Of a stretch of DNA of 64,000 bases, positions 1 through 64,000 are shown piece by piece. The DNA is from Entomortierella parvispora E1425 (lineage: Eukaryota; Fungi; Mortierellomycota): assembly GCA_020891255.1 (NCBI GenBank), contig BQFW01000002.1, positions 3,100,001-3,164,000 on the forward strand. Direction: 5' to 3'. Within the stretch, counting starts at the first letter, position 1. Each line of letters opens with the position of its first letter. Position numbers and translations under genes: made by a program. The notes beneath the pieces were generated by a model that saw only the letters and a list, made by a program, of their open reading frames with translations, was not told the DNA's origin and searched no databases.

Positions 1-152
1 TTTTGTGTGTCCGTGGAAGCAGAACAAGTCTCAGTCCCCATCATTGGCGGACTCGTCATTTTATTATGATCTCCGCCTCCCCCACAACTCGACGCTTTTT
101 CTTTACCATAGATGAATATCTAACCATCTTCATCTTGATTTCGTGAAAATAG

Positions 153-1064
153 TCTGCGACTCGACTTTGCACCCGGATACTGGCAGGCCCATCTTTTTGC
201 CCTTCCGCATGGCCTGCTTCGTGCCCACCAACTTGTTGGTGGCCGCCGGCATGTTGATGCCCAACCCTACCGTCAAATCCATCATGTTCTGGCAGTGGGC
301 CAATCAGTCCGTCAATGTTGCTTTCAACTACGCCAACGCCAACAAGACGATCGAGATGAACATGAAGGAGACTGCTGGTAAGAACCAAAAATAAGTGCCG
401 ACGGAAACTTGATGGGAGTGAAAAAGCAGTTACAGGAACAAGGATGTTTTGCATGACTGACAGTTTTCCTTTTTATATCATCTCTTTTTTTTCTTTCCCA
501 TGTTGTGAAAAACAAAAAGTGGCGTACATGTCAGCGGTGACGACTTCCTGCTTCTTGGCTGTTGGATTGAACCAATTGGTGCCACGCTTGACATCCATCT
601 CTCCTGGACTTCGTACCATCTTGGGACGTCTCGTTCCATTTACCGCCGTGGCAGCTGCAGGAACTGTCAATGTGTTCTTGATGCGTGGCAAGGAAATCTC
701 GGAGGGCATTGATGTTTATGATGCTGAGGGCAATTCTATGGGCAAGTCTCAAAAGGCAGGATTGTCGGCCATCTCTCAGGTGGCCATTTCCAGAATTTTG
801 ACCAATTTCCCCGTGTTGACCATCCCTCCTTTGGTCTTGTCTCAGTGGGAGAGAACTGCTTGGTCTCAGCAATACCCCAAGGCGGTGATCCCCATCAACT
901 TGGCTGTGATCTCGTTGTGTTTGATGACGGCCTTGCCTTTGGCCATTGCTGCTTTCCCTCAGTACGCGAACGTGGATGTAGAGACATTGGAGGAGCGGTT
1001 CTGGAACTTGAAGGACTCCAAAGGAGAGCGGATCAAGACCTTGACTTATAACAAGGGTCTTTAA
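153..1064 (+). CDS. FSF1: Sideroflexin / mitochondrial tricarboxylate-serine carrier (5' part not resolved in window)
   Basis: Motifs DSTLHPDTG, FWQWANQSVNVAFNYANAN and C-terminal YNKGL. GT-AG intron 378-519 joins ETA|VAYMSAV in frame. Confidence 0.9.
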
Positions 1065-1350
1065 AGGAGTGGAGACTATGAAGTAGAGCAATAGAGGAAC
1101 CCCACATGTATTTTATGAAAATGATATCCTATTAAAAAAGAGTAGACGTTTTTTGAAGACTTGTATCTATTGAGAGGCAGTAGCGGCATTGAATGCCATG
1201 CTATCTTTCAACATAAGAGGATAGCTTTATGATTTTGACCGCCATCCGTAGAACATTGAAAGTTATTAAAAAACAATTAGATGCCAATTTCCTTTCATAT
1301 CTGACAGTTGAGTTTTTACAAATGGATCTTTATAGGGTCCCTGGATAATT

Positions 1351-1881
1351 TCATTTGATAAGAGCGGGCTTGGGCTTTGGCATGAAGGTCTTTCTCTTGT
1401 TGCCACCACCCTGTTTACCGTACATGAGCTCGACATAGTCAGGTCTTGGCTTGGACTTGTCCAAATCCTGCTTCTTGGCCGCGGCCTTCTTGTTGGGGGC
1501 TGCCTCCTCATCCATCATGTCCTCGTCCTCCGACTCGACCTCATCGTTCAACTCGCTCAGATCCTTGACCGCCTGCTTCACGCCTCCATGCAACTGCATC
1601 TTGTACGCCAACGACGATTTGGAAGGGTGGGCCGCACCGGCAGGACCGCCAATGGTGGATTTCTTGGCGATCGTGGGGTTGGCTGTGGCAGAGAGACCGT
1701 CCTTTTTGGATTTCCTCCGACTGTTGCCGGAGGCAGCTGCTGAATCTTCATCATGGTTGTTGTGGGTGGTATCTTTTGAGGAGTGGGCGGCATCAAAGAG
1801 ACTGGTCTCGCCCTTGGTCAAGGACAGGACGGCCTTCTCCTTGCGGGTTGGGCGCTTGAAGAATTTGGCTGATTTTCCCAT
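1351..1881 (-). CDS. Hypothetical 176-aa basic/acidic low-complexity protein, possibly nucleolar
   Basis: Single-exon ORF from MGKSAKFFKRPTRKEK to PDYVELMYG...KPALIK. ATG follows an AT-rich leader. No family recognised. Confidence 0.7.
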   Translation of the reverse strand: MGKSAKFFKRPTRKEKAVLSLTKGETSLFDAAHSSKDTTHNNHDEDSAAASGNSRRKSKKDGLSATANPTIAKKSTIGGPAGAAHPSKSSLAYKMQLHGGVKQAVKDLSELNDEVESEDEDMMDEEAAPNKKAAAKKQDLDKSKPRPDYVELMYGKQGGGNKRKTFMPKPKPALIK

Positions 1882-2038
1882 TGTTATTGTTGTATATATA
1901 TATAGGTAGGATAAAGAAGCAAATGGAAAAGGGGTGCCTTCACGGGTGCTTTGGCGATGGGGTAAGGATGCAAGGGAATGAAGTTTACGAATGAACAAGC
2001 AAATGGTCAAGACCAAGTCAGAGTCCAAGGCAAGGCAC

Positions 2039-2067
2039 AAAAAAAAAAAAAAAAAAAAAAAAAAAAA
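2039..2067. repeat. Poly(A)29 tract between the hypothetical gene and the transporter
   Basis: Uninterrupted run of A read directly. Confidence 0.95.
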
Positions 2068-2164
2068 CGAGCAACAAAAAAAATTCGCAAAGCCACTCCA
2101 GACGCCACCAATTTTTACTAATGATTTTTTTTATTCTCATTCTCAGGTTGGCAGGATATGATGT

Positions 2165-4381
2165 TCAGAGGCGACGACTAAGATACGCCGCAACGAGGGC
2201 CATGACACCTCCGAACCGAAGTACCCAACCGACCGGCTCAGGTCCGCCTCTCTCGTCTGAAGACAGAGAGATCACTTCTCTGAACAACGGGCCCAACCAG
2301 CCTATATCACCGCCACCATCGCCAGGGTCGGGCAAGTGAGGCTCTGGTGACGGCGCATCCCGAGGAGGCATGGTGCCAATCATAGCAAAGAGACAGCTCG
2401 CAATGATGGCATCCGCAAACTGAGGAAAGACAATGTACATATTATGGACTCCCAGCACCAAACCGGCGTCCAGGTGCGGTACAGCGGTCCTAGGGATTAG
2501 TGGCGATCCACTAGAAGACAGCAGGACTTCTTCCTGAGCTTCGATATCTTCGTCCGACAGGTGGGTAATCGCTGCATTTGAGGGGCCAATAGTATCCTCT
2601 GCAGTGACTGAATCATCATGAGTAGCTCCGTAGTCCACGATATCCTCAGCATTGGAAGAGGAAGCAAGTCGATCCTTCATGTCACTAATAATCTCGCCCA
2701 CCATCGCAAAAGGGATCCACATGGCCACTGCCCACGGTACGCCGCAGAGTGCAATCACACCCGTTGCCGCCCAAAGATCATCCACGAACCACGTCATACC
2801 CATGCAGCCTGCAAACCAGACCAAGGACATAGTCCACAGATTTCTCAGCGTAAATGGGTTCCTGGGCCAGACTTCGAGTCCGATTTCCTGAGGCGTTACC
2901 TTGGGGACCAAGATACCCGTGAAAACCGCCAATCCTGCCCAACAGAGTAGAGCAAACGATCCCGCTCTCTCTGCCACGGTGCCATCCCCTCCGTTGCCTC
3001 CTTGATCGTATCGGTTCAAGATTTCCCCTACCCAGGTGGTACTGTAGAACAAAAACGGGAACCAGCCCATCCAAGCAAAGAATTGCACATTGCAGATCCT
3101 TTGAAGTTCTGATGGCAACTTTCTCAAAGCTCGCCAGATGTTGCCGATCGTACTCCAAACAGACCTAACCGTAATTAGAAAAGACAAAACGAATCGTCAT
3201 TTGTTTTTTTGGTGGTTAGGCTCTCTTTCTCCCTCCCTCTCTCTCTCTCTCATGACAAACAACAGCAAACCTCCTTTTTTGGGGGGTGCCTTTCTTACCG
3301 TTTCTTGTCCTCGTCTGTCGGCTGATATTGAATCTCTTTGACACTGGAACAGGTGATGCCCAAGCAGGTGATGAAGGAGATCATGGCAATATTGGCTAGA
3401 ATTTTGATTTGGGTGTTGCCGAGCCAAGGACTTGCATATTTCACAAGGTCCAAATTACCCGTGAAGAATCCAACCACACTGCCCAAGTTGTTCATCCAGC
3501 CGGACCAAGCATTGCAGACCTCCTGTTGGTCTGTTGGTGGAATATCCATGATCAGGGACCGACAGCTGGCCTGTACCGCATTGATTGAAAAGTCCAGACA
3601 ATAGAACCCTACCACTGCGAACCCAATTGTCCAGCCTTTCACCTATGACGAAGAGTGGTGGAGAAGCGAAGGAGAAGATATTGAGTAAGCTTTGCCTTCA
3701 CTTTCGTTCATCCTGATAGTCTTTAGTTCTGTCTGTTTCCTTACAGCTGCTGATGTGGTCTCTTCCTCATCAGAGGAACCCAAGGTGAGGTCCTGATGGC
3801 TCTGACCCACCATCAAGAGAGCCAGCTCCTTAGCATAGGCGACCATGTACATCGAGAGAATCGTCAAAGCCGCGCCAATAAGAATGAACGGTCGTCTCCG
3901 TCCTAACCGCCAGTCCAGAGAGTCACTAAAAACGCCGACGATCGGTTGAATAATCAATCCTGAAAGCGGGCCTGCTAGCCAAACCAAAGGGGTCAGTGTC
4001 TTGGGGATCCCGAGTGAAAGCAAGTAGGGCGTACCATATCCCAGCTCTACTGTCCCTAGAAAAAACGCGAGAGAGGAAGAAGACAAAATAATTGTGAGCG
4101 AACAGGGTCTTGTTTCTTGTTTTTCCGTTCCCTCCCTCCATTTATGTGTTTCCCACGACTCGCATAGAGAGTAAAGAGAGAGATAGAGAGAGAGAGAGAG
4201 AGAGGCAGTTACAAGTAAATTGCACGCCGAGCATGCATATCGTTAGTCGTGCGATGTCCAGTAACGATAATTTCCGTTTGAGAAAGGATCGACGACGTTG
4301 GTTATGACGCTGAATTCCTGGCCGTTGCGGAGTTGAAGCCAGGAGGGCCCGACTTTCTTGTCGCGAATGGTTGTCAGACAT
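2165..4381 (-). CDS. SUT1: MFS glycoside-pentoside-hexuronide family sucrose/maltose transporter (SUT1/SLC45-like), 4 exons
   Basis: Spliced GVQFT|WTVELGYGTPYL, WLAGPLSGLIIQPIVG, GRRRPFI, DFSINAVQASCR, FFAWMGWFPFLFY and GVHNMYIVFPQ. Three GT-AG introns restore the frame. Confidence 0.88.
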
Positions 4382-4650
4382 TTAGAAGACTGACGTGTGG
4401 GTGTATATAAGGAAGAGAGAATGGGAATGCTGTGGGTAAAGGTGAAGGTAAAAGTAAATGTGAATGAATGGGAACAATGAACAACTGAAGAAAAGAATGA
4501 AAGACGGGGGAAGCGCCCACAACCGTTCTCATTGACGCAATAAACTGAGTCTCACAGTTCAGCTCCAAACAATGCGCTTCATTGTTCTATTTTTTATTTT
4601 TTTTTATTTTTTTTTCTGCTAGGTTACCCTTTGCTCTGTTCTTGACTGGG

Positions 4651-6918
4651 TCACCCTCGGTGTTGCTGTTGTTGCTGATGTTGATGGTGAGAGAGAGCAC
4701 CGCGCTGGTGATGGTGTTGTTGTTGTTGCTGCTGGTGTTGAACCTGCTGCTGCTGCAGTTGTTGCATTTGACGAAGGGTCATCTTGCCCTGATCGCGACC
4801 CATGGTGGCGGCTCCTGAGGGGTGATAGTTGCTAGGAGGATTCAGTCCCAAGCCCACATTTCCCTGTTGTTGTTGAGCGGCTTGCACTGAGTGGTGACCA
4901 TTGAGATGCTGCAAGGACCGATGATGCTGCAATGTCTGCGGTCTCTCTGGGACTGGATCCTGATTTGATCCAGCTTGTGGCTGCTGTCGTCCTTGACTCT
5001 GAGCTTGCTGTTGCAACTGCAGTGGCGACTTTCCACAACGTGCTAGACACCGGAGGATACTTTCTACAGCAGGGTCCAAGGTCATCCGAACACACTTGTA
5101 CTCCTTGTTGATCCTCTCCATCTCCTTCTGCATGCGTCCGCGTCTTGCCATCTCATCCTCGTCCACATCCTGAAGATTCTCACGCTGAAGCCAGAGTTTC
5201 TGCTGCGTCCTGGAGAGCGCGCCCGCCTTGGATCCATTGCCAGCAAGATTTGACTGGGCCACAGCAGCGGCGGCAATAGCAGATGCTGCAGAAGCCGAGC
5301 TAGGGGGCGCCGCAGACCAAGGTGTTGCTGAGGCGTTGCCGTCTCCTCCTTGCAAATGCTCGTCCGTACTCATGGTCGTCACAATGGTCGGGGGTATCAA
5401 GTTGTTGGCCATCATGGTCGATTTGGGAGCAGACGAGCTCAAAGGCTGAGATGGAGAAACAGGGTAAAATTTGGAGGTGTAGCCAGCACGTTGTTGAGGA
5501 GAAGTGGAACTGGACTTGTCGCTATTGTTCCTGGGGTTCCGTCGCAGCGAGTTGGGGGATCCGTTGACTTGCAAGTGGTGATGGTCCTCCGAGTGATGAG
5601 CAGATGTGCCTGCAGCTGTCTGATTCAAAAATTTAGAGACAAGCTCCACTGCGGGCGAGGGCTGTAACGTTGGTGAGGCCATCTTGAGACTTTGTCGAGA
5701 GCTCTCCAAGGTATTAGTGGAGGGTGAGGCTTCAACAGAGGTCATACCGCTCGCGGGCTGGACGGCCATGACGGTGTGTGTCGTCACTTTGGTGAGGGAG
5801 GGTAGCGAGGTGGTGGAGGCACTGGGGTCCAGCAACATGGACATCCGCTTGGACTTTGGAGAGGCTCTGGACAGGGCGCGGTGTCGTGGTTTAGGGGATC
5901 CAGAGATGCTGACAGGGCTCTTTTGCGATGAAATTGATTCTGCATCCTTGCTGGAGCCTCCCTCACCAGGGCTACTCTTGCTCTTTTCCATAGAATGTCC
6001 TGTTCGGTCTGGAGAACGGCTGAGGTCAGAGTCTCTGGAGTTGCTCCTAGAGGGCGCCTGCTGTGTTAAGTAACGTTCCTGATGCCGCTCATGCTCCTGT
6101 GGCTCGACGTGTTGATGACGGATAACGGGGTCAGACGCAGAAAGAGTTGGACCATCGTTTCTTTGCTGTCTTGTACCAATGGTCATCTCTGTAGGCTCAG
6201 CAATTTGAGGGGGCTCCTGTTGATGCTCTGATGCATCATTCGCGTGGTCACGCTGCTCGCGAGGCGGCGCGGGGTGGTGTGGATCCTCCCGTCGGCTGCT
6301 GCTGTTATTAGTGTCCAGACCAAGATCTTGCATGGAGCGGGTTAGTGTCGAGTCGATCAGAGTCTTTGCTAACGAGTCGTCCTCTCGAGACTGGGAGGTC
6401 TGTGGGTCCGAAGCGGGCACAACACGGCCGTTCACTGCCACGGCCGATCCCTCTTCATCATCATCAGTTTCCTGCTTGTGTTGGGCAGATTGAGGGCGGG
6501 TATTAGAGCTGCGGGGACCTTGCGGGTGAGTCATGGCGTGAGAGTCCTCGCCTTCAGTATCGTCGTCGTCTTTGTCGTTGTTGTTGTTGACCTCCACTTG
6601 TCGAAGCTCGCTCTCTTGAGTGGTTTCAACAATCATGTCCTCTTCTTCTGTCTGGTCTTCTCCACCGAGTTCAAACTGGGCCTTTCTTCGACGGTGCCGC
6701 TTGTGGCCGTCTTTGTCGGTTTCCGTCACGGTCATGTCGGTGTCTTGTTCCCGCGAAGGCTTTACGGCGGAATCCCACGTGGACCTGTGATGGAGATGCT
6801 GATGGCCACGGTTCTGGTGATGGCGATGATGGGTGTCCTGTGGAGAGGAGTCGAGAACAGCTTGTGTTGGTGGAGCGTAGACCTCGTTGGGAGGGAGGCG
6901 GTCAATGATGGTCTCCAT
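4651..6918 (-). CDS. TCO89: Tco89-like TORC1 subunit, about 755 aa, disordered with poly-Q tail
   Basis: Single long ORF from METIIDRLPP. Contains SRTQQKLWLQRE...ERINKEYKCVRMTLDP, which matches the TCO89 conserved block. Confidence 0.7.
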   Translation of the reverse strand: METIIDRLPPNEVYAPPTQAVLDSSPQDTHHRHHQNRGHQHLHHRSTWDSAVKPSREQDTDMTVTETDKDGHKRHRRRKAQFELGGEDQTEEEDMIVETTQESELRQVEVNNNNDKDDDDTEGEDSHAMTHPQGPRSSNTRPQSAQHKQETDDDEEGSAVAVNGRVVPASDPQTSQSREDDSLAKTLIDSTLTRSMQDLGLDTNNSSSRREDPHHPAPPREQRDHANDASEHQQEPPQIAEPTEMTIGTRQQRNDGPTLSASDPVIRHQHVEPQEHERHQERYLTQQAPSRSNSRDSDLSRSPDRTGHSMEKSKSSPGEGGSSKDAESISSQKSPVSISGSPKPRHRALSRASPKSKRMSMLLDPSASTTSLPSLTKVTTHTVMAVQPASGMTSVEASPSTNTLESSRQSLKMASPTLQPSPAVELVSKFLNQTAAGTSAHHSEDHHHLQVNGSPNSLRRNPRNNSDKSSSTSPQQRAGYTSKFYPVSPSQPLSSSAPKSTMMANNLIPPTIVTTMSTDEHLQGGDGNASATPWSAAPPSSASAASAIAAAAVAQSNLAGNGSKAGALSRTQQKLWLQRENLQDVDEDEMARRGRMQKEMERINKEYKCVRMTLDPAVESILRCLARCGKSPLQLQQQAQSQGRQQPQAGSNQDPVPERPQTLQHHRSLQHLNGHHSVQAAQQQQGNVGLGLNPPSNYHPSGAATMGRDQGKMTLRQMQQLQQQQVQHQQQQQQHHHQRGALSHHQHQQQQQHRG

Positions 6919-7442
6919 AGACTCGGAGAGGATGTTTAAAAAAAATAAATATGTGGTCCTTCTGAGCGCGATCGGGGGAGAAAGGGACAGGGAAGGACAG
7001 GACACGGTCAAGAGAGTATCAACAAATAAAAGAGTGGGGAGAGAGTGGAGAGGGTGGAGAGTCAAGGGTAGCAAGGGAGAGCGAGGGGAGGGTCATGACA
7101 TCCATGGAAAGAGAAAGACACCATGGGGCAGGACAAGGTTCCGGGGTCCAAAAAGGACACGCTGTCGGCCTGTCTGTCCACGAGAGGAGTGTGACGGGTG
7201 GCTTGTTGCTATCTTTACCGATTCCCTGCTTTTTTGGCAGGGGTTTCCTGTCTTCTGCACCAATGAAGGCCAAGTGTGTGCCTTTGTCAACAAGCGTATT
7301 AGTTTATTCACTGTTGTTGTCGTTGTCGGCGTCGACAAAGGGGTCTTTTTGATATTGTACAATTATGGATGGCAAGTTCCGTTATTCTAGTGCATGTGTG
7401 CCTGCAGGTCTTTTTCTCTTATCTTTTTTCTTTTTTCTTCGC

Positions 7443-8063
7443 TTATTCGACCTTAGCCTTCTCGCTTGGGTGCAATGGCAATGACTTTCCACCGCCACCC
7501 TCCAGCATCTCGAACACCCGATCGACCGCCGTCTCGATTGGATGATCAAACATGTACGGCAACAAGGGCACAACGGCCAATCCGATAGCTGTGGGACCCC
7601 AGCGGCGCAGGGTAATGTTTGCCATATTTTTGAACAACCTGCCCGACTGATGAACGACCGTATGAATGGTGATGGCTGGCATCAAAAGCGAGGCAAGGCC
7701 TTGGAAGACACCTCGCTTGACGACTGTCATGGCCACCTCTTCTTGGTTCTTGCCTACCAACTTGGCCTTGTAACCCTCATAAGCGACGTCGAATCCCACA
7801 TACGCAAAGGAGACTCCGTACATGGCATTCACAAAGACACGTCCTGCCACCGGCCGAAAAGCCTCACCCACATCAGAAGAGTAAGCCAAGTACCGGGATG
7901 AAGCTGCGACGAGGGCCTTGTAACGTCCGAGGTAGGCAAGGTAACGGGCTGGAGTCTCGACTGTATCGATTTGTCCTTGTTCGAATTCCTGAGCTCCATG
8001 CTGGACATTGTCAGCGATCTTGGTTGTGAGCTCCGTTGCTGTTGTCGTCGTTGTTGTAGACAT
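7443..8063 (-). CDS. MTFP1: Mitochondrial fission process protein 1 (MTP18 family)
   Basis: RYLAYSSDVGEAFRPV, YGVSFAYVGFD, FQGLASLLMPAITIH, PYMFDHPIE. Single exon, 206 aa. Confidence 0.88.
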   Translation of the reverse strand: MSTTTTTTATELTTKIADNVQHGAQEFEQGQIDTVETPARYLAYLGRYKALVAASSRYLAYSSDVGEAFRPVAGRVFVNAMYGVSFAYVGFDVAYEGYKAKLVGKNQEEVAMTVVKRGVFQGLASLLMPAITIHTVVHQSGRLFKNMANITLRRWGPTAIGLAVVPLLPYMFDHPIETAVDRVFEMLEGGGGKSLPLHPSEKAKVE

Positions 8064-8592
8064 TGTGAGGGAAGGATGTGCGACGATAGGAATTTGGTGA
8101 GAATAGAGTGGATGGGGGAAAGGTCGGGGGAGAACTGAAGGGTGAAGAATGAGTGTTCCTTCTGGGGGCCGTTGCAGGCACCAGACATTTTATACAAGAT
8201 CGGATCTCAGACAACTCAAAAAAAAGAATCTCCTTTTCGAGCAAAGACTTTTCGTTTTCTCGGATTTCTCGGATGTTTGATGCCGAAGTGGTACCTCAGC
8301 CATTGACAGACTTGCTGGCTGGACGCTCTCTCTCTTATCTCATTCTGTCAAACTTACCCTCCTCTTTCCCAGCCGATGGACGACACTTTGGATATCTGAA
8401 ACCAGATCGCCTTGAGATCTGGACCCTGCTTTTCTTTCAGTCCTTCAGGACGGATTTTGGTGTCACAAAAAAAAAAAAAAAAAAACGAAGCCACCGCAAA
8501 CCTTTGATCAACTAGGGTGAACTAGGGTACCTTGGCACTCAAACAGCAAAAAAGTTTTGTGGGGAGCCAAGAAACAGGAGCAAAAGAAGAAG

Positions 8593-8664
8593 TTCCCAAT
8601 CCGGGGTTCGAACCCGGGCCGCCTCGGTGAAAGCGAGGAATCCTGACCACTGGACCAATTAGGA
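8593..8664 (-). tRNA. tRNA-Glu (anticodon TTC)
   Basis: 72-nt cloverleaf: acceptor TCCTAAT/ATTGGGA, anticodon stem CCTCG/CGAGG around CT-TTC-AC, T-loop GGTTCGAAC, followed by a T-rich Pol III terminator. Confidence 0.97.
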
Positions 8665-8826
8665 TGAAATCATTCGGTTTCAACTATTTATTGTTAGCCT
8701 CTTTATAAGGTATGTTTTGAGCTCGTTATTTCCTCACAAAATCATTATTTCCATGCAATTTATCACGTGTTCATAGCGATTTTCGCGGGGGGTTTTTTTG
8801 CATTGTCCACTTCCACGATATAGTTC

Positions 8827-10368
8827 CTAAAAACGGTAGACCTCACTAGGCTCTCGCCCACGAAGAAATGGAACCTCGTGGCCTTTGACATAGACAGAGG
8901 TTGAGAACTCTGACATATCAGGCTCAGGCTCAGCCTTAGCCTCCTCTGCTTCCTTATCCACCGTTGCGCGTGCAGTCTTGTCCAAGTCCTTGATCTCCTC
9001 TTCCGTAAGGGCCTTGTACTCGAGCAAAGAATGCTTCAACCCAGTGATGGGATCACTCTTGGCCCGGACCTTTTGGATTTCTTCACGTGTGCGATAAGTA
9101 GTTCCTGGGTCTGACATGGAATGGCCTCCGTAGCGATATGTTTCGACTTCAAGCACCAGAGGACCTCTTCCTGCATCTGTCCACTCCTTGGCGTACTTTG
9201 TTGCCTGATGGACCGCGAGAACATCCATGCCATCCACCTAGAGTCATCAACGATAGAAAAAGGATGTATAGAACGCGTGAGCATCCTGTATGAAAATAAA
9301 CAAACTCAAGTACAATCGTAATTGTTCTCACTTCGCCAGTCTTCTTACCCTAAGTCCAGGGATATAGTCGCCTCGCTTGAAATAATCTACACTTGCCGAG
9401 GACCGCTCTGCAGAGGTTCCCATTCCGTAACGGTTGTTTTCACAGACAAAGACTGCGGGAAGCTCCCAGAGTTTAGCCATGTTGAACGACTCAAAGACCT
9501 GTCCCTGATTGGCAGCTCCGTCACCATATATCACAAACGTGGTCTCTTTCCGACCGAGATACTTTTGAGCGAATGCAAGGCCGGCTCCCACGGGTACCTG
9601 AGCACCCACGATACCATTGCCACCTTGGAGCCTGGGCGTAAACATGTACATGGATCCGCCTTTGCCTTTCGAGATTCCGTTTTTCCGGCCGAGAAGCTCT
9701 CCAAAAATGGAGACGAGTGATCCTCCGCGCATGTAGGTGAAGCCGTGACTACGGTAGGCGGTAATCAGTTTGTCGTTTGAAGTCATAGCAGACTCCATTC
9801 CGACACTAACGGCCTCCTACAAGATCAGAAGAAATAAGAGACTCATATTTTTTAGTGCATGTCGAATGTCCGATATGAATCTCACGATTTCGTGATAGTC
9901 GATGTCATAATTCGGTCAGCAATGATATGAGACCCCTAATCAGAGGATCTAAGGCAAAGCAGTTACCTGTCCGGTGCTCAAGTGGCAAAATCCACGAATG
10001 AGCTTTGCCTTGTAGAGACCATCGGCAGTCATTTCCATGCGCCTGATGGTTGCCATACTGCTGTACATATCGATAAGGTCTTTCTTTGAAACCTCTACCT
10101 CGAGAGATGGGGTTTCGCAGTTGTAGGTGTGGAATGAATCAGGATTGAGCTTGATATGAAATTGAGGGACGACAGCAGAGGATGCAAAAGATCGGGTAGC
10201 AGTCTACGGGGTCAAGAGCAGGTGGACAGGGCGGTTAGATACTCTAGTCTTGACATGGAAACGTCTACATCGTAACAAAGCTGCCAAGAGAAGAAATACC
10301 TGCTGGAGTGTGGTGGTGGCGCGTGTGGTTACTGTGGATAGCGAGCGTACTCGGGAAATTGGAAGCAT
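8827..10368 (-). CDS. PDA1: Pyruvate dehydrogenase E1 alpha subunit, 4 exons
   Basis: Basic/Thr-rich presequence [10 protein letters not shown]. Motifs [11 protein letters not shown]|[34 protein letters not shown] and [13 protein letters not shown]. Confidence 0.93.
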
Positions 10369-10403
10369 GTTGATGGCTGGGAATGGTAAGAAATAGAGAA
10401 CGG

Positions 10404-10405
<2 letters not shown>

Positions 10406-10449
<44 letters not shown>
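10406..10449. repeat. (GA)22 microsatellite in the PDA1 5' leader
   Basis: Perfect dinucleotide run. Confidence 0.95.
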
Positions 10450-10453
<4 letters not shown>

Positions 10454-11087
10454 AGAAGATACCGAACAAAGGAAGTAAGACGTAAAGAAGAGAGAGGAGA
10501 AACTTTGGGAGCCTTTTACGTATTCCCCATCAGCGCCGGAGATGACCACGATATGTGGTCATAATGAGCTCTCCCATACCCCACCTAGAAAACGCGTAGT
10601 TCCGAAGTATGAAGATAGCCCACGACCTATACCGTGAATCGAATCCAGACCGGGTATCGGTACGTTCACCGAATGCAATGGCCCGAGAAGAAGGGAGCCT
10701 GGTCCCGGTTGCAACTTGCAAGACGGAGACAGACAAAGGGTGCCTGTGTCTTTGTCTCTCCAACTTTCTCGTTGACTCCTTGCTTGTGGGATTGCTGGGT
10801 TGTTTTGCCTTGCCTTGTCGTCAGCCTCTTACCACTCTTGCTGTATTGCTGCTCACAGCTCAGCTGTCGGCCACACCGCCAGCAAGCGACAAGAGAAGAG
10901 GAGGAGCAAAGACAAGCTGAGCAGAAGTCATAGCCGACGACAGTGAAGGGAAGAGTGTGCTCACTCCATCGCTCCACGCGCGCGCAATATCCTTCCAGTC
11001 AGCCCTGCCGTCCTCGAAGGTTCCCTGCCAGCACCAGCGATTAAGCGACGGCACGTTCCGTCGCCAGGCCAGTTGGCGTTGGTGTTG

Positions 11088-11108
11088 GTGTGTGTGTGTG
11101 TGTGTGTG
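11088..11108. repeat. (GT)n microsatellite in the PDA1-CDC42 divergent intergenic region
   Basis: Dinucleotide run read directly. Confidence 0.9.
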
Positions 11109-11515
11109 CGTGTGAGTATCTGTGCATGTCTGTTGTCTGCGTCTGCGGCGCCCGTGTCCCGGGTGCGGTCTGCCTGCTTCTTTCCTGATCGCAGCGATAT
11201 TTTTCCCTCGTCTTTTGTGCAGGAGCACAGTGCACAAGTGAAGTGGTGAAGGACAAAGAGAGTGCTGAGTCTTTTTTTTTCTTTTTTTTTTTTGGCTGCT
11301 TTTATTTCCCTCCCTCCCTCCCTCTCTCTCCCTCTCATCACTCGCTCTCCCTGTGTGTGTCCGTCCCTCTTTCTCTTCCCCTCGTACTCTCTTATTTTTT
11401 TTTTTTTTTTTTTTGGCCTCTCTTTTCCTTCTCTTTCTCTTTCTCTTTCATCACTCCATCACCCCATCCATCTCTCTTTCCCTCCTTCCCGCCCTTCCGT
11501 TGTCCCTTGATCACC

Positions 11516-13660
<2,145 letters not shown>

Positions 13661-14090
13661 ACAGGAGCGACTCTAAGACGAAGAAATGGATCAGTGGAAA
13701 CAGAGGGAGAAAGAAGAGAAAGACAGCATCCAGACAAGGGATTATCATCCATATCTTCAGAGACGAGTGAACATCATCGGCTTCGGGAGATAAAAAGTCG
13801 GAATGGACATACTCTATCCCCCCCTCCTCTTTCAACCTGCCTGATTTTCGACCATTGGACCTTCAAAAAAACAGGAGAAACGAACATTGTGCAGCAAAGA
13901 TGTGGATCCAGCAAGTACAGCAATAATTGAATAAATAGGACTTTTTTTTACAACCACCACTCCCGCCAAAAAAAAGAAACGTTTTTTTTTGACGATCGCC
14001 GTTGTCAAAACAAACGGGTCAAGTGTTTTATTCTTATTTTTCCCTATTCGGATCATCGCCGTACGATACTTTTTCCTCAGAGATTTGCTA

Positions 14091-14342
14091 TTAATTGCTG
14101 CCTGCGCTGGTGGCATCCTTTGGCTCGGCCTCGTTCTCTTCCTCTTCCTCCTCATCGTCTTCCTCCTCATCATCCTCTTCCTCGTAAACTACTTCTGGGG
14201 GAATGGGGAGATCATCCTCATCCTCGTCCTCAAGATCATCCTGAGGCACTTTTGTAAAGTCAATCTTGACGCCACGTGTCCGGCGACCCGAGTGGATGAT
14301 GTTTGAAGTCTCCAAAAAGTCCAAATCTTCATCTATGACGGC

Positions 14343-14376
<34 letters not shown>

Positions 14377-15062
14377 GCGCCAAAAAAAGGAGAAAAGGGA
14401 GTCAAACGTCAGATAGGAGAGTTTTTTCCCTTTTTTTTTTTTTTTTACGCCCGCTTCAAGAGTTTCGTTGGGATAAAGGGAAAAAAAAAATAAGGAGAAG
14501 AAAACAAGTGTTTTAAAAGCCTTGACCCAAAGGTGGGGCTCCTTTTGGCGCAATTGCAACGAATTATCACGTTTCGTTCACCCTAATTTGTTCTCATTGA
14601 CGCAAAAAGGCAAAGAAAACAACATGGACTTTACCCAGATCATCGTCCTCTTGTTCACTGTCGTCTTCCGAGTCCTTGGGGTTGGTGGAAGAGGATGCAG
14701 CAGAGCGCTTGGCAGGCTCGGCGGGCAAAGGATCTGGAAGAAAAAAGATAAAAAAAAAAAAGAAGTCGAATGTTAGAGGGAAAAAAAAGGGTCCAGTTCT
14801 CCCGGCAAGACATGGTGCGGATCAATTGATTGGGATCCTGCAAGAATTGGATAGGTCACCCACCCTCAGCCTTGCGCTTTCCGGTAACAACAGAAGAATC
14901 AGAGGTGTCAATGACTTCGGTAGGACTATTGCCGTATCAAAAAAAAAAAAACAAGAGTCAGAAGAATGAACGGAGTGATTTCAAGTAAGAATTGCGCGTC
15001 TCAAAGAGACAATCCATTCGGAATGCTCTTGTCTTCCTGTTTTAAGCTTACAGTTCAGCCAT
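14091..15062 (-). CDS. CHZ1: Chz1-like histone H2A.Z chaperone, acidic, 4 exons
   Basis: Spliced MAELPTEVID...DEDLDFLETSNIIHSGRRTRGVKIDF (CHZ motif) followed by an Asp/Glu tract. Confidence 0.75.
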
Positions 15063-15382
15063 GGTAGAAGGTGAGAATGAGAGGAGAGGAGAGGAGAGGA
15101 GGAAGGGGGTGCAGGAATGAGGTGCGTGTGAATGCGAAGGAAGAGATTCAATTTGCGTTTTTTCAGTTGGACTGAGAGGGCTAGACACCAACGTCTTGAT
15201 TGTCCACGTGACGGTGACTGATGCACTCATGTACGCGTGCATCAGTTTGCGTTTGATATGAAGACGAGACGGGTTTATTAAAGGTGGATGTTGTGGGTCG
15301 TTGACAACGATGTGGGGTGAGAGTAGTGGGGACGATAGGTCCAGGAAAAGCCAGCGATGAGATGCGATCCTGGGTTTCATTC

Positions 15383-17026
15383 TTAGTCCTGGTCCAAGGT
15401 AGTGCGCCCGTACTCCACAAAATCGTCAATGAGAACGGGCCAAGCACCTAAAACATTACAAGATACATTGGCCGTGTGAGTCAACCTAGAGCCAAAAAAG
15501 AAAAGGGAGAGGAAGAACAAGCATTCGTCATAATGTAGACAAGGAGCGCACCTTCATCGTCGTAGTTTGAGAACTGAGCATCTACTTGGTTAACAAAGTC
15601 CAAAACCTAACAAGAGCAGAGAACAATACTCAAATGATCAGCCAATGGGTAACGTCCGATCAAACATTGTTCTAATGTGGAAAGCAACCAAAACTTACCA
15701 AGAACCAGGTGTCCTTCGATATGGAACGACCGTACTTGTTCTGAACAAAGTCACACCACATCTCCAATCGGGGAAAGCGATCCTTCAGCAGCAGTGACCA
15801 GAAAGGAATGGCAACATCCAAGGCTAAATCCAAATATGAATCAAAACACAGCTTTTCAGTCACTATTCACCAAGTCAGCCCCATGATCCATAGGTTCTAG
15901 TGATAATACTTACGCAAACTCTTTTGGTTCTCGCCCAAGCCGAATGAAAATGAAAAGTGGTAGATCTCCTTGAAGCTGGCGTCGTCCAAAAGTTCTTGAC
16001 GCATACCGGCGATCGAGTTCTTCATCTTTTCAAGAGTATCGCACCTAAATTTCCGAAATGGTCGATAATCATAAATGAGTGGGTTCAATTGGCTTGCCAG
16101 ATCGAGGCTCCATTGCCATCGCAGGATCGTCGATATTAAAACGTACCTTAGCTTGGTCCAACCCTCTACAAAACCTGCACGAGTGAATTCGCACATGTTT
16201 TCTGCCTTCAAGTGCCATGCCATGACCAACATGACAACGTCTGTTGGGTCCACATCGAGAGCCGCACAGAACTTTTCCATGCCTTCAATCAAAATTTGAT
16301 CCTGTTCGTCTAAGAATACAAACAAAGGTACAAAGGTACAAATGCACCCAAAAACGTCAGCACAGCAGCCGCAGTATAGAAGTCAACAACAACATCATGC
16401 AGAGCGACGATGCGATGTGCTCTGCCCCCGGTCCTTTTTTTGCGTTCCAGTGGGGCTTTGTTTGTGTTTTGTGTTTTTCTGTTACCTTTGAAGTCATCAA
16501 AGATCTTTTGAATCTGCTTGACGTTCACGGGGGCACTGGCCTTTGCACTTGATTGGGGCGCAGCGCTCCCTGTGCTTCCGCCACCATAAAAGTTGTTTAC
16601 AGCCACTTGGACATCCCATTTGCAGTCTCTAAGCATGGAAATGGCAGGTCCTTCCCTAGAATGAAGGAGGAAATGAATGAGTAACCCGGCTCAATTTTAT
16701 CAACCCCTTTTGTGGATTGGGATTCCTAAGCATTGTGGCCGACAGCTGCGTAACATTGTTTCGAGGTGGAACCTACTTGATGTTGGTGATTGAGATCAAG
16801 GTTTGGACCTTGAAGCGCTGGTCTTGAGAAAGAGCATTCTGGGACAGAAAAAACGGAGAGACAGCGGAAAGCAAATGGCAACGATCGACAGTAGTCAGTG
16901 TCAGATAGGAGAGGATGAAGAGGAAGATTGAAGAGAAAAGGAGAGGTCTAGCAAGAAGCGGCGCCAGTTGCTCTGGGTATCTTGTCCCTGACCGATGGAC
17001 GACCGAGAAGGTGAGCGACTTACCAT
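15383..17026 (-). CDS. DCN1: DCN1-like neddylation E3 (UBA-like + PONY domain), about 8 exons
   Basis: ATG-only first coding exon at 17024-17026. Motifs WDVQVAVNNFY, EGMEKFCAALDVDP, CEFTRAGF, SISKDTW and NYDDEGAWPVLIDDFVEY. Confidence 0.92.
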
Positions 17027-17463
17027 GATTGTCTACTGAAATGAATGACGAGAGTGGGAAGAGAAGCGAGGAAGGAGATACGACAACGAAGTGACAGTGG
17101 GGGAAGAGGGTGGAGGGAATGAAGGAATGCAAGGAGGAGGAAGGGTAGGAAAGGAAGGAAGGAAAGAAGGATGGAAGCAAGGCGGATGATGTCAAAAGAA
17201 GCGACAGGGTGAATAAGCGAAAGAGAGGGTCACGGGGGATCTTTCCACTTTTGCCACCAATTGATGCATGGCCTTTGTCTTTCTTTTTCCTCTTCTTTTT
17301 CTTTTCCTTTGCTTTCTTCTTCTCTTCTCTTTGCGCTCCTTTTCCTCACTGGCACCCTTCCTCCCCTCTCCTTCTCTCACTCCCTCTCCTTCTCCCTTTG
17401 ACACTCTTCCGTTCACCCGCTCATTCCTTTCTTTCTTCATTCACGCGGCAGCTCGACAATGGA

Positions 17464-20400
17464 ATGGCCGCCATACGACCGCTGGCCGCTGATGTCGCCG
17501 ACGAGCTGCGCGCATCCCTAGTTGTCCATTCCCTGGAGCAATGTGCCCTGGAGCTGGTGCAGAATAGTACGTATACCAAATCAGTCGCTTTATTCTCCTG
17601 GCAGTGAGCCATAAAGAGACCTAACAGCGCTCACGTTCATCCATGCGTCCTTTGTTTAGGTCTTGACGCTAATGCTACAGTCATTGAAGTCAAGATTGAC
17701 ATTGGGAACCACAGCCTTCAAGTTTCCGATAACGGTCATGGCATCTCGAGCAAGGACATGGACCTGATTGGAACACGATATGGTACAAAGCGCGCACTTT
17801 CTCGACCAGCTGCCTATGATAGAATGCATTTTAACAAAGTGTGGATGATTTTTGAACCGGTGTAGCCACTTCGAAATGTTCCACTATTGACGACCTCAAG
17901 CGGATCAAAACATATGGCTTCCGAGGTGAAGGTGAGCTAGCATCTGTGGAGGCACTTTCATGTTTTAAAAAGCTATGACTTCTGTCCTTACTGTGCTGTC
18001 ACTCTTTGTCATAGCAATTGCTGCAATCGCAGACATGTCCCTGATCGACCTTGTATCTCGACCTCGCTCGCAAGAGCACAGTTTTTCAGCCATATTCAAA
18101 GGAGGAGATCGCTTGTTCTGTGGAATGTCAAGCAAGCAGCCGCGTTTTGGTCATGGTTCTACCGCCACCGTTCGCGATCTGTTTTACAAAGTAAATTTCA
18201 TACGCGTTTTCAGTCTTGTTAGCATGAACGTTTGTTTAACATGCGTACTTTACTGTGATACCTAGTACCCAGTCCGGCAGCGGTATTGGTCAGATGCGTC
18301 AGCAGCCAAGGTGGATGCAGAGCTGGAAAAAGTTAAACGCGCTTTGGAGACGCTGGCCTTGGTGACGCCCCACGTAGCCTTAACAGTTATCGACATGTCA
18401 AAAGACGTAAAGATTCTCTCTTGCCGTAAAGCCGACTCCTTTCTTCAGAGAATTACCATGATCCTCGGACAAGGATTGGCCTCTGCTTTAACCTATGTGC
18501 ACTCGCCGGCAGACGAAAGCCATCTTTACACGTTCTCGGGCTATATTTCGACAGTTGGACACTACACCCGCCTTCACCAGTATATTTTTCTGAACAATCG
18601 ACCTGTGCGATACGATAATCTCCTTAAATTTATGATCTCGATCTTTCAGCAATCCAGCTTCTCCAAGGACAGCATCCGAGATGGCGAGACCGAGGATACA
18701 CGAAGGTTAAGAGAAAAGCACCCTGTATTCGTGCTTACATTGACATGCCCGACAAGCCATTACAATATATGCGCGGATCCTTCTAAGGTCACCGTTGAGT
18801 TTGAGGTAAGATATCTACTACCTGGATGTATTTCCGATACCGCCGTTTGTTTTAGTATACTAATATCTCTTTATAATTTTACAATTACCACAGGACGAAG
18901 AGCCTGTATTTCAAATCGTAAGGAACACAGTTATCGGATTTCTAGAGCGGCATCATCTACTCTCTCGGTCAGCAGCCATGACTCTGCGTCATCAAACTGG
19001 TGTGAAGAAACAAAAATCAAAGTCCTCCAGTAGGAGTCTTATCCCGCCGTACCTCGTTCCTGAATTGGTCACCAATTCTTCCTCTTCACGCGTGAAATCT
19101 TCGAGACCGTCAAAAACACGGCCTGCAGACCAATGCTTGAGAGATAACGATAGCGATGGCGTGGTTCAGAGCGCCGGAATCGATGTGGAAGACGATTTGG
19201 AATTTGAACTGGACTACGACTGGATAGCATCGGAACTTCATGACGATTTCGCGAATAGCGAGGTCGACTATTCGCTTAGCCAGGAAAGTGGATTAGATAA
19301 TGGCGGGACAGGGGGACCACAAACCCATGTCACGTTCGAAGCGACTAAACGAGGATACCAACGCGCATCTCTCCCTCATGGAAAACCATCCGAGAGTCTT
19401 ATGGGATTATCCGATAGCTATACAGAGCCTCAATCAATATCAAAGCGGGGTAGAACCTCTCGGATATGGGCAAAAGACGTATTACGAAAGTGGGTCAACC
19501 CTGTTTTTAGTCTTCCTTCGAGAGAAGTATCGGCCATCCCAACTTTATCGCTGGATACTAGCCTCAATGAGCGGCCGGGGTCATGGCCTGGATCAAGCAG
19601 CAGCTCAGTGGCAAAGCGTAGCAGTCGGTTTTTCACTTCAGCCGGGGATAGTAGTCATTTTGATGCCAGATACATTCAGTTGTCCAAGCATAGTCTTCAG
19701 ACTTCCCGCGTTATCGCACAAGTGGATCTCAAATTTATTCTTTGTGCCCTGAGTGTAGAGCTGGAGAATCCTTTGGCAATGTCACATTCAGAGCCCCCGC
19801 GTGTAACAGGAGAGCCTAGCAACAATCAGACATCGGAGAGTTCCACACGAACAGTATTGGCCGTTGTTGATCAGCATGCTGCAGACGAGCGAGTACGGGT
19901 GGAGAATCTGATACGGCAAATGTGCGTTTGCTCTCAAATGGGATCAGGAACCGCCTATGTTGTTGACAGTCAGGAGCGGCCCGTTGTTGGTTCAACTTTC
20001 AGTCCTCTTCAAGGTATTCTGCATAGAGTCGACAGTATGAGTTTGTTGCCTCCATTACCAATCACCCTGACGCGACGTGAATGGCACAGTGCCCAGCAAT
20101 TTTCAGAGTGGCTATACCGGTGGGGCATAGTATTAACTCAGAGACCGCCGTTGCCACATCAGCCATCCGAGGACGATGGTGACTCAGAGATGTATGAGGT
20201 GGATCCACTTTTGGTCTCACGTCATTTCACTTCAACCCAGGATGACCAGGATATGGAGGATACTTTCTGCGCTGGCAGCGCCAATGGAGATATACCCCGC
20301 CCCCCTTCTACAGAATCCGACTTTATTCAAGGATATGTCACAGTGCTGCCTCGCGTCGTTGCCGACCGCTGTGTTGTTGATAGCTCGTTGACCCAAGACT

Positions 20401-21005
20401 TGATCAAGGATACCATAAGTTGGGGAGAGGAAAGTCGACACAGTCGCCATTCAGGCAACGGTCTAAGTACTGGTCTTTCCTTGGCTCCCTCTGAAGGTAA
20501 ACATTGATATAGTGTATCGACCCCGTTTTTTGACCTTTTTTTTTTTTTTTGGTCTAATCTCGCCTTTTTTTTTTTTTTTTTTTTTAAAAAATACATAGAT
20601 GACCGAAATGAGTGGCTTCGTTGCATACAAGGCTGCCCGCGCGCAATCTTGGACATTGTCAACTCTAAAGCCTGTCGAGGCGCCATTATGTTCAATGACG
20701 CACTATCGTTCCAGCAGTGTCAAGATCTCGTCCAAAACATGGCTCGGTGTGCGTTTCCTTTTCAATGTGCTCACGGTCGTCCGAGTATTGTGCCGTTGAC
20801 GCTCTTTGATCGAGAGCCACCACCGCGTCGCAGATACCATGGTCGTCTCCAGCCATCAGAATTGAGCGACAGGTCTCAGGCCCACCCTCTTCAACGATGG
20901 TCAGGCAGACAGGAACCATTCGGGTCAAGGGCCGACACCCCACACGGGGGATCTAGGGTGACATATCTCGATTCCGCAAAGTGGAAAGCATGGAAAAGAG
21001 AATAG
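17464..21005 (+). CDS. MLH3: MutL-gamma subunit MLH3, multi-exon
   Basis: GHKL ATPase motifs ELVQNSLDA, VSDNGHG and TYGFRGEA. Endonuclease motif DQHAADERVRVE, then ACRGAIMFND and FQCAHGRPS. Confidence 0.93.
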
Positions 21006-21150
21006 TGGGAATAAAGACGCAACGTTCTTGTCAACTGCAGCAATCTTTTAGTTGAGGAGGGCGCAAGGGGGTATATTTATTAATGAAGTGATAACTACAG
21101 ATAGCGGGGATGTAGGGGATAAAAGAAGAACGATGAGAGAGTAGCTGGGC

Positions 21151-24100
21151 CTAGGTAGCGTTGGGGGATGGCAAAACCTTGGTGCTCAAGGTGGATTCCA
21201 AGGTGGATTCCAAGGCTGGTCCCATGGAAGAGTAGGAACGTTGAGATGAGATACCCTCATTCTTGTCCCTGTTTGCCTCCTCGTTCTTCTCCCCCTCTTC
21301 CTCTGACATCACAATATCTTCTGAATCCAAAAGGATTTCCTTTGCATCAATCGCTTGGCCTGCCAATCCTTTAACGGTGCCAGAAGCAGCGGTAAAAGGC
21401 GATGATAGCTGCAGCTCCTGGCCAATCTGGTGGTACTGAACCGGGCCGCGGGGTGGGGGCACAGGTAGGCCAGCAAAGGGTCGCCTGTTAAAGTAGTCCT
21501 CTGGAGGTCCGTAACGGTGAAGGCCATCCTTGTGACTCCCGCCTGGCTGTGCTGTAGGAGCTGAGGACGAAAAAGAGGATGAGGAGGCAGAGGTGGTGGA
21601 TTCTTGATCGGAAGACGGTGTGAAGACGGCCATGGAACTCATCAGGGGTGGGAGATCCTGTGGACTGTGAACCACAGAATAGTAGTGTCTACTCTCATGG
21701 GACGTGGCCAGAGCTGCAGGCGGAAGGAAAGTTCCAGTGACGGAAGGCTCATAGGGCGAAGGTGGGTAAGAGGTGTATGGAGTGGAGCTGATGGGAGTGC
21801 TGGCTCCACTGCTAAAGATTGTCAGCAGAGCCTCTGCTGCTGCAACCTCCGCAACCGAGTCAAGCGACAGGGAAACCGTTCGAGAATGAGTCGAGGATGT
21901 CGAAGGATAAATGGGGCTGTATGCGCCATTGGCGCCGCTGCAGCTACCACCGATTGAAGGCGAATTCAATCGAGATGAGGACCACTCAGAGTCCGAGATC
22001 TCTCTTGCGGCGCGGATCAAATCCAGAATGTCATCCTTTCGCCGACTGCTGCTACTACTGTTGCCGCCACCGCCACCGCTTCCACTGTCCTCCATGCGGT
22101 AACTGCGGTTCGAGTGCATTTGCCAAGAGTCGGCCTCATTTCCCGAAGATGTGTCCTCTCGACTAAAGTCTGAGGCTTGACGTGAATATGGGTATGCACC
22201 ACTTCCGGGTCGATTAGGCATCGGACCCTGCCAGGGACTTTGTTCCACAGAGTTAAAGGCCGAAAACACGGACGAGGAGGATGAACAGGTGGGCGAAGGA
22301 ATAGGCGTCGGCACGCAGGACGGACAAAAGTATTGTCTTGAATCCTCGCCCAACTCTTCATAATCACGATCCTCCAAGCCCTTGTCGCAGGCCACATGGA
22401 CCCAAAGAGAACAGCCGTCGCAAAAGATCATGGGCGTTTCGTAATCATCATCCTGATAGATTCGGCAGCAGAGCGGACAAATGTTGCCTTTTTCGGATAA
22501 GGCTGTGCAAGATGGGCAAAGCGAAAAGTCGTGCGACCATCCCTCCACTAGACCGTGTCGGGGATGTGGATGGCGATCTTTTGTCTTTTTCTTTCCTTGT
22601 CCTCCCCCTCGGTCCAACGAAGTGGATCTCTGATGTCGACCCTTGGGAGGCGCACTATCATACGGTACGGCCGGCAGCTGAAGTTCTTGCTTTATCGTGT
22701 TTTCACCAAGGTCTCTGTCGATCGCAGGCACTCCTTTGCATACCTCCGCTGGCAGTTGGTACCCACACTCTATACAGTTCCGACATGAAAAGCATGTCCA
22801 AAAGATAGATCCCGAAAATCCAAGTTCTGTACGGGATAGTGGCGCCTTGCCGAGTCGGAGCACTTCCTTGAGACTCGGTTCCTTCTTCAACTGGCAATCC
22901 AAGTGGACCAAATTCCTGCACTGACTGCATGTCAATATCGCTACTTGCTCCTGTTTCGTTTCCCGTTCCGGTGACTTTCCCGATCCATCAAGAGCGGTAT
23001 GCGATCCTTCTTCAGGAATGGCGCCATCGATTTCCATAGACACATCGGTTTTCTCCTCCTTGAGCGGATCCAAGGTGGGAAGCTGATGAGCGGATATTTG
23101 ACAAAGCGAACAGGTCGAACACCGCGCACAAGTCCATGATCCATCCAGGAGGACAGGTTGTTCTTCCAACTTGCAGTCCGCATAGAACTCGACTCTACAG
23201 TCGCGGCATCGAACGGTTTTTCTGTTGTCCTGCTGAATAGGTGGCGACAAAGGCTTATCCAAGGTAGGGCCTACAACCTTCTCGGTGTTTGGTGTTGTCG
23301 AAGGGATACAAACTCCACACGCGTCTGGTGACAGGGAGGACGAAGAGTTCAATACTTCCATCGACAGGACTTTGAACAGTCGTAGGGTGGGTATCGCAGA
23401 CTGGCCAGATGAGTGCGCAGCAGAGGCGATTTCCTGACGACGTCTTGCAACGCTTTCCAGAGTTAGAGCAGTGGGTCGTCGATGTTTGTTCCTGTGACCC
23501 AGAGTCGAGGCTGAATCCTGCATGGCGAAGAGGGCTCCTGCGGCCTCTAAATGAAGCTGGCGATTCTCAAAGAGCTCAGACGAGACCATGCCTGAGAGAT
23601 CGGAGAGGGTCCGTTTGCGCTGACGTCTTATTGGCTCTCTTCCCTTATCCTTTCCATGACCATTATTCTCTGACTGCGTTGCGATCCGCAGAGCTGCCTT
23701 TTCTGCAGCTCGGGCTGAGGGTCTTTTTCTTTTTTTCCTGTCGTATGAAGCATCATCTATATTATACAAGGGAGAGCGAGCACATAGTGTTAGAAAACCC
23801 ATATACGGTGGATGGTGAGCTATTATCTCTTTGAAAGAGTCCTTTTTTTTTGGTCTTACCAGCTCCAGAAGCACCATTCTCTGTGGCTTCTGATACGTCG
23901 TCAGTCATATCCGCGAGGTATCTCTTTCGCAACACATCCAGCGAAACCTCCGCCATGCCCTGCCCTGCAAACATTGTTTGCAAGGAGGCATCTTGGTGGA
24001 TCGAGATCTTGATGGCCGACCATCCATTGACGGCTACTTTTCCTGTCCTCCCAGCCTTGACCATGGCTGTGGCCCAAGCACTTGGGGTTTCATATTCGTT

Positions 24101-25048
24101 CTGTAGTAACGGAACGAGTGCGGCCGGCTCAGTTCCAGTTGCCTGAGGAAGCAGTGTCCCCTTTTCTGTCACAAGGGCGCTGTGTTCCCGAAAGACTGCT
24201 AGAGTGTTCGCAGGAAGGTAGCCAGTGGAGACGAGGTTGAAGAGGTTAACTCTCTGTTGACTTGTTGGCTTGAGTGTAGGTGACCTGAGATCATTTGGCC
24301 GAGACGCTCCTGAGGACCCCTGTTTCTCCTTGTCTCGGACCATGCCGCCTATCCGCTTTGAATCGGTGCCGTCCTGAGGTTGGGATGGTTGAGAGGTGGA
24401 AAGAGAAGCAGACGAGGATGGTTCTAGATCTGAGAGACGTCCTGTGGACGAATGTCCGGGTTGGTTCCCTTCGCCAGGTCCTGTTTGAATTTGGTTGTAA
24501 TCCTGAGAGAGCATGGCCTCCCCTGAAGCCATCGAGTAGGGTCTCGTCTTCCTTTCTCTTGGAACGGTGATCCTGGATAGATCTCTGCCTGAAAACGCGT
24601 AAGGTGAGGCATTGTTGTGGGATATACTGAGAGACGTCAGGGAGTTGGCAGTAGCGGTGACAGGGCTGGCGAGTGGTGAAGGCATCGAGCTATTGTTGCC
24701 GGTCCACGCCGAGTGCGTATCGTACGAGAGCGATCGGTTGTGTCTGAGTGGAGGGGGTGGTGGACGCTTTGCTCCTGTTCTCGTTCCAAAGGATGCGCCT
24801 GTAGACATGTCGCGACCATGGTCATTGCTTGGGTCCAGGGCCATGTCGAGCTCATTCTCGCTCTGAATTTGCTTCGTGTCTTCGCTTTCATCGTCCGATT
24901 CCAGACTGCTCCGCATGCCCCTTGATTCTCGAAAATGAGATGTTGACGTTGAGATGAGCATGGGTCGACGGGATGGTGTTGGAGACCGTTCCTGAAGGTT
25001 GTCGTCGACCTCGGCCGATGACATGGCAGTTGTTGCTGGTGCCTGCAT
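21151..25048 (-). CDS. RAMA domain + MLL/Trithorax-type triple PHD finger protein, about 1264 aa, no SET domain
   Basis: Exons 25048-23860 and 23756-21151 (GT-AG intron 23859-23757) total 3795 nt in frame. RAMA-like block at 24250-23915. Cys/His PHD pattern at about 23330-22310, including WSHDFSLC...KGNICPLC...YQDDDYETPMIFCDGCSLWVHVAC. Confidence 0.82.
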
Positions 25049-25969
25049 TGGGTTCCTTTGTCCTTTGCTGAACGCGGTTGTTTCCTCGGGTCTGACTGAA
25101 GGTCAAGCAGAGGCTACGGTGCAGACGTGACCTCCCAGCGACTCTTGATTCCTCGTCCGATGAATTGCAGGAGAGGAAGGGGGGGTTAAAAGGAGATTGG
25201 ACCTGCTGCTACTGCGTGGATGGATGGGAAAGGAGAGGACGGCGAGATCAGTCTCTTTATCGGTGTCTTTGAACATGCATTGGATCTGTCCACAGACGAT
25301 CTAGTCGGAGAATAGCCCGACTCTCCGAACATGTTTGCGATCAGTGAGTTGGCCCCAGGTTCCGAACGGGTGGTGCCACGCCGTGATGAAGGGGTGGATG
25401 GACCTACATTGTCGCCTTTTTTTAGTTTGTGCCACACTGGAGGGTAGTGAGACCCCGGGGGAATGGGAAGGGGAGACGGACACGCGAGCGAAAGTCAAAA
25501 GAAGGGTTTCGAGATGGATTTGGGATGGCAAGGGGGATGGAGGGATGAAGGGATGAAGGGATGAAGGGAAGAAGGGCAAGGGAAAGGGAAAGGAAGGAAT
25601 GCACAAGGGGTATCGAGTGAAGGAGGACAGACAGGCAATGCACAATCAAGGTGAAAAGGAATGTGGGACCAAAAGAACATCCACCATTGCTTTTTTCTGC
25701 TTGCTCGCTTTCTTCAGTCCTTTCAATTACAGAGGTCGTGTTTGCATTTAGAGGGTGAGCGCGCTTTGGTGGCGTTTTGGATGAAATGTCAGAAACTTGC
25801 AGGCATGCAGGCACTCCCTTTTTTTGTTGGCGCAACTTCAGATCTTCGGCAGGAAGACTGGAGCCCCTGCACCTTCTTTCGTTCCTTCCTTTTTCATCTT
25901 TCTTCTTCCCCGTCTCTCATCAGCTCATTGTTCGTATCCAGTCCTCACCCTCTCTCTTACGAACTCACA

Positions 25970-27644
25970 ATGCTCCGCGTACCTGAGCCGCAGGATTTGA
26001 TCGAAACGCGTCGGCTACGTGCCAGCGTGAACGAGGTAACATTGTAGACTAGAACAGGGCCAGCTCGCTAACATTGAAAACTCGAGATGCTTTCTGAAAA
26101 CAACCACCGAACGACTCTTAAGTCTTCTTTTTTTTTTTTTTTTTTTTTTGAAATCAGATGCCTTTGCTACAGGTGGATCAGTTGAAAAGTCTAGGAGAGC
26201 AGCAGCGAGCCTATGCGATGCTGAGTATTATGGCCCAGAGCTACGTCTGGGGACACAGCTTGGATATTGCCCATAGGAGGCCACGCAGTCGAATCCCCAG
26301 GAATTGACATTTCATTTTATTCTTGTAATTAGTCCATCCCTGAATCCTTGGCGGTGCCGTGGCAAGCCATTGCTGATGTCCTGGACATTCCTCCAGCTCT
26401 TACCTATGCATCCACCGATCTTTGGAACTGGAAACTCATTGATGAAAATGGACCGTATTCACTTGAGTAGGAACTCACATCTCTTACTTTCGTTCCTCAA
26501 TACCCGTTGATTTTTGTTATTAACTTTCGATGTGCCTTTCTTTTTGTCGATCGAAGGAACCTCACGACCTTGTTTACCATGACAGGAACCAAAGACGAGA
26601 TTTGGTTCAACATCGTGTCCGTGATGATCGAGGTTGAGGGAGGTGCGGCCTTGAAGCCCTTGTTGGAGGCCATGCAGGCAGTACGAGAGGACGATATAGA
26701 GACTGTTGTCCAAAAACTCAATCTCGCTTTGCCGCAATTGCAAAAAACCAGGAAAGCGACTGACAGAACCGCGTTTTAATTTTCTTTGATCAAAAAAAAA
26801 AAAAAAAAAAAAATCACAATCGATCCTCTTGCCTCTCCAAGCTCGGATGTTTGAAGGATGTGATCCCGTCGTGTTTTACTGGAAGATCCGAAAGTTTCTG
26901 TTAGGTTCGGAAAACAATGCTGGTCTAGGCCTTCCCAACGGATTGGTTTACTCTGGTGTCGATAACAACAAGCCCAAGCATTTCATGGGCGCCACCACGG
27001 GTCAGTCCTCCATCTTCCCTGCCCTGGATGTGATTTTGGGCATTCAGCACTTTGAAAAAGATCCATCGCCATCACCGCAGCAGCAGCAACCCTCTTCCAC
27101 AACAAGAACAGACGCAGAAACAACGACCACTTTCCAGAATGGCCAAAAGGCACTCAATGGCTGTGGGGGCGGCAGCGGCTGCGCTGGCAGAGCACCCAAC
27201 AGCATGTTGGAAAAGATGCGCTCGTACATGCCTGCACCGCATCGCGCCTTCTTGAGCCATTTGGCTCAAGTCGCCAATCTACGCGACTTTGTCCTACAAA
27301 AGTCGAAGGGCGAAGGCTTTGATTCGGACCCTGCTACGCAGGCGTTGGCCCAATCTACCGCCTGTGTGCACGAGGTCAAGTTGTTTCGAGATGCACACAT
27401 TCAGATCGTTACCCGATACATCATCACCCAAGCCCGTCGTGGTCCGCTAGAGGGCTGGGAAGATTACAGGGTCAAGATCGTGGAGGCTACAGCACAGGGA
27501 ATCAAAAGCAGCAGTCATGGTGATGTGGAAACGGAGAAAGCCCCCATGCGAGGATCTGGAGGAAGCGATCTGGTGCCGTTTCTTAAAACCAATCGCGACG
27601 AAACTCAATCAACAAAGGTCATCCAGTCCGCCTCTAAGAAATGA
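25970..27644 (+). pseudogene. IDO: Indoleamine 2,3-dioxygenase (BNA2/IDO-like), apparently disrupted
   Basis: IDO motifs RAYAMLSIMAQSYVWG, LAVPW, PALTYASTDLWNW, RMFEGCDPVVFYWKIR, QSSIFPALD, MRSYMPAPHR, FRDAHIQIVTRYII and RGSGGSDLVPFLK. Two intron positions lack a phase-compatible GT donor, and the N-terminal GFLP/PWE block is missing. Confidence 0.72.
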
Positions 27645-27974
27645 GAGCACTCTCAGGTATCCTCAACAACACTCTCCATTTATCAATTGACGTGTTCCTG
27701 ACGCGTGTTTCCACTCAGCAACATTTTATGGATAGATCTGTTTTCTCAATTGAATTTTTTCTTCTCGCTCAAACAAGGTCCTTGACACTGATTCTTGAAA
27801 ACAAATCCTTGCAAGGCGACGGGATTCTTGAGCAAGTAAGGATTTCGCATGATTTGCCATAGCTCCAGCTCCATGTTATATATTGCCGTCCCTCAGCCCT
27901 GTGCTTCAAAAAAAAAAAAAAAAAAAAAATCGCAAAGCAAGATCATGTCCATATTTGGTGTTTGCGCATGCTTT

Positions 27975-28125
27975 GCGAAAGATTTCGCAAAGCGTTCATT
28001 CTTGGAACTGCTTCGCGAAATGTTTCGCGAAAGACTTCGCAAAGCGTTCATTCTTGGAATTGCTTCGCGAAATGTTTCGCGAAAGACTTCGCAAAGCGTT
28101 CATTCTTGGAATTGCTTCGCGAAAT
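27975..28125. repeat. Tandem array of a 52-bp unit (about 2.9 copies) rich in TTCGCGAA palindromes
   Basis: Unit GCGAAAGACTTCGCAAAGCGTTCATTCTTGGAATTGCTTCGCGAAATGTTTC starts at 27975, 28027 and 28079. It is preceded by a 10-bp inverted repeat, TCGCAAAGCA (27930-27939) / TGCTTTGCGA (27969-27978). Confidence 0.95.
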
Positions 28126-28608
28126 TTTTCTTCCAGCAATTGCGTCGCTTACAGAAAAGTTAGAGTGGCCAGAGTAGCTGCGGTGGAAAAGACCTATTCG
28201 GTGGCACTCCTCTGGTTGGGGTCTTTGAAAGACATCTAGCTGACGCTGCAGCACCTGAGAAGAGAAAAACATCGATCCTATTCGCTATTATCACGACGTG
28301 CAGATTTGGAACCAGCACTACCCCCTATTAAGATTTTTTTTGAATGATCTGGTTGTTTGGACTCTTTTGTGCCTCGATGGCCGCAAGAAATGTTGGGGGA
28401 GTTTTGCATGTCCGAACGATTGCCCTTTTGGTAATTTTTACATGTGAAAAAATGTGCCTCGATAATCCAAAAAAAAAAGTTATAAATGAAGGGAGACTGC
28501 CTCCTCCCGCCCCGCCTGCCCACCTCATCCCTACCCCACACTACAGCATTCTACTGCTCACCACACATCTCTCAAAAGACTCCCCATATTCATTGACCAA
28601 GTTCGAGC

Positions 28609-30804
28609 ATGGCGCCACCAGTGAACACAGGAAAGCAGCAAGGGGATGCCAAGTTCAGCTTGCAAGAAGCAATTGAAGCAGGAAGCAACGTCAGTGATGA
28701 GTTCCACCAGTCTGCCCGTACCAAGATCAACTACAGTGGCAATGTCAAACGCGCAAATGAGTTTCTTATGAAGCAAATCGAAGAAGGAGAACTATCCGAA
28801 GAGTACAGGGATGCGTTTAAAGATGTCAAAGCCTGCACGCCGTCAGCTCTTTACCTCTATATCTCTTATCTCTCTGGCATAAAGAAGTACACCTACAAGA
28901 CCGTCGAAGGAGTTCGAAGCGCCTTGAAGAGTCACTTTGACGATATGGGATTTAAAGGAGACGATTGGAAGGAAACTCGCCCTGGGGTTTGGCAAGGGAA
29001 CCCCGTCTTTGAACACCAGTTTGCAGAGTTGATGAAGTCCTTGAAACAACAGAGCGGTCGAAGCGGAACCAGCAGGCAGAGTCTGCCCATGTCCTACAAG
29101 GACATGGCCAAGCTGATGGCCCATCTTCAGGAACCAACCACAATTGAAAAGCATGGCCTTGGTGCCTGCCTAATGTTCCAAGCCTTTGCAGCAACGGGGT
29201 TTACTCTATGGACTACGTATGGCCGACTCTTCATACGCCCTCTCAACGCGATTTTAACATGTCCTCACCGTTTTCGTCATCATCTTGATGCTAATTCTGA
29301 TCCACTATTGCTACAGAAACGAGGAACTTGTCGGGTTACAAGGCAAGGACATCTCGTCGATGATGAGAACGGATTCTGGTCAACCCTACTTCACAATCAC
29401 CCTGACATTTCGCAAGACTAACCAGGCCGATGAAAAGCGAGGTAATACCCTTTCTGATCAGGCTTGTCGAGTGCGTTTGTCTGGTATAGTTTGTGCGAGT
29501 ATTAAGCCTGTTTCTCTGTTTTATGACTAATAGCACACGTCTATGAGATACATCCAACTCCTTCCGAACCCGACTCTTGCTGCTTCACCAAGCTGCTTGC
29601 TTGGCTCGATTGGTTGGAAGCACATACACACAGAAGACCCGGTCCTCGACTTGGCGAAGGAGATGGACCTACAAGCAAAGGTCCAGTCAAGGAGTCCAGC
29701 AAAGACGCCAAGGAAACGGAGGAGACAGAAGTCAGAGGAAGAGGAGCTGGTGCCCAAGAGGACTATGTTTTCCCCGCCTTAGATACCAAAGGGCGCGTCA
29801 GGGTCCGAGACCCCATGACAAATCATCGCGTTCAAGAATACCTTGACATCTTCACCAACAACAGCATGGTTCTAGGGACTCGAAGGGGCAAGTTTACGTC
29901 ACACTGTTTTCGCCGAGGAGGAGCCCAGTTCCGGTTCATGTTTGCAAAGAAAAAATGGTCTCTCAAAGCCGTCAAGTGGTGGGGTGGATGGAGCGAAACA
30001 GAGAAGAGCGGTACCATCATAAGGTACCTTCTCGATGAGTACGCAGCATACGAGGAGAGCTTTGGGGACATGTTGTCCCCCGAAAGAGATGACAGCCGCC
30101 ATGCCCTGTTCATGGGAGGGGACGACGAGTCTACGGAAGAAGGACTTGATCAACGCGCCTTGTCTCTGCAGATGCAATCCATAGCGTCATCCCTTCAGGC
30201 CCTCGATCGAAAAGTGTCCTTCCTCAAACAGGAAGTAGAAGACGAGAATCGGCGCCAGCTGCGTAGTCTAGGAGGATTGATTGTCCAGGAACTCGGCAAG
30301 ACGATCACGAACCTACTAGGTTCGGCATTGCAGGGTGGTCCAGTCCAGACCCTACAGGTTCCACAATCGCTGGTCCCGATCGCCACACCAGCTGTGCAGA
30401 CGCAACAGGTTGATACTGCGGCGGATGAAGAATCTGTGGCGCCGAGAATCCCCAACGTCAAGACATGGAAGGACTGTATCACACAATGGGAACAAGGAGA
30501 CCCAGAGAACAACCTCTTGTTGCCACTGCGCCACTGGACGAAGGCTATGAGGAAAACAGATCCGTCGAGATACTCTCAACGAAAGCTGATCACCAACGAG
30601 TACAACAGATTGCATAGGAATGAAGAAAACATGATGGAGGTTCATGGGGAGACGCTGAGTTCTATTCACAAACTCATTCAGTCGATCCGTGATGTCAAAA
30701 AAGCAAGAGCGAAAGACGGTGGTGGGAGCGGCAGCGTTGACGGGGAAGAAGAAGAAGAAGAGGAAGAAGAGTTGGTTCCTGCACGTAAAAGGCAAAGAAA
30801 CTAG
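28609..30804 (+). CDS. Crypton-type tyrosine recombinase with C-terminal GCR1_C-like domain, 667 aa, 3 exons
   Basis: Exons 28609-29216, 29317-29441 and 29534-30804 total 2004 nt with no stop. Motifs GNPV, FTLWT(T)NEEL, FRKTNQ, SHCFRRGGAQFRF, WWGGW and IRYLLDE. C-terminal IPNVKTWKDCITQWEQGDP...PLRHW...YSQRKLI. Confidence 0.85.
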
Positions 30805-30956
30805 CCGTTACCACTTTAGATTTTTAATAACAAAGGCGATACCATTGTCCACCATCGGGTTCTTATCATATCCATCTACTCTTTCATAGAAAGACATTGC
30901 CATAGAAGACAAAATGAGGCAGACATGAAGGCTGTAGCTTGTGGCATCGGTGTTGT

Positions 30957-31010
30957 AAACTTGACCTGGATGCGGGTCCAAAACTTGACCTGGATGCGGG
31001 TCCAAAACTT
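30957..31010. repeat. 24-bp direct tandem repeat (2.25 copies) AAACTTGACCTGGATGCGGGTCCA
   Basis: Copies at 30957-30980 and 30981-31004 plus a partial AAACTT. Internal dyads GACC/GGTC and TGGA/TCCA. Confidence 0.95.
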
Positions 31011-31258
31011 TTTTGTCAAAATTTCTCACTGTTCGCGTGCCTTCTTGTGGCGACCTTTCGTTCGATTCGAAGCACACACATTGAGGACCATTCTATTGAC
31101 GATTCAATCCCTGCTCGTTCAAATTGAAATAGCAGCCTCCACCTTTTGGTATTATTGAAAGCGGGACTATCACCACCTTATTTTATTCTCGCTACAAACA
31201 TCCCGCCGATAGTAAAATGTTGCCAAGGGGGCTTGTCATCTTTGGACATTTTTTCTTT

Positions 31259-34200
31259 CTAAGCCATGTATCTGTACAGCGTCTGGTCATCCTTGTCACG
31301 CTCCATGTAATCTCGGTCAATAAGACTCTCGATTCGCTTCTTCAAATCCGTAGCCTAATACCATCGAAAAAGGAGATGGTAGATACTTGTCAGTCATAAA
31401 GTTTCCAAAGAACCTCAACTCTACAAGAAAAAAAAAACCCCCCCCATCGTTATTCCTTTTTTTTTTACCTTGATAGCAAACTTCAGCTGATCAAACAATT
31501 CGCTAAAGAGCTGGTTATGAGAGATGGCCTTGCGAGTCTTCATGATACGGACAATGGCAGCATCCACCTGGAATTGTCGATCCTGGAAGATTCGCTCGTT
31601 GGTCGAGGCATTCTCCTCTGCAGTTTCCTTGAGCTGGATCGCATTGATCTTGATCCTCGTCAGTGGTGCCGTGAACTCATTGTTGAACGTGAACTCGTCT
31701 GTCTCGGACACATCTTTTGATTTTGGATGCTTCGATAGTACACGATGCTTGCCACAGGCCAGAGATTGCAACGTCCGGTTCAGTTCCTTGGTTTCTAGAA
31801 GAGTGAATGTGGTAGGCAGCAGAAGGGTATCACAGGTTAGTGGCCATCGTTCGGAAAAATTGCGACATCATGATATCCTAACAACACTGTTTACCAATAT
31901 TGGTCAACTGCTTGATCTCTTTGTAAGGAAGAGCACTATCGCCAGAGTCATTGAACAAGAGGAGGACAATGGCTTGGAACAAACTCAATTGCAGCTCCTT
32001 CGAACCCTAGAAAGCATGGAATATATACGGTGATAAGTCACTCGGACTTCTAGGATTGCCACGTTTCCCTGTCTTTCCTTTGCAAAAGCACCACGTACTG
32101 CTTTGAAGATCGCCTTGACCACACAGTGTCCCAAACTGTGCTGCCACATAAGTCTACGACCCTTGTGCTTGGAGAGGTAGAAATCCTTGAAGACTTCTTG
32201 GCATTGTGAAATCTAAATAGTCATAATAGTCAATATTTCTTCGTAAAGTCTTGCGTCGACTGTACTCTTTGTCCGGCATAAGATCAACTTACGTGCTGGG
32301 GGATGTTTGCTTCCACGGGGGCGTAGGTTGGCCAATGTCCCTGCGTCAAAACATTAACACTAAGGTCCAGGTGGCCGATTTTGCTGTACATTTTGCTCGC
32401 CTAGAACGTACATTCGAAGCAAAAAAAAAAAAAAAAGAGTCAGCTTTGACAATAAAAGAGTAGCCTCCACTCAAAATAAACAAAAGTCATGCTCCAGAAC
32501 ATACCCTGAAGTTAGCCATAACGTCCCTAGAGATGTCCATATCCTTGAACATGCCCTCGAGTTTTGTCGTGAATCCAGATCCACATTCTATGAACGGACA
32601 CAGGAGCGGAGGATCGGTTGGTTAGTCCAAATTGTCAACTTCCGAGTAGTATCAAGACACCTTGTATTGTGCCACATACCAACTTTCAGTTTGCTCAACA
32701 TGCTCTTCTCAGCATCAAAGGAAGCACTTTTGCCAAGCAACAGTCGTTTGGCCAAATCGCGCTTGTAAAACGCCTCAAATACATCCTTGCCCTGGATGTA
32801 TCGGAACAAAATCAGAACTCTATCCAGGGTAGTCTCCAGCTCATCGACCGATTGTTCCTGATCACATTGTAAAAAAAAGACAGATAATACAACTGGTTAG
32901 TGGCTCCGTTCTGTGCAACTGTGAGGGGAAGCTTCGCTGATTGACGGGATCGGGGGACGCGCGTACCTTGTTGCCACTGCGCAGTCGTGCATCCAGGTAT
33001 TTGGCCACCAACTCTGCTGGCTTGTTTTGTCGAGTGTTGACGAAAATCTCGAAACACTCTTTCAGGACATTCAAGAAGAGTTCCGAGTTTTGGAAGCATG
33101 TGTTCACAACCTCGTCCATCCTGAGCTTGAACCGAAGCAATTCCTCCACCAAAGACTCATCCCGGGATGGATCCGATACAAGGCCCTTGCCCGTTTTCTA
33201 AAGAAATGGGCATTGCGTAAGTCTCAGGAGGCACATCATTTTTTGTACAAAGAGCCAGGGGTACATGAACTCACCTTGACATAGAGCGCAAAGTTTGCAC
33301 TAAGCTTGTCCAAATGTCCAATACGTGCCAACAAATCGTACCACAGCTTGAGAACTGGGAGATCATGGTCAGCCATAACACCCTCAAATCCGTTCTGGAG
33401 AATGTAATCTGACCACCGCTCCAAGAGCTCGCCTTCAACGGTCACAACCAAACTTCGCCTTGTCGATTTCTCTAGGTAGCCTTCGAATCGACCCGTTTCC
33501 TCTGTCAGTCTGCGCTGGGCGTGACGCAGGTATTCGGGCACGGTTAAACTGTGAACACACTGTTCAGCTTCCACATGGTAAAAGGTTCGCGAGTGTTGAA
33601 TGAAAGGGGTCTCAAAGGCCGAGCTGTACATATGAATATCCGACAGCATGCGCAGCAGCGAAGTCACCAACGGGTACGATATCGCCTCACCGGAACGGTC
33701 CCGGTCAATCAACTCCAAGACACCATCTAGAACCTTTGTGCGAATCACATCCTGCTGCATGATCAGACGTCGCCAAAGCTCCAGTCCAAGTTCCCAGATG
33801 CTGGACACCCCTAGAGTCTGGATCACATATGTCCGATCCAGATACAAGAAGATGCTGCGAATCATGATCAACTGCCGACAGTGCTTTGTCCATGCTGTGT
33901 GCACTGCTTCCAGGAAGTCATCCTGAGCGCCGTTATTCTCCAAAAGTGTCTGGAGCACATCTTTCACATGGCGTTCACACTCGGCCGACAGTTTTTTGTA
34001 GAGAGACTCTCCATATTTCTGGTGGCATAGGTTCTCGCATGTCTTGTATAGTTCCTCCAGTGATGAGGCAACAGGCTTTGAGTTGTGGATGGCTCGAACA
34101 GCTTGCTGTAGCACCTTCCATGTCTCCTCCTCATAGTTGGCAGGCAATTGTGGCGTCACTGTGGATGGAACAAAAGAGGTGGTCAGTAGGAGGATACTTT

Positions 34201-35108
34201 ACGCATGCTTTGCATCCTATCATTCCTCAGAGCAACTTTGATGAATCAAAAGCTCTCTTTTACCCGTGAAATTCTTGATGACCAGCTTCTTGACAGGTTG
34301 TTTGCCTTGGACCCCTGTTCTGCGGACTGGCGGTGCACTTGACTTTGGCCCACTAGTAGACGAGCCAGAGAGGCCGACATCAGATGCCCTCGATCCAGGA
34401 CGCCCGAGGGCTGGCCTTGTTGAGCTGGCACCAAGGCCAGCGGCAGCCGAGAAATAGTTGGGGTGCGAGTCAATAGACATGTCGGATGGATGCGACGAGG
34501 CGTGGGATGAATGTGATTGAGAGTGGGAATGGGAGTGAGAGTCTTTTGGAGCGGATCGCCGTCGCTTTGTGTCTGCAATTTCGCGAGCACGGGCAAAAGA
34601 GTTTTCGAGGGGGTTGGCAGGCAGGACCCTGAAGGGAAGAGCAGAGGATGTGGAAGGCGAAGAAGAAGAAGAGGAAGAAGAGTGGGGAAGAGCAGAAGAG
34701 TGTGACGAGGACGAGCCCTGGGCGTTGCTGGCCGGTTTCCGCTTTTTGCTTGGGCTTGCTTCTGCAGAGGACGCGACCGTGGAGAGGACAGAGCGCGCAG
34801 TCGAGGATGAAGACAGGTCGAGGAAGAGGTGGGCGGGAAGCGCGAGGGCGATAAAGACAAGGCAGAGAAAGAGAATCAGCGTTAGGTCAACTTCAGCTTC
34901 GGCATGCATGGCCTGGCCAGGGACAATGGACAGGAGCGGGGGAACAATGAACAATGGAAGAAGGGGAGGAAAGGTGTGTGTTTGCAGGGAGGAAGGAAGG
35001 AGGAGGACAAAGAGGGATGAAAGTGCGCGTTTGGCACGGTTGGAGCAGCCAACCATGGGGTCACATTGGATGCAGAGACGCGCGCTGTGTTTCTCCGGAC
35101 GACAGTCA

Positions 35109-35144
<36 letters not shown>

Positions 35145-35390
35145 AAGGCAGGTCGATTTGAATGAACGCCATGCCATGCGATGCCATATGTGCATTGCAT
35201 TAACGAATGAATGTCAGCAATGGAAACAACAGGCTGTATTCTCATGTGGCTACATGCACATGATATTATTTTCATTCAGTCCATTGGCTGATCGGGGAGC
35301 ATGGGGTGCGTGGGGTGCAGGTGCAGGTTTCCTGTGTGTTGACATGAGGGACCATTCATTACCTGACGAAGACAGTCGATTGAAGCTCAT
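31259..35390 (-). CDS. CUL4: Cullin-4, multi-exon
   Basis: Inferred 28-nt first exon (35390-35363) spliced to [10 protein letters not shown]. Motifs [64 protein letters not shown] (neddylation Lys) and [18 protein letters not shown]. Confidence 0.93.
35110..35141. repeat. (GGCA)8 microsatellite in CUL4 intron 1
   Basis: Perfect tetranucleotide run. Confidence 0.95.
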
Positions 35391-35712
35391 AGGGGACCAA
35401 GTGTGGGCAAAGAGCGAATGAAGGAGGGAAAGTGGATGCGGACAAAGGAGATGGAGAGAAAGACGAGGGAGAGCAGGCCTGTCTGACTGAGACGAAGAGG
35501 TGCAAAGTGAAGAAGAGGTGAAAGAGGTGGAGGAGAGCAAGGAAGAGGAAGAGGGCACCTGCTGGGACACCTCTGCCCGTCAGCCGTGGACTGCTTGTGG
35601 TTGTTCAATTGTCAAATGAAAAATAAAATTTAAATAATATAAATTATTATAAAGGCATGACTGCGATGTAAATTAGTCGAGCTTTTATTTTATTCAGGAT
35701 GTTTTGCGTGCC

Positions 35713-38225
35713 TCAAAACTCGATCAAGGGCTTTTCTTCCACTGGCGGAACAGGCGCACTCTGGGGTGGCTGCTGCTGCTGATGAGGCAATGGCTGGCTC
35801 TGTTGTGGTGGCTGTTGTTGGTAAGGATCGTTGTACGGTGCGTACGCTTGCATGGTCGACGGCTGCTCTGGGCCAGAACTGAAACCCGGTGCGTGCGCAG
35901 TCATCGGGGCATAGCCAGGGAACTGCCCGACTTGTTGTGCTGGAGGCGATGCGACAGAGGTCAACGGCACTGGGATAGAGCCCGGTGCTGTCACTGACGT
36001 CTGATAGTGCTCTGCAAAGGTGTTGCCGGAACTTGGGGGTGGGGCTGAAGCGAATGGTGCTGGAGCATATCCTTGCTCTGGAATATATGGAGCGTAATGT
36101 TGTTGCGGAGGCTGATAGGGTTGTTGCAGAGTAGGTGCATACGCTCCATATTGCGGCTCATTTCCTGGCAAATGACTGTAAGCTAGGCTGTTCACAGGTG
36201 CGAACGATGGCGCTGTCTCCCCTCCCGGATGATACTGCTGCTGCTGAAGTCCAGGGTTTCCATAAGCGTTCGCTCCCATGCGTTGCCTGTATGTTGAATT
36301 GAGTCGCTCCTGGAGCAAATGATCATACATTTTTACAGCCTGGTCGATCCTGGCATTGAAATCCATCGCATCCTCTGTGAGAGCAAAAAGAGTTGCTTTG
36401 AATATTAGTTGCTGGCGCTTTTACTATATCGTCACCAGATCCGAGATTATCCTTACGTTGCTTCTTGGCAGCATCCTCAAGACTGAGCGAGACCTTGGTC
36501 TGCAATTTCGATATTTGTTCATAAAGGGCCTGCACTTCCCGATTACCGGCGACATCGCCCTGCATCATCTGTATCTTGTCCACAAGCGAAGCAAACAACT
36601 CGATATTATCCTTTTCAGTAGCAGTCAGCTCATCTGAAGTCGCTCTGACGGTAGCAGGGGTCTACGGAAAACGTCAGGATTATAACGTCAGTTTTTGTGA
36701 CCAATTTCATGGCGCCAGGGTTCCATGATTCTTGTCTTACCTCTGATGCTTGCTGGTAGGTATACGCTTGGTAGTGCGACGATTTTTGTTCTGCACTAGC
36801 TTTTGCTGCGGGCTCGGATATACGTGTCTCCTTCAAAGACGCCTCAATAGCCGCCAACAAATCTGCATCCTCCTCGTCGGCAGCTGGAACCGCCGATCTC
36901 TGAGCCGGTTGTGAGCTCTGACGATCAGAGGGGGCCGAGTATCCAGGCTGAGAGTTGGCTTCCTTGAGAGAGAGCTCAATCGCTTTGCGCAAATCTTCGT
37001 CGTCGTTGCTCGAGTCGGCTGTAGCTAAAGTGCTGGTAGGTTGCGCAGGTCTACTAGGATGGATGACTTCTGCCGCTCCTCCAAGTCCATAGTCATGGAT
37101 CGGAGTGCCCTTTCCGCCAATTTTCTTTTTCATCCAGCAGCCATCGCAGACTCGCACTTCCTGAGTAACTCCAAGGTGTGGAAGGGACATGGTCTTGCTG
37201 GAGCACTGTCCGCAGTAAGTAGATCCACAGGCGCGGCAATGATGCTTGCGATTTGTGAGCGTGAACGTTGTCCTGCATCGAGTACACACATCAGAGTCAG
37301 TCCAGTCTGGAGGCTATTGAAAAGACGAGATGGATGGTTGTCCGGTGAGCATTTGCCATATTTTTCAAAAGTTACGCAGTCAAGGTCATGGGATTTTTTT
37401 TTTTTTTGACAACTTACTGCTTCAGTCTCCACAATCGCAGCGCCTACATTGTCTGCAGGTGGGAACTCGAAACCCTCATGCTGGAGAATCATATAAGTGT
37501 CACAGACATATCCAAGACCTGGCTTTCCTCGAAACAAACGGCCCCAAGTCTGCAGCAATGCCAAGATCCTGTTCTTGACATCCACATTACAGCCCTAGTT
37601 GAGAAAAGTGAATGTCAGTTTCGTGGGACGAGAGGGATGCAAACTAAGCGGGACGGTCTCCTGTTGCTCTTACAGGTGCCTTCAGGATTGATGTCAGGTT
37701 ATCGGTGAATTCTCGGGACGCCACCTCGATCAAGAAATGTTGACCTCCGTTCTTGACACACACGTCAGTGAGCTAGAAAAAAAAAGTCGGTTGAGTTATT
37801 TCGTCATTTTTCTGAGCAGACAACGGCCTTGCTCTCACAATAGTCGACATTGTTCATCCAGTATCCTCTTCTTACCCCGAGGGCAAGCAGCTGGACATTG
37901 GGGTTCTTATGGCTGATGCGTCGTTTGAGGGCCTTTGTGGCGTCCTTGGGCGAGACTTGCTTGGATCGGATCTGGTCACAGATCTCGAGGTTCAGCGCCA
38001 AGTCCTCGGTGCCCGCAGGGAGATTCTCGGAAGTGGCCTTGTCTGTTCAATAGCATAGGGGACAAGTGACGATTAGCCGTCTGGTTCCTGAGCATAGAGC
38101 GCGTGCTGACTAGGTGCATGCAAGCGGGCATGGCATGTGAGCATGATGAAAAGAAGAGAAAGGAAAGCTTGGCGTTTACCGATTTGCTCGTCCAATGGCG
38201 AGGTCGTTGAGAACCATGAGGACAT
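35713..38225 (-). CDS. VPS27: ESCRT-0 subunit Vps27/Hrs (VHS, FYVE, 2 UIM)
   Basis: [16 protein letters not shown]...[23 protein letters not shown], UIMs [14 protein letters not shown] and [15 protein letters not shown]-terminal clathrin box PLIEF. Confidence 0.94.
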
Positions 38226-38762
38226 GAGAGTAGTGGTGGTGTGTGGGGAGGGGAATGAATCAAGAAGAGGAGGGAGACAGGGAGTAGAGGAGAGGAGAGA
38301 AGAGGAGAGGAGGAAGAAGGAAGAAGGAATGAAGAAAAGAGATGAAAAAGTCAAGGAAGGAAGGAAGGCGAGGAAGGGTTCAATAAGAGAGGACAGCGAA
38401 GCTGGTTGGTCCAGGGGGAGAACACGACGAGGACAGGACGACGACACGGGCAGACTGGGCGGAGAGAGGGAGAGGGGAGAAGAGTCGATCTGATCTGCGC
38501 ACAGTCCACAGTGAACAGCGGGTCGGTCTGTTCTGGTCTGTCTGAGTGAGTCGTGTCCAGGCGCAGCTCTTTTTATTTTTATTTTTTATTTTTTATTCTT
38601 TATTCTTCCCTCTTCTCTCTCCTCTCTCTGCTCTTCTTCCACCCACCCCTTCCTTGTCCGTCTTTCTCTCCTCTCCTCTCCTCTCACTCTCTCCTCTCCT
38701 CTTCTCTCACTTTCTCCCACGCTCGCCGTGTCAGCAGGACTCTTAATCACTCGGCCCGGCCA

Positions 38763-41700
38763 ATGGACATGCCTCCTGCTAATGCCATTCCTGTGGGCTC
38801 ATGGGACCTACCCCATGGCCTCAGCCTCGACTCGCCTTCCTCCGACCCGGTGACCCTGAATACCGCCCGCTACAACTGGAATGCCCCGCAGAGTCGAGAC
38901 CAGAGCCAGATACTCTTCAACCTTCTCCAGGATCTGCGTCATCAGGGCTACCTGTGGCTCAAGACTCTCCCTCCCCCAGGCAATCGCATACAGATCTATG
39001 TCTTGGACACTACGAACCTAAAGCTGGATCACGAACCCGCCATGAAGGCTCTCGAGCTAGTCCTTCTCCACCTCAATGTCGATCCAGACGCGTTCATGGA
39101 TCCATCTTCACAGAGTCGGAGAACCCTCTTTCAGGACGACTGGAGCAAAAATCTATACGATATCTACATGGACATTCCATCGCCGTACTCTGCAAAGGAT
39201 CCTATCAAGGCCAACAGTATGGAAAACACCGAGAGCAATGAAGGCTCCCTACTAGCATTGGAGGCACTGGAACCTGGCTGCCTTCCAGGAATGAGGACAG
39301 AGCTATACCCTTACCAAAAACACTCTGTCTGGAAAATGATGACAAGGGAACGCTGCCCAAATTTTCTTTACGACCCTTCCGTTGTTTCTGCACTTGACAT
39401 GGATAAGCGACCCTACTTTTTAAGCATCAAGCCTGCAGGAGTTGCTGGCGTGTACCGTCAAATGACATCGCGGTTCGATGATACCCGAGGTGGCATCCTT
39501 TGCGAGGAAATGGTAGGAATTCCAGCTTCGAAGCTGTCCTCTGAACGACATGGTGGCTAAAGTCTCATAGTGGTTACAATTTATCTTGATATTAGGGGAG
39601 CGGAAAGACCATCATCTGCATTGCCCTTATTCTTCTCACAAAGGATCATTTCAGTGTACCACCCCTTGGCATATCCCGCCATTGTGTTGTGAACAACCAA
39701 TTGTATGAATGGGATATCCTGCGCGAGTCCTTTATCAAGGCCGATGCCAAAGTCCCCTCACTTTTTGATCAGGCACTCGTAACAGCGAGAATGCATGGAC
39801 TTCCATATCGACAATGGGAACACAGTCTGGGAATCAATGCGGAAAAACTGGACAACGTACATGTCTACTACTATCCAACCATCAACAATGCTCGATCTGG
39901 CCGATTACGAGGCAAATTGGACAGGAAAGAAAAGAAAAAAGTGTACCTGTCCAGAACAACACTTGTCGTCGTGCCGGATAATTTGATGGATCAATGGGCT
40001 CTTGAGATCTACAAGGTAATGCGTGTGGGGTCGTTCTGAAGTTGAAAAACACCAAAGGATCATGGCAAAGCTGACGGTCGGACTAAAATAAAATCTGCCC
40101 TTTCCTCTACGATTTGATCTCCTCAGCATACAGAGTCTGATAAGAACGCACTGAGCTTCCTCACGATTCCAAATGGTCATCAAGTCATCCCTGAGCCCCT
40201 GGAACTCATGAAGTACGATCTTGTTCTCATCGCTCAAAATCGCCTTTCCACGGAACATAAGCGAACGAAACGTAAATTCATAGGAAGACGGGCAATGTCT
40301 CTTTGCTTCTGGCGTTTGCAGGAACTCAGTATGTTCAATGGTCTTTACTCGCTCCTGACCCCTCCGAGTTTTTCTCTTGTATCGAATAGCTACAAAAGGA
40401 GCAATATGCAATGAATGCAGCGTGTTGTACCGGAAGCATTGCCCTCACGTTTCTTGGGTAGACTCTCCTTTGAGGAGAATCCATTGGCAGCGAGTGATCG
40501 TTGACGAGGGTCATTCCATGGCCTCCAAATGGACTGACTGTGCCCTTCTTGTCGAGGATCTCTTTGTGAGCTATCGCTGGCTATGCACAGGAACCCCGAC
40601 CCCCAATCTGGCCCAACTGGAGGTGACAGAGCAGGCCCGGGTGACGGATCAAGACATCGATCGGCTTTCAAACATGTTTGCGTCCTTTTTCAAAATCGGT
40701 CCTTTTGACAGCGACCTCTTGACTCTCAGGAATGCCGTAGTGGCGCATGCAAAGATCAGCGGCCAACGATTGTCGTCAATAAGCCACGGCGGTAGCTCGT
40801 TACAATCATCGTCCACCTCATTGGTGGTCCTCAGTGCGATTGCTCGACTCGGACGACTCCTGGACAGGGTCATGGTCCGGAATCGACGTCAGGATCTGCG
40901 AAAGGACATCGAGTTACCTCCGCTGTATGAGCGTGTGGTCGAGCTGGACCTCGATCGAATTCAAGCCATGACCCTCAACTGCCAGATTGCCCAGATCCAG
41001 GCCAACGCCGTTCTGTCCCAACGAGAAGACGAGGATTATTTCTTTCACGAGAGAAATACAAAGCATTTGGCCCAAGCCATCAAGAACTTGAATGCGTGCT
41101 GCTTTTGGTATCCAGGAGGCGACGATTTCAAGGACTCGTTGGAGCAGACGCTCGGTCACGTCCAAGAGGCACAATATCGACAGCAGCAACCAGATTGCCT
41201 TGATCGTTACTCGGACGAGGACCTGCAGCTCTTGATGGAGATTCGGGATCATGTTCAGAATGCGCTTTCGGATCCTGCATGGCTCAAGATCCAACACAAG
41301 AAAGAAGTCGCGTACTATTGCCGTGATATCCCCTTGGATCTGCAGACCAAAGTCCTTGTTCCCGCCTACAAGCACGGGTTGTCCGCGTCCAATCGGGTGT
41401 GTATCGCGTCTGGAGATGACATTCGGGCCTTGAGGAAATCAGTGGCGATTGCAACCTCCCAACCTGACCCTTTGATCGACCAGTTACACCCACTCTCAAA
41501 AGACAAGGAGAATACGGACGAGATGTCGGAGGACGTGAGGGTACAGCTTTCAAAAGCTGTCGTTGAATCGAGCACGTCGACAAAACTCAATTACATTGTC
41601 GAACAGGTGCTGAAATACCATGGCCAGGAAAAGAGCATTGTCTTTTGTCAGACGGACGATGCCGTTTATTATATCCGAGAATACCTCGAATTGGCCAAAA

Positions 41701-42858
41701 TTCGCTGTCTCGTTTATCATGGAAAGATGGTAAAGTGTCAATCCATCCCCTTTCTCGATGAATGGAGTTTAGCGTGGAGTATTTTTTTTTTTTTTTTTTT
41801 TCAAACGATTTCTTTTCTGTTTATTGACACATGAATGTCTTCGAAACGGGTAGTCGCTACGGGAAAGATCAAGTGCAATCACGACTTTTATGTCCAGCGA
41901 GAACGCGGCGGTCCTCATCATGAACATTGATATTGCTGCCTACGGTATCAATCTCCCAACAGCCTCGAGGGTCTACTTTGTCTCGCCTGTGTGGGAGGCA
42001 GCCAAGAGGCAGCAGGCCATCAAGCGTGCCCATCGAATTGGTCAAACTCGCCCTGTTTACGTGGAAACTTTGGTGGTCCGGGACAGCTTTGAGCACTGGA
42101 TCCTGGATCGCAGTGTTGCACGCGAGAATGAAAAGAACCTTGGCCGTGGCGGCACGGACGCTGTCGGAGGGCGGGCCCACAGAGCGTTGGCCTCGGACAA
42201 GGTGATGCACGAATTGTTCAAGACGCTAAAGTTCTTTCATCCCATGTCTCGAACGAGGGGCTCCTCGCACCAAGAGATTGATTTGCATTCGCTGGAAATC
42301 CCAGTCATATACCCAACGCGACAACCAAACGCTCAGAACCGGCGCGTCATCGAGGAAGAAGAGAAACACGATGTGAATACCGACGCGGATGATGTTCTGA
42401 TGGGCGAGCAATCACATGGTCGTTCGGAGGGATCCCCGCCTCAACGGCCAAGTAAAGTTCGATTTGCGTCTTTGGAAGTGAGCGACACAGATATGGAAGG
42501 AATTATGGAAAGTTCGGGATCCAGATCGCGAGAGGTCGTGGACATGGGGATGAGGGTGGATATTGATCAGGACGAAGAGTATGATGACTGGAGTGACGGA
42601 GAAGGCGATAGAGAGATCATACTTGAAGACGAGCCTCAAATGATGTCTGATGCCTCCGCTCCCGAAAAGCATATTGCCTTGACTGAGGAAAATGAAAATG
42701 ATCTGCCATCACCTGTTCCTGAAGTGATGGATATCTCGAGTGAGTCTGAGCCCTGCCACTTGGTCTCTCCGTCTGCAGTCCTTGATGGCGGTCAAAGGAG
42801 AGAAGCCTCTAAAGACCTGGAGAATGGTCACGGTTTGAAGAGGATTCGATTTGAATAG
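38763..42858 (+). CDS. SNF2-family (RAD5/RAD16-like) helicase/ATPase, multi-exon
   Basis: LYPYQK, GGILCEEM|GSGKT (Walker A), TLVVVP, RVIVDEGH, RWLCTGTP, KSIVFCQ, YGINLPTASRV and QAIKRAHRIGQ. Confidence 0.88.
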
Positions 42859-43176
42859 CCCATTGTACTTGAAATCAAAACCACGCTTCATAAAGTCTAT
42901 GCTGCAATTCAAATGAATTACCATGGTTTAGTTGTGCTTTTGTCTTCGAGGGTAACTCTGGAAAATTTCCAGAGTAAGGTTGCACCATGGTCTATGCATG
43001 GCCATGTTATTTCTTTGGGTTGTTGGCTCTGGCTAGATCTCCTCATCACAACGAAGGAATGCAAGCAGGATATCCGAATGGTAATGTACAATATATATTT
43101 TAAATGGTGATTTCTCCTGAAAGGATAGATGGTCTGTAGTATAACTTTTGCCCTCCTCGTTCTTTTCTCCCCTTGT

Positions 43177-46100
43177 CTAAAGCCCATGGTGTGGCTCATC
43201 CTCATCCGAGTGCTCTTGAGAAAAGGCCGTGACAAAAGAATCGTCCGTACGATTTGTCATCACCGTGGCAATGGACGGGTTTCTGTTCAAATACGATTGG
43301 TTCGGCACCGAAGAGGGTTGATGATAGTTGCTATTGCTGCTATTGTTGCTGTGGTAAGGATCCGAGAAGTAAGAGGGGGCGTCCTGATAGTCGGTTCTGG
43401 AGCTGGTAGCAGACTGAACGGACGATTGACGACTCAGGTACTCTGCGCCGAGTAAACCGGAAGGATAACCTCCAGGACTCGACCCAAGGGCCACGTGAGG
43501 TAAGGAGACAGAGGAGCCTTGTCCTGATCCCATGGATCCCGAGCCCGATCCCGAGTTTGATCCTGGAGCCAAGCTGCCCACACTTGCGAACTGGAACGAA
43601 GGCGAGTGGAGCGGTGTCTGAGCCAGGGGTCGGCTAGAGAAGGAGGATTTCGACCGCACCTTTTGGATGCCAGATTGGCGATGCAAGGATGCTCCTGCAG
43701 GGGAAGTGGGCCGAGACGAGGCGTTGTAGCCAGAAGAAGAAGGTCCGGAAAGAGTTCTCGTCATTGAGCTTCCCGGCTGCAGGTGCCCCTCTGGAGTGGA
43801 TGAGGATGACATTGAAGACGATGGTCTTGGGACCCCACCCGCTCTTGAATCCATGCCTGTGGCGTGAACAGCTGCTGTACTATTCGACGGTGTGGACGAA
43901 TTGGAAACCAGTCGCGTATCAAACATACTTTGTCGAGGTGTTCGGTCCGGATCAAATGCGCCACTAGATCCTCCAGCGGTCAAATAATCCTCTTGATGTC
44001 GCTGCTGCTGGTACGGATAGTGTTGCAGTTTTTGAGTGGAGTGAGTGGACATCCTTTGAAGGCTGTCGTGATCGTCGTCATCAGAGTCACCTTCCATCAC
44101 AGGCATCAACATGTCATATTTCTCCACGGACATGGAATCGTCAAAGTCATCTACGTGCAAAAGATCCAGTGGACCGTCATCGTCTTCCTCCGCACGCACC
44201 ACCTTGGCCCTCTGTCCATGACTGGAGAAAGTGGAAGAGCTACCTCGACTCAGAATCGACTCACTATCATCGCCTTCGTCATTCATGTCGCCAGCAAGTC
44301 GAATAGACGAATCCGGGAAGATACGACCCAGAATCTCTTGCATGCGCCCTGCACTAGCCGCAATATTCGTTTTCGGACTGGGTTGACTGTCTGTCGGGCT
44401 CGTCGTGGACGACGAATCCTGTCCACTGGCACCTCCCCTGATCTTTGCTTGATCCTTAGCAGATGTTGACGAAGGAGACGACAGGAGGAGCGACCCTGAA
44501 GATAACGTGGAGTCGGCTTCAGGATGTGAAGTGATCTGCTGCTGGTTGGTTTCCAAACGAGGCAACAACAGCGGGGGCATGGAGGGCGCAGCTATGGATG
44601 CTGTTGCTGCTGCCGCTGTTGCCGCCGCCGCTTCTGCTGCTGCTGCCTCTGCTGCCGATCCTTCCTGCTCCGTGGCCGAGTCATGAAGGTATCGAACTGC
44701 CTTCTTCTCGGGTCCTTTGAACACCTTCAGGGTGCCACCTCCTTGCAGTAACAAAGGTGAATCGGCTCTCAGAGCCTCTGCAATATTGTTGCTACTCTCG
44801 GCAGAGTGTCGAGGCGGGTATATCTGACTTCCACCTCCAAGAGTGCTCAACCTAGCGGAGGATGCCCTCCTTGAGTCTCTGTCAGAGTTCGATGTATTAC
44901 CGCCATGCTCAGAGTGGGAGCTCGAGTCCAGTCCTGCCAGTCCTGCCATCAACGAGGCTCGGTCGCCGGCAATGGATCCTGTGATCGAACCTGCAGTACT
45001 TGTTCCAGTGCCCCGCATAGATCCAGCGCTTGGCAGATGGCTCAGTGACGATCCCACGCCAGCCCCGGATACGGTGGCTCCTGTTCCTAATCCAGAAGGA
45101 CCCACACCCTTGGACCGTGCATGGCCAAGGGTCTGCACCGAAGCCAGAGTTCCTCCCGAGCTTTGTCGAATCAGACTTGAATGGGCAAAAGGCGCTTGCT
45201 GTCGCTGTGATTCCGCTGATGAAACCAGACTTCCGTTTCTAGAGATCATGGCTGTTGGATTCGCCACAAACAAATTCCGGTTTTCCTCGTAACCACGGTC
45301 GGACTCTTGGAAGAATCGGGAGATGCCCAAAGAATTCAGCTCCCTCAATTGATCGCCACCAACCTGGGAGCCAGTTTCGTCCGCATGCCTTGCAACAAAG
45401 GAAGACGCGGACGAAGGCTCCTGGACGAGTTCCCGGCGAGGCGGTCGGATGACTTCAAAGGGCTTGGGCTTGGTGCCATTTCCATTGGAGGAGGCACCTC
45501 GACCAGCTCGCCTTCCGAACTTGAAGACGTTCCCGAGAGAGGCTATTACGCCGGCCAACACCCCTGTGCCGCCGCTGCCGCTGGGCATCGACTTTGCATC
45601 TTGAACAGCAGAAGAATCCTGCTCTGTTTTGGCGGGCTGGTAGAGATGAGGACCATCTCGAGTGATGTCGGACATGCGTCTGGTGCGGGGATCCTGTTGT
45701 TGCTGAGACATCCTCTGGAAATTGGCGTACGACTCTCTTTGTGGCAGTCCTACCCCTGCACCAGATGTTGCGCCGAGTTGTTCAGTAACACTGCTTTTCT
45801 CCAACGTGCCACTTTCACTCTCAGCAGTCTGAGAGGGCTGTTTAGGAGGGGCAGGGGCCGTGTTCACAGTGGCCTCGGCAATAGCTGCAGCTGTCAGAGG
45901 CACCAAAGTATCCAGCCCCCTCTCTGCAATCGACTCCTCGGCTGCGCAACCGATTTCTGACGTGGAAGACTGTTTGAGTCTGGAGCGGCGGTTATCCAAG
46001 AGTCGAGACTGTCGATACCTTTCTGCCGGGGATCCATAAAGGAACGCGTCTTCCTCTGTGTTGTCTCCAAGTCGAGACACCCGTTGTTGGTGAGGTGAGG

Positions 46101-49100
46101 AGGGTGCATGCAAAGCTCTCTGCATCGAGTCGACCCGAGTGTTATGACTGCTGCTTCCCAAGGAGGAATAAGATACCACAGTGAAGCGCTTGTTCCTAGC
46201 CGGACCCGATCCGTCGTCATCGTCGTCGCCATCGTGTGTTGCAACGGGGATGCCTCTGGTGTGCACTCCACCCCCAGAGAGAGGACGACTGGTCAAGCCC
46301 CATCCTGGCTCTGTGCCTTCGATTGGGTCCTCAAAGTTGTAGGTTTTGGTGGGTCCTTTCCACTTGTCCGAGTGCCTCATTTTCCAGAACATGACAACCT
46401 GGATCAGATTCCAGAGCAAGAGCGCAAAGATCACAATAAACACCGCAAGATGGAGCGACATTTGAATATAAGCAAAGAGCTCACGGACTTCGGGCGAGGC
46501 CTCGACCTGAGGAAGATAGGCGATCGTACAGCCGGTAATTGCAATCCGAATAACGCTCAGGAACAGATGGAACTTGTTGTCCCCAGACTCGGCATAGGGC
46601 CACTTGACTGCAATGACAAGAAGGTAGCCTACCTCGACTACCATCAAGATTGCCACCTGAGCGACCCCAAAGGACGACAACATGGCCACGGACAGTCCCC
46701 AGAGAAAACGGACCAGCAACGTGACCAGGAAGAACAGGGTCCCCTCATGAGCCAGAGTGTTGTAGAGTGTCCCGTACTTTAGCAGGGTCCCTTGATCATC
46801 GTACAAAAGAAGCTCGGACGAAGCTCGCAGGATCCTCCAAGTAAAGAAGATGGTTGCGCCCACAGAAAGTATCAAAAGGGATGCTGCTGAAATAACTGTC
46901 CTGGCCACGCTTCCAGAAATAGTCAGCTGATACATGGCCGACAGAGCCAGGGGAGTGTAGATCAAGCACCAAACACGGAGCAAGTTTCCTATAGTAAAAG
47001 AGGGCGGAGTACTTTTGTGAGTACCTCCTGCTGCGTCACATTTAGGGGCTCTTCTGTTCCTGAAAGTATGGCTTACCAACAACAAAGTTGAGGGCATGCT
47101 CTAAAGTTTTTCCTCGCTGATGCTTTTCTTTGGCCATAATCCATGCGAACCCGAGCAATGCTGCAGAGACCAGGAGCGACCCTACTGCCGCCAAGGCCGC
47201 ATTGATCAGTGTACCCAAGAACAAATCCAAGGGAAAGGCGCCAATGGCTGCAGCATAGGACTCGATCCCGAACCTGGAGACGTTGTATTGCACGTTGGTT
47301 CCGCTTGTGTTTGTGAAGGGGTCGGTAATAGTCGGGATCACAAGAGTAGATGTAGGAGCAATGTAGGAGGTTCGACTAGGCGGAGGACGTGTTGGTGGAG
47401 GCTGCCTTGCAGAGGTGGACTTTGAGCGTGGCGGAGAGCGCGAGCTAGGTGGGGTTGGATCTGAATCGTCTGTTGAAGTGGTGGTTGTGGTCGTAGTGGT
47501 CGTAGTGGTGGCCGATGGTGAGGATGTAGGCGAGCTGACTGCTGTGTCTGTGGTCGCAGTAATCTCCTGTCGCCGTTGCAATGGCCTGCTGGTGAGAGAT
47601 GGTCCGTGTCTTAAACTTTCATAGACTCCTTGCAGCGCCAGGTCGTGAGCAATGGCCCTGCTCTTTGCTTCCCGCCATTCGCGGTAAAAGCGATCCATGT
47701 CTCTCTTGAGAATGCTACTACTACTGTTATTATTGCTGCCATCAAGAGTGGAGAGATCTCTCACGCTATCAAGGGTGCTGTTGCCGACTCTGATTTGGTT
47801 CTGATTGACGGATCCTGGACCGCCATACTTGAGCACATCTGTCGCATTTGCAGGTCCTTTTCCCGCTAGAGAATCCTTAAACTCCAGAAAAGACCAGTGA
47901 AAAAGTGCTGTGAAGGTAGGATAAAAGGACGGATAGTTGACAGAGAGCTGTCCTGTCATGACCATGAACTGGGTATAAAATATAATGTCGAAGAAACCTG
48001 GTGTGTGCACCGCAATGGCCTCTGACGCCAAGCCATATGTTGCAGCTGCTCCCAACAGCCCATTGCCGACTGCTGCCCGCATCATGGTCGCTACAAGTCC
48101 CAGTGTCCCAGAGAGACAAGCCAATGCCAGCGGCAAATAGCTTAGTGCGGTATTGACGTTGGGCATGGTCTGCTCCAACAATATGGACACGCAGACAATG
48201 GACTGATTGTTGCTTCCAACGATTTGCAGCGTTACCATGAGCTCTGCATACGGGGCGGATTGAGAGATGTTGAAGCTCTAACAGAGAGGGAGATTCGAGA
48301 TAGAGAGATAGAGAGATAGAGATCGAGAGGCGCCAAAAATAGAGAGGGTAAACATCGTGTTCAAAGTGGGTGAAGCACTCGAGGAGGGCACAAAAAAAGC
48401 AAATTCTTACTGTTTGAAGTCTTCCTGGCCCAGGGGCTGTTGGACAACCACCAACGATGATTCCCCCATCAGGCGAGCATGCAGGACCCTCGCTGCGATA
48501 TAGTTGGGTCCCCATCAGCGTGGTCTGAATGGACGTTCGCCCTAGATTTGACAGAAGGTATTCGTCTGGTTAGTAATCGTGCACCATGCCAGGGACCCCA
48601 TTCCCCCCTCGAGGGGTTTTGTTCTCTACTGCCCTCGCTATCTCCCCGAACGCGCCCTGGTACCCCAAGGGCCGTACTGTGAGATGGAAACTATTTTTGA
48701 TATGCAATCGGTCATCATAAGAACCAAAGAAAAGGAGCGTCCATGGTCGGTTGGTCGCACAGAGTCGACGAGTGCAACCACTCAACTCCATAAAAAGACC
48801 CTTGTTCCCCCTACCCCAAGAAACCGTCGCACTCTTGCAATGAACAAAAAAAACGCGTTCTAAAAATAAGGAAAATAAAATTCTTCCTTCTATTTTGCGC
48901 GCCACCATCACCATTGCATTGCCCCGCACCGTGGAAAGTTGGGCAAGTGGAAAACGCCAACAAGGGAATCGTTCTTTTTTTTTTTTCCTGTGGGCAAAAG
49001 GCCGAAACAAAAACAAAAATAAAAAATAATAACAAAGCGAAAAGGAAGCTTACAGGCACTGGTGGCTGCATCGGTGTACCCCTGGGCCCAGTAGGCGTTG

Positions 49101-49387
49101 GTGAAGTTGCCATCCAATTCTAGCCCGATCGAACTGTTGGCGTGATCATAATAAGCGGTGACCTGCCCGAGCGCAAGAATTGGATTTGGCCCTGAGCAAT
49201 CCACATACGGCCATGCATCTACACCCAGGCCACCCAGACAGATGAGTAGAGCCACCAGGAGTAGTGTCAGAAAGGACCCCGATCCTGACCCTGACCCTGC
49301 CCCTGTCCGAACCCGTTTCCATCTTGAACTGGATCGTGTCCTTGCCAATGTCCTTGTCCTTGCGGTGACTGTCGTTATCTTTGTCAT
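43177..49387 (-). CDS. Fungal TRP-like / flavin-carrier (FLC/Pkd2-type) membrane protein with long disordered C-tail, about 1825 aa
   Basis: Exons 49387-49054, 48541-48411, 48277-47077 and 46988-43177 total 5478 nt in frame. Signal/TM segment, Cys-containing ML-like N-domain, FYTQFMVMTGQLSVNYP, YGTLYNTL and a multi-TM block. Start codon tentative. Confidence 0.78.
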
Positions 49388-50702
49388 CGACGATGCAGCG
49401 GTTACTGCCTCAGTTCCGTTATATGCTCCTATCGGTGTTCCAGACCTTGAAAGCGACTGGGAGGGTGCTATGGACGGTCTTGAGCGGCAGCTATGAAGGG
49501 AGGCGTCGCCTGTCCGGACCTCCCATGGTACTGAGACGTCAAAGAGCATACGCATGCAGGACGGAATAAAGGTGGATATGATCGCGTTCTATGTTTGGGT
49601 GGCAGGCTGAGAGTGGGGCACCGTCACCGTTCGAGAGACGCCAGACACTGTTTGCGTGTCCGTGTTGAGACCGTCGAATGGAAGAGATGGCAAGCAAAGT
49701 GCAGAGAATGCAAACGAGTGGAGACAGAAAAAAAAAGAGAGAGAGAAGAGCGCGGAAAAGGAAAAGAGCACAGCAAGCCGAGTCAGGGCAGGAGAGGAGT
49801 TGATCAGGAAATAGAAAAAAAATGACGAATGGGTTTAGGACGACGTCGAGGAGTAGAAGAGGCGACAGGCGCGGGTCATGACCGAGGAAGAAAGAGAAAG
49901 AGGTGGAATGGACGGAATGGAATGGAATGGATGGAATGAGAAGAAGAAAAGGCAAAAGCGCGAGAAGTGTGAAGTGTGCAGTGTGCAGTGTGGGGATGGA
50001 GTGTGCAGAGTGAGAAGTGAGAAGTGAGAGAAAAGGGGAGAAAGGGGATCAAATTCATTCAACGGTTGGACCCAAACCTCGTTTTATTTCCTAACCCCGA
50101 CTAAATATTAATACTTTATTCTTAGCAAACATCAACAAACGAACAAAGCAACAAATTCTTTTCAGTTTTCACTTCGCTCCTTCCTTCGCTCCTTCCTTCC
50201 TTCGTTTCTTGTTTCTTGTTTCCACTCTTTTACTTCTCTTCATCCTCCACCCTTGTTCCCTTGTTTGCATCCATCATCCCCCTCCTTCTCTCTCTTCATC
50301 CTTCTCCTCTCCTCATGACCATCCCCTCCCTCTAAACGACCCTCTTCTTCATCATCATCTCGTCTCTTCTCTTCTCGTCTCTCCTCGTCTCTCCTTCGAC
50401 AGACTTGACTCTGTCTGTCCCTGGTCTGCCTGTCTGTCTGTCTGTCCTCTCTCTCTCTCTCTCTCTTTGTTCCTGCCCCCCTCGCCATCATCTCGCCCAT
50501 CCTTCCAACACCATCCCGTACCGACCCTTTTTTTGTTCCATTCGAACAATCAAAACGGTGATCCCCTTCTCCCTCTCTCTTTCATCCCCTCCTTTTTTGG
50601 CCCTTCTATACCTCACACCTCACCTTGCCGCTCTGACGATACCTTAATCTACCCTTCCCCTCCATCACCTTTTTTTTCCGACCCTATAAACCCTTTCTCA
50701 TC

Positions 50703-53700
50703 ATGACCAACAACCAGCAGCAGTCTTCGTCTCCTCCACTTCCCCCACTCCCCGCGTCCGCCTACTCCTCACCTTCTCCTCCTCCTCTCCTCCTTCCATC
50801 CTCGGCATCGCCCTCTCCAAAGTCCTCCTTCACCTCCCGGTTCAAATCCAAACCTCAGGCCATTGCTATCTATAACAACAGCGGTGCGGGTTTAGAGCCA
50901 TCACAGCCCTCGCCCCGGCGAGGCTCGATTGCAGCGCATTTGATGAACTTTGCAACACGATCAACGACCTCCCTCCAGCTCCTCTCCAGCTCAGCGCCTG
51001 CTCATCATGGCTCTGGTCTGGGACCGTCTGCGTCCACAACTTCGTTGGCAATACAAGAGGATGAGATGCGGTCGCAGGTCCTGCCCCTCCGGTCCACAGC
51101 CTTCTCCAACCCATTCAAGAAACTGCAACACACTTTCCATGGCAACAGTTCGAAAAAGACTCCGGATGGACAGAAAATCCCCGAGCGCATCGTATCCTCC
51201 TCTGCCTCGGCGCAATCCATGACCTCCTGGCGCTCCAAGGGCGCCGAGATGCTGTCCAAGAAGACGTGGGGACGAACCCGCAAGAGTAAGTGTGTGTTGT
51301 CTTTTTCTCTTTATTTTGGACACTCGTTTGGTTTGGTTGTTCTTTTTGTTCTTTCATTCCATTCTTTTATGCAACAAACAAGGGAGTTGCAGGCATTGTA
51401 GACGGTGCATGAAGCACAGACAGGGCAGGGTGGGGCAGGGAGTACAGAGAAGGAGAGGGAGAGGGAGAGAGGGAGCAGTAGTGGAGGGAGAGAGAGAGAG
51501 AGAGAGAGATGATAGAGCTCCTCGTTCTTTTGACTCTGCATATCTGCATTCTCTTTCATTTTGCATTTCTGCAATCTGCAACAAACGGCCACGAACGAGC
51601 GGAATCGCACAAATCACATCCCACAGAGTTAATTGCGTTTAAATAATAGACGAGGAGTGAGGGGGAAAAAGTAGAGGGAGGGGCAACACGCGGGTGGGCT
51701 GGGGGGAAGACGTGCGGCTGTCTGCTGGCCTGCAGAACAGAGCAGAGAACAGAGCAAGAGAGAGACAGAGACAGAGAGAGGGGGTGGGTCGGTTGGTGGT
51801 TGTTGTTCTGCAGTGGATGCAACCTTCCTTCCATCGTGCCATCCTGCTTTTGTTTCTCTTGGACCACCTTCCCAATCCCCTTGTCCGTGGATCCGGACCA
51901 AAGTGAGACCAGAAACCACACTATTCCTTTCTTCCTTTTGTTATACGAATGCCCTATTGTTTCTTTTTTTAAAATACTCTCTCTCCCTCTCTCTTTCTCC
52001 TCTCTGTCTCTCTCTTTCTCTCTCTCTCAAACCAAAAACAGAGAAAGGTCTGAACTAACAAACACATCGTCATCGTTCTCTTCCCTCCCCTCTGGTCCAC
52101 CTTATTCTTCTGACTCCCCATAGACTCAGAGCCTACCTATGCTGGCCAAGGCGTCCTGACCGCCCCCATCTTTGGGTCATCCATCGACGACGCCGTCCGC
52201 ATCTCTCACATTCCAGGCACCCCCATGGTCCCCGCGGTCCTCTACCGCTGCGCAGAGTTCCTCGAAGTCAAGGGCGTGGACGAAGTTGGCCTCTACCGGT
52301 AAGGTTCATTCGTGTTCACTCAGCTTGTTTCCAAGGTGATCGATAATGTTACACTCTTGTGCAACCGACCACTCCAGACACAACCGCCGCCAGCGCCTTG
52401 AAGCTGCACCAATGCCCTGTGGTCTGGCGCTCATGGAGATAAGCGCCAAACTCTCTTTGTTCGCCTCATTAATTAATCTCGCTTTTCCTGTTCTTTTGGT
52501 GCTTGCTTACTTACTCCCGCCGCTACCTGCTCCTAGCGTTCCTGGAAGTCATGCTAGTGTTCAAAAGCTCAAGCGTCTGTTCGACTCGGGCAAGGACCAT
52601 AACTTACTGGCGATGGATGGAATTGACCCCAACGACATTGCCACGTTGTTGAAACTGTACTTGCGTGAGCGTAAGTTCTGTTTTGATACTTCTTATAGCA
52701 CCAAACTGGAGATGTGGCATCTTTGGTTGCAAACGCTGTTGCTGACCCCCTAGCTCCTTTTTTTTCAAACTGCTCTAGTGCCATCGCCTCTCCTTCCCGC
52801 CATCTTTTTGGAGCAATTCCAGTCACTCATCTCGACAGACCGTCAGATCTGTCACTCACTGCGAGGCATCCTGATCCGCTTGCCCCGGTCCAACTATGTC
52901 CTCCTCTCTTTTCTCTGCCACCATCTCTCTCGTATTGCAGCACACGCGGACAAGACAAAGATGAATGTATCCAACCTCGGTGTGGTTTTTGCACCGACCC
53001 TCTCTATCGGCAGTATCCTTTTCAAGGCCCTGCTGGGAGGCTTTTACGACTCTGAGGAAACCGCAGAGAGCAGAGAAAAGGGCTTGAAGCTCGTTTGGGG
53101 AGGATTGTTGCAGGATTTCGAATACGATGGCATCGAGGACTGGTCGGACGTCCACCCTGGAGGCGAGGCGAATCAGATGCCTTTGCCTCGCCTATACCAA
53201 ACAGGACCACTCTCGCCTCAACATCCACTCTCACCAGCACAGGAAATTGTCGCTCAATCGTTGGCTGTGCCTTCGGCGTCCACTGGATTGGGCTTTACTC
53301 AGAGTCTGCCAAACGACCATCACATCCCTACCTCTTTGCCCTTGGGCCGCGAGGATGACGAGGCTAGTCTTTTGGCAGCCATGGTTCTTCGTGAGGAAAG
53401 AGCGGCAGCGGCAGCAGCAGCAGCAGCGCGCCAGGACGATGACACCTGCTCTAATGCTTCAGAAGGATCCATGTCCTCGGTTGACAGGACAGACAACACG
53501 GCACTCTCCACCATGTCCTCCCCAGGCACACAACATACCAAGGACCAGGCCTTTGAGGCGTCCTTCACTTCACCATCAATGGCATTCTCGCCTACTCTTC
53601 CCTCTACATCGCTCCCCTCATCATCATCGTCTCACCTTATTTCGACCGCGTCCGTACCGACCGACACCACCACCACCAACAGTCTGACTTTGGATCCTAA

Positions 53701-53953
53701 GGATGTCCACGTCCCCTCGACTGTGGCTATACCCAACGTGCTCGAGCTTCGAGATGAGGCCGGCAAGGTCGCGGCAGTAGAAGCTCATGGTGACAAGGAC
53801 AAGGAGGAAGCACATGAAGAACAGGAGGAAGAGGAGGAAGAGGAAGAAGAGGAAGAAGAAGATGAGGGTGTTGTTGTTCCCGAGTTCCCCCACAAGAGCG
53901 CCTCGGGTGCCCCCCAACTCCCTCCTCTGGAGGGGTTGATGATTGCGCTATAA
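50703..53953 (+). CDS. Rho GTPase-activating protein, 4 exons
   Basis: Exons 50703-51285, 52124-52298, 52537-52670 and 52779-53953. PIFGSSI, VPAVLYRCAEFL, GLYR|VPGS (Arg finger), IATLLKLYLRE|LPSPL and TKMNVSNLGVVFAPTL. Confidence 0.9.
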
Positions 53954-54227
53954 AAGAGCGAAACGGAGTGCCTTCTTGAGAAGAAGACCATGTACAAAAG
54001 ATAATAATAATAGGCATTCTATTTGGTCAAACTGTGTCTTGTCTGTCTTTTTACCCTTTGAGTCTTGAACGAAACGAACGAAAGCGATGAAGTGACTGTT
54101 TCATGGGAATGGACCCTTCCTCCCTTTCCCCTCTTCTCTGCTGCTTTCCCACACATCCATCTCTTGTTTGCTCTTTCATTCTCTTTTCTTCATCCTTTTT
54201 TTCTTTCATTCAATCCTCACTTTCACC

Positions 54228-57222
54228 ATGGACCAAAACACATCTCCTATCCACCTCCCAGAGACGGCAGAGGAACTGCGGGCAATCACGCTCGAGGTCG
54301 AGCAGCTGTTGCAGCAGAGTGCGGACGCGCTCGTGAGCGTGCCTGAAGGACAACGGACCATCGACAACACTTTGCTGAAGTTGCAGCAGGCTCAGAGCGA
54401 GGCTGCTGCAAGACAGACCCGCTGCACTTTTCCCCAAATGGTAACGGCGCGGTTCCTTTGCCTTTGCCCGGAACCTGTCGGCACAATTGTTCGCGTGTCC
54501 TGGATGATCGATATCCTTGTTTCACAACCTCGGTTGTTCTGATCTGCTGTACCCCTGTTCTCTGACGTCCTTACTTTCGTTTGTACTATCAACAGGTTCA
54601 CCTTGACAAGGATGTGCGCGATGCGGCAACAGAGGCAAAGAAGTCCTTGCAGAAGGCGTGGTCGCTGTAAGTGGGGTGCCTCTCGGGATCACGAATGAAG
54701 AAGAGAACGTTGACTTACCAACATTGCCTGTCTCGATCACTTTTAGGTTGTTTTCGCGGAGGGTAAGATAGAAAACACCTGCTTTTCTGCTACCATTTAG
54801 TGCCTCCCTCTATTTTTCCAGCAGCTGCTCTTTTTATCTTTATTCGCTTACCAATTCCTTTCGCGCCAATTCCTCATAGGACGTGTATGCAGTTCTTAGT
54901 CAGTTGGATGAGAACCAGATCTCAGATCCCCAGATCCGTCGACTTCTCCAGCACACACTCCGACTCTTTAAGCGCCATGGTGCCGCCTTGGCTGAAGTCG
55001 AACAACAAAAGCTGATGACGCTCCGATCTGAGATCAGTGGATTGGAACTCGACTTTCAAAAGGCCCTGAACGAGGACACGACTGAGATCTTGTTGTCAGG
55101 GCATGAGCTGGAAGGATGCTCTGAGGCCTGGCTTTCGGGACTGAAGCGTGCCAAGAAGGAAGGAGACGACCACGGCGCTCTCTACTACCGGGTGACCATG
55201 AAGACCCCAGATATTTTGAACATTAGCAGGAACGCTTCCTTGCCCGAGACCCGTCAACGTGTGGCCACGACTTACCGCCAGGTCTGCACTGGGACCAATG
55301 GACCGATCTTGGACCGATTGATTCAGGCGCGTCATGAGGCTGCGACATTGTTGGGATACAGCAGTCATGCCGCTTACCAGTTGGACATCAACATGGCCAA
55401 GACGGTCGACAACGTCGAGTCGTTCTTGGATAACATCACTACCTCGATCTCTGGAAAGTTGGCATCCGACAAGAAAGAGTTGCTGGCGCTCAAGAAGGCT
55501 GAATACGAGAAGCGTGGATGGAGCCAAAAGTTTGACGGCAAGCTCAATGCTTGGGATGTCAAGTATTATCAGGAGATCTTGCTCAGCGAGAAGTACGCGG
55601 TCGACAACAGCTTGTTGACTCAGTACTTTGAGCTCAACAACATCCGGGACCAGATCATGGGCGTGTAGGTGATCTTATTTTCATTTGGCTTTTGGAATGC
55701 ATCGCTATCATGGAGACTAATTACAGTTTGTGGTTGTAGCTACTCCAAGATCTTCCAGCTTCGATTTGAACAAATCCCTGGAAAGTACTGGGCAGACGAT
55801 GTGACCCTGTTTGCTGTTTACGACCAAAAGGCTCAGAACGATGCTGGCGAGGCAGTAAAGAAAGATCCATCTGCTTTCAAACTTGGATACTTTTACCTTG
55901 GTATGTCCGCTTTGCATCTGTGAGGAACCCATGTCAAGAGTCGCTAGTAGATCTCTTGTACTGACTTGATTCATCTTCATTTCACTTAGATTTGTTCCCC
56001 AGACCTGGTATGTCATTCAGATATTCTCGTTTCCATTGAGATATGTAACATCGGACTAAACAAACTCCCTCATGGCGATCCACCACCTTCATAGGCAAAT
56101 ACTCTCATCAATGCGTTGTCCCATTGCGACCCAGCTATATCAACTCGAACGGCGAGCGCGTTCTGCCTGTCGGTAGGTTATCTACCTGCACTGAGATCTC
56201 TTGCTTTTCAAGGAATTAAGAAATGGCGTCCAACTCACTTCAATCATTTTTTTGACTCGCTCCACTGCACGTACAGCCGTTAATGTTGGCAATTTGTCCC
56301 GCCCCACAGCTGACCGCCCAGCGCTGCTGAAACACAGCGAGGTTCGTATTCCATGGATTTGGATGCTTGTGGCAGCCCAATGGCGTTGACAATGGGTATT
56401 AACATCGTGCATCCTCCACGTTTCTCTTTCTACAGGCCAACACATTCTTCCACGAGTTTGGTCACGTCTGCCACGCCATGTCTAGTAGGGCTCGGTACTC
56501 ACTCTTCAACTTTTCGTGGGCAGTTGTTCCTTACCCAACCTCATTGGCCATGGACTTTTTGGAGGTGCCCAGTATCATGTTGGAAAACTGGCTTTGGGAA
56601 CCCACCGTTTTGAAGCGTCTCGGAAGGTAGGCAATCTTTCTCGATTGGTATTATAGCTGTTTTTGTTTTTCACCCGCAAACAATCTAAGCCTTTTCATTT
56701 CTTCTTTGCAGACACTACAAAACTGGAGACGAGCTGCCAGACGACTTGATCAACTCTCTTGTCAAGACCAGAAAGGTCATCAAGGGACTCTTGTTTACAC
56801 AGCAGGTGGCCATGTCGGTCATTGATCTACGTTTGCACAGCATCGACCCACAGCAGCGGACCCAATCCATTGCAGAGTTCTGGAGAGAGACCAGTGAGGG
56901 ACTCGTGGGCGTGACTTTGGAACATGGACCCAATGTGAACCCAGCCTGTCAGTTGTACCATATCGTCACCGGATACGACTCCAACTACTTTTCCTACGCC
57001 TGGGCAGAGAGCTCCGCCCATGATCTTTACACCCGGTTCACCCAAAAGACTGCCCCTTGCTCCCATGAGCGCACCCGCGCCCTCGATGGAAAATTGGGCC
57101 GTGAATACTGGGAGAAGGTTTTGGTCCCCAACGCCACCCAGGAGCCCATTGAGCTCATGAGAGATTTCTTGGGACGTGAACCTAACGCAGACGCCTTCCA
57201 ACGATACCTCACAGAGCCATAG
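54228..57222 (+). CDS. Peptidase M3 family oligopeptidase (thimet oligopeptidase/saccharolysin-like), multi-exon
   Basis: HEFGH zinc motif (FFHEFGHVCH), DFLEVPSIMLENW, YLDLFPRPGKYSH, RHYKTG and FLGREPNADAF. Includes 16-nt and 18-nt micro-exons. Confidence 0.88.
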
Positions 57223-57370
57223 AGATAATAAAAGAATGGGATCCTATTTCTGAAATCGAAACATTGGCTCTTGAAGAAACTGCATATTCAAAATAAGAAA
57301 AAAGAAAAACTGAGGAGCACAATAATACATTTTTTTTTTTTTTAATATTTTCAAGACTTTTTTTTTGTTT

Positions 57371-59675
57371 TTACAGCTCGGTGTGAAGCATGGACGCGCC
57401 GCTACCATAACCATATCCCTTTGCACCAAAGGCCTTTCCGTAGCAAGTTTTGCAATAGGGTTGACCCTGTCGATCCGTCATATTGGTCGAGTCCAAGCTC
57501 TTGGAGCATTCGACACAACGGAGACACAACTTGTGGTATTTGGCACCGCCAGGGGCCAAGGCCGATTCCGCATGATAGACCGTCTTTTGACAACGGGGGC
57601 AGATATCGCCACCGCCTCCGAACGACGAAGTGACCTTCTTGGGTGTCATCAGTCCTCCAGAGCGGTAATAGCTCGTCTTTGGAACAGCGGTCGATCCCGA
57701 CGAGGAAGCATTCACAGGGCTGGTAAAGCTGTTGCTTTTGACGGGATTGCTTCCGGCAGAGGATGTCCTAGAGTGGGTGGGAGTCAAGTCATCGTCGGCA
57801 GTGGGGGCGGTAGGGGTCCAAGTACGTGTGGCGGCTGAAGATACATGACGCGCTGGCATGTAACTCAGGTTCTGGGGTTTGGAGGGCATGGTGGGTGTAG
57901 GTTCCTCGTCCCATTCATCTAAATCCTTCTTTGAGACCGTTTGCTGACGCTGCTCCTGTTCTCTCAAGGTAAGCTGATCCGTCTCGCTGATAAGTCGGTT
58001 CAGACGTGCAGAGGTGGACCCACGGGAAGAAGGGACCGATCTGACTTCTGGCTTATTTTGCTCCTGTTGCTCCTGTTGCTGCTGTTGCTGCTGTTGTTGA
58101 AGGAACTGCGATCGATACATGGGCTTTCTAGAGGCCGACTCTTCAACTTTGCTAGGTGTTGGCTCTGCATCCCATTCATCCTCATCGACTGCTGATGCAC
58201 CACGGCCTGGCAATGGTGGAGGGGGTGCTCCAGAGCCTTCTTCCTTTCGCGCCACTACACGAACAGGCACGTAATCCAGGTACGAATCATCTCCTTGCTC
58301 ACTTCCGTGCTGAGAGGTTGGGGCGGGCGTGGGTGCCGCAGGCTCGACTTCCCTCTTGGGAAGTGCTGGGGTTGCCACAGGAGTCGTAGGGGTTGAGGGT
58401 GACGAAGAGGTTGGTGCTCCGGTCTGGAAAGCGAGAGCCTGTCGACTCTTGGCAAAGTCTGTCTCTGCGTCATGGTTGGCCTGGCTCTGATGACTGGAAG
58501 ACGAGGTGCCTCTGTATGACTGGTTCAAAAACAAGGACTTTGTTGCTGGCTGAGTAGACGAGGACGAGAAGGACGAAATCGAGGGCGCAGGAGAAGAAGT
58601 CGTGGCCACAGTGGATCCAAATGTGGATGAGCTATCCGAGAGATAGCCAGACTGTCCGCCGTTATTGTTCTGGGCTGCAAGATAACCGTCGGTCAAGGGC
58701 AAGGTCGAACGAGCACCACTGCCTGTGCTTCCTGTTGAACCGCCTGTCGAATCTGCGTTGACACGTCCATAGCGGTTGGAAACACGTTGAGCATGCGCCT
58801 CGTCATAAGCACGGCGAGAGGCCTCTGCTTGCTCTCGAATCATGTCCAAAGAGTTGCGCTTCTTCAAAGTGGCATTCACAGGTGTCAGGCGCTCGCGTCT
58901 CTGTTCTTCCGTCTCTTCTGTGGTGAAGGAAGGTTGGTTGGGAGTCCGGGGACTACCATAGTCACTCTGACGTCCAGCAGAGCCGCTGCCTCCCGTGTTG
59001 TTGAAGACAACCTGGTCCAGATTGCTATACGTGGCAGTCTCGGTGTTGCTGTTGTTGGTATTGGTGTCGTTAAAGTCACTGTTGCTTCCGCTGCTGTTGA
59101 CAGGTCGACCGATGCTCTGCTTGAACTGGCTCTCGGGATCCTCCCGGACGAGCAAATTGCTCGCATAGCCATATCCGGTTGGACCCCACATCTTCTTGTG
59201 GCAAGCTTTGCAGTAGGCCTGGTTCCGATAGTCATGTCAAGAAAGATTGCGGGTAAATTAGCGTCCACGATATTTTGGTACTGCAGTATCTCTCAGTCAT
59301 CTTCATCCAGCTCGCTCCTTACTTCTCCTTCATGTTCCGCGAGTGTGTTGGAATCCAGACGGCGGTTGCATTCTTTGCAGGTAAAGCACTGTGGAGACGA
59401 GACGGGTCAGAGGTCGGCTGCATGGACAATAAAAATCTTTTGCAAAAAAAAAAAGTGCATTTCTATCCTTACAGACTTGTGCCATGCTGCTCCATTAGGT
59501 CCAATGACTTGCTCAGCCTAGGCATTGAAGGGAGTAGAGTAACAGGTGAGTCCCATGATGTCAATGTGTCTCAAGACCAGAGCATGAGACAATGCATACA
59601 CGTTCTTACAGAGTAGACGCTCTTGGAGCAGCGCGGGCACTTTGGGCTGGTAGGAGGGACAAATCGAGGTGGCAT
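57371..59675 (-). CDS. Two-LIM cysteine/glycine-rich protein (CSRP/muscle-LIM-like) with long low-complexity linker
   Basis: LIM1 built from 4 exons (CPRCSKSVYS|AEQ...WHKS|CFTCKEC...EHEGE|AYCKACH...GPTGYGY). LIM2 is CPRCQKTVYHAE...YHKLCLRCVEC...YCKTCYGKAFGAKGYGYG. Confidence 0.85.
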
Positions 59676-60263
59676 TGTATGAGATGAGGAGTGAGGAGAA
59701 TGAAGGGTGGAAGAGGAAAAGTAGAATGAAGTGAAGAGAGGTGAATAAAGAAGCGAGGGGAATGAAATGTACCGCAAGAAAGAGGAAAGGAGAGAATGGA
59801 GAAAGAGAACAGCCGTTGAGCAACGGACGCTTTTTTTCTTTCTTCCACAGCCCATCGACATTCGTCTCTAACTCTCAATGACGTTTTTGTGCCCACTCGA
59901 CGGCCAACCGCCCCAAATTGCACCCTTAAGAGGTCGATCGCGTCCCCTTCGCGTTTTTTTTTTTTTTTTTGTTCAGTCAACACTTCACCTCTTGCCCTCT
60001 TCCTCGTGTGGTCCTACACCACTGGCTATTGCCATCATCAAGAGCATACGCATCGATTTGGTCCAAGTAGTTTACAGACCACTCAAATACGTTGGATTGA
60101 TAACACCATGCTTTTTATTTCATGCCTGGCGACGATAAAAAATAAAAATAAAAATGCAAAGTGGAGCCTTCCCGCCGCTGCAGAAAGGGATTCAAGTATT
60201 GAGCAAACTCCAATGTCATTAAAATCAGATCGTTGAATACAATACACCCCATAACCATCGTCA

Positions 60264-61931
60264 TCACTGTCCTGGTTGCTGGCCGCTTGGTTTTGGGGCT
60301 TTACGTTTGAGGCTTTTAAACCATTGATGCAATGCCTCATTGATTGCTTTATCCTCATGAAGTGTGCCTGACGTCGTCTTTAGGCATGGCCAGTGCTTCA
60401 TCATCCAACGTATATCCTGCTCCTCTATTCGCTGACATGTATGGGAGAATCTCAGCTTGGCAAATCTCTTGAGAGACGCCAAATGGGCCAAGCCAGATTC
60501 CAATTTCAGTTGAATGGCTCGAGTCTGATTGTCATCAACACGGGAAGCCTTCGCAGAACCAGAGCGCCCCAAGCTCCAATATGTCAAGTATTCGAGTTTC
60601 GAGATTTGCTGGAAGACCTGTTCATCCCAAGCTACCGCCTCCGGTCCAGATGGAAAATCGATGGGCATTGTAAGATACTCCATTTTTAGGCAGGCCCAGG
60701 GTTCCACTCGCTGAACATCGCGTGAGGCAGCAAACTGTGCCATGATGTCCTTCAACTCCTCCACCATCTCATTTTCTCCTCGTGTGATCTCCTTCTGGCG
60801 CACCACGATATCGTCCTGAGTATCCTCCTTCAACTGAACTGCTCGTGCTTCCTCCGCTCCGAGTCCAGTCACCAACTCATGGGCAAAGAGGGCTCGCTCG
60901 ATTTTAAAGCAAGTCAACTTTGGGCAAGAGACCAAAATCCGCTGACACATCCAGCTCCTCAGATCATCACAATCATACAATCGCAGATCCTCCAGGGTCC
61001 CAAAGTGCCTCTCCAGTGCAACCAGAGATCTATACCAGCATCCCGAGGTCTCAAGCCTCAGCGCTTGGAGAGGACCACAAGCAGACGACATCCGTGCCAA
61101 CTGACTGTCGCTCAGGTTGGTGCCCATATCGAGTCTTTGTAGATGCTGCCATGTCATATTCTGCAGACTTCGGAAAGCCACCCTTTTTATAAGCACATGA
61201 TGTGGTTCAGCATCGCGTCCAAGCCAGGTGAGCGTTCGAAGCTGTGGACACTGAGTGATCCATCGGAGTTCGTGCGCCAGTATCGAAAACGTTCCCTTGC
61301 GCGATCTGATCCTGAGATCATTCATCATTGGAAACTGTGGTACCGTTATCCCGCCCAACTCGAGGCGACAATTGTCAAAATGTACACAACTTAGTCTCCT
61401 TCCTAATTCCATTAATTGAGCCGTCTGTGGACCGGTGAGACGACATTCCCGAAGCTTCAGAATCCGCAAAAACTGGCTGCATTGGGTAAACACGATCCCC
61501 CAAGAGAGTTGACGGCGAGAGGTAACTGTACTGCTGCAGATGGAGAGTTCTCGAAGATTCTGGTTCAAAAGAATCAGGGCCACGTAGGACGCGCAACCAT
61601 TCTTGCTTGTATGGTCCATGGACAGCACATTCAAGCTTTGGAGATTGCGGCACCAACGATTCGACTGCAAGGTAAAGATACAGAGACCTTTGCCTACAGA
61701 GTTTTTTTTCTCGTTGAATGAAGGGATGGTGAGATGCTGAATGTGCTCAGAATACCGCATCATTCCTTCCAATGATGGTAATGGCGCTTCTGAACAATGA
61801 ACGGTCCTGTAGAGCAATGGTGCCAGGAGCTGATGCCATGACTTGCAAACGCGGAGGCACGGTGCTAAGGAGCTCTTGGGTAAGAACTCCCCAATGATGA
61901 GTAGAATCTGTGGAGTGTCAAGTGGGTTCAT
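60264..61931 (-). CDS. F-box + leucine-rich-repeat protein (Mortierellaceae-type), single exon
   Basis: MNPLDTPQILLIIGEFL...CLRVCKSWHQLLAPLLY F-box, LxxLxL repeats and C-terminal LKLESGLAHLASLKRF...IRWMMKHWPCL. Confidence 0.82.
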   Translation of the reverse strand: MNPLDTPQILLIIGEFLPKSSLAPCLRVCKSWHQLLAPLLYRTVHCSEAPLPSLEGMMRYSEHIQHLTIPSFNEKKNSVGKGLCIFTLQSNRWCRNLQSLNVLSMDHTSKNGCASYVALILLNQNLRELSICSSTVTSRRQLSWGIVFTQCSQFLRILKLRECRLTGPQTAQLMELGRRLSCVHFDNCRLELGGITVPQFPMMNDLRIRSRKGTFSILAHELRWITQCPQLRTLTWLGRDAEPHHVLIKRVAFRSLQNMTWQHLQRLDMGTNLSDSQLARMSSACGPLQALRLETSGCWYRSLVALERHFGTLEDLRLYDCDDLRSWMCQRILVSCPKLTCFKIERALFAHELVTGLGAEEARAVQLKEDTQDDIVVRQKEITRGENEMVEELKDIMAQFAASRDVQRVEPWACLKMEYLTMPIDFPSGPEAVAWDEQVFQQISKLEYLTYWSLGRSGSAKASRVDDNQTRAIQLKLESGLAHLASLKRFAKLRFSHTCQRIEEQDIRWMMKHWPCLKTTSGTLHEDKAINEALHQWFKSLKRKAPKPSGQQPGQ

Positions 61932-64000
61932 TTCAAATGGTGGGTGCCTGAGGGAAAAAGATGAATGCATGTAAGAATGAAAATTCATGGTCCATGTCTG
62001 TATGGGAATGAAACCGTTCATTCCCCAATTTCAACGCGACGCGTTTTTTTTTTTTTTTTTGTGAGCAATTTTCACCGATTTTCGCTCCCTGGTCTTCACC
62101 CGGACTTGATCGCCTCAATCGCAGCTTTTGTACATGTACAAGAGCCCATATTCATTCTAAGAATCCCAATCTCCAGATCTCAGTCAATACGACACTCATC
62201 ATGGACAACCTTAAGAAGGGGATACTGTCTTGACTGACCATTTCCTTGACCGACATTTTTTCCACAATCTGTCTCCACAATCTGTCTCGGGTGAAAAAAG
62301 GGGTGGGTACTCGATATTTATCGCTCTCGTCTGCACCAATGTCAGAACATGTGCGAAAACCGCATGCCTTGGGTCACGCTTCAACTGAGCTCGAAAAATA
62401 CCCCTCCCCCCCTTCATCTGGACACTTGTACAGTACTTTTGAGGAAAGGAGAAGCTTTGAAGTAGAACATTTTCTGCCATGGAGGCGTTTCAGGGGTGGG
62501 GGTGCAACCACTGGTGCCAGAAACTAGAGATTCTATATATCTGAGAGGTGAACAGCAAGCGGAGACTGTCTCTGGGGAAGTGGCTCGACTGGTACGAGCT
62601 TTTCTGGCTACCTTCATTGAATCTGTCGTTCAGTCTCTCCAAGGAGTTTGATCAGCGGCCGCCCATCCACGGTCCAGCGAGATATGGATCAAGCTGAGCG
62701 GTTCAAGAGTCCGTGCCTGTTGTGATTGGAAGTGTGAAGAAATCCAGGTAGTACCTGAAGTGAGCAAGCATTTTACGCGGTGTCACCCTCAAAAAAAAAA
62801 AAAAAAAAAACAAGTTCACAATGCAACGAGATTCATGGTGATCTCCACCTTTCTCCTTCGTGGTCAAGAGGCAATGACATTTCATCGTGGTCACTCCTAT
62901 GTTCATCGCATCGTCGACGTCGACCCCGTGACCAAACGGCAGTCTGCCTGGACTTTTTTCAAAATGAAATGGCTTGTCTCTTAAAAACGCTTCGTGATGA
63001 GGACATTTTGTGCAACCATGTCAGCAACAACGAAAAAAGCCATCGTTTGCGCAACCCCCCGTCCACCTCGGCCAGACCAGTCACTTAGTGGAGGGTCAGG
63101 TATAAATACCAGACCTTTCTCCCTTTCTTTTTTTCTCCTCAGTCGTCGACGCTCCCGAGGATGGAAAGGATGCAATCTTTTTACCGCCTCAGTGGGTCCT
63201 TCACCATTACTCGCAATTTTCGTGACGCGGGGGCTTCTACTCTTGTCACTCTGTCTGCGGTACTCGATCTTCATGAAGTTGGGTATCGTGGAAAACGTCA
63301 TTAGCCCTTGTAGGTCGCACCCTTGACTTATCATGGATTTTGCTTATCAGTCGCATTGAGCGGCGGGTAGTGAGTGCTGGGCATGCTGGGGAATAAAGGA
63401 AAAAGACATGTTGGCGGGTGGATGTGAGTAGCCGAAAGGCGCATCCATTACCCTGCGAGGAGTGCTCATGAGCTCCTAGGGAACTTTAAAGTTGCGCACG
63501 CCCGCGGGTAGCAGCTTGTAAACACCAAAAAAAACCCCCTTTCTCTTTTCTCTTTTTCGAACATGGTTGCAGAAAAAGACTTTTGAAGACCCCTTTGGGG
63601 CCCTCATTTTTTTTCTGTCTTTTTATTATCGGCATGTAGAAATAGTCACCAATTTCAACCGAACTTTGTGTTATATTTTAGAGGAAATGAAAACATGTCT
63701 GGACCATAAATATCAAGGTGCAATTACGTGGAGTGGTTGGAGAAGGGGGGAAGAGGGAATGTCGGAGGCAAAGTGACCGCGTGTCTGACTTAATGTGGGA
63801 ATTACCTCGCGCTCATTTCAGGTAGAGCCGATGGTGGAGAACTAGCCAACATGGTCCTTCACTGGCCAGTCGACATTGCGCTGATTGAATGCAGGGATGC
63901 AAGTAAGAAGGGGAGGGATGGGCAAGGAATGGAGGCATGCATGAGTGTCATGAGGGTCATTGAACATGCAAAGGGGAATAAAGTTCTCAACCAAACGTTT

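What the first reader, a model, noticed from the sequence alone, without database searches (positions are those of the whole stretch)
23915..24250. RAMA domain fused to a predicted H3K4me3-reading PHD cassette: candidate 6mA/histone dual reader
Seen: exon 1 encodes VNLFNLVSTGYL...ALVTEKGTL...YETPSAWATAM...VNGW...SLDVLRKRYL, spliced in frame to the triple-PHD region. Established: the pattern (LxxLxxxGxL, GxI, SPSAWA, NGW, LxxxRxxY) is that of the RAMA domain, found in MPND and restriction-associated proteins and proposed to read N6-methyladenine DNA. Symmetric ApT 6mA marks active promoters in many early-diverging fungi, where H3K4me3 also sits. Inference: this SET-less protein could couple DNA 6mA to H3K4me3 chromatin, a reader module I do not know to be characterised in fungi. 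Whether this species has 6mA is unknown.
Basis: partly seen in the sequence, partly recalled or inferred. Interest (0 to 1): 0.78.

Follow-up and report, generated by a model that had tools for sequence, protein, structure and literature searches.

The report
Fungal Trithorax-like protein with RAMA domain
This Mortierella-type fungal gene joins a DNA-binding RAMA domain (proposed elsewhere to sense methylated adenine) to an MLL-type histone-reading PHD cassette. It is a shortened member of an apparently undescribed family of Trithorax-like proteins in early-diverging fungi, and so a concrete but untested candidate for the missing fungal 6mA reader.

Summary
A minus-strand gene (25048-21151, one 103-nt GT..AG intron) encodes 1264 aa.

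- **PHD cassette.** PHD3 matches MLL1 PHD3 (E 9e-11) and keeps all four cage residues that hold H3K4me3.
- **Fusion.** Orthologous gene models and one intron-free homologue support a single coding sequence. No RNA run was listed for this genome.
- **New context.** Relatives from Allomyces, Kickxellomycotina, Geosiphon, Endogonales and Mortierella continue into ePHD-FYRN-SET. They are RAMA-bearing KMT2/Trithorax-like proteins. This lineage has lost that catalytic half but remains under strong purifying selection.

DNA plus H3K4me3 binding is well supported by inference. Selectivity for 6mA is untested, and the published results for MPND conflict. I found no paper describing this fungal family.

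The parts
21151..25048 (-). Whole coding region of the RAMA-PHD gene (1264 aa, two exons)
   Evidence: ORF list and splice reconstruction. The start MQAP... matches the orthologues' starts.
23860..25048 (-). Exon 1: low-complexity N-terminus plus the RAMA domain
23757..23859 (-). Intron, 103 nt, GT..AG, phase 1, CTAAC-like branch site
   Evidence: The orthologous loci differ from their CDS length by 87-99 nt, consistent with one short intron. P0019 from a close relative reads into the same intron.
21151..23756 (-). Exon 2: nuclear localisation signal, conserved helical motifs, PHD1-3, Ser/Pro-rich tail, stop codon
23909..24265 (-). RAMA domain (about aa 262-380)
24071..24088 (-). TPSAWA motif (T321, P322, S323), equivalent to MPND S113-P-S115 that contacts the DNA backbone
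   Evidence: Alignment mapped onto PMC9963953. P and S are invariant in A2.
24017..24031 (-). VNGWS motif (G342, W343), equivalent to MPND W135, which is needed for DNA binding
   Evidence: G and W are invariant in A2.
23722..23742 (-). DRKKRKR basic cluster, a likely nuclear localisation signal just after the splice junction
   Evidence: Invariant in all aligned orthologues. The NLS role is inferred.
23521..23559 (-). Conserved helical motif QLHLEAAGALFAM (aa 463-475)
   Evidence: Conservation 0.92 across orthologues. Function unknown.
23119..23319 (-). PHD1 (aa 543-609). The zinc-ligand His is Tyr588 in this species.
   Evidence: Cys pattern and alignment. Weak Pfam PHD stretches.
22783..23112 (-). 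PHD2 with a long insert (aa 612-721). It abuts PHD1 as in MLL (CARC-STC-SLC).
22315..22539 (-). WSHDFSLC zinc knuckle plus PHD3 (aa 803-877), with cage residues Y830, Y835, M839 and W848
   Evidence: phmmer hits MLL1 PHD3 2kyu at E 9.3e-11, and also 3lqh. Pfam PHD 36.1 bits. Residue map. pN 0.028 against pS 0.855.
21811..22029 (-). Two conserved C-terminal motifs: ILDLIRAAREIS (aa 973-984) and VAEVAAAEALLTIFS (aa 1031-1045)
   Evidence: The second motif recurs in distant family members.

Best explanation
**What it is.** The gene encodes a nuclear, non-catalytic chromatin-binding protein. It is the syntenic Mortierellaceae orthologue of an early-diverging-fungal Trithorax/KMT2-like family. The ancestral layout of that family is RAMA, PHD1-3, ePHD, FYRN, SET. 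In this lineage the ePHD-FYRN-SET half has been lost from the locus.

**How it most likely works.** What remains is a two-handed binder.
- The RAMA domain holds duplex DNA through the conserved T/S-P-S and G-W backbone-contact motifs, as in MPND.
- PHD3 holds the H3K4me2/3 tail in a cage identical to that of MLL1 PHD3.

Together they should place the protein on H3K4me3 nucleosomes and the adjoining linker DNA at the 5' ends of active genes. In these fungi that is also where symmetric ApT 6mA lies. RAMA sits where animal MLL1/2 carry the CXXC domain that senses unmethylated CpG.

**Shown and inferred.**
- Shown: domain identities, the fusion by comparison with relatives, loss of SET at this locus, and purifying selection.
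- Inferred: DNA binding and H3K4me3 binding.
- Open: whether RAMA prefers 6mA. My estimate is about 0.3.
For: **RAMA identity.**
- Pfam hits in every orthologue.
- The Allomyces member scores 41.6 bits, above the Pfam cut-off.
- The A2 profile hits MPND at E 2.5e-6 and CcrM at 0.0039.

**DNA-contact residues.** Mutating MPND S113, S115 or W135 almost abolished DNA binding in EMSA (PMC9963953). These align with T321, S323 and W343. P, S, G and W are invariant in A2.

**PHD3.** It matches MLL1 PHD3 at E 9.3e-11 with Y, Y, M, W and H conserved (PMC8022399).

**One gene.** Orthologous single gene models exist in more than 8 genera. One homologue has an intron-free ORF. The alignment across the junction is gap-free.

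**Family and loss of SET.**
- Long forms carry ePHD, FYRN and SET.
- No such sequence occurs anywhere in the 64-kb window.
- IDO lies upstream here as in relatives.
- In M. alpina the SET-coding half lies between this gene's PHD part and a kinase gene. In Gryganskiella the kinase gene follows directly.

**Selection.** Synonymous sites are saturated, yet pN is 0.065 for RAMA and 0.028 for PHD3.

**Context.** Mortierellomycota have high 6mA (PMC11258239). Across AMT1-encoding eukaryotes 6mA co-localises with H3K4me3, and in ciliates and Chlamydomonas it lies in linker DNA (PMC12695648).
Against: - There is no transcript evidence for this genome; none was listed.
- No binding data exist for any fungal RAMA or for this PHD3.
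- MLL1 Q1587, reported as important for peptide binding, is Phe841 here.
- PHD1 has lost its zinc-ligand His in this species.
- The Pfam RAMA score of this protein is below the curated cut-off.
- The C-terminal half could still exist elsewhere in this genome. I could not search for it.
Confidence: 0.7

Rival explanations
1. **The first reader's full claim.** The RAMA domain selectively recognises symmetric 6mApT DNA. The protein would then be a true coincidence reader of 6mA and H3K4me3, coupling the two marks.
For: - RAMA was predicted to be an m6A discriminator from its fusions with restriction-modification enzymes (PMC4738411).
- MPND RAMA bound 6mA duplex selectively in pull-downs (PMC6591016).
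- The clade has high 6mA, which elsewhere co-localises with H3K4me3.
I did not check it.
- The family is essentially confined to early-diverging fungi. The one named exception is Saitoella.
Against: - The MPND crystal study found that 6mA did not change dsDNA binding, and it saw only backbone contacts. CcrM RAMA likewise makes no base contacts (PMC9963953).
- MYSM1 RAMA was not selective.
- The family occurs in phyla reported to have low 6mA (Glomeromycota, Blastocladiomycota). It was not detected in the 6mA-rich Mucorales.
- MPND bound 6mA only in a non-ApT context.
Confidence: 0.3
2. **Modification-blind anchor.** RAMA here is a general DNA or nucleosome anchor, like an AT-hook. It adds avidity to PHD3 binding and carries no information about 6mA.
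For: - Binding by MPND RAMA is sequence-independent, contacts only the backbone, and extends to histones H3/H4 (PMC9963953).
- Only the backbone-contact residues are invariant across the fungal family.
- The phyletic fit with 6mA levels is imperfect.
Against: - The domain's prokaryotic history is tied to adenine methylases and restriction enzymes.
- It is very strongly conserved in a clade with dense 6mA.
- One positive 6mA pull-down has been reported for MPND.
Confidence: 0.4
3. **Decaying remnant.** The gene is a leftover of a Trithorax-like gene after deletion of its catalytic half and has no function of its own.
For: - The SET half is absent.
- PHD1 has a Tyr at its zinc-ligand His position.
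- SET domains of related long forms are already degenerate.
Against: - The 1264-codon frame is intact.
- pN is far below a saturated pS in both RAMA and PHD3.
- The same short form is kept in Gryganskiella, Lobosporangium, Dissophora and Gamsiella.
Confidence: 0.05
4. **Two separate genes.** The RAMA exon and the PHD exon encode separate proteins, and the splice is an artefact of reading.
For: - There is no RNA evidence for this genome.
- The exon-1 frame runs on into the intron for 32 more codons to a stop.
Against: - Canonical GT..AG ends with a branch site, in frame.
- Exon 2's only upstream ATG lies in another frame inside exon 1.
- P0012 is an intron-free ORF carrying both domains.
- All annotated orthologues are single proteins.
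Confidence: 0.03

Closest known systems
MPND (animal MPN-domain protein with a RAMA domain; PDB 7YDT, 7YDW)
   Different: MPND pairs RAMA with an MPN/JAB deubiquitinase-like domain, not with PHD fingers. Sequence identity is only about 23%. The fungal domain has a longer insert between its strand and helix elements.
MLL1/KMT2A and MLL2/KMT2B (Trithorax)
   Same: The PHD1-PHD2-knuckle-PHD3 arrangement matches, including WSHDFSLC and the H3K4me3 cage of PHD3. Relatives of this gene also share ePHD, FYRN and a KMT2-type SET domain (Allomyces SET against KMT2A, E 6.6e-38).
   Different: No CXXC, AT-hook, bromodomain or menin-binding region was found; RAMA sits N-terminal to the PHDs instead. The window protein lacks ePHD, FYR and SET entirely. 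Mortierellaceae long forms have a degenerate SET (ARHIRRDD where KMT2D has ARYINHSC).
RAMA architectures predicted by Iyer, Zhang and Aravind 2016 (PMC4738411)
   Same: That paper lists rare eukaryotic fusions of RAMA with PHD and with SET. It proposes that RAMA reads m6A in chromatin.
   Different: Its text names animals, chlorophytes, stramenopiles, rhodophytes and giant viruses as the RAMA-bearing lineages, not fungi. I could not see its figures or supplement. It describes no fungal Trithorax-like family.
CcrM C-terminal domain (PDB 6PBD)
   Different: It is part of a bacterial adenine methyltransferase and has no histone-reading partner domain.
PHD-bearing p1 subunit of the AMT1 complex in ichthyosporeans (PMC12695648)
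   Same: Another proposed physical link between the 6mA system and H3K4me3 through a PHD finger.
   Different: There the PHD is on the writer complex. Here a candidate DNA-mark reader is joined to the PHD, and no methyltransferase is involved.

Membership tests
RAMA domain (Pfam PF18755) | Significant sequence match to the RAMA profile | tested here: met
   E 1.6e-6 (28.4 bits) on the isolated domain. All 11 orthologues and all 16 diverse relatives match only RAMA. The score is below Pfam's curated cut-off of 35.2 for this protein, but the Allomyces family member reaches 41.6 bits. The A2 profile hits MPND at E 2.5e-6.
RAMA domain (Pfam PF18755) | RAMA fold as in the solved structures (MPND, CcrM) | tested here: met
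RAMA domain (Pfam PF18755) | Conserved DNA-contact motifs (S-P-S-A-W and G-W) | tested here: met
   T321-P-S323-A-W and G342-W343. P, S, G and W are invariant in A2.
RAMA domain (Pfam PF18755) | Binding of duplex DNA, and preference for 6mA | not testable with these tools
   This needs EMSA, MST or similar. The published data on MPND conflict.
KMT2 / MLL / Trithorax H3K4 methyltransferases | MLL-type PHD1-PHD2-PHD3 cassette | tested here: met
   PHD3 against MLL1 PHD3 at E 9.3e-11. Abutting CxxC pairs and the WSHDFSLC knuckle are present. PHD1's His ligand is Tyr in this species.
KMT2 / MLL / Trithorax H3K4 methyltransferases | Catalytic SET domain | tested here: not met
   No SET in the protein or anywhere in the window (tblastn with long-form relatives). 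SET is present in relatives. The window protein is therefore a SET-less derivative, not a KMT2 enzyme.
KMT2 / MLL / Trithorax H3K4 methyltransferases | ePHD and FYRN/FYRC | tested here: not met
   Absent here. zf-HC5HC2H and FYRN are present in Jimgerdemannia, Tieghemiomyces, Geosiphon and Allomyces relatives.
KMT2A/B subgroup | CXXC domain N-terminal to the PHDs | tested here: not met
   No zf-CXXC hit in the window protein or in eight relatives scanned. RAMA occupies that position.
MPND / MYSM1-type RAMA proteins | MPN/JAB domain C-terminal to RAMA | tested here: not met
   No MPN/JAB hit.
H3K4me3-reading PHD fingers | Aromatic cage residues at the MLL1 positions | tested here: met
   Y830, Y835, M839 and W848 (and H850) correspond to Y1576, Y1581, M1585 and W1594 (and H1596). 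Q1587 is F841.
H3K4me3-reading PHD fingers | Measured binding to H3K4me3 peptide | not testable with these tools
   This needs ITC or peptide arrays.

The most novel reading that the evidence does not exclude
Early-diverging fungi ancestrally had a Trithorax/KMT2-type enzyme that is aimed by a 6mA-sensing RAMA domain. This would be the adenine-methylation counterpart of the CXXC domain that aims animal MLL1/2 at unmethylated CpG. Such an enzyme would physically couple ApT 6mA in linker DNA to H3K4 methylation on the neighbouring nucleosome. In Mortierellaceae the catalytic part has decayed or been lost, leaving a dedicated dual reader of 6mA and H3K4me3. That would be the first fungal 6mA reader.
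Probability: 0.25. Interest if true: 0.85.

Novelty: new variant of a known kind. Interest (0 to 1): 0.62.

Why it matters
A 2026 review states that no 6mA reader has been identified in fungi and calls the identity of such readers an open question (PMC13297926). The 2025 cross-eukaryote survey says that finding readers is key to understanding 6mA (PMC12695648). It also leaves unexplained why 6mA and H3K4me3 coincide.

This gene family offers a specific, clonable candidate. It has a conserved RAMA domain joined in one protein to the H3K4me3-binding PHD3 of the MLL type, and ancestrally to a KMT2-type SET domain. It occurs in lineages that carry dense 6mA.

The public precomputed annotation of the Mortierellaceae proteins lists only PHD, so the RAMA domain there is effectively hidden. 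Even if RAMA proves blind to 6mA, two points stand. Early-diverging fungi have an MLL-like Trithorax family with RAMA in place of CXXC. And that family shows stepwise decay and loss of SET. Both bear on how H3K4 methylation systems evolved.

Tried and rejected
- **RNA evidence.** The look-up of sequencing runs listed no run for this sequence. Read laying was therefore not used, and the splice has no direct support from reads.
- **Mortierellaceae-only profile (A1) against PDB sequences.** It found no RAMA structure. Only the broader fungal profile A2 did.
- **NCBIfam.** No hit for either exon.
- **The missing ePHD-FYR-SET half.** tblastn of four long-form relatives found nothing in the window. 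A word search with the C-terminal half of P0017 found separate C-half gene models only in Mortierella and Linnemannia. At least one of these is an annotation split of a continuous ORF.
- **dN/dS.** It could not be given as a ratio because synonymous sites are saturated. I report pN and pS instead.
- **Bacterial-type promoter and terminator scan downstream of the stop.** It is irrelevant for a fungus and found nothing.
- **Literature.** Searches for a described fungal RAMA, KMT2 or Trithorax family returned nothing relevant. The figures and supplement of Iyer et al. 2016 were not available, so an unmentioned fungal entry there cannot be excluded.
Full report
**What is at the coordinates.** The finding lies on the minus strand. 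An ORF starts at ATG 25048 and encodes a Ser/Pro-rich N-terminus. The exon ends at 23860 before a GTAAG donor. The 103-nt intron (23859-23757) has a CTAAC-like branch site and a TAG acceptor. Joining in phase 1 continues the frame to the stop at 21151. The product is 1264 aa with one terminal stop.

**Organism and orthologues.** A word-based search with exon 2 returned only Mortierellaceae proteins: Gryganskiella, Dissophora, Gamsiella, Lobosporangium, Mortierella, Linnemannia and Haplosporangium. The best named match is Gryganskiella cystojenkinii, at 55% identity over exon 2. Their precomputed Pfam annotation lists only PHD. The sequences nevertheless show that these single proteins carry both the RAMA-like block and the PHD region. 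Upstream, a divergent indoleamine 2,3-dioxygenase gene is syntenic with Lobosporangium and Linnemannia. Downstream, a convergent ORF ending at 20507 carries a MutL_C domain.

**Is it a RAMA domain?** Four lines of evidence agree.
- *Pfam.* PF18755 scores 23.9 bits on exon 1 and 28.4 bits (E 1.6e-6) on the isolated domain. Both are below the curated cut-off of 35.2. However, all 11 orthologues hit RAMA (best E 2.7e-7); the only other matches are three single-member hits at E 0.14-0.2.
- *Exhaustive profile search.* A profile of the 11 orthologues, searched against 1.84 billion representative proteins, found only 39 proteins. Every named one is fungal. They come from Mortierellaceae, Jimgerdemannia (Endogonales), Dimargaris, Dispira and Tieghemiomyces, Coemansia, Spiromyces and Mycoemilia, Geosiphon, Allomyces and, oddly, the ascomycete Saitoella.
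- *Links to bona fide RAMA.* The Allomyces protein, named 'trithorax-like', passes the Pfam cut-off at 41.6 bits. A 16-sequence alignment of these diverse domains (A2) matches Pfam RAMA in every member, best E 1.8e-18. As a profile it hits the MPND RAMA chain 7YDT at E 2.5e-6 over almost the full domain, and CcrM at 0.0039.

I therefore accept RAMA membership. The caveat is that the fold evidence rests on a predicted model.

**Functional residues of RAMA.** In mouse MPND, S113, S115 and W135 make the hydrogen bonds to the DNA backbone. Each alanine mutant almost loses DNA binding (PMC9963953). I mapped these residues through the HMMER alignment, where the chain index equals the residue number plus one. 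They correspond to T321, S323 and W343 of this protein. P322, S323, G342 and W343 are invariant across the 16 fungal domains. Duplex-DNA binding is thus a well-founded inference.

**The PHD cassette.** Exon 2 matches the solved MLL1 PHD3 structures (2KYU at E 9.3e-11; 3LQH, 3LQI and 3LQJ). The MLL1 cage that holds trimethyl-lysine is Y1576, Y1581, M1585 and W1594, and H1596 and Q1587 are also important (PMC8022399). Here the equivalents are Y830, Y835, M839, W848 and H850, but Q1587 is F841.

The arrangement of abutting CxxC pairs (CARC-STC-SLC; CFSC-RNC-IEC) and the WSHDFSLC knuckle before PHD3 also follow MLL. That comparison of the arrangement with MLL is from my own knowledge of the MLL sequence. 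PHD3 with its extension is the most conserved block of the protein, PHD1 and PHD2 are much less conserved. In this species alone the PHD1 zinc-ligand His is Tyr588.

**Is the fusion real?** No RNA run was listed for this sequence, so there is no direct evidence. Four indirect points support it.
- The spliced product aligns without a gap to ten relatives across the junction and restores the invariant DRKKRKR cluster.
- Homologue P0012 is encoded by a single uninterrupted ORF (L001:263-3283). It carries both RAMA (E 3.3e-5) and PHD (E 1.4e-7).
- The Gryganskiella and Lobosporangium loci differ from their CDS length by 99 and 87 nt. That is consistent with the same single short intron.
- Exon 2 has no independent in-frame start codon.

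**The wider family, which changes the picture.** Many hits of the exhaustive search are 1500-2000 aa long. Beyond the PHD cassette they continue into an extended PHD (zf-HC5HC2H), FYRN and a SET domain.
- The Allomyces SET is a canonical KMT2A-type domain. It scores E 6.6e-38 and keeps NHSCEPNC and ELTYDYKF.
- The Entomortierella long form still matches KMT2C/D best (E 2e-12). However, it reads ARHIRRDD where KMT2D has ARYINHSC, and ELTMKY where KMT2D has ELTYDY. It also ends without a post-SET region, so it is probably inactive.

In M. alpina the two halves are one continuous ORF that one annotation had split. There the order is N-half, C-half with SET, then a convergent kinase gene. In Gryganskiella the kinase gene follows the N-half directly. 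In Lobosporangium an NmrA-like gene follows. In this window a MutL-type ORF follows, and tblastn finds no ePHD, FYR or SET anywhere in 64 kb.

Every outgroup has the long form. The short form here is therefore derived by loss of the catalytic half. Relocation elsewhere in the genome remains possible, and I could not test it. Despite the loss, synonymous sites are saturated (pS 0.76-1.0) while pN is 0.065 for RAMA and 0.028 for PHD3 against Gryganskiella. The short protein is under strong purifying selection.

**How it most likely works.** The protein has a DNA-binding RAMA domain, a basic nuclear-targeting cluster, and a PHD3 with an intact H3K4me2/3 cage. It has no catalytic domain. The most economical reading is a bivalent chromatin binder that sits on H3K4me3 nucleosomes and adjacent DNA at the 5' ends of active genes. 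It may recruit partners through the conserved helical motifs at aa 463-475, 973-984 and 1031-1045. RAMA sits N-terminal to the PHDs, where animal MLL1 carries CXXC, the sensor of unmethylated CpG (PMC8022399). The analogy between RAMA and CXXC is my inference.

**The 6mA question.**
- *In favour.* RAMA's prokaryotic associations led to its prediction as an m6A discriminator (PMC4738411). MPND RAMA bound a 6mA duplex selectively in one pull-down study (PMC6591016). Mortierellomycota are among the phyla with the highest 6mA, 0.8-3.8% of adenines (PMC11258239). Lobosporangium is in the 6mA-profiled set (PMC8298701). Across AMT1-encoding eukaryotes 6mA co-localises with H3K4me3, and in ciliates and Chlamydomonas it lies in linker DNA (PMC12695648).
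- *Against.* The MPND structural study found no effect of 6mA on affinity and no base contacts, as in CcrM (PMC9963953). MYSM1 RAMA was not selective, and MPND did not bind 6mA in a GATC context (PMC6591016). The family is present in phyla with low 6mA (Glomeromycota, Blastocladiomycota). My profile search did not detect it in Mucorales, which are rich in 6mA. That profile was built from Mortierellaceae only, so this absence is soft evidence.

I put 6mA selectivity at about 0.3.

**Novelty.** RAMA, the MLL-type PHD3 and rare RAMA fusions with PHD or SET are all known (PMC4738411). What I could not find in the searchable literature is any description of a fungal RAMA-bearing Trithorax/KMT2-like family, or of its SET-less derivative. 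The text of Iyer et al. does not list fungi among the RAMA-bearing lineages, though I could not see its figures. A 2026 review states that no fungal 6mA reader has been identified (PMC13297926). I therefore class this as a new variant of a known kind. Interest is moderate to high because it turns an open question into a simple binding experiment. It is tempered by the contested biochemistry of RAMA.

Noticed in passing
window 23182-23184 (minus strand, codon 588): The zinc-ligand His of PHD1 is Tyr (TAT) in this species only. Every aligned orthologue that covers this stretch has His. PHD1 may be structurally degenerate here.
   Followed up: partly
window 23521-23559 and 21811-21855 (minus strand): Two very conserved helical motifs, QLHLEAAGALFAM and VAEVAAAEALLTIFS. 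The second recurs in distant family members from Jimgerdemannia, Dimargaris, Geosiphon and Coemansia. From memory they resemble the Mad1-type Sin3 PAH2-interaction motif (LLEAADYL). That would imply recruitment of a deacetylase complex. I did not test this.
   Followed up: no
L005:1230-7440 (Mortierella alpina GCA_015679415.1): One annotation splits a single long RAMA-PHD-ePHD-FYR-SET gene into two models (P0006 and P0074). Frame 2 of L005:5250-5700 is open across the supposed gene boundary, and another strain's model (P0020) is fused.
   Followed up: yes
P0017:1740-1884 (Entomortierella) and other long forms: The SET domain of Mortierellaceae long forms has lost the NHSC motif and the post-SET region, while the Allomyces homologue is canonical. 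This suggests stepwise decay of catalysis before the outright loss seen in the window's lineage.
   Followed up: partly
P0043 and P0066 (Saitoella, Taphrinomycotina): A RAMA domain of this fungal type also occurs in an early-diverging ascomycete, in proteins without the PHD cassette. It is the only Dikarya hit. It argues against a strict link to the AMT1-type 6mA system, which is reported lost in Dikarya.
   Followed up: no
window 26829-27644 (+) and 18978-20507 (+): Flanking genes. An indoleamine 2,3-dioxygenase exon (Pfam IDO, E 6e-58) lies head-to-head upstream, syntenic with Lobosporangium and Linnemannia. A MutL_C-containing ORF lies convergent downstream.
   Followed up: partly
P0033, P0045, P0048 (JGI and ENA metagenome proteins): Unnamed environmental proteins carry the same RAMA type. 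P0033 also has the PHD cassette and the start of an ePHD. Their organisms are unknown and could extend the family's range.
   Followed up: no
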